This document shows positions 1 to 64,000 of a DNA stretch of 64,000 nucleotides, piece after piece. The position numbers and the translations under genes are program-made. The notes under the pieces are model-generated. The model saw only the letters and a list, made by a program, of their open reading frames with translations. It was not told where the DNA came from and made no database searches. The DNA is taken from contig JBBRSP010000002.1 in assembly GCA_038245295.1 (NCBI GenBank), forward strand, positions 160,001 to 224,000. Direction: 5' to 3'. Each line of letters starts with the position of its first letter. Position 1 is the stretch's first letter. The DNA comes from Candidatus Binatia bacterium. GTDB taxonomy: Bacteria; Desulfobacterota; Binatia; HRBIN30.

Positions 1-1135
1 CCTTTGGAAGCGAGCGCCACGCCGCGGCGGCCAGCACTGCCGTCAGGGGAAGGATGGGAAGGATGTAGCGTACTCCCGGGTGGATGGCGGCGTGAACGGC
101 GGTGTAGGCCGTAATGAGCAAGACACAAGCGCCTGCCACGAGGCGGCTCTCGTTCGCGCCGCCCGCGCGCTTCAAGCCCAGGCCCGCCGCAACCAACAAG
201 GCTCCATGCAATACGGCGTACAGCGCCATGCTGAGACGGCTGCGCCCGAGGTACCAGGTCAACACAAGGTTGCGTGCCCATAACCTGAGGGCTGCGGTCG
301 GATGCGCGGAAATCCACTGGTGTGCCAGCGCCCCAGCGGTGCCAACCCGCAGCGCCGCATCGGCATCGGCAGCAATGCCGCGGGCTGCAAGCTCGGCGTC
401 CATCTCGCGTTCGGCATCAATCACAAGATCACCCGACGGTGTTGTCCAACTGACGTGACGCGACACGTAGAGCCCCTGGTACAGTGCTCTTCCTGCCATC
501 GAAGACGCGGCGACACTGCCGTTGGAAGCAAACTGGTAAGCGAGCCATGGCAGCAGCGCCAGCAGGGCCACGACCATCACGCGCGCCGCGGCACGCCCGC
601 TATTGCGCCACGCGATGAGCGGCAGCAGGACGACATGAATCCACGCCACACTCTTGGTCAGCAGTAGCGCACCCCAGCTTAGACCCGCCTGTGTCCAGCG
701 CCGCGCCACGATCACCTCGACCTGCCACAGCAACAAGAAACCATAGGGAACTTCGGTAAACGGGCGCGCCGCGTACAACAGTAGACCTGGGTGCACGGCG
801 CAGAAGAGCGCTGCCGCTATGGCACCTGCCCGTGATGCGAGACGTGACGCCAGGCGGAAGACGATCACACACGACCAGGCGCCGAGCAGCGACTGCATGA
901 CCTGCCACGGCCAATCGGCAGTGCCGAACACGACGCGCAACGAAGCAAGAGCCAGCGGATAGAGAGGCAATCTCTCGACAGATTCCGTACCCGCGTCGAG
1001 ACGAAACCCGTCGCCGTTCACCAGCGACGCGGCGATTTGGTCGTACCCATCGCCAGCGCCCAGGTTCAGTCCGAGATGGGGGTACACAACAGAGAAGAGC
1101 AACCGCATCCCCAGGGCAAAGACAAAGATCACCAT
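1..1135 (-). CDS. ArnT/PMT-like (GT-C) polytopic membrane glycosyltransferase, 3' end runs off window
   Basis: Not in the ORF track; translated by hand from ATG 1135 (alternative GTG 1162): MVIFVFALGMRLLF..GDGYDQIAASLVNGDGF..RLPLYP..PFTEVPY..TK..RYILPILP; many TM segments; open to position 1. Confidence 0.75.
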   Translation of the reverse strand, partial: MVIFVFALGMRLLFSVVYPHLGLNLGAGDGYDQIAASLVNGDGFRLDAGTESVERLPLYPLALASLRVVFGTADWPWQVMQSLLGAWSCVIVFRLASRLASRAGAIAAALFCAVHPGLLLYAARPFTEVPYGFLLLWQVEVIVARRWTQAGLSWGALLLTKSVAWIHVVLLPLIAWRNSGRAAARVMVVALLALLPWLAYQFASNGSVAASSMAGRALYQGLYVSRHVSWTTPSGDLVIDAEREMDAELAARGIAADADAALRVGTAGALAHQWISAHPTAALRLWARNLVLTWYLGRSRLSMALYAVLHGALLVAAGLGLKRAGGANESRLVAGACVLLITAYTAVHAAIHPGVRYILPILPLTAVLAAAAWRSLPK

Positions 1136-1266
1136 GGGGCCGCGTTGCGTCGGATGCTGCACGATGCGCTGGCTATAATGCCGCTACGTGCAATTACGCA
1201 ACGCCTGGGCAGGATCGGTGTGACTTCCCAGGCGTCACCCTTCGCTCAGGCACCCGCACCCTGCGC

Positions 1267-1296
1267 TTGAAGGGAAAACTACTATTGTATTACATT
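1267..1296 (+). promoter_or_regulatory. putative sigma70 promoter with palindromic operator of the BrnT-like TA locus
   Basis: TTGAAG (1267) N18 TACATT (1291), 6 nt before ATG 1303; palindrome TGTA-T-TACA (1286-1294) overlaps the -10. Confidence 0.45.
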
Positions 1297-1302
1297 AGAT
1301 CA

Positions 1303-1569
1303 ATGCGGTTCCAATGGAACACTCGCAAGGCGACGGCCAATCTCAAGAAACACGGGGTGTCGTTCGACGACGCATCGACGGCGTTCGACGATGAGCTGGG
1401 CGCCTACTATCCCGATAGCCTTTACGAGGATCGTTTCATCTTGTTTGGGTACTCCAAAGCCCAGCGACTCCTCTACGTCGTGCATGCCGAAGTGACCCAG
1501 GAGCTGATCCGCATCATCAGCGCACGAAAGGCCACCAGACATGAAAAAGCGCGCTACGAAAACGACTGA
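1303..1569 (+). CDS. BrnT family (DUF497) ribonuclease toxin
   Basis: MRFQWNTRKATANLKKHGVSFDDA...IRIISARKAT signature. Confidence 0.9.
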   Translation: MRFQWNTRKATANLKKHGVSFDDASTAFDDELGAYYPDSLYEDRFILFGYSKAQRLLYVVHAEVTQELIRIISARKATRHEKARYEND

Positions 1570-1876
1570 TCCTTTGGATGGCGAAGTGGACTTCGCCCGT
1601 TTCGGACCGGTGCGGCGCAACGCTTTCGCCGGCGCCGGCGAGCCCGGTGGTCCGTCCCTTCTGGCGCTCTGGGAAATGCCTCAGCTCGCAAGCAGCGCCG
1701 TGTTGCTGCGGCGTGGTCACCCGGGGAAAGGCAAGCAGCGAACAACCCAGGTACGGTCGGTGCGCTTGCCGGAGGCGCTCTGGAACGAGTTGGAGCAAGC
1801 GGCCCGTGCCAAACACCTCAACCTGCACCAGGCGATGCGGGCGGCGCTGCTGGGTTGGATTCGGCGGGCGAGTTGA
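1541..1876 (+). CDS. cognate antitoxin with C-terminal ribbon-helix-helix
   Basis: Overlaps the toxin 3' end; C-terminal VRSVRLPEALWNELEQAARAKHLNLHQAMRAAL is RHH-like. Confidence 0.7.
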   Translation: MKKRATKTTDPLDGEVDFARFGPVRRNAFAGAGEPGGPSLLALWEMPQLASSAVLLRRGHPGKGKQRTTQVRSVRLPEALWNELEQAARAKHLNLHQAMRAALLGWIRRAS

Positions 1877-1898
1877 TCACTCCACAAAACGCGAACAG

Positions 1899-1969
1899 CC
1901 GCAGAGAAGCAGAGGCGCAGAGAAGATCCCATCCGATGGCGGGCACCTCTGCGTTTATGTCCTCTGCGG
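1899..1969. repeat. REP-like inverted repeat (CCGCAGAG..GCAGAG / CTCTGCG..CTCTGCGG)
   Basis: Imperfect inverted arms 1899-1922 and 1946-1969 between convergent genes. Confidence 0.6.
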
Positions 1970-1985
1970 TGAGAACGTAGGTTAG

Positions 1986-4900
1986 TCAGCTCGACGACAG
2001 TGCCTCGAAGTGTGTCACGGCCTCGTCCAGCATCTCGCGCTCCCAGACCTCGAGGCGGATCTGCTGACCAGCATCATCTAGTTCCACGAAGAACAAGAAG
2101 GGCGTTTCGAATGGCCCACCGTCGCGGCTCCCCTGCCAGGCGCACTCGAGGAGAGCCCCGCGTTCGCAGGTGCGCACGTGGTCGACACGGAAGCGCACGT
2201 CCGGCGCCAGTTCCACCAGCTCGATCAAGGTGGGCACCCAGGCGCCGGGGCCGCGCAGCGTTCCCCAGCCGACCAGACGGTTGTTCAGTGCGATCTCACT
2301 TGCCGCCGCCAGCCCTGCCATCGCGTCCCAGTCGCGCGCCGCGAATGCGCGGCGGAACTTCGCCACCCACTCCGAGGCACGCGGGTGGAGCCTCGCCTCG
2401 GCCGCTATTTCATCGAAGCGCGCCCGAGCTTCGTCGAGCTTCTCGGGCTCCCAGACGTCGACGCCCCGGGCGCGGCCGTCCGTGGCCAGCTCGACCACCG
2501 CCACGAGGAGGTTCTCGAACTCGCCGCCTTCACGCGTGCCATGCCACGCGTACTCAAGAAGCGCGCCGCCCTCGCGCGACCGGACGTGATGCACCCGCAT
2601 CTTCGTGTCCGGGGCCAACTCAATCTGAACTTTCATCGTGGCGACGAGAGCGGCCGCACCTTGTAGTGTTCCCCAACTCACCAGACGGTGACTGCGCGAC
2701 ACAAGTTCCGGCGCCATGATCGCGGTCATCGCCTCCCAGTCGCGTGCCGCGAATGCACGCTGATAGTCGGCGATCCACGCCGACGCGAACGGCTGGGCGG
2801 CCGTCTCACCCGCGAACCAGCGCCTCTCAAGCTCGACGTAGGCGGCATCGAGGTCTTCGACGTCGAAGCGTACGGAACCGACGATGAGCCCGCGCTCATC
2901 GACCTCGTTGATGATGACGAAGGCGATCTCGCTCGGGCCAACGTCGGCGTCGCTGAACTCGAAGCACGGATGTGTCAGCACCAAGCGCTCGCCGCGCGTG
3001 GCGAGCAAGCGTGACTTACAGCGGATTGTGCGCCCGTCGGCGACCTCGCGGGTGAACTCGACGTACTGACTTCGATCGAGCTCGAGCTGCACGACGCGCC
3101 GCCGGTCGGACATGCGGAAGTTCTCCGCGAATAGTCGCTCGAAGGTCTGCCAATCGTGAGCGACCATGGAGCCATTGACCGCATTCGCCATCGCGCTCGC
3201 CACGTTGGCGAAATGCACCGGCGGCGCCGCTCCTCGCAGCTCCTCGAAACGGGCGCGCGCCTGTTGGAGTTGCTGCGCGTCCTCATCGTAGATGTCGGCG
3301 CGCCCGACCTGGTTGTGCGCGTCCATCTCAAGGACCGCGTTGATCGCGATCTCGTACGGCCCGCCCTCGCGCGTGCCACTCCAGGTGCCGACGGACCAAA
3401 TTCCGTGAGCCCCGAAGCGAAGATGATCGACCCGGTAAATCGTATCGGGCGCCAGTTCGATCAAGGTGCGGAAGTTTTGCGCCCATGCCTCGGCGCTGCG
3501 CGTCGTCCCGAGCAAAGCAACCGGGCGATGGTCGTACTCGACGAAGGTCGGAGAGCACTGGGCGACCACGGGATCCCAGTCTCGCTTCGCGATTGCCGCG
3601 GCGAAGCCCCGCATCAAGACACCGTGTGCCGGGTAAGACTTACCCTCGCCTGCGTAGTAGCGCGCATCGAGTTCGGCATCGGCGGCGGCCAGATCGTCGG
3701 GGTCGTAGACAACGACCGCCGTGTGATCGCCGTGCTCGTCGACCTCGACGATCACCAACCAGTCGATCTCGCTCGGACCGATGTCGCCGTCCGCGCCGCG
3801 CCAGAGCATGCGGTGGAGCGCTAGGCGTTCACCTCGCGTGGCAAGGAGCTGTTGCAGAACCGGGCCTGACGTCAGCTCGATGATCTGGCGAAAGGAGGTG
3901 AGCCATTGTTTTGCGTCAGACTCCAGCTGCACCATCCGGCGGCGGTCGAAGTGGCGCGCGCCGGAGGCGAACAGGTTGGCGAACCCCACCCAGTCGCGTA
4001 CCCCGAGGGCGGCGGTACCGCGGTCGGCGGTGCGTGTCGCAGCGTTGGCGAAGAGCTGCGGCGGCAGTACCGGCGTCGTCAGCTCGTCGAAGCGCGCCTG
4101 TGCTTCGATGACGCGGTCGACGTCGAAGGTCTCATCGCACGCAACCAGACCGTCAACGCCAAACTTCCACAAGAGAAGGAACGAAGACTCAAAAGCCCCA
4201 CCGCTGGCGCGATCAATCCCAGACGTCGTCCAACGCAACAAAATGGCACCTGGCTCGATCGCGAGTACGTCGTCGACCCGGGTGGTCACGTTGTCGGCGA
4301 GCTCGAGCAGAGATCCGAAGCCGCGCAATAGCGTCTCGGCGCCGCGGCCGGAGGCGAAACCGACGGTGCGGTGGTCGGCAAACGCGAAGCCCGCTGCCAG
4401 CGCCGACGCGTAGCGCTCCATGTTCGGCGGCGCCGCCAGTGCCGCGATCGAACGGGCTATCGCCGCGGCGCGCTCGCGCTCCGCACCCGCCGGCGGACCG
4501 AAGCCTCCCGTGGAGGACCCGGCGGGAAGCAACTCGGCGTAACGCTCATACAAGCGCGCGATCGCGTCGCCGACACGTGTGGTGTCGAAGACCTCGGACC
4601 GCGATGCACGGCCTTGCGCGTCAACCTCGAGCAGGACCGCGGTGTCGATCGAGACGGGCCCGAACGACCCCGATCGAGTCTCGGTCCCTGCGTGGGATGC
4701 CCCGCGCCGAACCAGGGCCAGCGAATCTCCGAAAGACGCCAGGATCTCCTGGCTGACGGCGAAGTTCGTCGCCGCAAACAGGGGACGGAACCCGGCGACG
4801 AGCTGCGCCAGTCCATACACGGAGCCTGTTGGATGGTAGATGACCTCCAACCCCGGAGAGCTCGAGGCCGTCAGGGCATCGAAGTCGCGCGCCGTCATCG

Positions 4901-7900
4901 CGGCGAGGAATTGCTCGGCGTTCCGCGTCGCAGCGTTCGGGCGCACACGACGTTGCGCTGCGCTCGTCCGACCGACGGCTTTGGCGGGAGCACTCGGCAT
5001 CAACACCGGCGTCGGGTGCTGGCCGTCTCGGCGCGCGCGCTCGGCCAGCAAGGTGGCTCCCTTGGCCTCCCACAGCTCGATGGCGCGCCGCTCCTCGGCG
5101 TCCGCTTCGGCGGCGCGGCCGGTGGCGCGCAATGCCGTCGCCAGCGCCAGACGGGCGTCGGCGTGATCGAGCAACGCGTCGGTTGCGGCGGCAATCGCCA
5201 CGGCGGATTGCGCCAGCTCCACCGCAACCTTCGTCTCGCCCCGGCTTGCCAGTGCCTCGGCGCGCACGCCGCGCCAGGCAATGGCCGCCTGCAGGTCATC
5301 GCCGGCGAGCGCCTCGCTTTCCTGGCTCGATCTCTGCGCTTCCGCCACCTTACCCTGAGCCAGCTGTGCTCGTGCCAATAGCGCCCCGGCGCGCGCCGCA
5401 TCGATGCCGAGGCCGAGCTCGCGCAACCCCTCGTACGCGCCTTTCAGTTTACCCTCGGCGGCGAGGGCGTCGCCTTCGAGCAAGTCGATGCGCCCGGCAA
5501 ACACATCGGCCTCGAAGAGCCGGTGCGCGATGCCCAAGTCCTCCACCATCTTGCGCGACGACGCGATCATGCGCCGCGCCGCTTCGGTGCGGCCGCGCAA
5601 CGCTTCGAGTACTCCTTGGCAGCTCAGCGCCACGGCCTCCACGGCCGGCGCACCCTGCGTGATGCGCAGCACGCGCACGACATCGAGACAGCGGCCGCTG
5701 GCGCGGGTCACCGGACTCGGTCCCCACAGAGCCGCCAGCGGCGCACCGGCCAGCACCGCATTGGCCCGGCGTCGATCGCCCGCTTTGCGTGCCGCCGCCA
5801 AGGCCTTGTCGAGCGCCGCTTCCGACGCGCCGACCTTGCCGAGTCGCGCCAGGGCCTGAGCGTGCACCGAATGGGCTTTGGCTTCGCCGGCGTCGTCGCC
5901 CAAATTGGCCAGCTCAGCGGCCGCCGTGGCGACGGCATCGGCCGTGGCTTGCAGCTTTTGTGGCTCGGTCAGCGCCGTGAGCTGGCCCACGAAGCAGGTA
6001 TGCCAGGCGTTGAGGCGGGGGTTCAGCGATCCACGCCCGTCATTCCGGCGAAAGCCGGAATTTCCCGAGCATTCCCGGGTGGTTTCCAGTTGAGGAGATC
6101 CCGGCTTTCGCCGGGATGACGATATGGGACCTTCAGTGGTCGCGGGAGCTGGGAGAAATCTGCCCAGCTCTTCAATCGCGTTTGCCGCAGCCACGACATC
6201 CCCGGCGCTGAGCAATGCTTCGCACCAGTCGAGGGCTAGCTCGGCTCGGTTCGGGTGGTCGGGGTCGAGACGGTCGATGGCTCGGCCGAGTAGGTTTGCG
6301 GCCAGCGGCGTGTCGTCGCGCGCCAGGGCGCGTTTTCCCGCGGCGGCAAGACGCTGTGCGGCGCGTTCGCCAAGAGCCTTGCCGTTGGCGTCGAGGGGGC
6401 CCAATTCGCGGCGCAGCTGGTGCGCCTGCTCGAGGTGCCAGCCGATGGTTTCGTCGTGTTCGGCGGCGTCGCCGACTTGGGCCTCGATCCAATCCGCCAG
6501 ACGTTCGTGCAGCTCGGCGCGCGTGCCCTTGAGCAGGCGGCGATAGGCGGCGTCGCGGATCAGCACGTGATGGAAACGCAGCACCGGCTCGCCGAGAAAC
6601 CAGCCGCTGTCGGGCTCGATCAATTCGCTGCGCCGCAGCAACTCGAGTCGCGCATCGAGGTCGGCGGCATGTTGCGGCAGCAGCGCCGCCACGGCACTAC
6701 GCGAGAAGTGGCGGCCGACCACGGCGGCGCACTCCAACACGCTACGCTCCTCAGGTCTTAGGCGCTCGATGCGCGCCGCCAACAGGGCGTGGATCGTCGG
6801 CGGCATCTCCAAGGCCGCCAACCCGGCGCCGGCTGTCCAACGTTCGCCCTCTTTGGTCAGCGCGCCTTCGCGCACCAGCATGCGCACCAACTCGCCGACG
6901 AACAGCGGATTGCCTTCACTGGTGGCCAGCACCTTGGCAGCGACAGCGGCGGGCAGATCAGCGGCGCCAATCACGCTGGCGGCCAGGCGCATGGCGGCGC
7001 CGGCATCGAGGCCGCCGAGGGTGACGACGTCGGAAACGAAGCCACCCGGCGTCACCAGCGACGAGCGCAGATCACGCAGCTCCGGGCGTGCGCCGATCAG
7101 GACCAACAGCGGTACGCCGCTGCCCCACTGCACCAGATGTTCGACCAGGTCGAGCAACAACGACCCAGCCCAGTGCAGGTCGTCGATGATCAGGATGACC
7201 GGTTTGACGGCGGCAAGTCCGGTGAGCAGGCGGCGGATGACGAAGAAGGTCTCTTCGGTCGACGCCGGCTTGCCGGCGAGCAACGCGCTGATGCCCTTTA
7301 CGATGCGGGCTCGCTCGACCTCATCGCCCGGTGCGGCGGCAGCGAGCGCCGCATTCTGTGTCGGGCTGTCACTGCCGAGGAATTCACGCAGCGCCGCGGC
7401 GATCGGCGCGAACGTGGCGCCGCCGGCGGCGTCGCATTGCGCGGTCAGCACACTCACCGTATTTTCGTGTCGTTCGACAAACTCGTCGATCAGTCGCGAC
7501 TTCCCCAGCCCCGGTGAGCCAAGCAAAACGGCGAGCCGTGCCGCCGGCTTCGCCACGGCGGCGTCGTAGACGGCATTGATGCGCCCCAGCTCCTCGGCAC
7601 GCCCGACGAAAGCGGCGGTCGCGGCGCCCACCGGACGCTTGAGCGACACAACGCGGTAGCCTTTGACGGTCTCGGCGCGCCCCTTGAGCGTCAGGCTGCC
7701 AAGCGGCTCCAGGGTCACCAGTGACGCCACCAGTCGATGCGTCGCCTCGCCGATCACCACCTCACCGTCGCGCGCCTCTTGCTGCAAGCGAGCGGCGACA
7801 TTGACCGGATCACCGACGATGTCGGTGTTGTCGGCACTGACGACAACTTCACCCGTATTGATGCCGACGCGCAGGCCGATCTCACCGACGGCCGCGAGAC

Positions 7901-8429
7901 TCTGGCGCGCCAACTCGCGGAAAGCCTGCTGCATGGCGGCACCGGCGTGTACGGCGCGGCCGGCGTCGTTCTCGGCGACGCGCGGCACGCCGAAAGCGGC
8001 CATGACCCCGTCGCCGAGAAACTTCACGACAGTGCCCTGGTGGGTTTCGACCGCACCGCGCATGGCGCGGTAGTAACTCTCCATGAATGAACGCACCGAC
8101 TCCGGATCGAGCCGTTCGTGCAGCGCCGTCGAGCCGGCGAGATCGGCGAAGATGATACTGACAACTTTACGCGCGCCGGAAAGGCCAGGTTGCGCATTGG
8201 GTGGGGTGGTCGCCGGTGGGGTGTTAGCGATTGGGGGATTGACGTGTCCCGGAGCACCTAGCCCCCGAGAGCCGGGCGCGTTCACTTGAGCACCGCACTC
8301 CAGACAGAACTTCGCCGCCGGTGGCAGCTCAGTGCCGCAACTGGCGCAGCGCGCGCTGAGCGGCGTTCCGCATTCGAGGCAGAACTTGGCGCGCTCCGGG
8401 TTGGCGTTGCCGCACGAGTGGCAGTTCAT
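1986..8429 (-). CDS. giant signalling protein: double zinc ribbon + class III adenylyl cyclase + STAND/AAA ATPase + TPR + seven SnoaL/NTF2-like repeats
   Basis: ATG 8429 (MNCHSCG); four CxxC motifs; FADLAGST, KFLGDG, GDPVNVAARL; Walker A GSPGLGKS, Walker B LIIDDLHW; GNPLF; FHHVLIRDAAY; C-terminal repeats with ..RDW.. starts. Confidence 0.9.
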   Translation of the reverse strand: MNCHSCGNANPERAKFCLECGTPLSARCASCGTELPPAAKFCLECGAQVNAPGSRGLGAPGHVNPPIANTPPATTPPNAQPGLSGARKVVSIIFADLAGSTALHERLDPESVRSFMESYYRAMRGAVETHQGTVVKFLGDGVMAAFGVPRVAENDAGRAVHAGAAMQQAFRELARQSLAAVGEIGLRVGINTGEVVVSADNTDIVGDPVNVAARLQQEARDGEVVIGEATHRLVASLVTLEPLGSLTLKGRAETVKGYRVVSLKRPVGAATAAFVGRAEELGRINAVYDAAVAKPAARLAVLLGSPGLGKSRLIDEFVERHENTVSVLTAQCDAAGGATFAPIAAALREFLGSDSPTQNAALAAAAPGDEVERARIVKGISALLAGKPASTEETFFVIRRLLTGLAAVKPVILIIDDLHWAGSLLLDLVEHLVQWGSGVPLLVLIGARPELRDLRSSLVTPGGFVSDVVTLGGLDAGAAMRLAASVIGAADLPAAVAAKVLATSEGNPLFVGELVRMLVREGALTKEGERWTAGAGLAALEMPPTIHALLAARIERLRPEERSVLECAAVVGRHFSRSAVAALLPQHAADLDARLELLRRSELIEPDSGWFLGEPVLRFHHVLIRDAAYRRLLKGTRAELHERLADWIEAQVGDAAEHDETIGWHLEQAHQLRRELGPLDANGKALGERAAQRLAAAGKRALARDDTPLAANLLGRAIDRLDPDHPNRAELALDWCEALLSAGDVVAAANAIEELGRFLPAPATTEGPISSSRRKPGSPQLETTRECSGNSGFRRNDGRGSLNPRLNAWHTCFVGQLTALTEPQKLQATADAVATAAAELANLGDDAGEAKAHSVHAQALARLGKVGASEAALDKALAAARKAGDRRRANAVLAGAPLAALWGPSPVTRASGRCLDVVRVLRITQGAPAVEAVALSCQGVLEALRGRTEAARRMIASSRKMVEDLGIAHRLFEADVFAGRIDLLEGDALAAEGKLKGAYEGLRELGLGIDAARAGALLARAQLAQGKVAEAQRSSQESEALAGDDLQAAIAWRGVRAEALASRGETKVAVELAQSAVAIAAATDALLDHADARLALATALRATGRAAEADAEERRAIELWEAKGATLLAERARRDGQHPTPVLMPSAPAKAVGRTSAAQRRVRPNAATRNAEQFLAAMTARDFDALTASSSPGLEVIYHPTGSVYGLAQLVAGFRPLFAATNFAVSQEILASFGDSLALVRRGASHAGTETRSGSFGPVSIDTAVLLEVDAQGRASRSEVFDTTRVGDAIARLYERYAELLPAGSSTGGFGPPAGAERERAAAIARSIAALAAPPNMERYASALAAGFAFADHRTVGFASGRGAETLLRGFGSLLELADNVTTRVDDVLAIEPGAILLRWTTSGIDRASGGAFESSFLLLWKFGVDGLVACDETFDVDRVIEAQARFDELTTPVLPPQLFANAATRTADRGTAALGVRDWVGFANLFASGARHFDRRRMVQLESDAKQWLTSFRQIIELTSGPVLQQLLATRGERLALHRMLWRGADGDIGPSEIDWLVIVEVDEHGDHTAVVVYDPDDLAAADAELDARYYAGEGKSYPAHGVLMRGFAAAIAKRDWDPVVAQCSPTFVEYDHRPVALLGTTRSAEAWAQNFRTLIELAPDTIYRVDHLRFGAHGIWSVGTWSGTREGGPYEIAINAVLEMDAHNQVGRADIYDEDAQQLQQARARFEELRGAAPPVHFANVASAMANAVNGSMVAHDWQTFERLFAENFRMSDRRRVVQLELDRSQYVEFTREVADGRTIRCKSRLLATRGERLVLTHPCFEFSDADVGPSEIAFVIINEVDERGLIVGSVRFDVEDLDAAYVELERRWFAGETAAQPFASAWIADYQRAFAARDWEAMTAIMAPELVSRSHRLVSWGTLQGAAALVATMKVQIELAPDTKMRVHHVRSREGGALLEYAWHGTREGGEFENLLVAVVELATDGRARGVDVWEPEKLDEARARFDEIAAEARLHPRASEWVAKFRRAFAARDWDAMAGLAAASEIALNNRLVGWGTLRGPGAWVPTLIELVELAPDVRFRVDHVRTCERGALLECAWQGSRDGGPFETPFLFFVELDDAGQQIRLEVWEREMLDEAVTHFEALSSS
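6038..6121. repeat. REP doublet (CGTCATTCCGGCGAAAGCCGG family) inserted in frame in the cyclase gene
   Basis: 84 bp with 24-bp imperfect inverted ends; same family as the intergenic copies at 38513-38823, 40435-40602 and 50052-50407. Confidence 0.9.
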
Positions 8430-8468
8430 TTGGTGGACGTCTCGTCTCAGCCGAGCGGCCCTTTGAAG

Positions 8469-8553
8469 CACCCTTCGACGAGCTCAGGGTGAGCGGGCGA
8501 AGGCATTCCAAACTCGGGTGGGGATCCGCTCATGCCGAGCCAGTCGAAGCACG
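8469..8553. repeat. REP doublet (CTTCGAC..GCTCAG..TGAGCGG family)
   Basis: cacccttcgacgagctcagggtgagcgg / ccgctcatgccgagccagtcgaagcacg; related doublet at 52070-52165. Confidence 0.75.
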
Positions 8554-8568
8554 GGGTGGGGTTGTTCA

Positions 8569-9820
8569 TCAACCAATTTCTCTCGCCAGCCGCTCCACAT
8601 GAGCGGTGGCACCCATCTCCTGATGCAGGCGTCGTGCCTCGCGCAACGCCTTGTCGCGTCCCACAGCATCGCGACGTTGTCGCGCCAACTCGGCGCGCAA
8701 TTCGTGGCACTCGATCACATGGGTTCTCTTGGCGGCGCGCCCACTCCTCACCTTCGCGCTGCAACTCATCGACTTCCTGTTGCGCAACACCGCGCCGCCA
8801 GGCGTGCTCCAGGATCATGACGCGGGCACGGATGCCCAGCTGGTTGGCGAGGGCCGGGTCTGAAATCTCGTCTGCCAACTCGCGCACCCGCTGCCAGTGC
8901 CGGGTAGCTTCACCCGAGTTCCTTCCGGCGATCCACTCGGCCGCACGCCGGTGCCACAATGCCGCCGGCTGCGCCTCGCCCGCCTCGCTCCAATGGTGCG
9001 CCAACAAGGCGGCCTGTTCGTCGAGGTTGCCGCCGTAGCTCTCGAGCGCCCGCGCCACCGCCGCGTGCAGCGAGTGCCGACGCTCGGCCAGCAGAGAATC
9101 CGCCGCGACGGCCTGCGTGAGCGGATGTTTGAAGCTGTACTCGGCAACCGGATAGACCGACTTCTCGTGCAGGAACTCGCCGCTGCGCAAGCGCGCCAGT
9201 GCTTCGCGGAGGTCGCGTTCGGGAAGCTCGGCAACCGCGGCGAGGAGTGCGTCAGCATCCGCGCCACACGTTCGGCGTGTCCAGACGCGTCCATTTCGGC
9301 GAACAGCCGATGCGCTTCGCGCAACCATTGCTGGCGGCCATCGATATCGGACAGTAGGCCGGCGAGGCCGGCCCGTTCGACGAGGATCTGCGGCTCGTAC
9401 GAGCGAGCGCCCGTGGATTGGACAAGGGCGAGCGCGCGATGGAGCGCGCCTTCGACCCTCTCCACGCCCTTGAGCCCTTCGCTGGCGCGGAGAACCCGCG
9501 CCAGGGCAAGTTGCGCGCGCACTTCGGCGACCAGCAGCTGCGCGCGCACGGCAATTTCGATCGCCTCCATGAGACAGGGTGTTAGGTGTTACGGTGTTAG
9601 CTGTTAGCGGATCCGCGAGTTCCGTAACACCGAACACCCTAACACCGAACACCTTCTCATCCGGCACCTTGACCTCAGCGCCGCACTCGCCGCAAAATTT
9701 CTCGCCGGCATCGTACGGTGTGCCACAAGACGCGCACGCGAGCGCCAATGCCGCACCGCATGCACCGCAAAACTTGCGCCCGGCGCGGTTCTGGTGGCCG
9801 CAGGTGGAGCAGGTGATCAC
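8569..9820 (-). pseudogene. collapsed fragments of zinc-ribbon/cyclase-STAND-TPR paralogs
   Basis: Zinc ribbon (VITCSTCG) in one frame; TPR C-terminus LREAHRLFAEMDASGHAERV in another; STAND fragment YSFKHPLTQAVA; second C-terminus LREARRLHQEMGATAHVERL; no cyclase or Walker A. Confidence 0.8.
9577..9655. repeat. short 7-8 bp tandem repeats in inverted arrangement (GGTGTTAG/GGTGTTAC vs TAACACC/GAACACC)
   Basis: gggtgttaggtgttacggtgttagctgttag...taacaccgaacaccctaacaccgaacacc. Confidence 0.75.
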
Positions 9821-9854
9821 GCGGGGTTCCGGGCTGGATATGTGGCGCGCACCG

Positions 9855-10133
9855 TCAAGCGGCGTGCCGCTTCGCCATCGATTCGGCAAGGAGCAACTTG
9901 ATTAACGCCTGGTACGGAACGTCACGTGCCGACGCGACAGCCTTCAATTGGTTGAGCAGCGCCGAGGGAAGACGAATCGACACGACTTGCGTTGGAGCTA
10001 CCTTCGGAAGTTCAAGGCCCAACTGTTCCAACGTAAGCGGTCTGGTTGGATCGATCATCACCGACGTGTCCTGCGTATCGTAGTCGCGGATCTCCTTGCG
10101 GCGTGGTTTCGTCGTCTCACGCTTCTGCGTCAT
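9855..10133 (-). CDS. CopG/BrnA-type RHH antitoxin
   Basis: PTQVVSIRLPSALLNQLKAVASARDVPYQALIK motif; ATG 10133 overlaps the toxin end. Confidence 0.85.
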   Translation of the reverse strand: MTQKRETTKPRRKEIRDYDTQDTSVMIDPTRPLTLEQLGLELPKVAPTQVVSIRLPSALLNQLKAVASARDVPYQALIKLLLAESMAKRHAA

Positions 10134-10421
10134 AGATGCGTCTCTCCTGACGTGAGGCGGTGCGGGCCGTGATGACGCGAACCTTTCGACCGCGGCGCGT
10201 GAAGCCAACCATCAGCACCCGAGCTTCCAAACTGCGCCCATACAGAACGTAACGAGCTTCACGGCGGCTCGAGTGGTGCAGATCCTCGAACAGACGCCGG
10301 CGGGGATCGTAGAAGGCGCTTTCCGCCTCGAGACGCGAACCCCCATGCTTGATCTCGTTCTTCTGCACATTCCATTGGTCCCAGTTAAAAACGATCTCCG
10401 CTATTTCGCTACTCGTGGCAA
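10117..10421 (-). pseudogene. BrnT family toxin, apparently frameshifted near its 5' end
   Basis: IVFNWDQWNVQKNEIKHG..EAESAF..RVITAR; no in-frame start upstream of FNWD; TTG 10421 (MPRVAK) hits TAG and one extra base would join the frames. Confidence 0.65.
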
Positions 10422-10524
10422 GGTTTACGCGGCACGCGGTGTAGCGTCAACCACTGCATCAAAGCGATGCACGCCGTCGGTAAGGATCTGGAAGAAGCGG
10501 TCGAGGATGGAAATTCGACGACGA

Positions 10525-10941
10525 CTACACGCCTCGGGATTCAAAGCCTAAGGCACGGGCGGCGGTGGCTTGTTGAGCGTCGTGCGTAGCGAACACGAGT
10601 TGGTGACCGCGCCGCTCCTGCAGCAGCATGGCGCTGGCCAGATGGATCGCATCGAGCGTCTTGACCGCGGTGGCCATGGGCAGGGCGGCACGGCGCAGGA
10701 CCGCTCGCGTCAGCGCAATCCGACCGATGGTCGATTCGATGGTGGCCAGGCCTTCGTGAGCGAGCGCGACACCGTCGTCGTCGAGCGCCGCGGCCAAACG
10801 CAAGCGATCAATCACCCGGCGCACCTCGACTCCCATCAATTCGCTCGCCCACGCCGCTTCCCACTTGCCCCACGCGTCCAACGGCTTGCCCTGAGCCAGC
10901 AGCACGCGCAGCACAGTGCTGGTATCGAGATACACCTTCAT
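10525..10941 (-). CDS. VapC/PIN domain toxin
   Basis: VYLDTS ... E ... KTLDAIHLASA ... FATHDAQQ. Confidence 0.9.
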   Translation of the reverse strand: MKVYLDTSTVLRVLLAQGKPLDAWGKWEAAWASELMGVEVRRVIDRLRLAAALDDDGVALAHEGLATIESTIGRIALTRAVLRRAALPMATAVKTLDAIHLASAMLLQERRGHQLVFATHDAQQATAARALGFESRGV

Positions 10942-11195
10942 CGCTGGTCGCGGCTTTCGCGGAGGAGCCGGCTCACATCGACGCGCCGCCGTAGGCGGAT
11001 CGGTTGCAGCTTCCTCAAGTCGGAGAGCGGCCGGTGCGGCTCGTCCACGTGCAGGTCGCTCCCGTTCTCTTCGATCGGAACGATGCGGGCTATCGGCGTC
11101 TTTCTATCGTAGACCTCGACGGTCTGGCCGCGCCGCACCTCCGCGAGATAGCCACTGAGACGCGCCTTCAACTCGGACACCTTCGCCTGTTTCAT
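10938..11195 (-). CDS. Phd/YefM family antitoxin
   Basis: KVSELKARLSGYLAEVRRGQTVEVYDRKTPIARIVP; 4-bp ATGA overlap with the toxin. Confidence 0.9.
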   Translation of the reverse strand: MKQAKVSELKARLSGYLAEVRRGQTVEVYDRKTPIARIVPIEENGSDLHVDEPHRPLSDLRKLQPIRLRRRVDVSRLLRESRDQR

Positions 11196-11413
11196 GGCCT
11201 CGTTGTGGCCAGATGTGGCCCGGAAGTCAATCTGTACCCCTGGTTGCGGCTCTCGTGCGGAGGTCTCCGTCGATCGGCATGCGTCAGCGGGACGGTCCTA
11301 CCACTTCCGCGGACCTGTTGTTGAAGGGACCCGCGATTCACACGGGTTTGCAACGCGCTCATCTCGTAGTACTGCGAGGAGCAACAACGTTACCAGCAAC
11401 ACAGGAGCCGCCG

Positions 11414-11803
11414 ATGCCCCAGCACGAGATCGAGATCATTCTGATCCGGCAACTCGCCAGTTATCTGGCGATGCCGATCTTCGTCGTCGACGACGCCGGC
11501 AATCTCGTCTTCTACAACGAACCGGCGGAGCATCTCCTGGGCCGGCGCTTCGACGAGACCGGAGAGATGAGCGCCGCGGAGTGGGCCATCGCATGGGCCC
11601 CGGTCGACGACGAGGGGCATGGCCTGGCGCCAGAGGATCTGCCGCTTTACGCCGCCCTCAACGATGGCAGACCGGGCTATCGACGCTTTTGGATTCGCGG
11701 ACTCGACCAGATCAAGCGCCACATCGAATCGGTTGCGTTTCCGCTTGTCGGCCAGGCCGGCAGAAGTCTCGGAGCTGTAGTCATCTTCTGGGAGGCAGTG
11801 TGA
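11414..11803 (+). CDS. stand-alone PAS domain protein
   Basis: AGGAG RBS; PIFVVDDAGNLVFYNEPAEHLLG PAS motif. Confidence 0.85.
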   Translation: MPQHEIEIILIRQLASYLAMPIFVVDDAGNLVFYNEPAEHLLGRRFDETGEMSAAEWAIAWAPVDDEGHGLAPEDLPLYAALNDGRPGYRRFWIRGLDQIKRHIESVAFPLVGQAGRSLGAVVIFWEAV

Positions 11804-12645
11804 GAGTGACGTTCTGGGGCACGCGCGGTTCGCTGGCTGCGCCCGGCGCCGACACGGCACGTTACGGTGGCAACACGTCATGCGTCGAAGTGCGCGGCCC
11901 CGAGGGCAGCGTCGTGGTGATCGATGCCGGGACCGGCATCCGCGCCCTTGGTCAATCACTCCCAGCGGATCTCAAACGCGTCGACATCCTCCTCACCCAT
12001 CTCCACATGGATCACGTGCAAGGGCTCGGGTTCTTCGCGCCGCTCTACAATCCAGGCGTCGAGGTCCACATCTGGGGGCCCGCCAGCACGACGGCGCCGC
12101 TGCGCACCCGGCTCATGCGCTACCTATCGCCACCGCTGTTCCCGGTGCACTTGCGCGACCTGCCGTGCCAACTGATCCTGCACGAAGTGCCGTGCGAACG
12201 GCTACCCATCGGCGAGATGGTCGTGTCGGCCAGCTTGGTGTGCCACCCGGGACCTACCGTCGGCTATCGCATCGAGTCAAAGAACGGATCGCTCGCCTAT
12301 CTATCGGATCACGAGCCGGCGTTGGGGGCGCGTAATTTTCCTGAGTCTGCCGAGTGGACTTCCGGCTACGCGATCGCCGCGAACGTCGACTTGCTGATCC
12401 ACGACGGCCAGTACACCCGCGACGAGTATCTCGAGCACGTCGGCTGGGGACACTCCGCCGCGGAGGACGCGGTGAACTTCGCGAAACTGGCGCAAGTGAA
12501 AGAGCTTGTACTCTTCCACCATGACCCGAACCGAACCGACGCGGAGGTGGATCAGCTCCTGGAGACCACGATGGCGCGCATGCAGACGCCGTTCGCCGTC
12601 ACCGCCGCGGCGGAAGGCACGACGGTCGACATCGGCGCAGCCTAG
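11800..12645 (+). CDS. MBL-fold metallohydrolase (possible cyclic-nucleotide phosphodiesterase)
   Basis: GTGA-coupled to the PAS gene; FWGTRGS, YGGNTSC, THLHMDH, GWGHS, LFHHDP. Confidence 0.85.
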   Translation: MRVTFWGTRGSLAAPGADTARYGGNTSCVEVRGPEGSVVVIDAGTGIRALGQSLPADLKRVDILLTHLHMDHVQGLGFFAPLYNPGVEVHIWGPASTTAPLRTRLMRYLSPPLFPVHLRDLPCQLILHEVPCERLPIGEMVVSASLVCHPGPTVGYRIESKNGSLAYLSDHEPALGARNFPESAEWTSGYAIAANVDLLIHDGQYTRDEYLEHVGWGHSAAEDAVNFAKLAQVKELVLFHHDPNRTDAEVDQLLETTMARMQTPFAVTAAAEGTTVDIGAA

Positions 12646-12709
12646 TTGAGCCCGAACATCGTCAAACTCACGGATCGCACCGGGCAAATGACACCACTAC
12701 CGTGCGCTC

Positions 12710-14989
12710 CTACTGCATCGCCAGCTGGGCTCGGTCTTCACGCTGGGGATCGCGTTGCGACTTGCCCAGGACCTCGACGATGACGTGATCGAGCACGCCC
12801 GGTGTGATCGCGGCGCTACCCTGCAACACCGGAGCGATCGGCGTCATGCGCTGGTAGCCGACGGTAAACGGATCGACGCCGTAGGTGAACGGGGTGACGC
12901 GCGGAATGAACCCGCGGCCGACGGGAACGTCGCCGTACCACAGCTCGAGATCGCCGTTGCCGGAGAGGGGTGCCGCCGGCGTGAACGTGGCGCGCACCAG
13001 CACCTCACCGGCGGGCAGCTCGACGCTTGCCGAAACGGTGGTGAGTTCCGCGCCCAGCAGGTTGTTCACGTAGTGGAGACGGCGGCCGGCGAGATACAAT
13101 GCATAGCCGCCGCAGTGCCCACCGTGGGCGACGAGCACACCCTCGCACGGGCCAGCGGCCGGCACGCGCAGTGAGGCGAGGATCTGGAACTGGCAGTTGC
13201 GTAGGTTGGGCGCCATGGCCTCGGGGATGGACGAGATGCCGGGATAGAAGACGTAACGCTTGCGTCGGAAGCGGGTGTCGCCGTAGCGGCCGGGCTGGTT
13301 GTTGAGCGGCAGCACCTGATGGCGCTCGGCCTCCTTCCACCACAGGTCCTTGAGCTCTTCCAGCTTCTCCGGGTGCTGCGCCGCAACGTCGTGGCACTCC
13401 GAGAAATCTTCGGCAACGTGGTACAGCTCCCAGATGTCTTCATCGAAACTGCGGCTGGCGTCGCTGCCGTCATAGGCGAGCGGCACCGGAGGGTGAAACA
13501 CCACCGCCTTCCAGCCATCGTGATACAGCGCGCGCGAGCCAAGCATCTCGTAGTACTGCGTGAGATGGCGACTGGGCGCCTTCGCCTCTTGCAGGGTGTG
13601 GGCGAAGCTCGTGCCGTCGAACGGACGCTGCGCCACACCGCCGATCTCGTGCGGCGCCGCGATGCCGATGAGATCGAGCAGCGTGGGAGTGACGTCGATG
13701 GCGTGCACGTACTGCTGCCGCGTCGCCCCCGGCGCACCCAAGCGCGCCGGCCAGTGGACGATGAGCGGATCGCAGACCCCGCCCTCGTGCGTGTCGCGCT
13801 TGAAGCGCTTGAGCGGCGTATTTCCCGCCCAGGCCCAGCCCCACGGATAGTGGTTGTTCGCCCGCGGCGTGCCGAGATCGTCGATGCGGCGCAGGTTCTC
13901 CTCGAGGCTCTCCGGAACGAAGTTGAAGAAGTACTGCTCGTTGAACGAACCGCGCGGGCCGCCCTCGGCGGAGGCACCGTTGTCGCTCATGATGAGCACG
14001 ATCGTGTTGTCCGATTCACCGAGCCGCTCGATGAAGTCGAGCACGCGGCCGATCTGCGCGTCGGTGTGGGTGAGAAATCCCGCGTACACTTCCATCATGC
14101 GCGCGTAGAGACGGCGCTCGTCGGCCGACAATGTTTCCCAGGCCGGCACCCAGGACGGACGTTCGGACAGCTGGGTGCCGGCGGGCAGCAGGCCCGACGC
14201 CGTCTGGCGCGCGAAGACCTGCTCGCGCCACGTGTCCCACCCCTGATCGAAGCGGCCGCGATACGGCTGGATGAACGAGCGCGGCGCCTGGTGTGGGGCA
14301 TGGCAGGCGCCCGGCGCGAAATAGAGAAGAAACGGTTTGTCGGCACGGTAGGCGCGTAGATCCTTGATGTAGGAGATGGCGCGATCGGCGAGGTCCTCGG
14401 TGAGGTGGTAGCCCTCGTCGGGCGAACACGGCGGCGACACTTGATGATTGTCGTGGATCAGGTCGGGGTGGTACTGGTCGGTCTCGCCGGCGAGGAAGCC
14501 GTAGTAGCGCTCGAAGCCTTTACTCAGCGGCCAGTGATGCCGCGGCCCGCCGAGGGTCATCTCCGTTGCCGGTGCCAGATGCCACTTGCCGAGCGCGAAG
14601 GTGGCGTAGCCGTTGCGTACCAGGATCTCGGAGAGAAAGCCGTTCTCGGCGGGAATCGTCGCGTCGTAACCGGGGAAGCCGGAGGAGAACTCGACGATAC
14701 GCGCCATGCCGTTGACGTGATGGTTGCGGCCGCTGAGCAGACACGCACGCGTCGGGGAGCACAGCGCGGTGGTATGAAAATTCGCGTAGCGCAGCCCACC
14801 GGCGGCCAGACGGTCGAAGGTCGGCGTGGCGACGTCGGCGCCGTAGCAACCGAACTGGGCGTACCCGACATCGTCGAGCAGCACCATCACGACATTGGGC
14901 GCCCCCGCCGGCGCCTGCTCGAGCGGCGGCCACGCGGCGCGCGACTCTGCAAACGTGCGACCGATCACTCCGTCAAATTTCTTGGCCAT
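12710..14989 (-). CDS. arylsulfatase (Cys-type, FGly-dependent)
   Basis: LDDVG, CSPTRACLLSGR, GKWHL, SDNG; ATG 14989 with GGAG RBS. Confidence 0.92.
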   Translation of the reverse strand: MAKKFDGVIGRTFAESRAAWPPLEQAPAGAPNVVMVLLDDVGYAQFGCYGADVATPTFDRLAAGGLRYANFHTTALCSPTRACLLSGRNHHVNGMARIVEFSSGFPGYDATIPAENGFLSEILVRNGYATFALGKWHLAPATEMTLGGPRHHWPLSKGFERYYGFLAGETDQYHPDLIHDNHQVSPPCSPDEGYHLTEDLADRAISYIKDLRAYRADKPFLLYFAPGACHAPHQAPRSFIQPYRGRFDQGWDTWREQVFARQTASGLLPAGTQLSERPSWVPAWETLSADERRLYARMMEVYAGFLTHTDAQIGRVLDFIERLGESDNTIVLIMSDNGASAEGGPRGSFNEQYFFNFVPESLEENLRRIDDLGTPRANNHYPWGWAWAGNTPLKRFKRDTHEGGVCDPLIVHWPARLGAPGATRQQYVHAIDVTPTLLDLIGIAAPHEIGGVAQRPFDGTSFAHTLQEAKAPSRHLTQYYEMLGSRALYHDGWKAVVFHPPVPLAYDGSDASRSFDEDIWELYHVAEDFSECHDVAAQHPEKLEELKDLWWKEAERHQVLPLNNQPGRYGDTRFRRKRYVFYPGISSIPEAMAPNLRNCQFQILASLRVPAAGPCEGVLVAHGGHCGGYALYLAGRRLHYVNNLLGAELTTVSASVELPAGEVLVRATFTPAAPLSGNGDLELWYGDVPVGRGFIPRVTPFTYGVDPFTVGYQRMTPIAPVLQGSAAITPGVLDHVIVEVLGKSQRDPQREDRAQLAMQ

Positions 14990-15111
14990 GACTTTCTCCT
15001 TCCTTGTACTACTCGCGTTCGATTCCTTCGCAGGACACGCCCAATTCGTTCTGTGGGGCGTGGGGGTTTGGTTTCGGGCGAGCGCTGTGTCGTGTTCTGG
15101 CACACTCGGGC

Positions 15112-15492
15112 TCACCAAACCGTCTTCACGATCTTCGACTTTCTGAGCAGTTTGTCCTTTGTGATCAGCGCAACGCGATGATGAATCGCCGTTGCAACCA
15201 GGAAGCGGTCTGCCGGATCGGGGTGCATACTCAGGCCGTCGGCCAGTATCGCAATTTCTGGCGTCAGCGGGACCGCCTCGACACGCGGAATCCGCTGAAG
15301 CATCTCCGCCCATTCCAGCACCGACATGCCGAGATCGAGGCGGCCCTTACGAACCAGCAGCGCCGTCTCCCAGAACACGATGGCGGGAATACCCAAGCGA
15401 TCTGCCTTGTCGATCGTTGCGGATGCTTTGGCGCTCAACCGCCCGGGGTCGCCTGCCCACCAGACGACCGCATGGGTATCGAGCACGATCAT
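15112..15492 (-). CDS. VapC/PIN domain toxin
   Basis: IVLDTHAVVWW ... FWE ... HPDPADRFLVATA ... LITKD. Confidence 0.9.
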   Translation of the reverse strand: MIVLDTHAVVWWAGDPGRLSAKASATIDKADRLGIPAIVFWETALLVRKGRLDLGMSVLEWAEMLQRIPRVEAVPLTPEIAILADGLSMHPDPADRFLVATAIHHRVALITKDKLLRKSKIVKTVW

Positions 15493-15495
15493 GGG

Positions 15496-15765
15496 CTACT
15501 CGTCGTCGGCGAGTCGCCAGCCCGCCTCAGTGGTTAGCGGTCGGAGGAATTCCCGCTCGCTTACCAGCATCTTGGCGCGGCCGCGCAACGCAGCCAGGAT
15601 CTCTTCTTCACGTTCGCGTTTGCTCACCATCGGTACCAGGCGCGCCACAGGCCGTCCGCGTTTGGTGATCACAACCTCCGTGTGCGTCGCCGCCACCTCG
15701 TCCAGGATCGCGAGGCAACCTTGCTTAAATGCACCTGCGGGAATCGCTTTCGAACTCATGGACAT
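15496..15765 (-). CDS. Phd/YefM family antitoxin
   Basis: AGAFKQGCLAILDEV..EVVITKRGRPVARLVP; ATGTCCATG direct repeat at the start. Confidence 0.9.
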   Translation of the reverse strand: MSMSSKAIPAGAFKQGCLAILDEVAATHTEVVITKRGRPVARLVPMVSKREREEEILAALRGRAKMLVSEREFLRPLTTEAGWRLADDE

Positions 15766-15819
15766 GATCCATGGACATATGCCACGTGCTACTCGCGCAC
15801 AAGCGCAGGCTCAGGCCTC

Positions 15820-16261
15820 GATTGACCTCGCAGACTCGTCGCAGCCGATCACACCCATCTCGGCGAAGAGACGCCGCGCCTCCGTCAGGTCGCGGGTCAT
15901 CCCGTCGATGTCACCCCGCAAGTGGGAAACGTCGCTCCATCGGCAGCGACCGCGGCGATGTCGAGGTCTTCAAACAGGTGGAGGAACTCGCCTACGAGAC
16001 TGCCAGCGATTGCTACGGCCACCAGGTCGGACCCTCGTGCCACCGGTGAGCCACGCCAACTCTCTAACGCCAGGCTTCACTGGACGAACCCGGCGCGTAG
16101 GTCCCGTCTTCATGGGAATCGGCAAACCAGAGCCGCTCAAAGAAGCGCTTCCCGGTTGGTGGTCACGACGCATTACCGGCGAGCACCGACTCGTGTACCG
16201 GGTGGTCGGCAAGGGCACGGCGCGCGAGCTGCAGATCGCGCAGGGCAGCTACCACAACTAA
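15820..16261 (+). pseudogene. degenerate yefM-yoeB (Txe/YoeB) TA remnant
   Basis: GIGKPEPLKEALPGWWSRRITGEHRLVYRV is a YoeB C-terminal half with no N-terminus; a weakly YefM-like stretch (IDLADSSQPI..KR..WETSLH) lies upstream. Confidence 0.7.
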
Positions 16262-16368
16262 CCCTGAGGCGACTGCGTGACTTCACGACCGCGGAGTTTC
16301 ACGCCTCGACGTTTGGAAGCCGCTCGGAACGGCATCTTGGTTGGGAGGCAGTGGTCAGTAGCGAGTCG

Positions 16369-16746
16369 TTAGAGCTTTCGCGTTCCCAGGGCCAACTCCA
16401 CTGCGAAATCGAGCTCGCGGGCCGATATGGGTTTACACAGATAGGCGACGCCACCGCTGCGTCGACCCCATTGGGCGTCGTTATTGGCGCGTCGAGCCGA
16501 AGAGGCGAAGATCACTGGAATGGAGCGGATCTGATCGTCGGCTTTGATCTTGCGGCACAGGGCGTAGCCATCATCTCCGGGAAGCACGACATCGAGTACG
16601 ATGACATCAGGTTGAAAACGCTTGATTTCGTCGTTTAGTCCGTCGCCGGTCGGGCGGAGTACGAACTCGTCGCCTCGAGCCTCCAGTAGGATCCTAAGGT
16701 TAGTGGCTTCTATAGGGTCATCCTCGACGATCAGGATTTTGGGCAT
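16369..16746 (-). CDS. single-domain response regulator (REC)
   Basis: KILIVEDD, PDVIVLDVVLPGDDG, YLCKP. Confidence 0.92.
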   Translation of the reverse strand: MPKILIVEDDPIEATNLRILLEARGDEFVLRPTGDGLNDEIKRFQPDVIVLDVVLPGDDGYALCRKIKADDQIRSIPVIFASSARRANNDAQWGRRSGGVAYLCKPISARELDFAVELALGTRKL

Positions 16747-16780
16747 TCGAACTCTCCTAGGGCATGTCTTGTCGGGGTGG

Positions 16781-18481
16781 CTAGCCCGGCAAGGTGATAC
16801 GAAAACACGTCCCCTCGCCCAGCTTGCTCTCCACCGTGACGGACCCCCTTAACAGTGTGACCAACCGATGCACGATGTACAGCCCGAGACCGCTGCCACC
16901 GGCGTTCACCGACGACGCGCCGTGTGCCTGGCTGAAGGGATCGAACAGCCGCGCAATCGCGTCTTGGGCAATGCCGACGCCGGTATCGCAGACGGACAGC
17001 TCAAGCTTGTCATCAACCACCCGCGTGGCAACCGTAATCCGTCCATGTTTGGTAAATTTGAACGCGTTGTCCACTAGATTCCTGACGATTGCTTTTAGTT
17101 CCGGCGCGGGTAGCCGCAGTCCAGCCGTGCCGGGAGCAAGGCTCCAGATCAACTCGACATCAGAATGCCGGCTAGGCGGTTGGAGATCTATGCTGAGCTG
17201 GTGCAAGATCTGATCGACAGGCTCGAAGACGCGATTGCTGCCCTCGGCGACTGCCTCGGACTGAAACAGTTGTAGGGTGACGCCAACGATGTCCAATCCC
17301 TCGGCGGCTCGCGCTCTGAGCGTCCGGACGAGTTCCAGTTGATCGGCGCTCATGGTTCCGGCGTCGTCGGCCAACATTTCGGCGATGCCGTGAATTATCG
17401 CAAATGTGCCGCGCAATTCGTGCGACAGAGTCGAGGCGAAGTAGGTCTTGATCCGCGTCGCCTTGTCGAGATCCTCGGCCCGGCTTGAGGCTTCGAGGGC
17501 CAGCGCGCCAACCTGTCCTATGCCTTCGAACACGGCGCGTTGAGCTTGCGTGAATGCCTTGCCTGGGCTGCGGTACCCGGCCACTTGAACACCGTAGATC
17601 TCGTCGCCGCGTCGTAATCCGATCATCAACACTCGGGCGATTCCCAATTCCGCCAGTAGTTGCGTCGAGCGGGTCTCTTTTCGCGACGCGTCAATCTCGA
17701 GCAGTTCGTGAAGCTGGATAGCTTTCATTTCATCTGGGACCTGGTCGCTGCGCACAGCGATCCCGAGTGCTTCGCTGAGTCGGGTTGGTTCGCCTTCCCA
17801 GCCAGCAATGACGCGATAGGTATCATCCTCGGAGTTCCAGCGAATCGTGTGCGAGAAGTCACTCTGCATGACCTCGGCGGTAACCTTGCACAATCGATCG
17901 AGAAGGTTGGGGGCGCCCAGTCCTGTGATCAGCTCAAGTCCGACGCGGGTCAGCGCCGTTGCCGTCAACCTCTGTGTGGTCTGCTGACGTAGCAGCCGTT
18001 CCATCTGGAGATGCAAAACCACCTGATCGCGCACGAGTTCAAGAAGACGGCGCTGCGAGCGATTCAACTCCCGTGGCACATGGTCGATGACGCAGACTGT
18101 GCCAATTCGCACGCCATCCTCGATTTCGAGCGGCGCGCCTGCATAGAACCGGATATTGGGTTCCCCTTGCACTAGAGGGTTCTGCGCGAAGCGTTCATCC
18201 TGCTCCGCATCCCGGACCTCGAAGAGGTCCGAGCCAAGGATTGCGTGCGAGCAGAACGCTACATCCCGACTTGTTTCGGAAACTCCCAGTCCGACACGTG
18301 ACTTGAACCACTGGCGGTGTTCGTCGACTAGGCTGATCAGAGCGATCGGTGCTTCACACGCCTGCGCCAGCATGTCCGTGAGATTATCCCACGCTTCATC
18401 GGCGTTTGTATCGAGTATCAGACAATCGTTCAGCACGGCCAAGCGGTGGGCCTCGTTAGGGGGAAGTTCGGCAATCCTCAT
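16781..18481 (-). CDS. GAF-GAF sensor histidine kinase
   Basis: GAF motif IRFYAGAPL; HisKA SHELR; NLVDNAFKFT, DTGVGI, GSGLGL. Confidence 0.9.
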   Translation of the reverse strand: MRIAELPPNEAHRLAVLNDCLILDTNADEAWDNLTDMLAQACEAPIALISLVDEHRQWFKSRVGLGVSETSRDVAFCSHAILGSDLFEVRDAEQDERFAQNPLVQGEPNIRFYAGAPLEIEDGVRIGTVCVIDHVPRELNRSQRRLLELVRDQVVLHLQMERLLRQQTTQRLTATALTRVGLELITGLGAPNLLDRLCKVTAEVMQSDFSHTIRWNSEDDTYRVIAGWEGEPTRLSEALGIAVRSDQVPDEMKAIQLHELLEIDASRKETRSTQLLAELGIARVLMIGLRRGDEIYGVQVAGYRSPGKAFTQAQRAVFEGIGQVGALALEASSRAEDLDKATRIKTYFASTLSHELRGTFAIIHGIAEMLADDAGTMSADQLELVRTLRARAAEGLDIVGVTLQLFQSEAVAEGSNRVFEPVDQILHQLSIDLQPPSRHSDVELIWSLAPGTAGLRLPAPELKAIVRNLVDNAFKFTKHGRITVATRVVDDKLELSVCDTGVGIAQDAIARLFDPFSQAHGASSVNAGGSGLGLYIVHRLVTLLRGSVTVESKLGEGTCFRITLPG

Positions 18482-18921
18482 AGAGCTTCGCGATCTGTGC
18501 GGGCGATTAAACACTTTCCAGCAGCGCTCGGCAACGGCCAGCCGACTCCATCAACTTGTCAGCGCGGCAAACCCGGCAGCGCCGCTGACGGTTGTGAGTT
18601 GCCCGAACCACTACGTGGCAGGCCGGACCCGGCCGCCGGAACACACTCCCGCGTACTCCCGGCGCGTGCGCTCGGGGACACCTGTCCGCAGAGGGCCCCC
18701 TCTGCCGTCGACCCAAGTCAACCTGGACACGCGGTGGCGGTCGGGCAGACCCCTGCAGACCGCGGTTCGCTGCTGGCATTGATGTGAGTACTGGCAACGA
18801 TTCACACTGAGTACACCCAACTTGCTTTGCTGGGCCAAGCCCCGTTGACGGCGTGCCATGTGGTCTTGGCCCTCGGTTTGATGAGTCTGTCGCGGCGTGC
18901 CGCGCCCGCTATAATGACAAT

Positions 18922-20829
18922 GTGTCCGATGAAGCAGCGCCCGCACAGACCTTGCCCGGCAAGGGCCCCAGCCTCGAAGACAAGCTGGAGGCGGTTCAGC
19001 CGCGTCCGGGCGTCTATCTCCTGAAGGAGAAGGGTGGCAAGGTCATCTACGTCGGCAAGGCGAAAAACCTGCGCAACCGCGTGCGTCAGTACTTCCGTGG
19101 CGGTGACGGGCGCCACCAGGTGTTGTTCCTGATGCAGCGGGTAACCGATCTCGAGACGCTGGTCACCACCAACGACAAGGAAGCGTTGATCCTCGAGAAC
19201 AATCTCATCAAGCAGTACAAGCCGCGTTACAACATCCGGCTGAAAGACGACAAATCGTACGTCAGTGTGAAGGTCACGACGCGCGACGACTGGCCGCGCA
19301 TCCTGGTGACCCGCAAGATCGTCAAGGACGGCAGCAAGTATTACGGCCCCTACGACTCAGCGAGCAGCGTGCGCGAGACGATCGATACGATTCGCAAGAT
19401 CATCCCGCTGCGCACCTGCAGCGATGGCGTGTTCCGCAATCGTTCGCGCCCGTGCCTGGAGTATCAGATCAAGCGCTGCCTTGGGCCGTGCGTTTTGCCG
19501 GTCGATCGCGCGGTTTACGCGCGCCATCTCAGCGAGGCGACGATGTTGCTCGACGGCAAGAGCCAGGTACTGGCACAGTTGCTCGAAGAGGAAATGACCA
19601 AGGCGGCGGCGGAGCTGCGTTTCGAGGAAGCAGCGCGGCTGCGCGATCAGATCCGCGCCATCGACAAGACCAACGAGAAGCAGAAGATGGTGTCGCATTG
19701 GGGCATCGATCAGGACGTCTTCGGCCTCTACCGCGAGGGCGGCTTCATCGAGGCGCAGGTGCTGTTCGTGCGTCAGGGCAAGCTCACCGGTAACCAGACC
19801 TACAGCTTCGACGACTACGAGTTCGCCGACGAGGAAGTGCTCGAGGAGTTGCTGACGCAGTTCTACCAAGGTGAACGCTACATCCCGGACGAAATCCTGT
19901 TGCCCGTGGACCTCGAAGACACGGAGGTTCGCGCCGAATATCTGGGCGAGCGTAAGGGGCGGCGCATCGAGGTGATGCGGCCGCAGCGCGGCGACAAAGT
20001 TCGCTTGATCGAAATGGCGCAGGAGAACGCGGCGCAAAGCTTCCGCGAGCGGCGCGATGCCGACAGCCAGCGCGAACGCATGTCGGAAGAACTGCAGAAG
20101 CGCCTGAACCTGCGCAACGCGCCGAAACGCATCGAGTGCTTCGATATCTCCAATATCCAGGGCCGCGTCGCCGTCGGCTCGATGGTAACCTTCGATGAAG
20201 GCGAGCCCGACAAGAGCCGCTACCGCCGTTTCCGCATCAAGACCGTCGCCGGCGCCGACGACTTCCGCATGATGTACGAAGTGTTGCACCGTCGTTTCAC
20301 GCGCGCCAAGGAGGAAGGTAGCTACCCCGATCTTCTCTTGGTCGACGGCGGCAAGGGACAGTTGGGCGTCGCGGTGGAGGTGCTACGTGAGCTCGGCATC
20401 ACCGAGGTCGACTGCGCCGGTCTGGCAAAGGACCGTGTGGCGCAAGACGTTCACTCCACCGAGATCGTCCACAGCGAGGAGCGGGTGTTCCTACCGGGCC
20501 GCAAGAATCCAGTCGTCCTCAAGCGCAACTCGAATGCGCTCTTCCTGTTGCAGCGACTGCGCGATGAGGCGCATCGGTTCGCCATTACCTATCACCGTCA
20601 GTTGCGCAGCAAGGAACGTCTACGCTCGATGCTCGATGACATCGTCGGTGTCGGTCCGACACGACGGCGACGCTTGCTGCGTCACTTCGGCAGCCTGCAG
20701 CGCGTGCGGGATGCGAGTCTGGAAGAGCTGCAGCAGGTGGCAGGGATCTCGGAAGTTCTGGCGCTGCAGATTCACCAGGCGCTGCGCTCGACGGCGCCGG
20801 TCAGCGCAGCATCCGCTGAGGAAAGCTGA
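18922..20829 (+). CDS. uvrC: excinuclease ABC subunit C
   Basis: GIY-YIG PGVY..IYVGKAKNLRNRV, IECFDISN, DGGKGQL, RDEAHRFA, HhH; start GTG 18922 lies 6 nt after TATAAT. Confidence 0.97.
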   Translation: MSDEAAPAQTLPGKGPSLEDKLEAVQPRPGVYLLKEKGGKVIYVGKAKNLRNRVRQYFRGGDGRHQVLFLMQRVTDLETLVTTNDKEALILENNLIKQYKPRYNIRLKDDKSYVSVKVTTRDDWPRILVTRKIVKDGSKYYGPYDSASSVRETIDTIRKIIPLRTCSDGVFRNRSRPCLEYQIKRCLGPCVLPVDRAVYARHLSEATMLLDGKSQVLAQLLEEEMTKAAAELRFEEAARLRDQIRAIDKTNEKQKMVSHWGIDQDVFGLYREGGFIEAQVLFVRQGKLTGNQTYSFDDYEFADEEVLEELLTQFYQGERYIPDEILLPVDLEDTEVRAEYLGERKGRRIEVMRPQRGDKVRLIEMAQENAAQSFRERRDADSQRERMSEELQKRLNLRNAPKRIECFDISNIQGRVAVGSMVTFDEGEPDKSRYRRFRIKTVAGADDFRMMYEVLHRRFTRAKEEGSYPDLLLVDGGKGQLGVAVEVLRELGITEVDCAGLAKDRVAQDVHSTEIVHSEERVFLPGRKNPVVLKRNSNALFLLQRLRDEAHRFAITYHRQLRSKERLRSMLDDIVGVGPTRRRRLLRHFGSLQRVRDASLEELQQVAGISEVLALQIHQALRSTAPVSAASAEES

Positions 20830-20859
20830 CGGAGCGCGCCACTCCGTGGCGCCCAGCAC

Positions 20860-20882
20860 CGCAAGCTAAAGCTTGCGCCTAC
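20860..20882. repeat. GTAG-type REP (GTAGGCGCA(G/A)GC-TT(T/C)A-GC(C/T)TGCG); representative copy
   Basis: Other copies at 22419-22443, 34882-34904, 39704-39726, 44436-44462, 46605-46627, 46682-46705, 48771-48793, 51972-51994 and 52026-52209 (interrupted). Confidence 0.9.
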
Positions 20883-20933
20883 CGGTGCTCTGGGTGTCAC
20901 GCAGGGACGCACTGCTGGACGTCGGCTGCGGCG

Positions 20934-22304
20934 TTACAAATCATCCCCGCCCGGATAGTGCACTTCCTCCGGGGCGCGATTCTCAAAACGCGTGTACTCG
21001 TTCATGAAGGTCAGCTGCACCGTATCGGTCGGCCCGTTACGCTGTTTGCCGACGATCACTTCGGCGGCGCGCTCCTCGGCGGTCTTGTCGTAGACGTACG
21101 GGCGATAGAGAAAGGCGATGAGATCGGCGTCCTGTTCGATGGCGCCCGACTCACGCAGATCAGCCATGCCGGGACGCTTGTCGCCGCGGCTTTCGACCTG
21201 ACGATTGAGCTGCGACAGGGCGATCACCGGTAAGTGCAACTCCTTGGCCAGCGCCTTGAGCGAGCGTGAGATGCTGGAGATCTCCTGTTCGCGGCTGTCG
21301 TTGCGCTCGCTACCGCGCATCAGTTGCAGGTAGTCGATCATGATCAGACCGAGATTCGATTCGCGATCGCGCTTGAGGCGCCGCGCTTTGGCGCGCAGCT
21401 CGAGGATGCTGAGCGCCGGCGTATCGTCGATGTAGATCGGCGCCTCTGAGAGGCGGCTGGCGGCGAGCACCAGCTTCGGCATGTCGCGATCGGCGGCGCT
21501 GCCGGCACGCACCCTCGACTGGTCGACGCGCGCTTCGCCGCACAACATGCGCATCACCAACTGTTCCTTGGACATTTCAAGCGAGAAAACCGCGACGCCG
21601 ATTTTGGCGACCATGCCGGCGTAGGTGGCGATGTTGAGGGCGAAGGCGGTTTTACCCATCGACGGGCGGCCGGCGATGATGATGAGGTCGGACGGCTGCA
21701 AACCGGCGGTGAGTTTATCCAGATCCGTGAAGCCCGTCGGCACACCGGTGACCAACTCCTTGCGTTCGTAGAGCTGCTCGATGGCATGAATCGAATCGAT
21801 GGTGAGATCGCGGATGCGGAAGAATTGTGGCTTCACTTTACGTTCGGAGATCTCGAAGATTTTCTGTTCCGCCTGATCGAGGAAGGCCTCGACGTTGGCG
21901 TTGTGCTCGTAACCTTGCGTGGCGATCTCAGTGGCCGTTTCGATGAGGCCGCGCAGAATCGCCTTCTCGCGCACGATGCGGGCGTAGAAGGCGACATTGG
22001 CGGCGGTCGGCACTTTCTCGACGAGCTCGGCGAGATAGGACGCGCCGCCGACGTCTTGCAGCTCACCGCGGTTACGCAGGGATTCGGACAGCGTGATCAG
22101 ATCGACGGGTTCCGAGCGCTGATTCAGATCGGTCATGGCGCGCATGATCTTGCGATGCGCCTCGCGATAAAAGTCGTCGGCAACAACCGCTTCGACGACG
22201 CGATCAATCGCGGTGTTGTCCAAAAGGATTCCACCCAGCACCGACTCTTCGGCTTCGATGCTGTGCGGCGGAGTTTTGCGAAGAGTCTGTTCGATGCGGT
22301 CCAT
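20934..22304 (-). CDS. dnaB: replicative DNA helicase
   Basis: PPHSIEAEESVLG, AGRPSMGKT, IDYLQLM, DLRESGAIEQDAD, KQRNGPT. Confidence 0.98.
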   Translation of the reverse strand: MDRIEQTLRKTPPHSIEAEESVLGGILLDNTAIDRVVEAVVADDFYREAHRKIMRAMTDLNQRSEPVDLITLSESLRNRGELQDVGGASYLAELVEKVPTAANVAFYARIVREKAILRGLIETATEIATQGYEHNANVEAFLDQAEQKIFEISERKVKPQFFRIRDLTIDSIHAIEQLYERKELVTGVPTGFTDLDKLTAGLQPSDLIIIAGRPSMGKTAFALNIATYAGMVAKIGVAVFSLEMSKEQLVMRMLCGEARVDQSRVRAGSAADRDMPKLVLAASRLSEAPIYIDDTPALSILELRAKARRLKRDRESNLGLIMIDYLQLMRGSERNDSREQEISSISRSLKALAKELHLPVIALSQLNRQVESRGDKRPGMADLRESGAIEQDADLIAFLYRPYVYDKTAEERAAEVIVGKQRNGPTDTVQLTFMNEYTRFENRAPEEVHYPGGDDL

Positions 22305-22502
22305 GTGAGGGTGCGGACGATAGACGCATCGGCGGAACGAACTCAAGCCGGGGGGCACTGCTCCGCTCCGCAAGCTTCCGCTTACCCAGAACGGATGCCG
22401 ATCGGCGCAGGGTCCGAGGTAGGCGCAGGTCTTTAGCCTGCGCTGGTGGCACGAGCGGTCCCCCCGGTGTCATCGTCATCGATTCGACGTTAAGAAACCC
22501 AC

Positions 22503-23996
22503 GTGAGCCAGCAAACATTCCCGCGACGCGCCGGTATTGGTTTGCCGCTGTTCTCCCTGCGGGGCGAGTTCGACGCGGGCAGCGGTACCATGCTCGATCT
22601 GCTGCCGTTTCTCGATTGGCTGCGCGCAGGCCGGCAGACCGTGCTGCAACTACTACCGCTCAACGAATCGCCGCCCGGTGAGATGAGCCCGTACACAACC
22701 CTGAGCGCCTTCGCCTTCGATCCCGAGTACATCGCGGCACACGCCGTCGTCGATGTGCAGGCGAGCCATGAGGCCCAGGATTGGCTGCGCGGGGCACGTG
22801 TGCGCGGCTTCCTCGAGCGTATGCAACGCTCGCGGCGACGCTGGCGCCGTGCCGCCCAAAGTTTCCAGAAGCATCTCCTGGAGTTTGGCTTTGCCGAGTT
22901 CGAGCACGCCGCGACGGCCGAGCGACGGGCGCAGTTTGACGCCTATCGACAGGACGAATCGAGCTGGCTCGACGCCTACGCCCATTTTCGCGCCCTGTAC
23001 GAGAAGCACGGCGAGAGACCATGGTGGGAATGGCCCGACGAAGCCGAGCCCGACGCGACACGGGTGCGCTTCGCTCAGTACGTGCAATGGATCGCGGCGC
23101 AGCAGTGGAGTACGGTACGGCGTCACGCTGCCGCCTGCGACGTGCTGCTCAAGGGCGATCTGACCTTCGTTTGCGGCCGCGATAGTGCCGACGTGTGGAG
23201 CCGCCAGGACGAGTTTGATGCAACCAGCTCGGCCGGCGCGCCACCCGATGCGTTTAGCGAGACCGGACAGAAGTGGGATCTACCGCTTTATCGGTGGGAC
23301 CAGATGCGTGCCCGCAACTTCGATTGGTGGCGCGCCCGCGTGCGCCAGGCGGCGGCGTTGTACGATATGGTGCGCATCGATCATGTTGTCGGGTTGTTCC
23401 GCACCTACGCCATTCCGATCGTTCCCGGCGGCACAGAAGGGTTCGTGCCCTCGCAAGAGTCAGAGCAGTACCACCACGGCACGGCCTTGATGGACGCAAT
23501 CCTCGAGGCAGCCGGGTCCGGCTGTCGTGTCGTCGCCGAGGATCTCGGCACGGTTCCGGATTGGGTGCGCCACGCGCTGCACCAACGTACGATCCCTGGG
23601 TACAAGGTGTTTCGCTGGGAGATGGACGGCAGCGACTTTGCCGAACCACGACACTACCCCGAGCTGTCGATCGCAACCAGTGGCACACACGATACCGACA
23701 CGCTGGCGCAATGGTTGGGCGAGATTGACGCGTCTACACGACACGCGCTGCAGCGTTTGGTGGGAGCGACGGATCTCGAAGCGATTCTGCGGCGCCTATA
23801 TGACGCCGGCTCGGCTTTGACGATCCTGCCGCTGCAAGATGTGTTTGGTTGGCCGGATCGCATCAACGTACCGGGCACGTCGAATCGGCAGAACTGGAGC
23901 TATCGCTTGCCAACGATCGAGGCGCTGCGCCGGACGCCGGCGGTGATGCAGCGATGGGAAGAGGCGGCGCGGCTTATCGAAGCAAGCGGGCGTTAG
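22503..23996 (+). CDS. malQ: 4-alpha-glucanotransferase (GH77)
   Basis: QLLPL..SPY, GAPPDAFSETGQKW, RIDHVVG, AEDLG, GTHD, RINVPGT..NWSYR. Confidence 0.93.
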   Translation: MSQQTFPRRAGIGLPLFSLRGEFDAGSGTMLDLLPFLDWLRAGRQTVLQLLPLNESPPGEMSPYTTLSAFAFDPEYIAAHAVVDVQASHEAQDWLRGARVRGFLERMQRSRRRWRRAAQSFQKHLLEFGFAEFEHAATAERRAQFDAYRQDESSWLDAYAHFRALYEKHGERPWWEWPDEAEPDATRVRFAQYVQWIAAQQWSTVRRHAAACDVLLKGDLTFVCGRDSADVWSRQDEFDATSSAGAPPDAFSETGQKWDLPLYRWDQMRARNFDWWRARVRQAAALYDMVRIDHVVGLFRTYAIPIVPGGTEGFVPSQESEQYHHGTALMDAILEAAGSGCRVVAEDLGTVPDWVRHALHQRTIPGYKVFRWEMDGSDFAEPRHYPELSIATSGTHDTDTLAQWLGEIDASTRHALQRLVGATDLEAILRRLYDAGSALTILPLQDVFGWPDRINVPGTSNRQNWSYRLPTIEALRRTPAVMQRWEEAARLIEASGR

Positions 23997-24018
23997 AACG
24001 CAGGCGGGGGTTGTGCGC

Positions 24019-24546
24019 TCAGCCGGCGCCGCCACCGACGTGATACAGGAGAAAATACACGGCAACGCCGCTGACGGAAACGTAGAGCCAGATTGGAAAC
24101 GTCCAGCGCGCCAAACGACGATGGCGCGCGAAATCGCCGCGCCACGCGTAGGACAGGGTGAACAGGGCCAAGGGGACAATCGTCGCGGCGAGCAGGATGT
24201 GTGGCCCGAGGATGCCGAGATAGACCGGCTTCAACCAATCGGGGCCGGCGAACTTCACTGATCCGGCCTGCGCGTGGTGCAGGACATACGTGACCAGGAA
24301 CAACACCGAAACGACAAGCGCCGTCACCATACACGCCTGGTGGGCGCTGCGTTTGCCTTGGCGGATGAAGCGATAGCCGGCAATCAACAGGACCGCGCTG
24401 GTGGCGTTGAGTGTGGCGTTGACGGCGGGAAGACGTGAGTCGACAGCGCCAGCAGCGACGCTGCTGCGCAGGATGAGCAGGGCGACGAGGCCGTTGACGA
24501 CGAGCGAGATGGTCGCAATCGCCCAGCGCAGAGTCGATTCGGACAT
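24019..24546 (-). CDS. DUF420 family membrane protein
   Basis: LPAVNATLN, H..CM, HILLA, HRRLARWTFPIWLYVSVSGVAVY. Confidence 0.9.
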   Translation of the reverse strand: MSESTLRWAIATISLVVNGLVALLILRSSVAAGAVDSRLPAVNATLNATSAVLLIAGYRFIRQGKRSAHQACMVTALVVSVLFLVTYVLHHAQAGSVKFAGPDWLKPVYLGILGPHILLAATIVPLALFTLSYAWRGDFARHRRLARWTFPIWLYVSVSGVAVYFLLYHVGGGAG

Positions 24547-24558
24547 CGTACGTGCTGT

Positions 24559-25107
24559 TTACTTGAACGAGCGCGCGAACAAATCGTCGATCGCCGCCTT
24601 GCCGTTGTCGTGCAGATACCGTGTGCCAGTGCCGCAGATCTCGGCGTGTGTGATGGTGGGAACGTGTTTCTCCCAGGCCTCGCCGGTCCAGCGCATCCAG
24701 GCGTCGCGGTCTTGATCGAAGACGAACAGCGGCTTGTTGCACAGCTTGGCGAACTCGGCGCCCCACCCGGTGCCGCCCATCACCGTATCGTCGTCGAGGA
24801 TCTTGCCGACGACGTAGATCTCCTGGGCGCTGTTGACCTGATGCCAGATCGTTTGCAGCACCTTCTTGAAGTAGTCGGTGTCGGGGTAGTGGCGCTGCAT
24901 CAGCTTGGCCACATAGGTGAGGCTGACATCACCCTTGAGCAACTCGAGGTGACTGAGCACGTGCAGGCCGCGAGTGCGCTCGACGGGATGTCCGTCGAAG
25001 GTGAAGGTAACCTCTTCGGCACCATGACGCTCCGCCGCCGCACCAAACGCCGCCTCGGCACCTTTGAGTCCGCCGCTGTACAGAACACAGTCGCTGGCTT
25101 TGAGCAT
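24559..25107 (-). CDS. conserved hypothetical protein, possible SLOG-like nucleotide-binding fold
   Basis: AGGAGG RBS; SGGLKGAEAAFG and GGTGWGAEFAKLCNKPLFVFDQ motifs. Confidence 0.6.
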   Translation of the reverse strand: MLKASDCVLYSGGLKGAEAAFGAAAERHGAEEVTFTFDGHPVERTRGLHVLSHLELLKGDVSLTYVAKLMQRHYPDTDYFKKVLQTIWHQVNSAQEIYVVGKILDDDTVMGGTGWGAEFAKLCNKPLFVFDQDRDAWMRWTGEAWEKHVPTITHAEICGTGTRYLHDNGKAAIDDLFARSFK

Positions 25108-25259
25108 CACGATCCCTCCTGTCGACACGACCATGCATTGCCGAGGAGCATCGACAATGCAAGGCGTAGGCGAGAGGGCAGTCGTCGGGTGAACCAAACT
25201 CAGATGGATCCTACGGATCCCTTGCGGTTCAATGAAGGCCTGGACTATGCGTGCCGCCG

Positions 25260-27989
25260 ATGTCCCGAACTCCCTGGTTGGCTGGTTGTGTTGCTATTGT
25301 CGCCTTGACGCTGAGCGGTTGCGCCGGTGATGGCAACGGTGTCGTCGCGGCGCCGGCGGCAACCACGACGCCGTCGGTGACACGAACTGTCTCGCCCGCC
25401 CCTTCTGCTACAGCGAGCGCCGCCCCGAGCCCGACATCGTCCACCGTCCCGTCGACCACGTCCACGTCGACGTCACAGCCAAGCGCGACCCCAACCCCAA
25501 CCGCAACGCTGCCGGCGTTGGCGACGGCAACGATGCCCGCCCAAACGCAGATCATCCTGTCCCGCGGCGCGTTTTCCCTGGTAGTGGCTGCCAACCCGCC
25601 GGCGCTGACCCTGCAGCGCGGCAGCACGACCCTCCTCTCGTGGCCGGCCGATGCGCTGCAGCTCGGACGCGTCGACGCCGTCGACAACGCGCGCAACTAC
25701 GATCCGTATTACCTCTATCTCAACGACCCCTTGTTCCAGCCGCCGGCCGGCCTGCGTTGGCTGTCGCCGCAGTCGGCTCAATTGACCAGCAGCAATGCCG
25801 ACAGCGCAACTTTGACACTGACCTACCCCGAAGACGTGCACGCCACGTTGACGATACAGGCAACCGTCGAAGGCCGTTTCGAAGCCCGGCTACAGCCAAC
25901 CGCCGGCGGACCCATCGCGTACTTCCGCCTGCGACCACGAGCGGATCACACGGAAGGCTTCTACGGACTCGGCGAATCCTTCGACGACGTGAACCAGCGC
26001 GGCAAGCTGCGCGCCATGCAGCTCGAGCTCGACGGCAACATCGAGAGCTCCGACAACGAAGCACACGTGCCGATTCCCTTCCTCATCGGCACCACCGGGT
26101 GGGGGCTCTTCGTCAACTCACCCTATCCGGCGACCTTCGACGTGGCGCGCCAGGCCGACGATCTGGTCGAAGCAACGTTCGCTACGGCCGCGGCGTCGAA
26201 CGAAGGCCTGGTTTTCCACATTCTCGCGGCTGCCGAACCGCTCGATCTGACCAAGCACTACTACGACCTTACCGGCCTGCCGCAATTGCCGGCGCGTTGG
26301 GCGCTGGGTCCATGGATCTGGCGCGACGAGAACCGCGACCAAGCCGAGGTCGAGAACGACGTGCACACGCTGCGCGAGCTCGACCTGGCGACGACGGCGC
26401 TTTGGGTCGATCGCCCCTACGCCAGCGGTGTGAACACCTTCGACTTCAAATCCTCGCAGTTCCCCGACCCGAGCAAGATGATCCAGGTCGTCCACGATTA
26501 CGGCCTGCGCTTCGCCCTCTGGCATACGCCGTACCTCGATCGCTCCGATCCGACCACCCTCGAATTGCGGCAGTTCGCGTCGGCCAACGAATACTACCCT
26601 GTACGTTCGGGATTGCTTCTCAATGGTTGGGGGCGTCCGATCGATCTGACCAAGCCCGAGGCCTACCAGTGGTGGCAGGGTCTGATCCGCCGCTACACCG
26701 ATCTTGGCGTCGAAGGCTTCAAGCTCGACTACGGCGAGGACGTGGCGGTCGGGGTGTCGACGGCACGCTCCATCTGGCAGTTCCACGATGGCAGCGACGA
26801 ACGCACGATGCACGGGCGGTATCAGCTCTTCTACCATCAGGTGTACAAGGAGACGCTGCCGGAGACCGGCGGGCTCCTGCTGTGCCGTCACGCCACCATC
26901 GGCGACCAGCGCAACGTCAGCGTCATCTGGCCCGGCGACCTCGACGCGTCGTTCGCCAAACATCGCGAGGAAGTCACCGACGGTAACAGCACGTACATCG
27001 CGGTTGGCGGTCTGCCCGCCTCGATGATTGCTGGGATCACGCTCGGGCCGTCCGGTTTCCCCTTCTATGGCGCCGACACCGGCGGCTACCGTCATTCACC
27101 GCCCGACAAGGAACTGTTCACGCGCTGGTTCGAGCAGACCGCTCTGTCCTCGGTCATGCAGATCGGCACCAGTACGAACAATGTCGCCTGGGAGTTCAGT
27201 TCTGAAACCGGCTTCGATCAGGAGATGCTCGACTGGTATCGCCGCTACACACGCTTGCACCTGCGGCTGTTCCCCTACGAGTGGACCTACGCGCAGCGCA
27301 TCGCCCTTGACGGACGGCCGATCCAGCGCCCACTCGGTCTGGCGTATCCGGAGGTGGGACAACACCCGTCCGACGAGTACCTTTTCGGCGACGACCTGCT
27401 GGTGGCGCCGGTGGTCACGCGCGACCAACGGCAACGGCCGGTGATCTTCCCGGCGGGGGAATGGATCAACTGGTGGACCGAGCAAAGCCAACCCGGCTCG
27501 ACGACAGCGATGATCGATGCACCGCTCGATACCTTGCCGCTGTTCGTGCGGCGCGGCGCCATCATCCCTCTGCTGCGACCGACCATCGACGCGATGGCAC
27601 CGACGACGCAGCCGGACATGGTGGATTCGTACGCCACGACACCTGGGCGGCTGTATGTTCGTGTTGTGCCGGGCGGCGATACGTCCTTCGACGTCTTCGA
27701 CGGCGCCCATCTGGCGCAGCGTCTCCAGATCGGCGACGTCACCGACCGCATCGAGCTTGATCTGGACGGCGGGACGGAGTTCAGCCGCGGCGCGGTGTTC
27801 GAGGTCTTCGGGTATCCGGTGGCGCAGGTCATGACGGTCGCGGACAACGGCGCCCCCATGACCAGGAGCGACTCGTTAACGGCGCTGGAGACAATGGACG
27901 CCGGCTGGACTCTCGACGGACGCCTCTACGTCAAGGTCGGCACCGGATCACACCGGATCGTCGCCGCCGTCTCCCAGATTCCCAACTGA
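25260..27989 (+). CDS. GH31 glycoside hydrolase lipoprotein with Ser/Thr/Pro linker
   Basis: Lipobox LSGC; GFKLDYGE nucleophile; WPGD acid/base; GADTGGY; YLFGDDLLVAPV. Confidence 0.88.
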   Translation: MSRTPWLAGCVAIVALTLSGCAGDGNGVVAAPAATTTPSVTRTVSPAPSATASAAPSPTSSTVPSTTSTSTSQPSATPTPTATLPALATATMPAQTQIILSRGAFSLVVAANPPALTLQRGSTTLLSWPADALQLGRVDAVDNARNYDPYYLYLNDPLFQPPAGLRWLSPQSAQLTSSNADSATLTLTYPEDVHATLTIQATVEGRFEARLQPTAGGPIAYFRLRPRADHTEGFYGLGESFDDVNQRGKLRAMQLELDGNIESSDNEAHVPIPFLIGTTGWGLFVNSPYPATFDVARQADDLVEATFATAAASNEGLVFHILAAAEPLDLTKHYYDLTGLPQLPARWALGPWIWRDENRDQAEVENDVHTLRELDLATTALWVDRPYASGVNTFDFKSSQFPDPSKMIQVVHDYGLRFALWHTPYLDRSDPTTLELRQFASANEYYPVRSGLLLNGWGRPIDLTKPEAYQWWQGLIRRYTDLGVEGFKLDYGEDVAVGVSTARSIWQFHDGSDERTMHGRYQLFYHQVYKETLPETGGLLLCRHATIGDQRNVSVIWPGDLDASFAKHREEVTDGNSTYIAVGGLPASMIAGITLGPSGFPFYGADTGGYRHSPPDKELFTRWFEQTALSSVMQIGTSTNNVAWEFSSETGFDQEMLDWYRRYTRLHLRLFPYEWTYAQRIALDGRPIQRPLGLAYPEVGQHPSDEYLFGDDLLVAPVVTRDQRQRPVIFPAGEWINWWTEQSQPGSTTAMIDAPLDTLPLFVRRGAIIPLLRPTIDAMAPTTQPDMVDSYATTPGRLYVRVVPGGDTSFDVFDGAHLAQRLQIGDVTDRIELDLDGGTEFSRGAVFEVFGYPVAQVMTVADNGAPMTRSDSLTALETMDAGWTLDGRLYVKVGTGSHRIVAAVSQIPN

Positions 27990-28032
27990 TCGCTTCCGAC
28001 CACGTGCCGCGCGGCGTGGAAGCGCTGGTCTT

Positions 28033-28359
28033 CTAGTGCTTGTTCGCCGCGGCGGGCGCGGGGTTGGCCGCCACGTCGCCGATGGTGATCTGGGCGCGCA
28101 ACGCGGCCAGATTCTTCTCGCCGATGCCTTTGACGTTCTTCAGATCGTCGACGCTCTTGAACGGGCCGTTCTTGTCGCGGTGATCGACGATCGCCTTGGC
28201 CCTCGAGCTGCCGATCCCCTTGACGGTCTCGAGCTCGATGGCCGAGGCGCTGTTGATGTTCACTTGTTTGGCTTCCGTCGCAGCCAGAGCCGGCAGCGCA
28301 GCGGCAAACAGCCACGCTCCCAGCACCGCCGCCAACAATCCTCGCTTCTGAATGGTCAT
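28033..28359 (-). CDS. comEA: ComEA-family helix-hairpin-helix DNA-binding protein
   Basis: Signal peptide; VNINSASAIELETVKGIG..GPFKSVDDLKNVKGIGEK. Confidence 0.9.
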   Translation of the reverse strand: MTIQKRGLLAAVLGAWLFAAALPALAATEAKQVNINSASAIELETVKGIGSSRAKAIVDHRDKNGPFKSVDDLKNVKGIGEKNLAALRAQITIGDVAANPAPAAANKH

Positions 28360-28432
28360 CTCGTTTTCCTCCTTCGTTCGGGGCGCTTCCACGCCAACGC
28401 GGCACACGCTTAGAATAATGAGCTATACAATC

Positions 28433-28453
28433 TTACAGTCAACTTGACTGTAA
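28433..28453. promoter_or_regulatory. perfect 10-bp inverted repeat between divergent genes (putative operator)
   Basis: TTACAGTCAA-C-TTGACTGTAA in an AT-rich patch. Confidence 0.6.
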
Positions 28454-28554
28454 AGCATAGATGCAGGGAAGAGATGCGGTCGGGCGACCCGGGTGCGGTG
28501 CCCCTCGCAATCGTCGCGCAACTTTCGCTATTCGCTCACGTTGGTGGCGTCACT

Positions 28555-30810
28555 ATGAAACCTGCGACGTGTCGTTGGTTGTTTGCTGCGTTTGTCTTTC
28601 TCGGCTTCGCGGTCCCCTCGGTAACCTGGGCGGGACGCGACGGCGCCACTCCACCGCGTTTGAGCATGATCGAAGGCCAGGTCGCCCACTGGCGGCCCGG
28701 CAACGAAGACTGGGAAGAAGCCACCCTCAATCTGCCGATGGCTCCCGGCGACGCACTCGCCGTCGGACACAGCGGCAAGCTCGAATTGCAACTGGGCTCG
28801 CGCACTTTCCTGCGCGCCGGAGCCGACAGCGAGCTGGCTCTCGAGACACAAGAACCCAACTACATCTTCTTCAAGGCAACCGCAGGGCGCATCTCGCTCG
28901 ATGTACGCCACCTCGGGGCTGGTGAAACGATCGAGATTGGAACTCCACAGACGGCCCTCACCATCGAACAAACCGGTTACTATCGCCTCGACCTCGACGA
29001 ATCGGAAACTCGCATCACGACGCGTCGCGGCGGCCGCGCCCGGTTAACCACTCCACAGCGCGGTGTTGAAGAGATCGCTCCGGACGAAGAGGTCGTCGTC
29101 GACAGTTCCGGCGTCGGTCGTCGGCGCGATGCCTATGACCTCGACGACTGGGATCAGTGGAACTACGAGCGCAGCGAGCGAATCATCAGTGCGCCCACGC
29201 CACGTTATGTATCCGAAGATGTCTACGGCGCCGACGAGCTGGAGCATTACGGCACGTGGCAGGAAGAGCCGACCTATGGCCACGTCTGGGTGCCGCAGGT
29301 CGAAGAGTCGTGGGTGCCTTACAGCAGCGGCCGCTGGGTTCACGATCCGTTCTACGGTTGGAGCTGGATCGATACGGCGCCGTGGGGCTGGGCCCCCTTT
29401 CACTACGGCCGTTGGGTCCGCATCCATCAGTATTGGGGCTGGGCACCCGGGCCATTCGTCGTACGCCCCGTGTACGCTCCGGCCCTTGTTGCTTTCTTTG
29501 GCGGTTCCGGGTTCAGCGTCGGTTTCACCGTCGGGGTGCCGGCCGTGAGCTGGGTACCCCTGGGCTGGGGTGAGCCGTGTTTGCCCTGGTGGGGCAGCGT
29601 TGGCTTTGTGGGATATCCCTGGTGGGGTGGCTGGGGCGGCCCGCGCTGGCATCACGACGACGGCCATCACGATGACGGCCACCATTCGGGTGATGGATCG
29701 CACAACCATGGCCACGACTACGGACATGTCCACGACTACCAAAATGCCCGTGACCCACATGCCATCGTTGCCGTCGCCCGCGGACGGTTCGGCAACAGTC
29801 CCGTGGACAGGGTGCGCCTGGCACGAGTCGAAAACGAAAACCTGCGGCCGCTGCGGCAGCCCGAGCCGCGACGCCCCGACACAATCAACACCCGCCCGCG
29901 CCGCGAGACGGTCGACGCGCGCGACACCGTCTTGAGTCGTCCGGTGGTCTCACCCGCCGAGGCGGCACGCCGCAATCGCTCGGCAGTCGATCGCGTCCCG
30001 GAACGGTTCCACGGCACAGATGCCACCGTGGAGCGCCATCATCCGGTGAGTCCCACCTCCTCAGCCCCTGCCGCGGCTCCGGCTGGTCCGCGTAAGTTCT
30101 CCAATGCGGATCTCGACAACAACGGAGAGAGTGCCGCGCATCGCGACACGATTGATCGCCACGGGCCGCCGCCGCGCTTTGATCAGGACCGGCTGATGCA
30201 ATCTCGGGAACGCCGCGTTCCGGATACGTCGGGCGCGGCGCCGATGCCGGGGCATGGCGACATCGGCAAAACCAATGGAGTCGGTGAGCCGTCGCGACGA
30301 GGCGATCTCGAGTCGCACCGCCCGCGCCCTGACTTCGAACGCATCGAGCGCAACCATCCTGCCAACCAGGGAGGCGGCATTGGTTCGCCGACCGGTGGCA
30401 GCACCACCGGTACGCAGCCGGTACCGGCACGCGAGCAGCGTCGCGATCTCTACGAGTCGCGGGACCATCTTCCCGACCGTATTGAGCGGCAGCGAACCGA
30501 TTCGACTGCGGTCCACGAGGCCCCCGTTTACCACGCACCACCGCCGCAGCCGGTGATGCAAGACGCAGCGCCGCCTATCGAGCGCCACCGTCAAGAACGG
30601 CCGGAGCACATTGAGATACAGCATGCGCCGGCGCCACCGCCGGTGGTTTATCACGCTGCGCCCGCGCCGGCGCCACCGCCGATGGTTTATCACGCTGCGC
30701 CTGCTCCGGCGCCGGCACCAAGCGGCGGTGGCGGCGGCGGCGCTCCGGGTGGCAATGCGGGCGCTGGCTCCGTGCAACCCTCGCGTGGTCAGCCTCACCA
30801 TGCACGCTAG
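28555..30810 (+). CDS. exported FecR-like / DUF6600-like protein with W/G-rich repeats and Pro-rich tail
   Basis: Signal peptide; FecR-like N-terminus; YGTW..YGHVWVP..WVPYSSGRW..PWGWAPFHYGRW; disordered C-terminus. Confidence 0.75.
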   Translation: MKPATCRWLFAAFVFLGFAVPSVTWAGRDGATPPRLSMIEGQVAHWRPGNEDWEEATLNLPMAPGDALAVGHSGKLELQLGSRTFLRAGADSELALETQEPNYIFFKATAGRISLDVRHLGAGETIEIGTPQTALTIEQTGYYRLDLDESETRITTRRGGRARLTTPQRGVEEIAPDEEVVVDSSGVGRRRDAYDLDDWDQWNYERSERIISAPTPRYVSEDVYGADELEHYGTWQEEPTYGHVWVPQVEESWVPYSSGRWVHDPFYGWSWIDTAPWGWAPFHYGRWVRIHQYWGWAPGPFVVRPVYAPALVAFFGGSGFSVGFTVGVPAVSWVPLGWGEPCLPWWGSVGFVGYPWWGGWGGPRWHHDDGHHDDGHHSGDGSHNHGHDYGHVHDYQNARDPHAIVAVARGRFGNSPVDRVRLARVENENLRPLRQPEPRRPDTINTRPRRETVDARDTVLSRPVVSPAEAARRNRSAVDRVPERFHGTDATVERHHPVSPTSSAPAAAPAGPRKFSNADLDNNGESAAHRDTIDRHGPPPRFDQDRLMQSRERRVPDTSGAAPMPGHGDIGKTNGVGEPSRRGDLESHRPRPDFERIERNHPANQGGGIGSPTGGSTTGTQPVPAREQRRDLYESRDHLPDRIERQRTDSTAVHEAPVYHAPPPQPVMQDAAPPIERHRQERPEHIEIQHAPAPPPVVYHAAPAPAPPPMVYHAAPAPAPAPSGGGGGGAPGGNAGAGSVQPSRGQPHHAR

Positions 30811-30819
30811 GGGAGGCTT

Positions 30820-31119
30820 ATGAATCGAGTTGCCTGGATTCGCGACACGCTGGCGCAGACCTTTGCGCCGGCGCATCTGCAAGTAGACGATGATAGCGCC
30901 AAACATGCCGGGCACGCCGGGGCGCGCGGCGGCGGCGGGCATTTCAGCGTCTTGATCGTCAGTGAAGCATTCGATGGGCTCGATCTGGTGACGCGTCAGC
31001 GCCGCGTCTACGCCGCCCTGGGCGACGCCATGCGGCAGGAGATTCATGCGCTGGCGCTGCGCACGTTGACGCCGGCGGAATGGACGGCATCTCCCGGCGA
31101 CCGAAGCCCTGCGGGCTAA
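30820..31119 (+). CDS. bolA: BolA family protein
   Basis: DDSAKHAGH..GHFSVLIVS.AF..RQRRVY..IHAL. Confidence 0.93.
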   Translation: MNRVAWIRDTLAQTFAPAHLQVDDDSAKHAGHAGARGGGGHFSVLIVSEAFDGLDLVTRQRRVYAALGDAMRQEIHALALRTLTPAEWTASPGDRSPAG

Positions 31120-31219
31120 CCCGTAAACATCCCTTCCAGAGGCCCCGGCCCTGCCACCCACATCTAATTGAATTCTCGGGAGGCCTCTTCTATGGTTCCC
31201 CGCCGAGGTTTAAATCCCA

Positions 31220-33202
31220 GTGCTGAAGTTTATGCGACGCAATCCAGATGCGTTCTGGATCAAGGGTTTGTTCGGCGTTATCGCCGCCATCTTCATCTTT
31301 TGGGGCATCGGAGTTGTTGGCTCGGGTGGCCGCCGACGCGGCGTCGGTGGCGGCGCTTCCAAAGACGGTGGTTTGGTAACCGTGGCGATGGTGAATGGTG
31401 AATCTATTGAAGAGACCGATTATCGCCGCGCCTACGCCAACATGGAGCGGTTCTACCGCGAAATCTATAAAGACCAATTCAAGCCCGAGCTTCTCGAGGC
31501 CATGGATCTGAAGGGCAAGGCTCTCGATCAGCTGATCCATACGAGCCTTCTGCGTCAAGAAGCCGAGCGCCTCGGCCTCGAGGTTACGGACAGCGAGATC
31601 CGTGACAGCATCGCCGCGATGCCCAGCTTCCAGCAGGACGGACGCTTCGACAAGGACCTGTACGTTCGTGTCTTGCACGCCAATCGGCTTACGCCGGCGC
31701 AGTTCGAAGATTCGCAACGCCAGGACATTCTAGTGCGTAAACTCCAGGGCATGATCACCGACGGCGTCAGCGTGTCGGAGGCTGAAGCCAAGGAACGCTA
31801 CCAGTTCGACAACGACAAGATCGATCTGAAGATCGCCCACTTCGAAGGCGCCGCGTACACAGCGGAAGTGAAGCTCGCCGATGGCGATGCCCAGGCCTAC
31901 TACGACAAGCACAAGGACACCTTCGAACTGCCCGAGCAGGTCAAAATCGAATACGTGCTCTACCCAGCGGACAAGTTCGCCGACAAGGTCGTGCTCACCG
32001 ATGCCGATCTGCAGAAATACTTCGACGACCACGCGGCTGACTTCGCCAAGCCCGAGCAGGTGCACGCGCGTCACATTCTATTGAAGGTCGACCCGGCCGC
32101 CAGCGATGACGTCAAGGCAACGGTCCGCAAGAAGGCGGAGGACGTGCTCGCCAAGGTCAAAGCCGGTGGCGATTTCGCCAAACTTGCCGGCGACGTGTCG
32201 GAAGATCCGGGCAGCGCCAAGAAGGGCGGCGATCTCGGCTTCTTCAAGCGCGGGCAGATGGTCCCCACCTTCGAGGCGGTCGCGTTCTCGACGGAGCCAG
32301 GACAGGTCAGCGACATCGTCGAGAGCCCGTTCGGATTCCACATCATCAAGGTCGAAGAAAAACAGGAAGCCTCGACCCCGACCCTGGCCGACGTCCGCGA
32401 TCAGGTTGCGGCAAAAGCCAGGGTTGACGAGGCACGCAACGCAGCGCGCACGCAAGCCGGCAACGACATGCAGAAAGCCAGCCAAGGCGAGGCACTCGCC
32501 GGGTTGGCGCAGGCCAATGGACTTTCGGTTGTTACCCCGGCGCCCTTCGCGCAGGGCGGGAGCATCGAAAACCTCGGTCGCTCTCCTCTCGCCAATGCCG
32601 CCTTCTCCGTAGACGCCAAACAAGTCGGCCCGCTGATCGACACGCCGACCGGCTTCATCGTTTTCCGCACCCTCGACAAGATCGCGGCGCACGTGCCGGC
32701 CCTCGAAGAAATCCGCGCCAAGGTCGAAGAAGCCGCCAAGAAGGAAAAGGCCGGCGAGATCGCCAAGCAGAAGGCGGAAGCGTTCCTTGCCGAGGCCAAG
32801 AAATCGGGGATCGAAGCAGCCGCGAAAGCCGCTGGTCGTGAGATCGAGGAAACCGCTGGCTTCCCCCGCAGCGGAGCCTACGTCCCGAAGGTTGGAAACT
32901 CCGAGGACCTGAAGAAGGCCGCCTTCCAGCTGACCAAGGAATCTCCGTTGGCGCCGGCCGTTTATGATGTGAACGGCGATTCCTACATCATCGCATTGAA
33001 CGAAAAAATCCCGGCCGACGAGTCCCAGTTCGCGACGCAGAAGGACACCTTGATCAAGCAGGCCGAGGATCGCCGCAAGGGGCAGGTCGCCGAAGAGTTC
33101 ATCAATGGGCTGATCGCCAAGGCCAACATCGAACGCAACGCCGCATTCCTGGCGTCGTTGAGCGGCAACGGCGGCCGCTCAAGCCGTTCGCGTAGCAACT
33201 AG
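31220..33202 (+). CDS. ppiD: PpiD/SurA-like parvulin PPIase chaperone
   Basis: N-terminal TM; SurA-N; HARHIL..FAKLA..SEDPGSAKKGGDLGFF..MVPTFE..FGFHII. Confidence 0.85.
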   Translation: MLKFMRRNPDAFWIKGLFGVIAAIFIFWGIGVVGSGGRRRGVGGGASKDGGLVTVAMVNGESIEETDYRRAYANMERFYREIYKDQFKPELLEAMDLKGKALDQLIHTSLLRQEAERLGLEVTDSEIRDSIAAMPSFQQDGRFDKDLYVRVLHANRLTPAQFEDSQRQDILVRKLQGMITDGVSVSEAEAKERYQFDNDKIDLKIAHFEGAAYTAEVKLADGDAQAYYDKHKDTFELPEQVKIEYVLYPADKFADKVVLTDADLQKYFDDHAADFAKPEQVHARHILLKVDPAASDDVKATVRKKAEDVLAKVKAGGDFAKLAGDVSEDPGSAKKGGDLGFFKRGQMVPTFEAVAFSTEPGQVSDIVESPFGFHIIKVEEKQEASTPTLADVRDQVAAKARVDEARNAARTQAGNDMQKASQGEALAGLAQANGLSVVTPAPFAQGGSIENLGRSPLANAAFSVDAKQVGPLIDTPTGFIVFRTLDKIAAHVPALEEIRAKVEEAAKKEKAGEIAKQKAEAFLAEAKKSGIEAAAKAAGREIEETAGFPRSGAYVPKVGNSEDLKKAAFQLTKESPLAPAVYDVNGDSYIIALNEKIPADESQFATQKDTLIKQAEDRRKGQVAEEFINGLIAKANIERNAAFLASLSGNGGRSSRSRSN

Positions 33203-33227
33203 CCGGGCCGGCTCGCGACGTACCGCG

Positions 33228-33980
33228 ATGCAGGCCAAGCCGAGCGATCCGTTCTGTTTTCCAGGCGATCGCACTGGCTGCCTGCTGCTGCACGGCTTCA
33301 CCGCTTCGCCCGAGGAAATGCGTTTCCTCGGCGAGCGGCTGACGGCGTCGCGTTTTGCCGTAACCGGTGTGCGTCTGGCTGGTCATGGGACCACCCTTCC
33401 CGAGTTTGAACGGACCACCTGGCAAGAGTGGTTGGCCTCCGCCAAGGCGGGGCTGACCGAGCTGGCGGCACGCACCGATCGAATCGTCGTCGTCGGCCAG
33501 TCGATGGGGGGCCTTCTCGCCCTCCAGCTCGCCGCCCAACATAGTGACAAGATTGCCGCCCTCGCCCTGCTGGCGCCGGCACTGCGCCTGGCTCGCCCGT
33601 GGATCGAGCGTTTACGACCCGTTCTGCCGCTACTCGCCAGTCGCGGGGTGTGCTTCCCGAAGGGCGGCTCGGACATCTCCAGTGCCGCGGCGCGCCGCGA
33701 ACGCTTCAGTTACGAAGGCACACCGGCCGCCGCTCTGCTGCAATTGTTACGGCTGCAACAAGCGACACGACCGCTGCTCGCCAAGGTCACCCAACCAATC
33801 CTCGCCATCCAATCGGCGCAAGACCACACCGTGTCGCCGCAGGCGATCGACATCTTGAAGCGTGGCGTCGGTCGGCCCATCGAAGAGTTGTGGTTGCGTG
33901 ACAGCTTCCACGTAGTCAGTGTCGATGTTGAGAAGGATCAGGTGGCAGAGGCGCTCGTGGCTTTTGCTGGGCGCATCTGA
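33228..33980 (+). CDS. carboxylesterase/monoacylglycerol lipase (alpha/beta hydrolase)
   Basis: LLHGFTASP, GQSMGG, QDHTV, SFHV. Confidence 0.88.
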   Translation: MQAKPSDPFCFPGDRTGCLLLHGFTASPEEMRFLGERLTASRFAVTGVRLAGHGTTLPEFERTTWQEWLASAKAGLTELAARTDRIVVVGQSMGGLLALQLAAQHSDKIAALALLAPALRLARPWIERLRPVLPLLASRGVCFPKGGSDISSAAARRERFSYEGTPAAALLQLLRLQQATRPLLAKVTQPILAIQSAQDHTVSPQAIDILKRGVGRPIEELWLRDSFHVVSVDVEKDQVAEALVAFAGRI

Positions 33981-33988
33981 GCCGGCGC

Positions 33989-34891
33989 ATGCGGTTTGGC
34001 CTCACCACACCGATTGTGACCTTGGTCCCTGGCCGTCACGGTGAATGGGAACGTCAGGCAACCATCGAAACGCTGCGTCAGGTGATCGTCACCGCCGATC
34101 GGCTTGGGTACGCGCACGCGACGTGCAGTGACCACGTTGCCATTCCGGAAGGAGTCGCCGCGACACGCGGGGCGCGATATTACGACCCCTTTGCGACGTT
34201 GGGCTTCTTCGCCGCGATCACGACGCGGTTGCACCTCGTCACACACGTTCTCGTCCTGCCGTACCATCACCCTCTCGAGCTGGCCAAACGCCTCGGAACA
34301 CTCGATCAACTCTCCGGCGGGCGTGTCGTGGCGGGCGTCGGCGTCGGCAGTTTGCGCGAAGAGTTCGAGCTGCTGGGGGTCGACTTCGATGCACGCGGTG
34401 CACGATTTGAAGAAGGACTACGGGCTCTGCGTGTGGCGCTCGACGACCCGGCACCCGTATTCGAGGGAGCGCATTATCGCTTCGGCGGCTTCGTCGTCGA
34501 CCCCTGCGCCACTCGGCGTGTGCCGATCTGGATCGGCGGCCGCACGCCGCGATCGTTGCGACGCGCCCTGCGTTACGCTGACGGCTGGGATCCGTTTGGG
34601 CTGACGCGCGATCAGCTCACCGAGCTTCTCTCGCAGGCGCGCCGCTGGCCGGAGTGGGACAGTCGCCCGATACCGTTCGAGATCGTTCTCGCCCCGGAAC
34701 GCCCACTCACACTCGGCACGACCGAGGACATCGGCCGCGCCATCGACGCCGTAGCGGCTTACGAGAAGCTCGGAGCGACCGCGTTGAATCTGCAGTTCCG
34801 AGCCCGGACTCTGGAGGAATGGCAGGAACAGGCCGCCGTCTTCATCGACAAGGTGGCTCGGCGTTGGTCGGGGGCTGGCTCCGCAAGCTAA
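33989..34891 (+). CDS. LLM class, probably F420-dependent, oxidoreductase
   Basis: SDHVAIP, DPFATL, LAKRLGTLDQLSGGR, PIWIGG. Confidence 0.85.
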   Translation: MRFGLTTPIVTLVPGRHGEWERQATIETLRQVIVTADRLGYAHATCSDHVAIPEGVAATRGARYYDPFATLGFFAAITTRLHLVTHVLVLPYHHPLELAKRLGTLDQLSGGRVVAGVGVGSLREEFELLGVDFDARGARFEEGLRALRVALDDPAPVFEGAHYRFGGFVVDPCATRRVPIWIGGRTPRSLRRALRYADGWDPFGLTRDQLTELLSQARRWPEWDSRPIPFEIVLAPERPLTLGTTEDIGRAIDAVAAYEKLGATALNLQFRARTLEEWQEQAAVFIDKVARRWSGAGSAS

Positions 34892-35024
34892 AGCTTGCGC
34901 CTACCTGCCCACCCTGCTCGCGGATGGTGGGCGAAGCCGTCCGCGTGCGGCAGGCGGCTTCGTTGACTTAGCCATACCTCCACGGTAACCGCTCTTGAGG
35001 TCCTGAATCGCGAATCGAAACGAA

Positions 35025-35834
35025 ATGCCGACCAAGTACGCTTCCGTAGATGGGTTCGCCACCCACTATTTCCACAGTGGCGCCACGAAGCTGCCCGACC
35101 AGGTTCCCGACCTATCGCGCGGCGAGCTGTTGCTCTTCGTCCACGCCGCCGGCTCCAACGGCAACACCTGGAAACCGCAGCTTGCGGCGTTCGGCGACAA
35201 ACATAGCCCGCTGGCGTTCGACTTCCCGGGACATGGGCGCTCCGGCGGCACCGAATCGTTGTGCAGCATCGACGCCTACCGCGACTTCCTGGTCTCCTTC
35301 GCCACGGCGTTGGAGCTGCGGCCGGCGGTCATCGTTGGACGCTCGATGGGCGGCCTGATTGGTCTCGCCTATGCTCTCGCAAATCCGGGGCGTGTTCGCG
35401 CTCTGGTGCTGATCGCCACGGGTGCCAAGATCACCCTTGCTCCCGAACGCGTCGAAACGTGGCGCAACGTTATGCTCGGCCGCGCCACACAGCCGTTCAG
35501 CAACGAGGCCTTCTCTCCCAGCGCCGACTTCGCAACCATGCGCGAGGCTTGGATGGAGCAAGTGAAAACCGATCCGCGCGTGCGCTACTTTGACTTTCTC
35601 GCCTGCAACGAATGCGATCTGCGATCGCGCCTCGGCGAGATCAAAGTGCCGACCCTCATCGTCGCCGGTCGCGACGACACCATCACGCCGGTATCCCTTT
35701 CCGAAGAGCTACAGCGCGGCATAGCCGGCTCGCGTCTGGTGGTCATCGAGAACGCCGGGCACACGATTTCGAACGAGAAGCCGGCCGAGCTCAATGCCGC
35801 CATCGAAGAATTCCTCGGCGGTCTGGCGAAATGA
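35025..35834 (+). CDS. alpha/beta hydrolase
   Basis: DFPGHGRS, GRSMGG, GRDD, AGH. Confidence 0.88.
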   Translation: MPTKYASVDGFATHYFHSGATKLPDQVPDLSRGELLLFVHAAGSNGNTWKPQLAAFGDKHSPLAFDFPGHGRSGGTESLCSIDAYRDFLVSFATALELRPAVIVGRSMGGLIGLAYALANPGRVRALVLIATGAKITLAPERVETWRNVMLGRATQPFSNEAFSPSADFATMREAWMEQVKTDPRVRYFDFLACNECDLRSRLGEIKVPTLIVAGRDDTITPVSLSEELQRGIAGSRLVVIENAGHTISNEKPAELNAAIEEFLGGLAK

Positions 35835-35841
35835 GAACCAC

Positions 35842-36993
35842 GTGAGCATCCATCGCAAAGCCGCCGTGGTTGGCGTGTATGAGCATCCGACGCGTTTCGC
35901 GCCGGACAAGACCGCCTACCAGATCCACGCCGAGAGCGCGCGCGGCGCTCTCGAGGATGCCGGGTTGTCGATCAAAGACGTCGACGGCTTCTTCACCTCC
36001 GGTGTCGGGCCGCTCGGCGTGATGACCGTCGCCGAGCATTTGAATCTCAATCCGCGTCACCTTGATTCCACGTCGATCGGCGGTTCGTCGTTCGTCGCCC
36101 ACGTCACCCATGCCGCGGCCGCGATCGCCGCCGGGCTGTGTGAGGTCGCCTTGATCACCTACGGCAGCACCGCGTCCTCGGAACGTTTCGCCGTCGGCAC
36201 CGGCGGCTCGTTTGGCGGCGATCCGCCGGATCACTTCGAGGCGCCGTACGGCCCAACCGTATTGAGCTCCTACGCTCTGGTGGCGCAGCGTCATATGCAC
36301 GAGTTCGGCACGACATCCGAGCAACTCGCCGAGGTCGCCGTAACGATTCGCCGCCACGCCTCGCTCAACCCGGTCGCCAAGTATCGCGATTTGATCACCG
36401 TCAACGATGTCCTCGCCTCGCGCATCGTCTCGTCGCCGCTGCATCTGCTCGATTGCTGCATCATCAGCGATGGCGGCGGCGCGCTGGTGGTGACGAGCCC
36501 GGAACGCGCCAAGGATTGTCGCAAACCCGCCGTGCCGGTGCTGGGTGGCTCCGAGGCCTTATGCCACACGGGTGCCGGTATGCGTGATCTCACCGACATC
36601 GCCGCCAAGCAGTCGGGGCCGCGGGCCTTGGCGATGGCTGGTGTGAAACACGCCGATATAGACATGTGTATGATCTACGACTCGTTCACCATCACGGTGA
36701 TCGAGACGTTGGAAAACCTCGGCTTCTGCCCGAAGGGCGAAGGCGGCAGTTTCGTGCAGAACGGGCGTATCGGCCTTGGCGGCACTCTGCCGATCAACAC
36801 CGATGGCGGTGGCTTGTCGTCGAATCATCCCGGCATGCGCGGCATCTTTCTGGTGATCGAAGCCGTGAAGCAATTGCGCGGCGAGTGCGCGGCGCGCCAG
36901 GTGAAGGATTGCACCATCGCCCTGTGCCACGGCACCGGTGGCATGCTCGGGCTGCGGCATAGCGGCGCGACGTTGGTGCTGGGACGCGAGTAA
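35842..36993 (+). CDS. SCP2-type thiolase-like protein (Ltp2/PhlC-like)
   Basis: GGSS in place of the nucleophile Cys; LDCCIISDGGGA, IYDSFT, NTDGGGLS.NHPG. Confidence 0.85.
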   Translation: MSIHRKAAVVGVYEHPTRFAPDKTAYQIHAESARGALEDAGLSIKDVDGFFTSGVGPLGVMTVAEHLNLNPRHLDSTSIGGSSFVAHVTHAAAAIAAGLCEVALITYGSTASSERFAVGTGGSFGGDPPDHFEAPYGPTVLSSYALVAQRHMHEFGTTSEQLAEVAVTIRRHASLNPVAKYRDLITVNDVLASRIVSSPLHLLDCCIISDGGGALVVTSPERAKDCRKPAVPVLGGSEALCHTGAGMRDLTDIAAKQSGPRALAMAGVKHADIDMCMIYDSFTITVIETLENLGFCPKGEGGSFVQNGRIGLGGTLPINTDGGGLSSNHPGMRGIFLVIEAVKQLRGECAARQVKDCTIALCHGTGGMLGLRHSGATLVLGRE

Positions 36994-36996
36994 ATC

Positions 36997-37416
36997 ATGG
37001 CGGAAAACAACTACAAGAAGCCGTTGCCGCGCATCGACGACGAGTCGAAAGGCTTCTGGGAAGCTTGCCAACGACACGAGTTATACATCCAGCAATGCCG
37101 GGCCTGCGGTAGCCGGCGCTATTACCCGCGCGCTGTCTGTCCGACCTGCCTCTCGGATTCGACCGAGTGGCTGCGCTGCAGCGGGCGCGGCACCATCTAC
37201 ACCTTCACGGTGACATACCAGAACCAGTCGCCCGGGTTTCGCGATGAGCTGCCCTATGTGCTGGCCTACGTTGAGCTCGAGGAAGGCGTGCGTCTGCTGA
37301 CCAACATCATCGGCGGCGACGTCGAGGCACTGCGCATCGGCATGGCGGTCGAGGTGGTCTTTGAAGACGTGACGCCCGAGGTTACACTACCGAAGTTCAA
37401 GCCGCGGGCGGCCTGA
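36997..37416 (+). CDS. DUF35 zinc-ribbon/OB-fold protein
   Basis: FWEAC..QQCRACG..PRAVCPTC..G.IYTFT..PYVLAYVELEEG. Confidence 0.92.
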   Translation: MAENNYKKPLPRIDDESKGFWEACQRHELYIQQCRACGSRRYYPRAVCPTCLSDSTEWLRCSGRGTIYTFTVTYQNQSPGFRDELPYVLAYVELEEGVRLLTNIIGGDVEALRIGMAVEVVFEDVTPEVTLPKFKPRAA

Positions 37417-37429
37417 CGACGAGCCACCT

Positions 37430-38083
37430 ATGATCCTGGATTTGCATACACACTCCGAAGCTTCGGAGGACAGCCGCGCACCGGTCGAGACGTATCTCAA
37501 ATGGCTTACGAAGAAGCGTGAGCTGTTGCCGATCGACGGGATTGTCCTCACCGAGCACCGGCAGTGGAACCCCGACGTCGACTATCGCGACCTCGAAGAC
37601 AAGTATCAGATTCTCATCCTGCGCGGCGCCGAGGTGGAGACGGACTACGGCCACATCCTCGTCTACGGCGTCAACGACGACATCGCGCAGCGTTTCGATT
37701 TCACCAACGTGCGTCTTTCGGCCCAGGAAGTGGTTCACGAAGTGGCGCGGATGGGTGGGGTGGCAGCACCGTGTCATCCGGGGCGACCGACCATCGGTTT
37801 GTGCGAGCACTACGCCAGCAGGCCGGCGCTCGATGGTGTCGTCACCGTCGAGGCCCTCAACGGCGGCAGTCGGCGCGGCGAGAACGAACGCGTGCAGGAG
37901 CTGATCGACAAGCATGGCTACCGCAGCTTCGGCGGCAGTGATTCGCATCTCGTCAGCTTCGTCGGCATCTGCGCCACTGAGTTCGAGGATGAGGTCCGCA
38001 ACATTGATGAATTGGTGCGTGTGCTCAAGGCAGGCACCTATCGGCCGGTCGACTACCGCGATCGCTTGAAACAGGCAGCCTAG
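37430..38083 (+). CDS. PHP domain phosphoesterase
   Basis: DLHTHS, LTEH, GAEV..GH, CHP, GGSDSH. Confidence 0.88.
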   Translation: MILDLHTHSEASEDSRAPVETYLKWLTKKRELLPIDGIVLTEHRQWNPDVDYRDLEDKYQILILRGAEVETDYGHILVYGVNDDIAQRFDFTNVRLSAQEVVHEVARMGGVAAPCHPGRPTIGLCEHYASRPALDGVVTVEALNGGSRRGENERVQELIDKHGYRSFGGSDSHLVSFVGICATEFEDEVRNIDELVRVLKAGTYRPVDYRDRLKQAA

Positions 38084-38488
38084 ATGTCACTTGAGTTTGA
38101 TCGCTCCATCATCGGCAGCGAGTTCGATCGCACGCAGAATGATCCCGTCACGCAAGACGAGGTCGACGCGTACGTTGCGGCTTGCGGCGAACCAGTCGCC
38201 GGGCCGGGGTTGGCGCCGCCGATGTTTGTGCTGGCGCTGCGCTCGGAGCGCTTCATGCCGGAGAATCTGCCGAACCTCGGACGTGCCGCCTTCGATGCCG
38301 GCAAAGACATCGACCTCGGCAGCCCAATCCGGGTCGGCGATCGTCTGTTGTCCGTGAGCACGATTCACGAGATCTACGAAAAGACCGGGCGCACCGGCAC
38401 GATGCGTTTCCTCGTGCTGCGCACGACCGTTACCAACCAGGATGAAGAGTTGGTCGCCGTGATCGATCAGAAGATGATGTTCCGCTGA
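38084..38488 (+). CDS. MaoC-like dehydratase (N-terminal type)
   Basis: APPMF, PIRVGDRL, IYEKTGRTG.M.F..NQ. Confidence 0.82.
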   Translation: MSLEFDRSIIGSEFDRTQNDPVTQDEVDAYVAACGEPVAGPGLAPPMFVLALRSERFMPENLPNLGRAAFDAGKDIDLGSPIRVGDRLLSVSTIHEIYEKTGRTGTMRFLVLRTTVTNQDEELVAVIDQKMMFR

Positions 38489-38512
38489 TGGACCGTATCC
38501 GCGCCCGTATTT

Positions 38513-38823
38513 GTCATTCCGGCGAAAGCCGGAATCTCCCCAGCATTTTTGGCCTTCCACTCGAGGCGATCCCGGCTTTCGAGTGTGTCGATTTACTCGG
38601 TAACCAAATTTGAAACCGAGCAGACCTATCCGTCATACCGGCGAAAGCCGGTATCTCGCCAGCTTTCGAGGCTTCCAGCAGGGGGAGATCCCGGCTTTCG
38701 CCAGGATGACGTTGCTTCATTTCAGTTCATCGACAGACTCGAAAGCCGGAATCCAGTGACGGAAACCCAGCCGAACGCACCGCTTCGATTCCGGCAATGG
38801 GTCCCGGCTTTCGCCGGGACGAC
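38513..38823. repeat. cluster of GTCAT..CCGGCGAAAGCCGG REPs surrounding a 160-bp MITE
   Basis: REP arms at 38513, 38569, 38631, 38688, 38741 and 38800. Confidence 0.85.
38581..38740 (-). mobile_element. 160-bp MITE (family B) inserted between REP half-sites
   Basis: Ends GAGTGTGTCGAT / ATCGACAGACTC; internal REP doublet; body close to the reverse complement of 50113-50272. Confidence 0.8.
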
Positions 38824-38838
38824 GGCAAAGGCAAACCC

Positions 38839-39255
38839 ATGGCAATTGATTTCGAAGACATCGATCTAGGCTACGACCTCGACCCGTTGCAGGTCACGCC
38901 GCAACCGCAGCAGATCCGCGCCTACGCGCTCGCCGCCAACATGCCGGGCGGCCGCTTCATGAGCGATGCGGCGGCCCAGCGCGAAGGCCTGCCGGGGCAG
39001 ATCGTGCCGGGCAACTTCAGCCTGGCGTTGTTCTCGCGCTTGCTCGGCGAGACCCTGCCGGGAGCAACCTTGCTCAAGATGAGCGCCACCTTCCGGGCGA
39101 TGATTCGTCCGGCCGTGCCGCTGGTGGTGCGCGGCGTGGTCATCGAAAAACACTCCGGTGGTGGCGGCGATGAGATTGAATGCGATCTGGTCGTCGAGAG
39201 TGCCGACGGTGACCGCTTCGTCACCGGCACGGCGCGTTTGCGCCTTCCCAAGTAG
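38839..39255 (+). CDS. MaoC-like dehydratase
   Basis: AAAQREGLPGQIVPG..ATFR..GTA hot-dog fold pattern. Confidence 0.8.
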   Translation: MAIDFEDIDLGYDLDPLQVTPQPQQIRAYALAANMPGGRFMSDAAAQREGLPGQIVPGNFSLALFSRLLGETLPGATLLKMSATFRAMIRPAVPLVVRGVVIEKHSGGGGDEIECDLVVESADGDRFVTGTARLRLPK

Positions 39256-39675
39256 ATGACCGAACGCGGCGTACTGCGCGAGCGTCTGCGCAAGATCGAG
39301 GCGTTGATGGCCGGTGCCGCGACGCCCGGCGAGCGTGATGCCGCGCAAGCGGCACGCGAGCGCCTGATGGCGCGCCTCGCCGAGGCACAACGCGAAGGCC
39401 AGGCGCCGGAGATCAAGTTCAAGATGGCCGATAGCTGGTCGCTGCGCCTGTTCGTCGCTCTGTGCCGTCGTTACAAACTCAAACCGTACCGCCAACCACG
39501 CCAGCATCGCACGACCGTGATGGTCCGCGTGCCGCGAACATTCCTCGACACGGTCTTGTGGCCCGAGTTCAAAGAGCTCAACCGCGCCCTGTTCGAGTAC
39601 CTCGACGAAGCCACCGAACGCATCATCCGCGAAGAAGTCTACGCCGACGCCGGTGAGCCGGACACGATTCCGTAG
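39256..39675 (+). CDS. hypothetical protein, DUF2786-like N-terminus
   Basis: LRKIEALMAGAATPGERDAA; LFVALCRRY.L.PYR..RQ..TTVMV. Confidence 0.7.
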   Translation: MTERGVLRERLRKIEALMAGAATPGERDAAQAARERLMARLAEAQREGQAPEIKFKMADSWSLRLFVALCRRYKLKPYRQPRQHRTTVMVRVPRTFLDTVLWPEFKELNRALFEYLDEATERIIREEVYADAGEPDTIP

Positions 39676-39716
39676 CGCGGTCGGGTCACGGATGGCGGAA
39701 ACGGTAGGCGCAGGCT

Positions 39717-40271
39717 TCAGCCTGCGTTCAGACCGCCGGCACTCTGCGCCCGCCGCACCAGTTGCTCACCGCTCAACAGCGGCAATGTATCGCTAACCGG
39801 TCGCCGTCCCTTGAGCTCGCTGTACGTGTGCCGATACCAGCCAGCGCTGACTTCTTCCTCGCTGTAGAGCTGTGCCAGGAATGCATAGGTGGCGGGGTCA
39901 CTCTGCTTGGCGGAATCGCGACCCCGATCGAGCGCCTTCTTGCAGCCGCTCATACGGGCGGCATCGCGCTTGGTGACACGGTTCAGCCCATCGAGCTGCG
40001 CCACAAAGCCCTGCAGATCTTTCAGCTCCGCCAACTGTTCATCCAAGATGGCATCGACACAGGCGGGACCTGGCGCACTACCAAGAGCGCGCAGGCGCTC
40101 GGCCAGCAGGCGCGCATGTGTTGCTTCTCGTTCGGCGATGATCAGATGTCCGGCACGCAGACGCGCATCCGGTTCGAGAGCGGCCCAAGCCACGTAGAGC
40201 CGCGCGCCCCACGCTTCGAGTGCCCGGAAGACGTTCAGACCTTCGAGTATCGCGTCCCGCGCGTTCTCCAT
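39717..40271 (-). CDS. ferritin-like domain protein
   Basis: Helical; EREATH (ExxH), RLRALG. Confidence 0.6.
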   Translation of the reverse strand: MENARDAILEGLNVFRALEAWGARLYVAWAALEPDARLRAGHLIIAEREATHARLLAERLRALGSAPGPACVDAILDEQLAELKDLQGFVAQLDGLNRVTKRDAARMSGCKKALDRGRDSAKQSDPATYAFLAQLYSEEEVSAGWYRHTYSELKGRRPVSDTLPLLSGEQLVRRAQSAGGLNAG

Positions 40272-40434
40272 CGCGACCCTCCACCGTAGATTGGTCGACT
40301 CTGCTTACGCCGACCGGTGGTTCGGTACAATCAGCAAAGGCCGGGAACCGATCTATGCGGTGGTCGCTCGAGGAAGGTAAAGTCGCACCGCCGCCACTCT
40401 TTGTCACAGCTCGCCGTCATAGCTTGTCCACCTC

Positions 40435-40602
40435 CGTCATACCGGCGAAAGCCGGTATCTCGCCGGCTTTCGAGGCTTCCAGCAACCATCCCGGTTTTCA
40501 CCGGGATGACGTTGCTCCACTTTGGTTTTACGACAGTCTCTTTTGCTGGGATGACGTTGCTTCGTTTCAGTTTATCGACAGTCTCCTTCGCCGGGGTGAA
40601 GG
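40435..40602. mobile_element. truncated nested MITE-B composite
   Basis: Two successive MITE ends (..TTTTACGACAGTCTC 40540; ..TTTATCGACAGTCTC 40585), each followed by a 4-nt loop and REP arm; matches the reverse complement of ~50064-50222. Confidence 0.75.
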
Positions 40603-40631
40603 CATATCCAGAAGTTCTGTTTCAGACCAAC

Positions 40632-43600
40632 TCACTCGCCGATGTCCTCGAGCAGGAACTTGAGGGCATCACGATCGAGGGCGCGGGCGAAGCCTTCTTC
40701 GCCGAGGATGTCGCGCACCATCGCGGCCTTCTTCTGCTGCAGCTCCCAGATCTTCTCCTCGATCGTGCCGCGGGCGATCATGCGATAGGCGATGACCGTG
40801 CGGTCCTGACCGATGCGGTGCGTGCGATCGATGGCCTGTGCCTCGGCCGCTGGGTTCCACCACGGGTCGAAGAGCACGACATAACTTGCCGCCGTCAGAT
40901 TCAGCCCGGTGCCGCCGGCTTTGAGGGAGATCAGGAAGACACTCGCCCGTTTGTCTTCTTGAAAGGCGCGCACGACTTGCTCGCGTTTGGTCGTCTGCCC
41001 GGTGAGTTTGTGATGCGCGATGCCGCGTTTCTCCATCTCGGCTTCGAGCAGTTTCAGACATTGCACGAACTGGGAAAACACCAGCACCTTGTGACCTTCC
41101 TCGAGGAGCGGCTCGAGGAGCTCGAAGAGCGCGTCGAATTTGCCCGACCCGAGCTTTGGGTTGCCGTGCGCCAGGGCAGGGTGGCAGCAGATTTGCCGTA
41201 GGCGTGTGAGCGCGGCGAGGATGATGATCTTGTTGCGACGCAGCTCCTGGGGATCGTCAGCGATGTCGTCGACGATCCGACGGCTGCGGCGCAGTTCGGC
41301 AAGGTAGAGCTGCCGTTGGCCCGGCGTGAGCTCGCAGTCGCGCCGCTCTTCGATACGCTCCGGCAGATCGGCCGCGACGTCGCGCTTGAGCCGACGCAGC
41401 AGGATCGGCCGCAGTTTGGCGGCCAGCAGTGTTCGAGAGTGCGGCGGACCATCGAGGCGATCGAAGCGGGCGCTGAAATCGGTGCGGTCGCCGAGATAAC
41501 CAGGATTGACGAAGTTGGTGATGCTCCACAAATCTAGCGGCCGGTTCTCGAGCGGCGTACCGGTCAACGCCAGGCGGTGTTTGGCATTCAGCTCGCACGC
41601 GGCCTGGCTGACAGCAGCGTCGGGATTCTTGATGTTCTGCGCCTCATCCAGAATCGCGGCGCGCAGGGCGACGTCACGCCATTGGTCGAGGTCGAGACGC
41701 AGCAACGCATAGTTCGTGATCACCAGGTCGTAACGACCGATCTGCTTGCGCAACTCATGGCGCTCGGCGCCGCGTTCCAACAACAACACCTTGAGCTTAG
41801 GGGCAAACTGCTGCGCCTCACGCATCCAGTTGTGCATCACTGAAGTCGGGCAGACGACCAGACTCGGTCCACCCTTGGGGTCGGCCTTGATCAGATGCTG
41901 TAGCCACGCCAGGGCCTGCAGCGTCTTGCCGAGACCCATGTCATCGGCGAGCACGGCGCCGATGCCCATGCGCGATGTGTAGGCGAGAAAATCCAGGCCT
42001 TGCCGCTGATACGGCCGCAGCTCGGCGACGATCCGCGCCGGCACCGGCACCTCCGGCACACCCTTGAACGCGCGCAGTTGCTGGCGCAGCTTCGTGAGCG
42101 CCTGCATGGCTTCACGGCTAGCGCCCATCTGCTCAAGCGCAGCGACGCTCTCAGGGCGAGCACCCGACAGTTGCCACAGGGTGATACGTTGCTCGCCGCC
42201 GCCGATCTCGACACCGAGGTCGGCGAGCACGCCGGCCGTCTCGTCGTGCGCTTCGACGGCGTCACGACGCACCCAGCCGCCCGGTAAGCGCACGAAGCGG
42301 TTGGTCGACGATCGCAGCTTGGCCATGTCGCCATCGGTGAGCGACAGCCCTTCCGCTTCCCATTGAGCGGAGACGGCAAACCAATCGAGCCCGCTGGCGC
42401 TCACCTTCAACTTCGGCCGCACGACTTGCGCTCCAGACAGCAGTCGTCGAACACGTTCGGTACCAACGAAACGGATACTGGTCGGTCGGCTGTCCCAAAG
42501 CTCGGCGAGCGCCGCCATGCGGCGCGCCGACGCTTGCATCCACCAACCGACGTTGCGGTCCGGCTCGTCCGGCGCGTTGGCGCCCGGGCGCGCCTTGGTA
42601 CCGGGCTCGGCGCTGCTTCCCTCCAACCACGCCAGAGCCGGTGCGACGGTGTCGGGATCCGGCTCTTCAATCCACGTCTCGCCGATCGGCAGCGTCATGT
42701 CAGCGACGATCGCAGTCTCGGCGGGATCGGTGCTCGCCGCCGACATGGAGGCGATCGCGTCGTAATCCTCCTGAACACTTAGCGGCGACGACGGTACCCG
42801 TCGCTCCCAGCGTCCGACCGGATTGAACTCGAGGACGACGGCTTCTGCACTCGGCTCCTGGTGTGGCAACCACTCGTCGTCGCCCGAGTAGACAAGGACA
42901 CGGATCTGCAACCAATCGTCTTCACGCAGATCCAGCGCAACAACGGCCTTGCCGCGCACATAGCGGGTGTGAGCGGCCAGGGCGTTGCGGACGTGTGGAA
43001 AATGATGCGCCAGGGGCGCCAGGATCTCGGCAAATGATTCGCGCGGCACGTCGAGTCCGCCGACTTCCAGGAGGCGGTCGCGTATCCCATCGGGAGTCTC
43101 TTCGCTCACCGGGTACAGGCAACCATCGGCGATCACGACGGCCGGCGTGCGGGGAAGACTGGTGCTCGGGAAGTAGATGACTTCGTGGATCGAACGTTGG
43201 TGACCATCGGGCCACAGGCACATGAGTTCGAGACGCGCGCCGTTGGGATGATCGATCGGTGTCGGCAAGATACGCAACGGAATTGCGGCGAACCGCAACG
43301 GCTCGCCCGCCACGATCCCTGCCCGAGTGCTCGCCTCAGGCAGCGAATCAGCCGCCCACGTCATGAGAGGACCGGGCTCGTCAACAACCTTGAGCATCGC
43401 GGTCGCCACCGCCGCACTGACTGTTAAACTGTGCGCCCAATAGCCACTGCCGAAGCGCCCGCTGCTCTCGAGGAAGATCGCCAGAAGCTGCTCCTGATCG
43501 CTGGCAAGACTGCCCGGATTGCGTTGCACGTCGCTGAGCAACTGGCGCAGTTGCTCCCATGTGCGCTGCTCGTCGCGAAACCTGCTGCTCGTCAGCCGCG

Positions 43601-44390
43601 GGCTTACACTCATCGCCATGGCGCCGCGCGGCCCACGCACCAAGCCCCATTCAAAACGTAGAGAGCGGCGGCTCGGCGTCTTGCGGTTGGCGGCCCAGGC
43701 GAGCAGGTCGTTGGTGAGTTGCAGCTCGATGCGCCGGGCATGCAGCATCTGCAGATCGCTGCGCTCGCTGAAGGGCTGCAGCTCGACAGGCACGCTGCCG
43801 CCGTTGAGCTGGGCGATTCGACGGCACAGCTCCCAGCAGAGAACTTCGGGATCGGGCTCGGCCAGCACCTCCTCGAAGAGAGGATCGTAGGCACTCACAC
43901 GCTGGAATTGCGGCAGCGAAAGCAAACGCCGCAGGATGGCATGGCGACTCCAGGTATCGCGGGCGTTGGCAAACAGAGCGGCAACATCCATGGCCGTCGG
44001 CGTATCGCGGGGACCGGGAGTTGGCGTCGGGGCGGAGGGCGCCGGGGCGGAGGGCGCCGGGGCGGAAGGCGCCAGAGGCTGTATGCCCGCCGACTGCAGC
44101 AATAGGCGAAGCGTGGCGTAGATATGCTTGCAATTCGATCCGACGGGGCAGGTGCAGCCGCAGGCCCACTCCCCCTCTATCCATACGATATCGACTTCGT
44201 AGCGTTTGCTGCCAATCACCAGTGCAAAGAGCGACGTTCCGTCCCACTGCAGATTAACCACCCGCCGTTGCTGCAAATACTGTGCACCGCGCTGTTGCGT
44301 GCCGGCGTCGAAATGCGACAGCGCCCCTGCCATGGCAGTGATCTGCTCCGGAGAAAACGTCAGCCTCTTGGTCGTTGGATGTCGCGCCAT
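40632..44390 (-). CDS. SWIM zinc finger-SNF2 family helicase
   Basis: CGCTC..CKH; LADDMGLGKT, LDEAQNIKN, LTGTPLEN, FDPWWNPA, QAIDRTHRIGQ; 15-bp x3 repeat (PSAPA) near 44030-44075. Confidence 0.95.
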   Translation of the reverse strand: MARHPTTKRLTFSPEQITAMAGALSHFDAGTQQRGAQYLQQRRVVNLQWDGTSLFALVIGSKRYEVDIVWIEGEWACGCTCPVGSNCKHIYATLRLLLQSAGIQPLAPSAPAPSAPAPSAPTPTPGPRDTPTAMDVAALFANARDTWSRHAILRRLLSLPQFQRVSAYDPLFEEVLAEPDPEVLCWELCRRIAQLNGGSVPVELQPFSERSDLQMLHARRIELQLTNDLLAWAANRKTPSRRSLRFEWGLVRGPRGAMAMSVSPRLTSSRFRDEQRTWEQLRQLLSDVQRNPGSLASDQEQLLAIFLESSGRFGSGYWAHSLTVSAAVATAMLKVVDEPGPLMTWAADSLPEASTRAGIVAGEPLRFAAIPLRILPTPIDHPNGARLELMCLWPDGHQRSIHEVIYFPSTSLPRTPAVVIADGCLYPVSEETPDGIRDRLLEVGGLDVPRESFAEILAPLAHHFPHVRNALAAHTRYVRGKAVVALDLREDDWLQIRVLVYSGDDEWLPHQEPSAEAVVLEFNPVGRWERRVPSSPLSVQEDYDAIASMSAASTDPAETAIVADMTLPIGETWIEEPDPDTVAPALAWLEGSSAEPGTKARPGANAPDEPDRNVGWWMQASARRMAALAELWDSRPTSIRFVGTERVRRLLSGAQVVRPKLKVSASGLDWFAVSAQWEAEGLSLTDGDMAKLRSSTNRFVRLPGGWVRRDAVEAHDETAGVLADLGVEIGGGEQRITLWQLSGARPESVAALEQMGASREAMQALTKLRQQLRAFKGVPEVPVPARIVAELRPYQRQGLDFLAYTSRMGIGAVLADDMGLGKTLQALAWLQHLIKADPKGGPSLVVCPTSVMHNWMREAQQFAPKLKVLLLERGAERHELRKQIGRYDLVITNYALLRLDLDQWRDVALRAAILDEAQNIKNPDAAVSQAACELNAKHRLALTGTPLENRPLDLWSITNFVNPGYLGDRTDFSARFDRLDGPPHSRTLLAAKLRPILLRRLKRDVAADLPERIEERRDCELTPGQRQLYLAELRRSRRIVDDIADDPQELRRNKIIILAALTRLRQICCHPALAHGNPKLGSGKFDALFELLEPLLEEGHKVLVFSQFVQCLKLLEAEMEKRGIAHHKLTGQTTKREQVVRAFQEDKRASVFLISLKAGGTGLNLTAASYVVLFDPWWNPAAEAQAIDRTHRIGQDRTVIAYRMIARGTIEEKIWELQQKKAAMVRDILGEEGFARALDRDALKFLLEDIGE

Positions 44391-44498
44391 GCAATCGCTC
44401 AGATTCGCGCAGGATCAGTCGTTAGGCAACGGGCCGGCGCAGGCTGAATGACCTGCGCCTCCCTCCGCACCGCGTCGATGCGGAAGCAGATGCAAGCC

Positions 44499-45590
44499 TC
44501 AGCTTGCGGCGATACGTCCGTCGTCGAGCCCCAGGATTTTCGCCAATAGTTGGGTGACGATGTTGTTGGTCTCGAGATCGGAATCCGGCGGCAGCACTTC
44601 GTACGAGATCATCATCTGCGCCACACGCATCATGACGACGGCGAAGCGGAAGCCGGCGAAGACTTCGTAGAACTTCATGTGGCGCAATTGCCTTTGCATC
44701 AGCTCTTCGTAGCGCGCGATTGTCGCGGCGTGTGTCGGAAAACCTTCAAGGCGCGGTGTGCCGAGACCTTCGCTGTGATGTTTGTCGAGGAAGAGCCACC
44801 AGGCCAGATCCTGTTGCGGGTCGCCGAGTGTCACCATCTCCCAGTCGAGCACCGCCTGCACCTTGTTGTCGCGGAAGATCATGTTGCCGATGCGCGCGTC
44901 GCCCCAGCACAGGCTGACCGGCTGGTCGTCGGGTAGGTTTGCCTTCAACCACTCCCAGGCCTTCTCGGTGATCGGCTGCGCCTTGCCGCGCGCCGCCCAG
45001 CGGAAGTAGTCGTCGTAGTAACGCATCTGCTGCACCAGCCCCGGCGGGCCGAGCTGCGGGCGCTCGAGAAAGTCAAAGCCGAGCTTCTGCCAGTCGAGCT
45101 TGTGGATGCGCGCCATGGCGTCGAGGGCGTTCCACCAGAACTCGGCGCGGTCCTGCGGCGTGATCTCGGTCACCCAGCCGGCAACGTGGTACGGCGGATT
45201 GTCGCCGGGGATTTGCCCTTCGACCTTGCCCATCACGTAGAACGGTGCGCCGAGGACGCTCTCGTCGTCTTCGAACCAGTACATCTTCGGCACCGGCACG
45301 TCGCTCTTCTGCGCCAGGATCTGCATGACGTTGTACTGCAGGCGGAGATCATACTCCGGGAACACGGCGTAACCCGATGGCTTGATGCGCGCCACGAAAC
45401 CTTGCTCGCGGCGTTGGCCGTCTTGGTCCCACGCCGCATCGAACAGGAGTGTGTCGTTGGAGAAACCTGTCGCGGCTGGTGGTGTCAGGCCGGTGATCTC
45501 GAGTGCGCTGGCGCCGGGCATCTGGCTCTGCAGCCACCGCGCCAGCTTGGTGCGCGTTTCTTCAGGATCGCGTTGCTGCGGAATCGGCAT
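44499..45590 (-). CDS. aminoglycoside-phosphotransferase-like kinase (ACAD10/11 N-terminal type)
   Basis: GAPFYVM, WGDARIGN, VLDWEM. Confidence 0.88.
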   Translation of the reverse strand: MPIPQQRDPEETRTKLARWLQSQMPGASALEITGLTPPAATGFSNDTLLFDAAWDQDGQRREQGFVARIKPSGYAVFPEYDLRLQYNVMQILAQKSDVPVPKMYWFEDDESVLGAPFYVMGKVEGQIPGDNPPYHVAGWVTEITPQDRAEFWWNALDAMARIHKLDWQKLGFDFLERPQLGPPGLVQQMRYYDDYFRWAARGKAQPITEKAWEWLKANLPDDQPVSLCWGDARIGNMIFRDNKVQAVLDWEMVTLGDPQQDLAWWLFLDKHHSEGLGTPRLEGFPTHAATIARYEELMQRQLRHMKFYEVFAGFRFAVVMMRVAQMMISYEVLPPDSDLETNNIVTQLLAKILGLDDGRIAAS

Positions 45591-45602
45591 GGATGCAGTG
45601 CC

Positions 45603-46589
45603 TCACTTCAGGAAGTAGTTGAACTCGGCCCAACCAAGCAGCGGCTTGGAGCCGTCGTCGGGGTGCACACGCACCAGGGCGCGGCGATAGATTGGCCGTT
45701 CCGGTGGCACGAAGGTGTGGGTGATGTCGATCTCCATGGCGCTGATGACTTCGAGCTTGCCGCCGAAGGTCGAGCCGTCCTCGGCGACGACGTCGATGTG
45801 GCCGGCGATCGGCTGCAGGACGTTGTTGTTGTCGAACTTCAGGTCATAGTTCACTTGCGTGAGATTCTGGCTGTTGTCGCGATTGATGTAGCCGACGCTG
45901 ATCGGTCCGCTCATGCCCGGCAACTTCACTTGCACACACATCACGCGCAGGTCGTCGCCATTGAGAGCGAAGAACGTCCACTCCATGTTCCACGGCCGCG
46001 GTCCCCACGAGTGATCGCGTTCGCCGCGGCCATCGAAGGGGATGCTCTTACCGTCGACGTGGATCTCGCCGCTGAGTGTCACCGGCTGCTCGAACCGACA
46101 GGCATCGAACTCGTCAGAGATATGTCCGGGGACGTTGTTGCGCCCGGTGGAGTGTGGCGCGCCGATGCTGACGACATCCAGCGCGGCGGCAACCGGCAAC
46201 ATCATGCCGACGCGGCGGCCGGCGGTGACACGACCGAAACCTTCGAAGCGGAAGCGGCCACGGCGCAACGGCTCGATCGGATCGTAGACCAGGCGCAGAC
46301 CCCAACCCTGATAGGCGATGCGCGGTGTTTGAAAGTCGGCCAGCGGCAGGCGCGGTTCCTCGACGACGATCCACTCGCCGTCGACGTAGAGGTGGAACCA
46401 GATCCAGCCGCGTTTCTGCGACGGAAAGTAGCCGACGCGGCAGTGGCCGGCGACGCTGCCATCGTCGTTGTACCAATCCCAAAACCACGACTCGTTCCAC
46501 CACTCGACGCCCGGGTCGAAGGGGTGCATCGTCTCGTCGCGGAATTGAATGCCGAATTTGGTGAGCTCTTCGTCGCTGATCGTGCTCAT
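45603..46589 (-). CDS. hypothetical beta-rich protein (tocopherol cyclase/AttH-like)
   Basis: WNESWFW, FEQP, GERDHSWGPR.W. Confidence 0.65.
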   Translation of the reverse strand: MSTISDEELTKFGIQFRDETMHPFDPGVEWWNESWFWDWYNDDGSVAGHCRVGYFPSQKRGWIWFHLYVDGEWIVVEEPRLPLADFQTPRIAYQGWGLRLVYDPIEPLRRGRFRFEGFGRVTAGRRVGMMLPVAAALDVVSIGAPHSTGRNNVPGHISDEFDACRFEQPVTLSGEIHVDGKSIPFDGRGERDHSWGPRPWNMEWTFFALNGDDLRVMCVQVKLPGMSGPISVGYINRDNSQNLTQVNYDLKFDNNNVLQPIAGHIDVVAEDGSTFGGKLEVISAMEIDITHTFVPPERPIYRRALVRVHPDDGSKPLLGWAEFNYFLK

Positions 46590-46694
46590 GGGGTGCGTCT
46601 CTACCGCAGGCTGAAGCCTGCGGCTACCTCCGCGCCCTCCGCGCGCGCCTCGTTGATCGCGGGCGCATGTCGGGGCAATGGGTAGGCGCAAGCT

Positions 46695-47354
46695 TCAGCT
46701 TGCGCTGTCGGCGGCGAACGCACCGACTTCCGGCAACAGCACATCGGCGCCGGCGGCCTCGAGCTCCCCACGGGTTGTCGACGTCAGCACGGCGACCGCC
46801 AACATCCCGGCACGCTTGGCCGCTTCGATGCCGTGCACCGAGTCCTCGATCACCGCACAAACCGACGGCGCCAATCCAAGGCGGGACGCGGCGACCAGGA
46901 ACACCTCGGGATCAGGCTTGCCATGGCTCACATCCTCGGCGGTCACGACGGCATCGAGCATCGACGCGGCACCGAGGATTTCGATCACCAAGGAAATGTT
47001 TGCTGCCGGGCCGCTCGAAGCGATTGCCACCTTGGCGCCGTGCTGACGCAATTCGCCGAAGATCTGCGGCACGCGATCGTAAATACGGATAGCGCCGCCG
47101 CGCACCAGGTCGCGGTAGATGGTCTCCTTACGTTCACCGAGCTCATCGATGCGCTGCGGGCTCGCGTCGGCAATCCAAGCCGGGATGATGCTGGCGTTGC
47201 GTTGACCGAAGGTCTGCTGAAAGCGCTCGGCGGTGAACGGAATGCCGACCTCGTCGCCGAGCTGCGCCCAGGCGCGCCGATGCGCCTCGGCGCTGTCGAT
47301 GAGCACGCCATCCATGTCGAAGATCACACCTTTGGGTGGCTGTGGTCTGGTCAT
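46695..47354 (-). CDS. HAD family phosphatase (beta-PGM-like)
   Basis: FDMDGVLIDS, ASS, KPDPE, EDS..GI.AA. Confidence 0.92.
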   Translation of the reverse strand: MTRPQPPKGVIFDMDGVLIDSAEAHRRAWAQLGDEVGIPFTAERFQQTFGQRNASIIPAWIADASPQRIDELGERKETIYRDLVRGGAIRIYDRVPQIFGELRQHGAKVAIASSGPAANISLVIEILGAASMLDAVVTAEDVSHGKPDPEVFLVAASRLGLAPSVCAVIEDSVHGIEAAKRAGMLAVAVLTSTTRGELEAAGADVLLPEVGAFAADSAS

Positions 47355-47530
47355 GCTGTCCGGCGATAGCGTCGCTGGTGCATCTCCGCACTTGGAGGCA
47401 TTTGAGGTAGGGGCGTTCTGCGAGGTGTGGGTTGGGTTGCGGGCGAAGCCAGCGTCGTGCACATTGCGGCCCGCGACGTCGCCGTGTAAGACGGCGCCCG
47501 CACGAACGCCCCGAATCCTAGGAGACCCGA

Positions 47531-48175
47531 ATGGATTTGATCCATCAGTTCCTCGATATCTTTTTGCACCTCGACACCAACCTGAACCTATGGGCCGACA
47601 AGCTGGGGCCGCTGCTGTATGTCCTGCTGTTTGTGATCCTGTTCTGCGAGACCGGGCTCGTGATCACGCCATTCCTGCCGGGCGACTCGCTGTTGTTTGC
47701 CGTCGGCGCCCTGGCAACTGTCGAGAACTCGGTGATCAGCTTGCCGATCATGTTGGTCTTGTTGTGTGTCGCAGCGATCCTCGGTGACGCCGTCAACTAC
47801 GCCATCGGCGCGCGTGTCGGGCCGGCCGTTTTCCGCAGCGAGAACTCCCGCTTCCTCAACAAGCAGCATCTGATGCGGACACACGAGTTCTACGAAAAGT
47901 ACGGCGGCAAGACGATCATCCTGGCGCGTTTCATGCCGATCATTCGTACCTTTGCGCCGTTCGTCGCCGGCATCGGCAAGATGGGTTACTCCAGCTTCGC
48001 CATGTTCAACGTCGTCGGCGGTATCCTATGGGTCAGCTCGTTCCTGCTCGCCGGCTACTTCTTCGGCAACATCCCGGTGGTCAAGAGCAACTTCCACATG
48101 GTCATCCTGGCGATCGTCTTCCTGTCGATCCTGCCGCCGGTGATCGAGTACGTGCGCTCGCGGCGGGAAGCGTAA
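47531..48175 (+). CDS. dedA: DedA family membrane protein
   Basis: FCETGLV.TPFLPGDSLLF, ARFMPIIRTFAPFVAG. Confidence 0.95.
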   Translation: MDLIHQFLDIFLHLDTNLNLWADKLGPLLYVLLFVILFCETGLVITPFLPGDSLLFAVGALATVENSVISLPIMLVLLCVAAILGDAVNYAIGARVGPAVFRSENSRFLNKQHLMRTHEFYEKYGGKTIILARFMPIIRTFAPFVAGIGKMGYSSFAMFNVVGGILWVSSFLLAGYFFGNIPVVKSNFHMVILAIVFLSILPPVIEYVRSRREA

Positions 48176-48198
48176 ACACAGCGCCGCAACAGGAAGGG

Positions 48199-48255
48199 CC
48201 CCCTCTCCCACCTCGAGCGGAACTTCGGACCGTGGGAGAGGGTCGGGGTGAGGGG
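48199..48255. repeat. REP (CCCTCTCCC..GGGAGAGGG..GGGGTGAGGG family)
   Basis: Hairpin between convergent genes; the same family forms the target of the MITE at 50009. Confidence 0.75.
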
Positions 48256-48284
48256 ACTGCACCGCCCCGTCCCGGGCGTGAATT

Positions 48285-48701
48285 TCAGCGCCGTGTCGGT
48301 GTGGCTTTCGCAGAGGGGCGCCGCGGAGCGGCGCGCTCCGGATTCTGAAGCTGCGCCGCGATCTTCTTCGGCGCGGTCATCAAGTATGAATCTTTGACGA
48401 TCTCGGCGACGGCGCTCCAGTCGACCTTGCCGTCGAGGCGCATGCCGATCCAACCTTTGGGGCCGACGTAGGGCGGTACGAAGAAGCGCTGCGGGTCGGC
48501 GCCGACGAGGATTTCCTGGGCTCCTGGTGGTGCTTTGCACCACAGGGCGATGCGGTTGTCGCCGTGGTGGTTGTTGGTGAACATGGTGAACATCTTGGTT
48601 GGGCCGACACGGAAGGTTGGTTCGCCCCAGGCGATCTTCTCTGTGGCCTGCGGCAGGGCGAGGCAGATGGCGCGCAGGCGCTCGAGGGGATCGGCTTTCA
48701 T
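48285..48701 (-). CDS. MmcQ/YjbR family protein
   Basis: LRAICLALP.ATE..WGEPTFRV..RFFVPPYVGPKGWIG. Confidence 0.9.
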   Translation of the reverse strand: MKADPLERLRAICLALPQATEKIAWGEPTFRVGPTKMFTMFTNNHHGDNRIALWCKAPPGAQEILVGADPQRFFVPPYVGPKGWIGMRLDGKVDWSAVAEIVKDSYLMTAPKKIAAQLQNPERAAPRRPSAKATPTRR

Positions 48702-48789
48702 GCGGCTCTCCTGGCGCTGATTTTCGGTCTGGTCAAATGCTGAATGCGTTGCCGGTGGCGTAGCCTCGAGCGCAAGCTGAAGCTTGCGC

Positions 48790-49890
48790 CTACCGAGTTC
48801 TGAGCAGAGCGCGACCGGGAACCGGCGAGCGGCCGGCGAAACGCTCCGCCGGCCGGATCTTCGCCCATGCATCGAGTAGCGACGTCATCTCGCGCGGCGC
48901 GCTCGCATGCAGCACCACTCCGGCAGCGCCGGCGTTGAACTGGTCGAGGATGCGCTGGGCGCAATGCGCCGCCGAACCGGTGGCGTTGCTGCTGCTGAGC
49001 CATTCGGCCGGGTAGATGTCGCGGATGCGGCGCAGCTCGTCGTCGGTGAACTCGGTGGCGTCGGCGAAACGTCCTTGGAGCAACTCGTGGCCGCGTAGTT
49101 TGTCGAGGACACCGCGATCCCAGCCGTTGGCGTCGACGATGAGCTCGCCGTAGCCGGGGATCTGCATGTACGTGGTCATGCGGCGCACGACGTGTCGCAG
49201 CTCCACGGATTCGGGGAGATCGCAGGCGGTAACGAGGCAGGACCATACCTGCACGCTCTTCGGATCGCGTCCGGCCTTCTCGGCTCCGGCGCGGGCGCGG
49301 GCGACGCAATCGGCGACGGCTTGATCCGTCCAGTGTGAGTGCAGCAGGATGCCATCGAAGTGTTCACCGGCAAGCTGCTGTGTCTTTGGGCCCAACGCCG
49401 CCATCAGCAACGGCGGCGTGTGCTCGACGGTATGGTCGAGGCTCAAGTAGGCGAACTTGCCGGCCGGACCGTCGTGGCCGAACACCTTCTCTCCAGCCCA
49501 CAGGCGGCGCAGCAGTTGCGCCGTGTCGGCCAGCATCGCCGGCGTGGCGCGTGGGATGCCCCACATGTCGGAGCGCATGTCGAAGCCGCGGCCAAGGCCG
49601 AGGGCGAAGCGGCCGCCGGTGAGTGCGCTCATCGTCGAGGCGATCGAGGCGGTGAGCATGATGTGACGGGTGTTGGGATTGGTGACACCGACAGCAACCG
49701 CCAGCTCGCTGGTCAGCGCTCCGGCGGCTCCACTCAGTGTCGCTGCTTCCTTCACATCGTGGCGTTCGGAGATCCAAACCGAGCCGAGGCCGACCGTCTC
49801 GGCGTCGCGTACCTCTTGCAGCATGGGGCGCGGGTCGGCAACGCGGCCGGGGAGGGTGTAGAAACCAAGCTCGGGGAATCGTGATGGCAT
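48790..49890 (-). CDS. LLM class F420-dependent oxidoreductase (MSMEG_2249/TIGR03857-like)
   Basis: ELGFYTLPG..SER..KEA..NTRH..GHDGPAG. Confidence 0.8.
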   Translation of the reverse strand: MPSRFPELGFYTLPGRVADPRPMLQEVRDAETVGLGSVWISERHDVKEAATLSGAAGALTSELAVAVGVTNPNTRHIMLTASIASTMSALTGGRFALGLGRGFDMRSDMWGIPRATPAMLADTAQLLRRLWAGEKVFGHDGPAGKFAYLSLDHTVEHTPPLLMAALGPKTQQLAGEHFDGILLHSHWTDQAVADCVARARAGAEKAGRDPKSVQVWSCLVTACDLPESVELRHVVRRMTTYMQIPGYGELIVDANGWDRGVLDKLRGHELLQGRFADATEFTDDELRRIRDIYPAEWLSSSNATGSAAHCAQRILDQFNAGAAGVVLHASAPREMTSLLDAWAKIRPAERFAGRSPVPGRALLRTR

Positions 49891-50067
49891 GGCGGTATCG
49901 TTTGCATCGAGTCGGCGGTGCGAGCAACCCCCGGCGCCGGGCTTCGACCCTTATGTTCCCGACTGCACTCGGCTTCTGAGTCCGCAGACCCAACCCTCAC
50001 CCTAACCCCAATGTCGTTAAGTTAGCGAGGGTGAGGGCCAATGCGGAGCCTCGTCATAGCGGCGGAG

Positions 50068-50391
50068 GACACTGTCGATAAACTGAAATGAGGCAACGTC
50101 ATCCCGGCGGAAGAGTCTGTCGTAAAACCAAAGTGGAGCAATGTCATCCCGGTGAAAACCGGGATCTCCCCCTGCTGGAAGCCTCGAAAGCTGGCGAGAT
50201 ACCGGCTTTCGCCGGTATGACGGAAAGGTCTGCTCGGTTTCAAATATGGTTTCCGAGAAAATCGACACACTCGAAAGCCGGGATCTCCTCGAGTAGAAGG
50301 CCGAGAATGCTGGGGAGATACCGGCTTTCGCCGGTATGACGGGGGTGTTTGCGCTGTTTGAAACGATGAATCAGAGAAAGTCGACAGACTC
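50068..50391 (+). mobile_element. MITE family B (outer copy; 160 bp once the nested copy is removed)
   Basis: Ends GACACTGTCGA / TCGACAGACTC; GGAG duplicated at 50064-50067 and 50392-50395 in a REP loop. Confidence 0.8.
50113..50272 (+). mobile_element. MITE family B (inner copy, 160 bp)
   Basis: Ends GAGTCTGTCG / CGACACACTC; flanked by GGAA / GAAA within the REP loop of the outer copy. Confidence 0.8.
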
Positions 50392-50662
50392 GGAGGCCGG
50401 GACGACGCACTTCTCTTGCTAACTTAACGACATTGACCCTAACCCTCTCCTAGATCTTGCCGGACCATTCGAGCTGAGAGAGGGAACCAGTGGCTTCCGC
50501 AGGCAGCTTTTCCAGACCGCCCAGAATGAACGCGGTCAGTTTATGTATAGGAGGCCGCCTACAGAGGGAAGCGCCGGACGGGGGCCGTCTCGAAGGGCGT
50601 CCCAGATACTTCGCCGCGGCGATCACAACTGCTAAGCGACGGCGGAAAGAGGGAGAACCCAC

Positions 50663-51883
50663 ATGAGTAGAATCGTCGTTCTTGGAGGCTGTGGCGCTGT
50701 TGGCAGTGTGGCGGTGAAGACGTTGGCCAACCGGCCCGAGGTATCGCACGTCGTCATCGGCGACATGAACGACGCGCGCGCCAAGGAGCTGATCGCCACT
50801 CTCGGTGCCGAGCGCGTGTCGTTTCGAGCCGTCGACGCCGGTGACACGGCGAGTGTGAAGCAGGCGATTGCGGGCGCCGACCTGGTGCTCAACTGTGTCG
50901 GACCGTTCTACAAGACGGTGAAGACGATTCTTTCCGCCGTGCTCGACGCCGGCATCAACTACGTCGACATCTGCGACGACGTCGATGTCACGCTCGACAT
51001 CCTGAAGATGGACGACGCGGCCAAGCGCGCCGGCATCACGGCGTTGATCGGCATGGGCGCCTCGCCGGGTGTCACCAACCTGCTCGCCAAGTTCATCGCG
51101 GAAACGCAGCTCGACAGCACCGACTCGGTCGACATCTTCCACTGCCACGGCGGTGAAGCGATCGAAGGTCCTGGGGTCATCGGCCACCGCTTCCATTGCA
51201 TGAGCATCGACATTCCGATGTTCCTCGACGGTGAGCTGCGCTACGTGCGCTACTTCGAGCCCGACGGCATCGCGTTGCGTGAGACGTTCGACTTCCCCGT
51301 TCTCGGACCGATGCCCTTGTTCCCCTATCCGCATCCGGAGCAGGTGACGCTGCCGCGTTACTTGAAAGTACGGCAGGTTACCAACAAGGGCTCGGTGATT
51401 CCAATCGAGTATTACCAGCTCACCGCCGAGATGTGCCGCCTCGGCCTCACCAGCAAGGAGCCGCTACAGGTCGGCGGACAATCGATCACGCCGTATGACT
51501 TTGCGACGGCCTTCCTGATCCGCGAGCGTGATCGAATATTGCGTGAGCAGAATTTCGGAATGCAGCGCGGTTGTGTCTCGGTGGTCGTGAAGGGAATCAA
51601 GGCGAGCCAGCCGCGCGAGGTGCGTATCCATATGGCGTCGAGCGCCGGTGGACTCGGTGAAGGTACCGGAATCCCCGCGGCGATTGGGGCGTTGCTGGTC
51701 CTGTCCGGGAAGGCGACGACGCGTGGTGTGATTCCACCGGAGGGTTGCCTCGTGCCGACCGACTTCATCGTATTGGCGGGCGAGATCATGTCGTCGGGAA
51801 TGCATGGCTCCGGGCTTGGGCGCACGCCGCTCCTCGTGGAAATCATCAAGGCCGATGGGTCGGTAGAGAAGATGGAAATGTAG
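50663..51883 (+). CDS. saccharopine dehydrogenase-like NAD(P)-dependent oxidoreductase
   Basis: VLGGCGAVG, NCVGPFY, YVDICDD, GMGASPGVTN, HPE. Confidence 0.88.
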   Translation: MSRIVVLGGCGAVGSVAVKTLANRPEVSHVVIGDMNDARAKELIATLGAERVSFRAVDAGDTASVKQAIAGADLVLNCVGPFYKTVKTILSAVLDAGINYVDICDDVDVTLDILKMDDAAKRAGITALIGMGASPGVTNLLAKFIAETQLDSTDSVDIFHCHGGEAIEGPGVIGHRFHCMSIDIPMFLDGELRYVRYFEPDGIALRETFDFPVLGPMPLFPYPHPEQVTLPRYLKVRQVTNKGSVIPIEYYQLTAEMCRLGLTSKEPLQVGGQSITPYDFATAFLIRERDRILREQNFGMQRGCVSVVVKGIKASQPREVRIHMASSAGGLGEGTGIPAAIGALLVLSGKATTRGVIPPEGCLVPTDFIVLAGEIMSSGMHGSGLGRTPLLVEIIKADGSVEKMEM

Positions 51884-52041
51884 GCGGACTGGCGTCCGCC
51901 AGGCGCAGGCATAGGCTTGGGCTGAGGCGGCTTTGCCCATTCATTCAAAGATCGACTGCTGCTCAGCTGACCGCAGGCTGAAGCCTGCGCCTACCACGCT
52001 AAATATGCAGGTGGAATCGAAACCGGTAGGCGCAGGCTTTA

Positions 52042-52198
52042 GAGGCTGTCTCAAAACCTTGCGGAGCCGGCTTCGACAGGCTCAGCCTGAGCGGGTGCTT
52101 GGTTGATTTTCAGCGACATTTTGTCCGCTCGCCCTGAGCCCCGCTCATCCTGAGCTTGTCGAAGGACGAAGGGTGAGCCTATGTTTTGAGACAGCCTC
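52042..52198. mobile_element. 157-bp MITE inserted in the loop of a GTAG REP
   Basis: Perfect 16-bp TIR GAGGCTGTCTCAAAAC; TTTA duplicated (52038-52041, 52199-52202); removing it restores GTAGGCGCAGGCTTTAGCCTGCG. Confidence 0.9.
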
Positions 52199-52329
52199 TT
52201 TAGCCTGCGGAGTGTTCCGACGCGGATTGTTGGGCAAAGCCGGCACGATCTGAGCCTGAGCCCAAGCCTATGCCCCAGCCTTCGGATCGGGGTGGACGCC
52301 CCGACCCGATTGTGGGTACACCACCCCGC

Positions 52330-53343
52330 ATGATCAACGCCGAGGCGGCGGCCGTCGCGGCAGCGAATTTGGCGCGGTACCAACCTGGGCAGCGCGCCGG
52401 TCACTACGAGAGTTACTTCGTCCGCGCCAATCACCCGACGCGCCGGCTGGCGTTCTGGATTCGCTACACCCTGTTCAGTCCGCATCAGCGCCCTGAACAC
52501 GCCATCGGCGAGTTATGGGCTGTGTGTTTCGATGGCGAGCGTAGTGTTCATGTGGCGGCCAAATCGGAACTGCCGATGGCGCAGTGTTCTTTTGACTGCC
52601 ACGCTTTTCATGCTCGCATCGGCACAGCCGAGCTTGCCCCTGGGCGCTTGCAAGGCAAAGCAACCTCGGGCCTACACGGAATCACCTGGGATCTGACCTT
52701 TAGCGGCGCTGCGGCGCCGCTGTTTCTGCTGCCGCACAAGATGTACGAGGCTTCGTTACCAAAGGCGAAGACCCTGGTGCCATTACCCTTGGCGCATTTT
52801 TGCGGCGCGCTGTCTGTCGACGGAACCGCGCTTGCCATCGACGATTGGGTCGGCAGTCAGAATCATAACTGGGGCACGAAGCACACGGATCTGTACGCGT
52901 GGGGCCAGGTGGCCGGTTTCGACTCGCATCCACAGAGTTTTCTCGAAGTGGCAACGGCGCGCGTTAAACTCGGACCGCTGTGGACACCGCCCCTGACGCC
53001 GATGGTGTTGCGACACGATGGTCGCCAACACGCACTCACGGCGACCGGCCAGGCCTTTAGAGCCCGCGGCGAGTGGCGCTACTTTGATTGGCAATTCGCC
53101 AGCGAGAATGATGAGGTTCGCATCGAAGGCGAGATTCGCGCGCCGCGCGAGGCTTTCGTCGGCCTGCGTTATTACAACCCACCGGGTGGCGAGAAGCATT
53201 GCCTCAACAGTAAGATCGCCGCGTGTGAGGTGACCTTGGCGCACAAGCGCGGTGGCCACGTGGAAAGGCTGACGACGGCAAATCGGGCGGCCTTCGAGAT
53301 CCTTACCGACGCGCGCGATCATGGGATCAAGATTGAAGCGTAA
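52330..53343 (+). CDS. hypothetical protein (tocopherol cyclase-like beta fold)
   Basis: HYESYF.RANHP..AFWIRYT, GSQNHNWG.KH..YAWGQ. Confidence 0.65.
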   Translation: MINAEAAAVAAANLARYQPGQRAGHYESYFVRANHPTRRLAFWIRYTLFSPHQRPEHAIGELWAVCFDGERSVHVAAKSELPMAQCSFDCHAFHARIGTAELAPGRLQGKATSGLHGITWDLTFSGAAAPLFLLPHKMYEASLPKAKTLVPLPLAHFCGALSVDGTALAIDDWVGSQNHNWGTKHTDLYAWGQVAGFDSHPQSFLEVATARVKLGPLWTPPLTPMVLRHDGRQHALTATGQAFRARGEWRYFDWQFASENDEVRIEGEIRAPREAFVGLRYYNPPGGEKHCLNSKIAACEVTLAHKRGGHVERLTTANRAAFEILTDARDHGIKIEA

Positions 53344-53367
53344 AGAAGGAGTTGCTCCCTGGGGGAG

Positions 53368-54876
53368 ATGCTGACCGACATCTCCAACGTCCTCACGGCT
53401 GTCTGGTGGATCAACTACATCGTCCTGCCGGTGGCGGCGCTGGTGTGACGGTGCACGATGGCCCATCGCTGCCGCCCGGTTAGATCATTGCGCCGACCGT
53501 CGGTGAGTTGGTGGCGCAGCGCGACACGTACCACGACAACTTTCAGGATCCGGAGCGCTTTTTGAAGGCCGGTGGTTTTCGCGGCCGTCAGCTGCAGGTG
53601 CTGGCTGAAGGGACCTATTCCATCAATCGTCTATTCGCGACCGTCGAGATGATCCCCAAGGCAGTCATCGAGGTCGGTAACGTCGGCGTGGTGATTTCGT
53701 ACACGGGCGAGCTCGGCGCCGATGTGTCAGGCGACGATTACCGCCACGGCGAGTGGGTTGGCACCGGGCACCGTGGTGTGTGGCGCGAGCCGATGTTGCC
53801 CGGCAAGTATGCTTTCAATACCTACGCCGGCAGCATCCTGTCGGTACCGACAACCAACTTCATCCTCAAGTGGAATCGCGCGAAACCGGCTCGCATCGCT
53901 ACGACGAGAACCTTGCCGAGGTGTCGCTGATCACCAAGGGCGAGTTCGAACCGTCGTTGCCGCTCTCCGTGGTGGTGCACAACAGAAGGCGCCGCTGGTG
54001 GTGCAGCATTTCGGCGACATCAAACGTTTGGTCGAGCAGACACTCGATCCCATGGTGTCGGCGTACTTCAAGAACGTGGCGCAGACACGCACGCTCATTC
54101 AATTGCTGCAGGACCGTGCCGACATCCAGAGGCAATCCGGATTGGAAATGAAATCGAAGTTCGCGCACTACAACCTCGAGCTCGAAGAGGTGCTGATTGG
54201 AACGCCGACGGCGGGCAAGGTCGGCAGTCAGATGGAGCAGATCCTCAATCAGTTGCGCTCGCGACAGATCGCCGAGGAGCAGGTCGAGACCTACAACCGT
54301 CAGGAGCGCGCCGCGGTGAAGGAGCGCGAGCTGCGCGAGGCCGAGTCGCGTGCCAAACAGCAGACCGCCATCACCGAGTCGGAGCTGTCGATTGCGATTC
54401 AGACCAACCAGGGCAAAGCCGAGTATGCGCGCGCCCAGCAGCAGGCGGCGCAGATCCAGGCGATCGCCACGGCGGATGCCGAACGCATCCGCATCATGGG
54501 TGAAGGCGAAGCCAAGAAGACCCTGGCGTTGGCACACGCCGAAGCGGAACGCGCGGCGCGTGTCGGTATCGCGCAAGCGATGGCGATCGAAGAGCAGGTG
54601 CGAGCCTACGGCGGGCCGCGCTTGCAGCTGACGCAGCAGGTGATGAACCGCTTTGCCGAAGCGATTCAGCAATCGCGCGTCGATGTGGTTCCGAAGATCG
54701 TCATCGGTGGTAGCAACGGCAGCGATCCGAACGGCGGCGGCAACGTGTTGCAAGCGTTGCTGGCGATGCTGCTGTCGGACAAGGTCGGTCTCGATCTCAG
54801 CACCGTCGCCGCACCGACGAGTCCGGAGGTGCAGGCGATGCGCGACGACATCAAGGCGCGCATGACGCCGACATGA
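53368..54876 (+). pseudogene. SPFH/flotillin-like protein, disrupted
   Basis: TM start stops at 53448; in-frame TAG 53481; frame changes near 53880 and 53985; C-terminal coiled coil and VVPKIVIG intact. Confidence 0.8.
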
Positions 54877-55189
54877 GCGGGTGCACGGCCCGCCCGAAGG
54901 CGGGAGGTGTCGGCCGCCCCAAGGCGGGTGTCAGAATGCACGGCAAACGCGGTTCTTTGACGGCCCTCTGCGCGAATCCCCGTCCGGTAGACCCTCAATT
55001 TCGAAGAAACTCCTTATTTTTCAATAGGTCATTCCGAGAATCGCCGAAAAACGTTGAGTTTGGGTACGTAGGTAAGGTCATCCGGGAGGCTGGGACGCGA
55101 TCCTGGGGCTTCCTGGTGCGTCGTATGAGCGATGTTGCCAGAGGTAAATCCAGATTATCCGACATGGGAGGCTTCTGGATAGGAGAGGT

Positions 55190-55366
55190 CTACGCCGGTC
55201 GCCGCGGGTGCTGATTTTTGGACTCGATCGGGCCCGGCAGGCGAGAGCGTGTCTTCCTCAGCGCGGCTCGCGCCAAGGCGGCGATCGGCGTTTCGTACAT
55301 GTCGAGGAAGTCTTCCAGCTGCGCTTCGGGCGTAGCGATCCCCGTGGAGTCACGCCTTATGATCAA
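55190..55366 (-). pseudogene. truncated N-terminal fragment (DUF1801-like)
   Basis: TPEAQLEDFLDMYETPIAALARAALRKTRSRLPG, then abrupt loss of similarity. Confidence 0.4.
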
Positions 55367-55466
55367 GCGATGCGGATACCAAGCGTTGCCCGTGCCCCCG
55401 CCCCTGCCTGAACGCGGGCGGAGGCACGGGCGCGGGAGCTATGCGATGGACCGGAGCGCACGTGGT

Positions 55467-55856
55467 TCATCGCGTCGGTGACAAGGCGACGATCTCCTCG
55501 CCGCGCTGCTCGAGCCGCACTCGGATCAGCACCTTGCCGCAGGGCGGGCCGGAGACACACTCACCGCTGTCTGGTTCGTAGTAGGCGCCGTGTGTGGCGC
55601 ACATGAGGTAACGCTTGTCCTCAGTGAAGAATTGGTTGTCTATCCAATCCATGGTCATCGGCACGTGCATGCAGCGATTGACGTAGGCGTGCAACTCGCC
55701 GGCGTAATTGACGATCAGGCATTCCTCTTCCTGACCATCGACCTCGAGCATGAACTTCTTGGTGGTTCCCGGAGCCAGCTCGCCGACTCGCGTTACGAGG
55801 ACCTCGCTTCTCACCATGCCTCCGCTGGGGCGCTGCGGAGCGGCGCGCTTCGCCAA
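55467..55856 (-). CDS. Rieske 2Fe-2S ferredoxin
   Basis: NRCMH ... CATHGAYY..SGECVSGP. Confidence 0.9.
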   Translation of the reverse strand: MAKRAAPQRPSGGMVRSEVLVTRVGELAPGTTKKFMLEVDGQEEECLIVNYAGELHAYVNRCMHVPMTMDWIDNQFFTEDKRYLMCATHGAYYEPDSGECVSGPPCGKVLIRVRLEQRGEEIVALSPTR

Positions 55857-55917
55857 TGCGTTACCGAACCAAGCCGGAGTGCGGCGCTCTCGCGGCGCCT
55901 GTCAGACGTCGAAATGC

Positions 55918-56853
55918 TCATCGCGCCAGACGCTCCAGCGCATCAACGATCGGGATTTCCAGGCGCGTGTGCGACATCTGGTTGATCTGACGCACGGCGG
56001 AAGGACTGGTGATGTTGACCTCGGTAAGCCAGCCGTCGATCACGTCAATCCCCGCGATGGTGATCCGGTGCCGCGCCAGGATGGGCTGCAGCGCCGCCAC
56101 CAATTCGAGCTCACGCGAGGTGATCTCGGTGGCAACTACCGTTGCCCCCTGGTGAATGTTGGCGAGATGCTGCGGCGACTTGGGGATACGATTCACCGCG
56201 CCAATGGCTTCACCCTCGAGGACGATGATGCGTTTGTCACCGGCCGCGACACCTTCCAGGTAGCGCTGGGCCACCACGACCTGATCCGGCTTGGCGCCAC
56301 AGTAGGATCGGATGGTTGCCGCGTCCGCGCTGCCGACAACCAGGATGCCGCGGCCGCTGCAATCACTGAGGGGTTTCATCACGATCCGCTGATGTTCGGC
56401 GGCGAATTGACACAACTCTCCGGGATCACTGGTAATTAGCGTCGGTGGTGTCCACGTCGGCAGCTCCAGCGCCAGCAGCTTTTCGTTCAGCGAGCGCAGT
56501 GCCAGAGGGTCGTTGACGACGGTGGTCTCGCGCGCCGCATGTTCGAGGATATACGTGGCCGCCACGTAGGCGGCATCGACCGGCGGATCCTTGCGCATGA
56601 GGATGAGATCGACCTCGTGAGCCGCCAACCGCTGGGGTTCGCCGACCCGATACGGCGGTGTCCCCCCCAGGTCCACCTCGATCGGCCGTACTCGGAAGCA
56701 GGCACCGCGTTCGGTCAACGAAAGATCCGGTAAGGTGGCAATAAAACAGGCGTTACCGCGATGCTGCAGCTCCTGGGCCAGTAACAAGGACGTCTCCGTC
56801 TCCAGATTGAGATTCGCCAACGGGTCGATGACGAAGAGAAAACGCCTCCCCAT
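55918..56853 (-). CDS. gshB: glutathione synthetase
   Basis: DP..ETS, MRKDPPVD, VVNDP..NEKL, KPL..GDKR, ANIHQG, EVNITSP. Confidence 0.9.
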   Translation of the reverse strand: MGRRFLFVIDPLANLNLETETSLLLAQELQHRGNACFIATLPDLSLTERGACFRVRPIEVDLGGTPPYRVGEPQRLAAHEVDLILMRKDPPVDAAYVAATYILEHAARETTVVNDPLALRSLNEKLLALELPTWTPPTLITSDPGELCQFAAEHQRIVMKPLSDCSGRGILVVGSADAATIRSYCGAKPDQVVVAQRYLEGVAAGDKRIIVLEGEAIGAVNRIPKSPQHLANIHQGATVVATEITSRELELVAALQPILARHRITIAGIDVIDGWLTEVNITSPSAVRQINQMSHTRLEIPIVDALERLAR

Positions 56854-56973
56854 GGGGCAGAGTTACCGCAGTGGCAACGCCGACGCCATAATCGGCGCGG
56901 TTTTCCGCCAACTATCGTGCTTGTGAGTTCGCCGGGGATCGGTTACCAACGGCCGCCTAAGGAGATCTCTGCC

Positions 56974-59142
56974 ATGCGCCTGCGGTTTGTCGCGCTTCTT
57001 GCGACTGCGTTGTCCCTCTGTTCACTGTCGTTGGCTTCCGTTGCCCCGGCGCAATGCGTCGGTGACTGCAACGGCAGCGGCGAGGTGACGGTCGACGAGA
57101 TCATCCTCGGGGTAAACATCGCCCTCGGCAGCTTGCCGGCATCGGCATGTGTACCCTTCGACCACAATGGCGACGGCGAAGTTACGATCGACGAGATTCT
57201 CGTTGCCGTGAACAACACGCTGGTCGGATGCACGGCGGTTACACCGACGCCGACGCCGACCGGGGATCAGGGCTGGTCGTTCCAGAACCCGTCACCGAGT
57301 GGTGAAGATTTTTACGCCATGAGTTTCATCAGTCCCACCGTTGGCTGGGTCGGCGGCGGATTCTCCGAGATGGAAAAGACGACGGATGGTGGTCAGACCT
57401 GGGAGTCGCAGTTCATCGAGGACGAGTTCAACATCTTCGGTGTCAAGTTTGTCGACGCGTTCAACGGCTGGGCCGTCGGCGAGTTCGGCGAGATCTACCA
57501 CACCAGCGATGGCGGGACGAATTGGGTCGCGCAGCAGAGCAACGTCGAAGATGACCTGACGGGTGTCTCGTTCGTCGACTTCAATAACGGTTGGGCTGTC
57601 GGCATCGGTGGACTGATCCTGCACACGAGCGATGGCGGCGGGGTGTGGTCGCCGCAGAACAGCAACTCGTCGCGCGATATCAATGCGGTGTACTTCGTCG
57701 ATCTCAACAACGGCTGGGCGGTCGGCGCCCGCGGCCTCATTTTGCACACGAACAACGGTGGGCAGACCTGGGCCTCGCAAATCAGCCCGACCGGTAACGC
57801 CCTGTTCGCCGTGACCTTCACCGATTCACAGCGCGGCATCGCCGTCGGCGACAACGGCGTGATCGCCCGCACCATCAACGGTGGCACGACCTGGACCAAT
57901 CAAACCGCGCCGATCGTCACGTCGCTGCTAGGCGTCGGCTTCAGCGGCCCGGCGAATGGCTGGATCGTCGGCGACATCGACAGCGACTCCGGCGAGGCAG
58001 TGATCCTGCGCACCACGGATGGCGGCGATCACTGGGTGGCGCAAGACAGTTTGAACGACAATGCAATCTACGCGGTGCAGCCGTTCGACGGAAACACCGT
58101 GATGGCCGTCGGCGGCGGCGGGTCCCTGCTGCGTACGACGAATAGCGGCGGCGACTGGACGCTGTTGAATCCCGCCAGCACCAACGAAATGTTCGCGATC
58201 GCCTTCGCGCCCGGTAACGCCGACGCCGGCATCAGCGTCGGCGACTGGGGGGCGATCTCGACGACGACCGATGCTGGTGTGACATGGACCGGCCGCGATT
58301 CCGGAACCAACGAAGGTCTATTTGGTGTCAGTGTCGTCGACCCGCAAACGGCGTGGGTGGCCGGTGGTACCGGAACGATCCTTGTAACTCGTGACGGTGG
58401 TGTGAACTGGGCTGCGCAAACGACGGCGACGGAAAACTCGCTGTTCGCCCTGAAATTCGTAAACGCCAACAACGGCTGGGCCGTCGGTGAGAACGGAACC
58501 ATCTTGGTTACGGGCGACGGCGGCACCCAGTGGGCGCCGCAGACCAGCAATACCAGCAATGCGCTGAATGCCGTCTCTTTCGTCGACACGCAAAATGGTT
58601 GGGCCGTCGGTGATAGCGGTACCATCGTGCATACGAGTAATGGCGGCCAGACCTGGGCGATACAGAACAGCGCGACCCAGGAGACGCTCTATGCCGTCTC
58701 CTGCGCCGACGCGCAGAATTGCTTTGCGGTGGGCGGCACTCCGGACGACACGGCGCCGACACAACTGATCCTGCATACGACGAACGGCGGCACAACGTGG
58801 ACGTCGCAAGCCGTCTCGTGCACGACCGACTGTCCCGATCCGTTGTTCTCCGTCTACGCGATCGATGCGAATCGGGCTTGGGCGTCGGGCGACTTCGGGT
58901 TGATCCTGGTGACGTCGAACGGCGGAACGAAGTGGGAGTTCCAGGACAGTGGCGGCCTCGACGCGCTGGATGGGATCTACTTCGTCGATGCGAACAACGG
59001 CTATGCCGTTGGTGCGCGCGGTACGATCATCAACACGACGAATGGCGGTTACGATGCGACGACTACCGCGGCGGTGCTGGCGAACGCGTCACTCGGCGTA
59101 GGCTTCGAGCGTACGCCGCGCGCGCGACACCCCGCTCAGTAA
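56974..59142 (+). CDS. secreted protein: CVGDC dockerin-like domain + 14 Ycf48/BNR-type propeller blades
   Basis: Signal peptide; [17 protein letters not shown] / [14 protein letters not shown]; 14 repeats of ~41 aa ending T.DGG..W. Confidence 0.85.
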
Positions 59143-60103
59143 TAATTGCGGTGATCAACTCATTCGGCGTTACATCGAACGCCGGGTTGAGGATTTCCAC
59201 ACCGGCAGCGGCGACGCGACGCGCGCCGATGTGGGTCACCTCGCGTGGATTGCGACTCTCGATCGGGATGTGGTCGCCGTTCGGGCAATCGAGATCGATG
59301 GTCGACGTCGGCGCCGCCACATAGAACGGCACGCCGTGGCGCTGCGCCAACACGGCTAGCGTGTAGGTACCAATCTTGTTCGCCACATCGCCGTTGGCGG
59401 CAACGCGGTCGGCGCCGACAATGACACATTGGATCCCGTGTGTACGCATGACGTGGCCGGCCATGTTGTCGGTGATCAGCGTCGTCGGAATGCCTTCCTT
59501 CTGAAGCTCCCAGGCCGTCAATCGCGCTCCCTGCAGAAACGGGCGGGTTTCATTGGCGATGACGTTGACGTTCTTGCCGGCATCATGCGCCGCGCGCACA
59601 ACGCCCAGCGCCGTGCCGAAGCCGGCGGTCGCCAGAGCCCCGGCGTTGCAGTGGGTCATGATGGTGGCGTTGCGCGGCACCAGCCGCGCCCCGTGTTGTC
59701 CCATGGCGCGATTCGCCGCGATATCTTCGCGATGGATCAACTTGGCCTCGCGTAGCAACGCCGCGGCGATCTTGGCGGCGTCTCGCCCGCGCACCGTGGC
59801 GTAGACCTGGCGCATGCGTTCAATGGCCCAGAACAGATTGACGGCGGTCGGGCGTGTTGCCCCGAGGGTTTGACAAATCGTCTCGAACACGGCGTCGGGG
59901 TTGCGGCTACGCCGCTGCATGCCGAGCGCGATGCCGAACGCCGCCGCCACACCAATCGCCGGCGCGCCACGCACGACCATCGTGCGGATGGCCCGCGCCA
60001 CGCCACGATAGTCGTGGTAGGTCTGGTACTCCTCGCGTCCCGGCAAAACCCGCTGATCGATCATCACCACAGCGCCCTTGCGCCATTCGACTGTGCGAAT
60101 CAT
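59063..60103 (-). CDS. mtnA: S-methyl-5-thioribose-1-phosphate isomerase
   Basis: [46 protein letters not shown]. Confidence 0.96.
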
Positions 60104-60398
60104 GGGGCGCAGCTTCGCTGCCTGCTTCTCTAAATGCAATCACAGCGGGGCCGCCAGCCCGGCGAAGGGCTGACCGTCGATCAAGATCAGCGCCATGTTT
60201 GTTCCCCCTCTCCCATACGGTGAGCCAGCAGCACTCCAATTCCTGAGGAGTGCAGCCTTGCCGAGCCTTGCCGCAATGTGACGGCGCGACGCTCTTGGTC
60301 CCGCAAAGTGCAAAGGGCGGATGGTGGGACCACTGCAATTCGCAATGGTCGTCCGGGTTCCGCAATCGCTTCTAGATGACCGATGCCGCCCAGTCTTC

Positions 60399-60415
60399 TT
60401 GGACTCGATCTTGCT
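60399..60415 (+). promoter_or_regulatory. putative sigma54 (-24/-12) promoter of the kdp operon
   Basis: TTGGACTCGATCTTGCT, GG-N10-GC spacing, 46 nt before the first ORF. Confidence 0.6.
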
Positions 60416-60460
60416 CCCCTCAAGATGATCGCGGGCACTTGAGCCCCCGAAGGAGGTTGT

Positions 60461-60544
60461 GTGCTGGATCTCATCTTCATTGTGGTCACGGTTGGATTCT
60501 TCGCGATTGCGTGGGTCTACGTGCGCAGTTGCGACTCACTGTAG
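60461..60544 (+). CDS. 27-aa hydrophobic peptide preceding kdpF
   Basis: AAGGAGG RBS; GTG; MLDLIFIVVTVGFFAIAWVYVRSCDSL. Confidence 0.7.
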   Translation: MLDLIFIVVTVGFFAIAWVYVRSCDSL

Positions 60545-60554
60545 GGGACGGCCA

Positions 60555-60644
60555 ATGACTCTCGAATATGGCATCGGCGCAATCGTCGCCGTGATTCTCA
60601 CCATCTATCTTCTTTACGCCCTGATCCGGCCGGAACGGTTCTAG
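60555..60644 (+). CDS. kdpF: K+-transporting ATPase subunit F
   Basis: MTLEY..YLLYALIRPERF. Confidence 0.92.
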   Translation: MTLEYGIGAIVAVILTIYLLYALIRPERF

Positions 60645-60653
60645 GAGTCGGTC

Positions 60654-62375
60654 ATGAGTCTCAATGGTTGGCTTCAGATTCTCGTCTTCTCCCTGGTGAT
60701 CTTGGCGGTGACGAAGCCGCTTGGCATCTACATGTTCCGCGTCTTCGAAGGCGAAGAGCGGCCTTGGCCGCGGATATTCGGACCTTGCGAACGAGCCCTG
60801 TATCGGCTGTGTGGCGTTGATCCGCGGGCCGAGCAAAGTTGGCAGGAGTACTCTGTCGCGTTGCTCGTCTTCAGCGCCATGGGAGTGCTCGTCACCTACG
60901 GTTTCGAGCGCCTGCAGCAGGTGTTGCCGCTCAATCCGCAGGGCTTCGATGCAGTGCCGCCCGAGCTCGCCTTCAATACGGCAGCCAGCTTCACGACGAA
61001 CACCAACTGGCAAGCCTACAGCGGCGAATCAACGATGAGCTACCTGACCCAGATGGCTGGGTTGGCTTGGCATAACTTCACGTCGGCGGCGGTCGGCATC
61101 GGTGTTGCCCTGGTGATCGCTCGTGGCCTGACGCGGCAGTTGCGACCCGACGCGCCGCGGACGATCGGCAACTTTTGGGTCGATGTCATCCGCGCCATTC
61201 TATACATTCTGCTGCCGCTGTGTATTCCCATCGCGTTGGCACTGGTCGCTGCGGGGCTGATCCAGAACTTCGCCCCCTACCTCGAGCTGACGACGCTCGA
61301 GGGCGTTAAGCAAACACTGGCGATGGGGCCGGTGGCTTCGCAGGAAGCCATCAAAGAGTTGGGGACCAACGGCGGCGGTTTCTTCAACGCCAACAGCGCC
61401 CACCCCTTTGAAAGCCCGACGCCGTTGACCAACTTCCTCGAAATGGTGCTGATCTTCACGATTCCGGCCGCCCTTACCTACACGTTCGGCCGCATGGCGC
61501 GCGACCAGAAGCAGGGATGGACCCTGTTCGCGGCGATGGCCGTCTTGTTCCTGGTCGGTGTGGGGGTCGCCTACAACGCCGAGGCCGGTGGCAATCCTGT
61601 CGTCAGCGGTCTGGCGGTGGACCAAACCGCCGGCAACATGGAGGGGAAGGAAACCCGCTTCGGGATCGCCAACTCGGCCCTCTTCGCCACCGTCACCACC
61701 GACGCGTCGTGCGGCGCCGTCAACTCGATGCACGATAGCTTCACGCCGCTCGGCGGCCTGGTGCCGCTGGTCAACATCCAGCTTGGCGAGGTCATCTTCG
61801 GCGGCGTTGGTGCGGGTCTGTATGGCATGCTGGTCTTCGCACTCCTCGCCGTGTTCATCGCCGGCCTCATGGTCGGTCGTACGCCTGAATATCTCGGCAA
61901 GAAGATCGAGCAGCGCGAGATCAAGCTGGCGATGTTTTATGTCCTGATCTTCCCGCTGATCATTCTCGGCTTCTCCGGATGGGCGGCCGTCTCGGACTTC
62001 GCGACGTCGTCGCTGAACAACGCCGGCCCACACGGGCTCAGCGAGATCCTCTATGCCTTCACGAGCGGCACCGGGAACAACGGCTCGGCGTTTGCGGGCC
62101 TTAATGCAAATACCTCGTGGTGGAACACGACGCTTGGCTTGTCGATGCTGGCTGGGCGCTTTCTGATGATCATTCCGGTGATGGCGATCGCCGGTTCGCT
62201 GGTTGGGAAGAAGGTGGTGCCGCCTTCCCTCGGTACGTTCCCTACCGACGGAGGTCTGTGGGTTGGGTTGCTGGTTGGCGTCATCGTCATCGTCGGCGCG
62301 CTCACCTTCTTCCCGGCACTCTCCTTGGGTCCGATCGTCGAGCACTTCCTGGCTCAAAACGGCAAGCTCTTTTAG
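60654..62375 (+). CDS. kdpA: K+-transporting ATPase subunit A
   Basis: [40 protein letters not shown]. Confidence 0.97.
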
Positions 62376-62392
62376 CGAAGGACCAAACTCCC

Positions 62393-64000
62393 ATGTCTAA
62401 AGCCACCAAAGATCTATCTCTGTTCGACCGCGACATTGTGCTCGCGGCGACGGTCGAGAGCTTCCGCAAGCTGGCGCCGCGCCATGTTGCCAAGAACCCG
62501 GTCATGTTCGTTGTCGAAGTCGGTAGTGTGCTGACCACGGTCATCTACTTCCGAGACCTGTTCGCGGCACCCGCCGGCGCCGCGCCGACATGGTTCACCC
62601 TGCTGGTGAGCCTGTGGCTCTGGTTCACCGTTCTGTTTGCCAACTTCGCCGAGGCGGTGGCCGAAGGTCGTGGCAAGGCGCAAGCCGCCAGCCTTCGAAA
62701 GATGCGCAAGGAGACCGCGGCGCGCAAACTGATCGACGGTCGCGAGCAGGAGGTGTCGGCATCCAGCCTCAGGAAGGGCGACGTCGTTGTGGTCGAAGCG
62801 GGCGAGCTGATTCCCGGTGACGGTGAGATCATCGAAGGCATCGCGTCGGTGGACGAGTCAGCCATCACCGGCGAATCCGCTCCGGTGATTCGCGAAAGCG
62901 GCGGTGATCGCTCGGCGGTCACCGGCGGCACGAAGGTCCTTTCCGATCGCATCGTCGTGCGCATCACGGCGAATCCCGGAGAGTCCTTCCTCGATCGCAT
63001 GATTGCGTTGGTCGAAGGCGCCAGTCGTCAGAAGACGCCGAACGAAATCGCCCTGCACATTCTCCTGGTCGGCCTGACGATCATTTTCCTGATTGCCTGC
63101 GTAACACTCGTGCCGCTGGCGCTCTATTCAAACATCCCGCTGTCGGCGACGGTTATTGTGGCGTTGCTGGTGTGTTTGATCCCAACGACGATCGGCGGAT
63201 TGCTGTCCGCCATCGGCATTGCCGGGATGGATCGCTTGCTGCGCAAGAACGTTCTGGCGATGAGCGGCCGCGCTGTCGAAGCGGCCGGCGACGTTGATAC
63301 CTTGCTGCTCGACAAGACTGGCACGATCACACTCGGCAATCGCATGGCTTCCGAGCTTCTGCCGGCCACCGGCGTGCAGATCGAGGAGCTGGCCGATGCG
63401 GCTCAGCTGGCGAGTCTGGCGGACGAAACTCCGGAAGGTCGATCGATCGTCGTACTCGTCAAGGAACAATACAATCTGCGCGGCCGCGACGTGCAGCAGA
63501 TCGGCGCTTCGTTCATTCCGTTCAGCGCTCACACACGCATGAGTGGCTGTGACCTGGATGGCCGGATGGTGCGTAAGGGTGCGGTCGATGCGATCTGTAA
63601 CTACGTGACGTCGCTTGGCGGGCATGTGCCGTCCGGCCTCGACGCGATCGTCCACGGTATTTCCGATACCGGCGGCACGCCGCTGGCCGTCTCCGACGGC
63701 AACCGCATTCTCGGCATCATTCATCTGAAGGACGTCGTCAAAGGCGGCATCAAGGAACGTTTTGAGCGCTTTCGCGCCATGGGCATCCGGACGGTCATGA
63801 TCACCGGTGACAATCCACGCACCGCGGCGGCGATCGCGCGCGAGGCCGGGGTCGACGACTTTCTGGCCGAAGCGACGCCCGAAGCGAAGATGCGTCTGAT
63901 CAAGCAGGAACAAGCAAAGGGCAAGTTGGTGGCGATGACCGGTGACGGCACCAACGACGCTCCCGCCCTGGCGCAAGCCGATGTGGGTGTCGCCATGAAC
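62393..64000 (+). CDS. kdpB: K+-transporting ATPase subunit B, runs off window
   Basis: [44 protein letters not shown]. Confidence 0.97.

Follow-up and report, generated by a model that had tools for sequence, protein, structure and literature searches.

The window, the whole 64,000-nucleotide stretch of Candidatus Binatia DNA analysed here, holds a nest of repeat elements at 49990-50450, enclosed by a divergent gene pair with an LLM oxidoreductase gene on the minus strand to its left and a dehydrogenase-like ORF on the plus strand to its right. The host assembly, G000, comprises 6.63 Mb in 129 contigs and is 96.6% complete by markers. In the list below, A stands for the outer element of the nest and B for the family of the two elements inside it.

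6038..6121, plus strand: CGTC REP dimer without MITE ends, in the same window
38581..38740, minus strand: B copy with mixed ends (r2-l2), with half of a B-type dimer on one side and a native REP dimer on the other
40433..40585, minus strand: truncated B nest, made of a tandem pair of 45-bp right-end units plus a dimer, with no IRL end
48790-49890, minus strand: F420-dependent LLM oxidoreductase, left of the nest
49990..50008, plus strand: left portion of A's target repeat (CCCTCACCCTAACCCTCTCC-type), with the first copy of the 10-bp duplication at 49999-50008
50009..50435, plus strand: MITE A, IS4-type, with 18-bp TIRs at 50009-50026 and 50418-50435, and a 99-bp core plus the nested B elements
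50052..50067, plus strand: outer arm plus GGAG loop from the first CGTC REP in A, the site targeted by the middle B; the intact form is found in a 167-bp A copy
50068..50391, plus strand: middle MITE B, subfamily r2-l1, of the A-borne lineage, 160 bp after removal of the inner copy and 4 bp
50097..50112, plus strand: outer arm plus loop from the first REP in the middle B, the site targeted by the inner B
50113..50272, plus strand: inner MITE B, subfamily r1-l2, 160 bp, with an intact CGTC REP dimer and two free loops
50142-50169 (plus strand) and 50195-50222 (minus strand): hairpins of the inner B, which fit the published SRM motif
50273..50276, plus strand: second copy of the 4-bp loop (GAAA against GGAA, one mismatch)
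50314..50341, minus strand: second REP hairpin of the middle B, still empty
50392..50407, plus strand: duplicated GGAG and outer arm of A's second REP, the dimer being collapsed by 68 bp
50436..50450, plus strand: second copy of the 10-bp duplication and remainder of A's target repeat
50663-51883, plus strand: dehydrogenase-like ORF, right of the nest

Several copies of a GTAG-tagged REP family, unrelated to the nest, also occur in the window (20856, 34878, 39696-39731, 46601-46706, 48767 and 51968-52042).

The original prediction had described the nest as three elements lying one inside another, and a re-check of the sequence bore this out at every coordinate. The outer element is 427 bp long, has a perfect 18-bp TIR and an exact 10-bp duplication, and sits inside a CCCTCACCCTAACCCTCTCC repeat; the middle element is flanked by GGAG on both sides, and the inner one by GGAA and GAAA, which match at three letters of four. 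Removal of the inner copy and 4 bp from the middle element leaves 160 bp, as predicted, the length of both the inner copy and the copy at 38581-38740. One detail needs correction: the GGAG-split arms within A, which had been taken for a single REP hairpin, are real but consist of the left arm of one REP and the right arm of a second, that is, a collapsed dimer. The right end of the middle B corresponds to an IS1182 left end (IRL), and the inner B has a fold z of -4.07.

The middle B shares 74% identity with the inner B and 78% with the copy at 38581, and the latter two share 91%; because the B copies differ to this extent, the nest does not represent one collapsed repeat. The low identity of the two B copies within the nest, together with five other nests of 322-324 bp that differ in geometry and sequence, argues against the whole arrangement having arisen through misassembly or by tandem duplication at the locus. 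We regard such an origin as hardly credible, even for a short-read metagenome assembly in which the nest is not bridged by reads, as judged from the Logan unitigs of two runs (X1 and X2). These unitigs match three junctions letter for letter (49979-50034, 50091-50140 and 50238-50288), though run X1 may be the source data; among the unitigs listed none bridges the nest or spans a junction with 31 letters on both sides, and 50420-50479 has no exact cover. The copy at 38581-38740 is itself likely to be a collapsed nest.

Element A has the attributes of a MITE: it is short, multicopy and gene-less, with TIRs and a target duplication. Its target repeat, CCCTCACCCTAACCCTCTCC, is present in 152 genome copies against none in the reversed control. 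Eleven paired A copies of 167-427 bp were found in G000, and in eight of these pairs the duplication shows at most one mismatch over 9-10 bp. The ends fit the IS4-subgroup signature -AATR--------WTW, and the 10-bp duplication falls within the 10-13-bp range. A copy free of B (G000:C11:196102-196268, 167 bp) keeps the whole REP dimer; the 99-bp core of the window's A is without 68 bp of the dimer, between two GCCGG repeats. In further A copies B occupies the alternative loop or lies in the opposite orientation. A sequence variant is common to 10 of the 13 A-hosted l1 ends and was seen in 5 of 55 other l1 ends, and this sharing makes it likely that a single A(B) composite was propagated whole. 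In a tree of 63 l1 segments the A-borne copies cluster (6 changes, against 11 when shuffled) without forming a single clade, few forks being supported. Two further observations concern A-type ends: the A copy at G000:C33:34395-34656 has flanks that are near reverse complements, with no direct duplication, and resembles the outer/outer class of B described below; and a second family with such ends, 203 bp long, carries a TTCTCGATTCTG-type repeat pair (G000:C26:9117-9319 and C28:2648-2850).

Family B is far more abundant. End profiles detected about 300 B ends genome-wide (142 and 157, against none in the reversed genome); among 101 end pairs in G000, 71 delimit 159-161 bp and six delimit 322-324 bp. 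B is also a MITE by its properties, being short and multicopy, with TIRs and no transposase gene inside. Its cargo is an inverted pair of CGTC hairpins, which combine a fit to the SRM motif with a hairpin bearing the CGTC tag and so correspond to the definition of CGTC REPs: all three intact hairpins of the nest fit the motif, which has 300 matches in G000 against 29 in the control.

The insertion site of B is the 4-nt loop of a CGTC REP: CCGGC, with at most one mismatch, followed by 4 nt, directly precedes 262 of 299 B ends (a count made with a shorter end profile, for which the control gave 4 ends), as opposed to 4.0% of 20,000 random positions. The 83 simple B pairs comprise 55 that join one outer and one inner arm, 17 that join two outer arms, three that join two inner arms, and eight unclassed. 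Among the 55 outer/inner pairs, the 4-bp duplication is exact in 35 and has at most one mismatch in 51, as expected of a fixed-length target-site duplication. Two or more mismatches in the 4-bp flanks are nevertheless seen in 27 of the 83 pairs, which counts against the account proposed below.

In the 17 outer/outer pairs, and in one complete IS1182 element (L147), the element is joined to two different loops and the interval between them is missing. Because doubly filled dimers are rare (2 among 311 B ends), we favour a deletion made by the transposase, as in IS1272, over two insertions followed by recombination, which would appear the less probable course; some of these junctions may stem from the copying of a single event or from collapse in several steps. 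A model in which one loop is copied onto both sides of the junction was rejected, exactly reverse-complementary 4-mers being found in only 5 of the 17. Nests hold direct repeats of 45, 66 and 119 bp, whose collapse would be expected to leave tandem ends, orphans and hybrid 160-bp units; all of these occur in the genome, and the window's copies at 38581-38740 and 40433-40585 are counted among them. One B copy (G000:C3:120033-120351) is interrupted by another kind of element, about 160 bp long, which has short TIRs of its own, a short duplication and a GTAG REP pair.

Each B thus offers two CGTC REP loops, in support of the earlier proposal that the element carries the hairpin it targets and provides its own next landing pad. 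We assigned 280 B ends to their hosts: 97 lie in B, 32 in A, 130 in other REPs and 21 beside no REP arm (threshold control, 3/600); a looser loop count (921 against 397 in the control) was discarded. B occurs within B in both loops and both orientations, that is, in all four geometries, and each B subfamily is found inside the other, so that B-in-B insertions arose in several separate events. That B hosts 97 of the 280 ends could suggest a dedicated mechanism by which it prefers insertion into itself, but B-borne loops are in fact the least filled class: on shares that are rough and depend on host age and composite copying, 17% of B outer arms are filled (51/294), as against 39-75% in the other carriers (C, described below, 16/41; A, 13/18; D, likewise below, 30/40) and 28-50% in other REPs (41/146 before and 41/81 after control subtraction). 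We therefore consider a dedicated preference very improbable.

Who multiplies the REP dimer is a separate question. B supplies 243 of the 388 intact hairpins in G000 (control 65). The 137 dimer matches in this assembly (control 2), nine of which look spurious, include 127 with a B-type spacer, and these are distributed as follows: B ends on both sides, 100; on one side, 14; C or D flanks only, nine; no carrier, four. The suggestion that such an element spreads REPs without a RAYT is borne out to the extent that 114 of 127 intact B-type dimers stand beside B ends; a transposase (IS1182) is still needed, and an Ssn route is also open. REPIN-RAYT systems combine a GTAG tag with a RAYT flanked by the same REP, and the cargo here is CGTC-tagged; in addition, the flanks examined around five Y1 transposase matches contained no CGTC arrays, three of these flanks ending early at contig ends.

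The dimer occurs in at least four unrelated carriers: A, B and two others found in G000. Family C has no evident TIRs but conserved flanks around the CGTC dimer, often beside ATCCGTGTTCATCCGTG-like repeats (G000:C13:25440-25690, C25:40960-41210, C9:153360-153610 and C41:41110-41370). Family D, represented by G000:C5:63980-64133 (154 bp) and 12 other paired copies, has TIRs that start with GGTAGTGGGTCC, a duplication of about 8 bp, and a CGTC dimer into which B has often inserted; the dimer is absent from one 70-bp copy (C38:18276-18345). C is possibly an IS110-type mini element, and the ends of D may resemble those of IS1; a PF03400 (IS1) search in G000 gave no match. Two more B-ended families, of 130 and 192-217 bp, contain other REP pairs and use the same loops (G000:C3:394341-394470, C8:66831-66961, C5:75788-75979, C6:1573-1764 and C45:22959-23175).

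Beyond the host, a scan of 400 other genomes from the class recovered the B-end pattern in 11; since the pattern demanded a REP arm before the end, it informs on cargo, not on target choice, in these relatives. Twenty of the 26 loci examined are closed elements. At least seven distinct repeat cargos were recognised by eye between B-type ends, one of them, in G038, being the repeat class that A targets; in G001 an element with A-type ends contains the repeat class it targets itself. BLASTN of the 160-bp unit against 60 other genomes gave no full-length match, the REP part accounting for most of what aligned, so that no empty orthologous site was found. At five metagenome loci a 98-bp element with B-type ends has no evident REP, and the cargo was therefore likely gained more than once.

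How the first cargo was gained may be indicated by a small GIY-YIG (Ssn-like) gene at G000:C22:5100-6130, located between tandem CGTC REP arrays and B stacks and inside D and C flanks. It encodes a short single-domain PF01541 protein and, lying amid CGTC repeats, is a candidate ssnA-like gene; its setting points to a possible Ssn-linked route for the first gain. Two more short GIY-YIG genes (G000:C12:172419 and C43:25299) stand beside CCCTGAGCCTGTCGAAGG-type repeats, the cargo class of the 130-bp B-ended elements.

The same gene raises the possibility that what moves is the REP dimer itself, mobilised by an Ssn-like GIY-YIG nuclease or another enzyme, that it colonised MITEs as it did other intergenic DNA, and that B adds little. 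A GIY-YIG gene inside arrays of CGTC REPs (G000:C22:5444) is also what the available part of PMC11893778 describes for ssnA, and the four unrelated carriers, the multiple cargos of B-type ends in relatives and the 98-bp element all agree with a mobile dimer. Yet only four of the 127 intact B-type dimers stand outside any carrier, and two of these share a contig with the GIY-YIG gene; the ends, length and spacer common to B copies indicate that the whole 160 bp was copied; and SsnA is reported, in the same available part, as a nuclease and not as a transposase (PMC11893778). We judge this alternative unlikely, if considerably less so than an artefactual nest or a dedicated self-preference. A mobile dimer likely accounts for the first entry of cargo and competes only with our claim on present multiplication, which is that B, judged from the arrangement of its copies, is likely to multiply its REP dimer in the present state of the genome.

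Complete elements that could provide the transposases were found for both families, all of them outside G000. The assignment of A to the IS4 type agrees with the ends, target and duplication of L083, a complete 1441-bp IS4 in the relative G036, which has a near-identical TIR (17 and 15 of the first 20 bases match the ends of A), the same target repeat and a 10-bp duplication; its protein scores 154.5 bits with NF033592 (cut-off 115) and has a YREK-type motif. For B there are five complete IS1182 with B-type ends: L070 (1758 bp), L071 (1750 bp), L147, L163 and L164. The right end of B is their left end, with 15-19 of 20 bases matching at IRL and 10-16 of 20 at IRR. None was selected by its flanks, L070 and L071 coming from a family search in five relatives and the other three from end-only and protein searches, and all five lie in hairpin loops, four of which, including those of L070 and L071, belong to CGTC REPs. 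The three that were tested score 311.6, 291 and 282.5 bits with NF033551 (cut-off 270). Of the 38 metagenome matches to the end pattern, many arose by chance or repeat a single unrelated sequence. A complete IS1182 is preceded, 39 bp upstream, by part of a second left end (L163:1072-1111), which recalls the tandem left end of IS1272L, and L138 is a 42-bp element with little beyond two IS1182-type ends. Within the G000 assembly, tblastn of the L070, L071 and L083 proteins gave no match, and at the 11 places examined among 16 NF033551 and 8 PF01609 matches no A or B ends were present at the borders; no cognate transposase for A or B was thus found in this assembly. The partners have either been lost or are absent from the assembly.

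Several components of this system have precedents, which we compare here with the available parts of the cited papers. REP-targeting IS (PMC1525189), hairpin targeting by IS1182 and arm-specific IS4 elements are already in print, and MITEs are ordinary. The original prediction, rightly noting that some IS target REPs, had left unnamed the published hairpin targeting of the IS1182 family (PMC5678879, PMC4923244). In that family, IS1272 and TnSha1 are DDE elements that target hairpins; IS1272 makes no duplication, has no target sequence consensus and removes the stem-loop, and IS1272L shows tandem duplication of a terminal segment (PMC5678879, PMC4923244). B is similar in its hairpin targets, in ends that match complete IS1182, and in the 17 of 83 pairs that lose part of the target between two loops. 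It differs in mostly duplicating the 4-nt loop of one REP class, which corresponds to pathway c of the model in PMC5678879, and in being gene-less and carrying its own target; the words MITE and nested are absent from PMC5678879. A, likewise, shares with IS4 subgroup IS4 (PMC2266710) the end signature, the 10-bp duplication and strong target-arm specificity, its partner L083 having the YREK motif, whereas A itself is non-autonomous and has a CGTC dimer as cargo, in most cases travelling together with a B inside it.

Known REP-targeting IS include ISPsy8, ISRm22, ISPpu9/10 and ISPa11 (PMC1525189) and IS1397 and IS621 (PMC3184786), and ISPpu9 has a MITE-like derivative, MITEPpu9 (PMC12288879). 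Like A and B, they have a fixed insertion point in the REP, often at the symmetry axis, and mismatched duplications in some copies; unlike B, none is shown to carry its own target REP or to nest in itself in the available parts of PMC1525189, PMC3184786 and PMC12288879. Our searches of the open-access literature turned up no bacterial MITE described as carrying and multiplying the REP that it targets.

The repeats themselves are also familiar. CGTC REPs are described as having no dedicated transposase, a RAYT not being expected (PMC3733652), and the SRM motif and an ssnA gene within such repeats have been reported (PMC11893778). The cargo of B resembles the NTS-SRM repeats with Ssn nucleases (PMC3733652, PMC11893778) in its SRM fit, its inverted dimers and the flanked GIY-YIG gene; in contrast to the CGTC REPs of PMC3733652, most intact dimers here are cargo of a DDE-type MITE. 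In REPIN-RAYT systems (PMC3116915), REP doublets are likewise the spreading unit and REPINs occur in or beside other REPINs, but the doublet here is enclosed by TIRs and target duplications, the marks of DDE transposition.

Taken together, the nest is very probably a stack of non-autonomous MITEs, IS4-type outside and two IS1182-type inside, the inner family carrying its own target hairpin; it was likely built from the outside in by transposases that likely acted in trans. An IS4 transposase would first have placed A, with its CGTC dimer, into CCCTCACCC-type repeats with a 10-bp duplication. Shared variants suggest that B then entered A's first loop, that the dimer collapsed, and that A(B) was copied as a unit. 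A B of the other subfamily lies in the first loop of that B, with the 4-nt loop duplicated; it would have inserted last. The IS1182 transposase presumably picks arm-4 nt-arm hairpins anywhere, and since each new B adds two, B would become the main supplier of free targets and nest in itself by abundance, not preference. Collapse between the 45-, 66- and 119-bp repeats would yield tandem ends, truncated copies and hybrid 160-bp elements, and a minority of junctions would join B to two loops with loss of the interval, as in IS1272 stem-loop removal.

A broader reading, which we put forward tentatively and hold to be somewhat less probable than its negation, is that CGTC/SRM dimers in this lineage are replicated chiefly by MITEs of hairpin-seeking DDE transposons, which form a cross-feeding network: A carries the target of B, the B-ended elements of G038 carry the target class of A, the A-ended element of G001 carries its own class, and nests breed hybrid MITEs. 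If this is true, hairpin-seeking MITEs would be the missing mobiliser of CGTC REPs, a question left open in the available part of PMC3733652. The finding would at least offer a testable route for the spread of these REPs, carried by MITEs that ordinary DDE enzymes mobilise, and hence a partial answer. The IS1182 elements found here are transposase candidates with a short, defined hairpin-loop target and a mostly clean 4-bp duplication, unlike the deletion mode of IS1272. Finally, an element that makes its own intergenic landing sites would spare genes and fuel its own growth.
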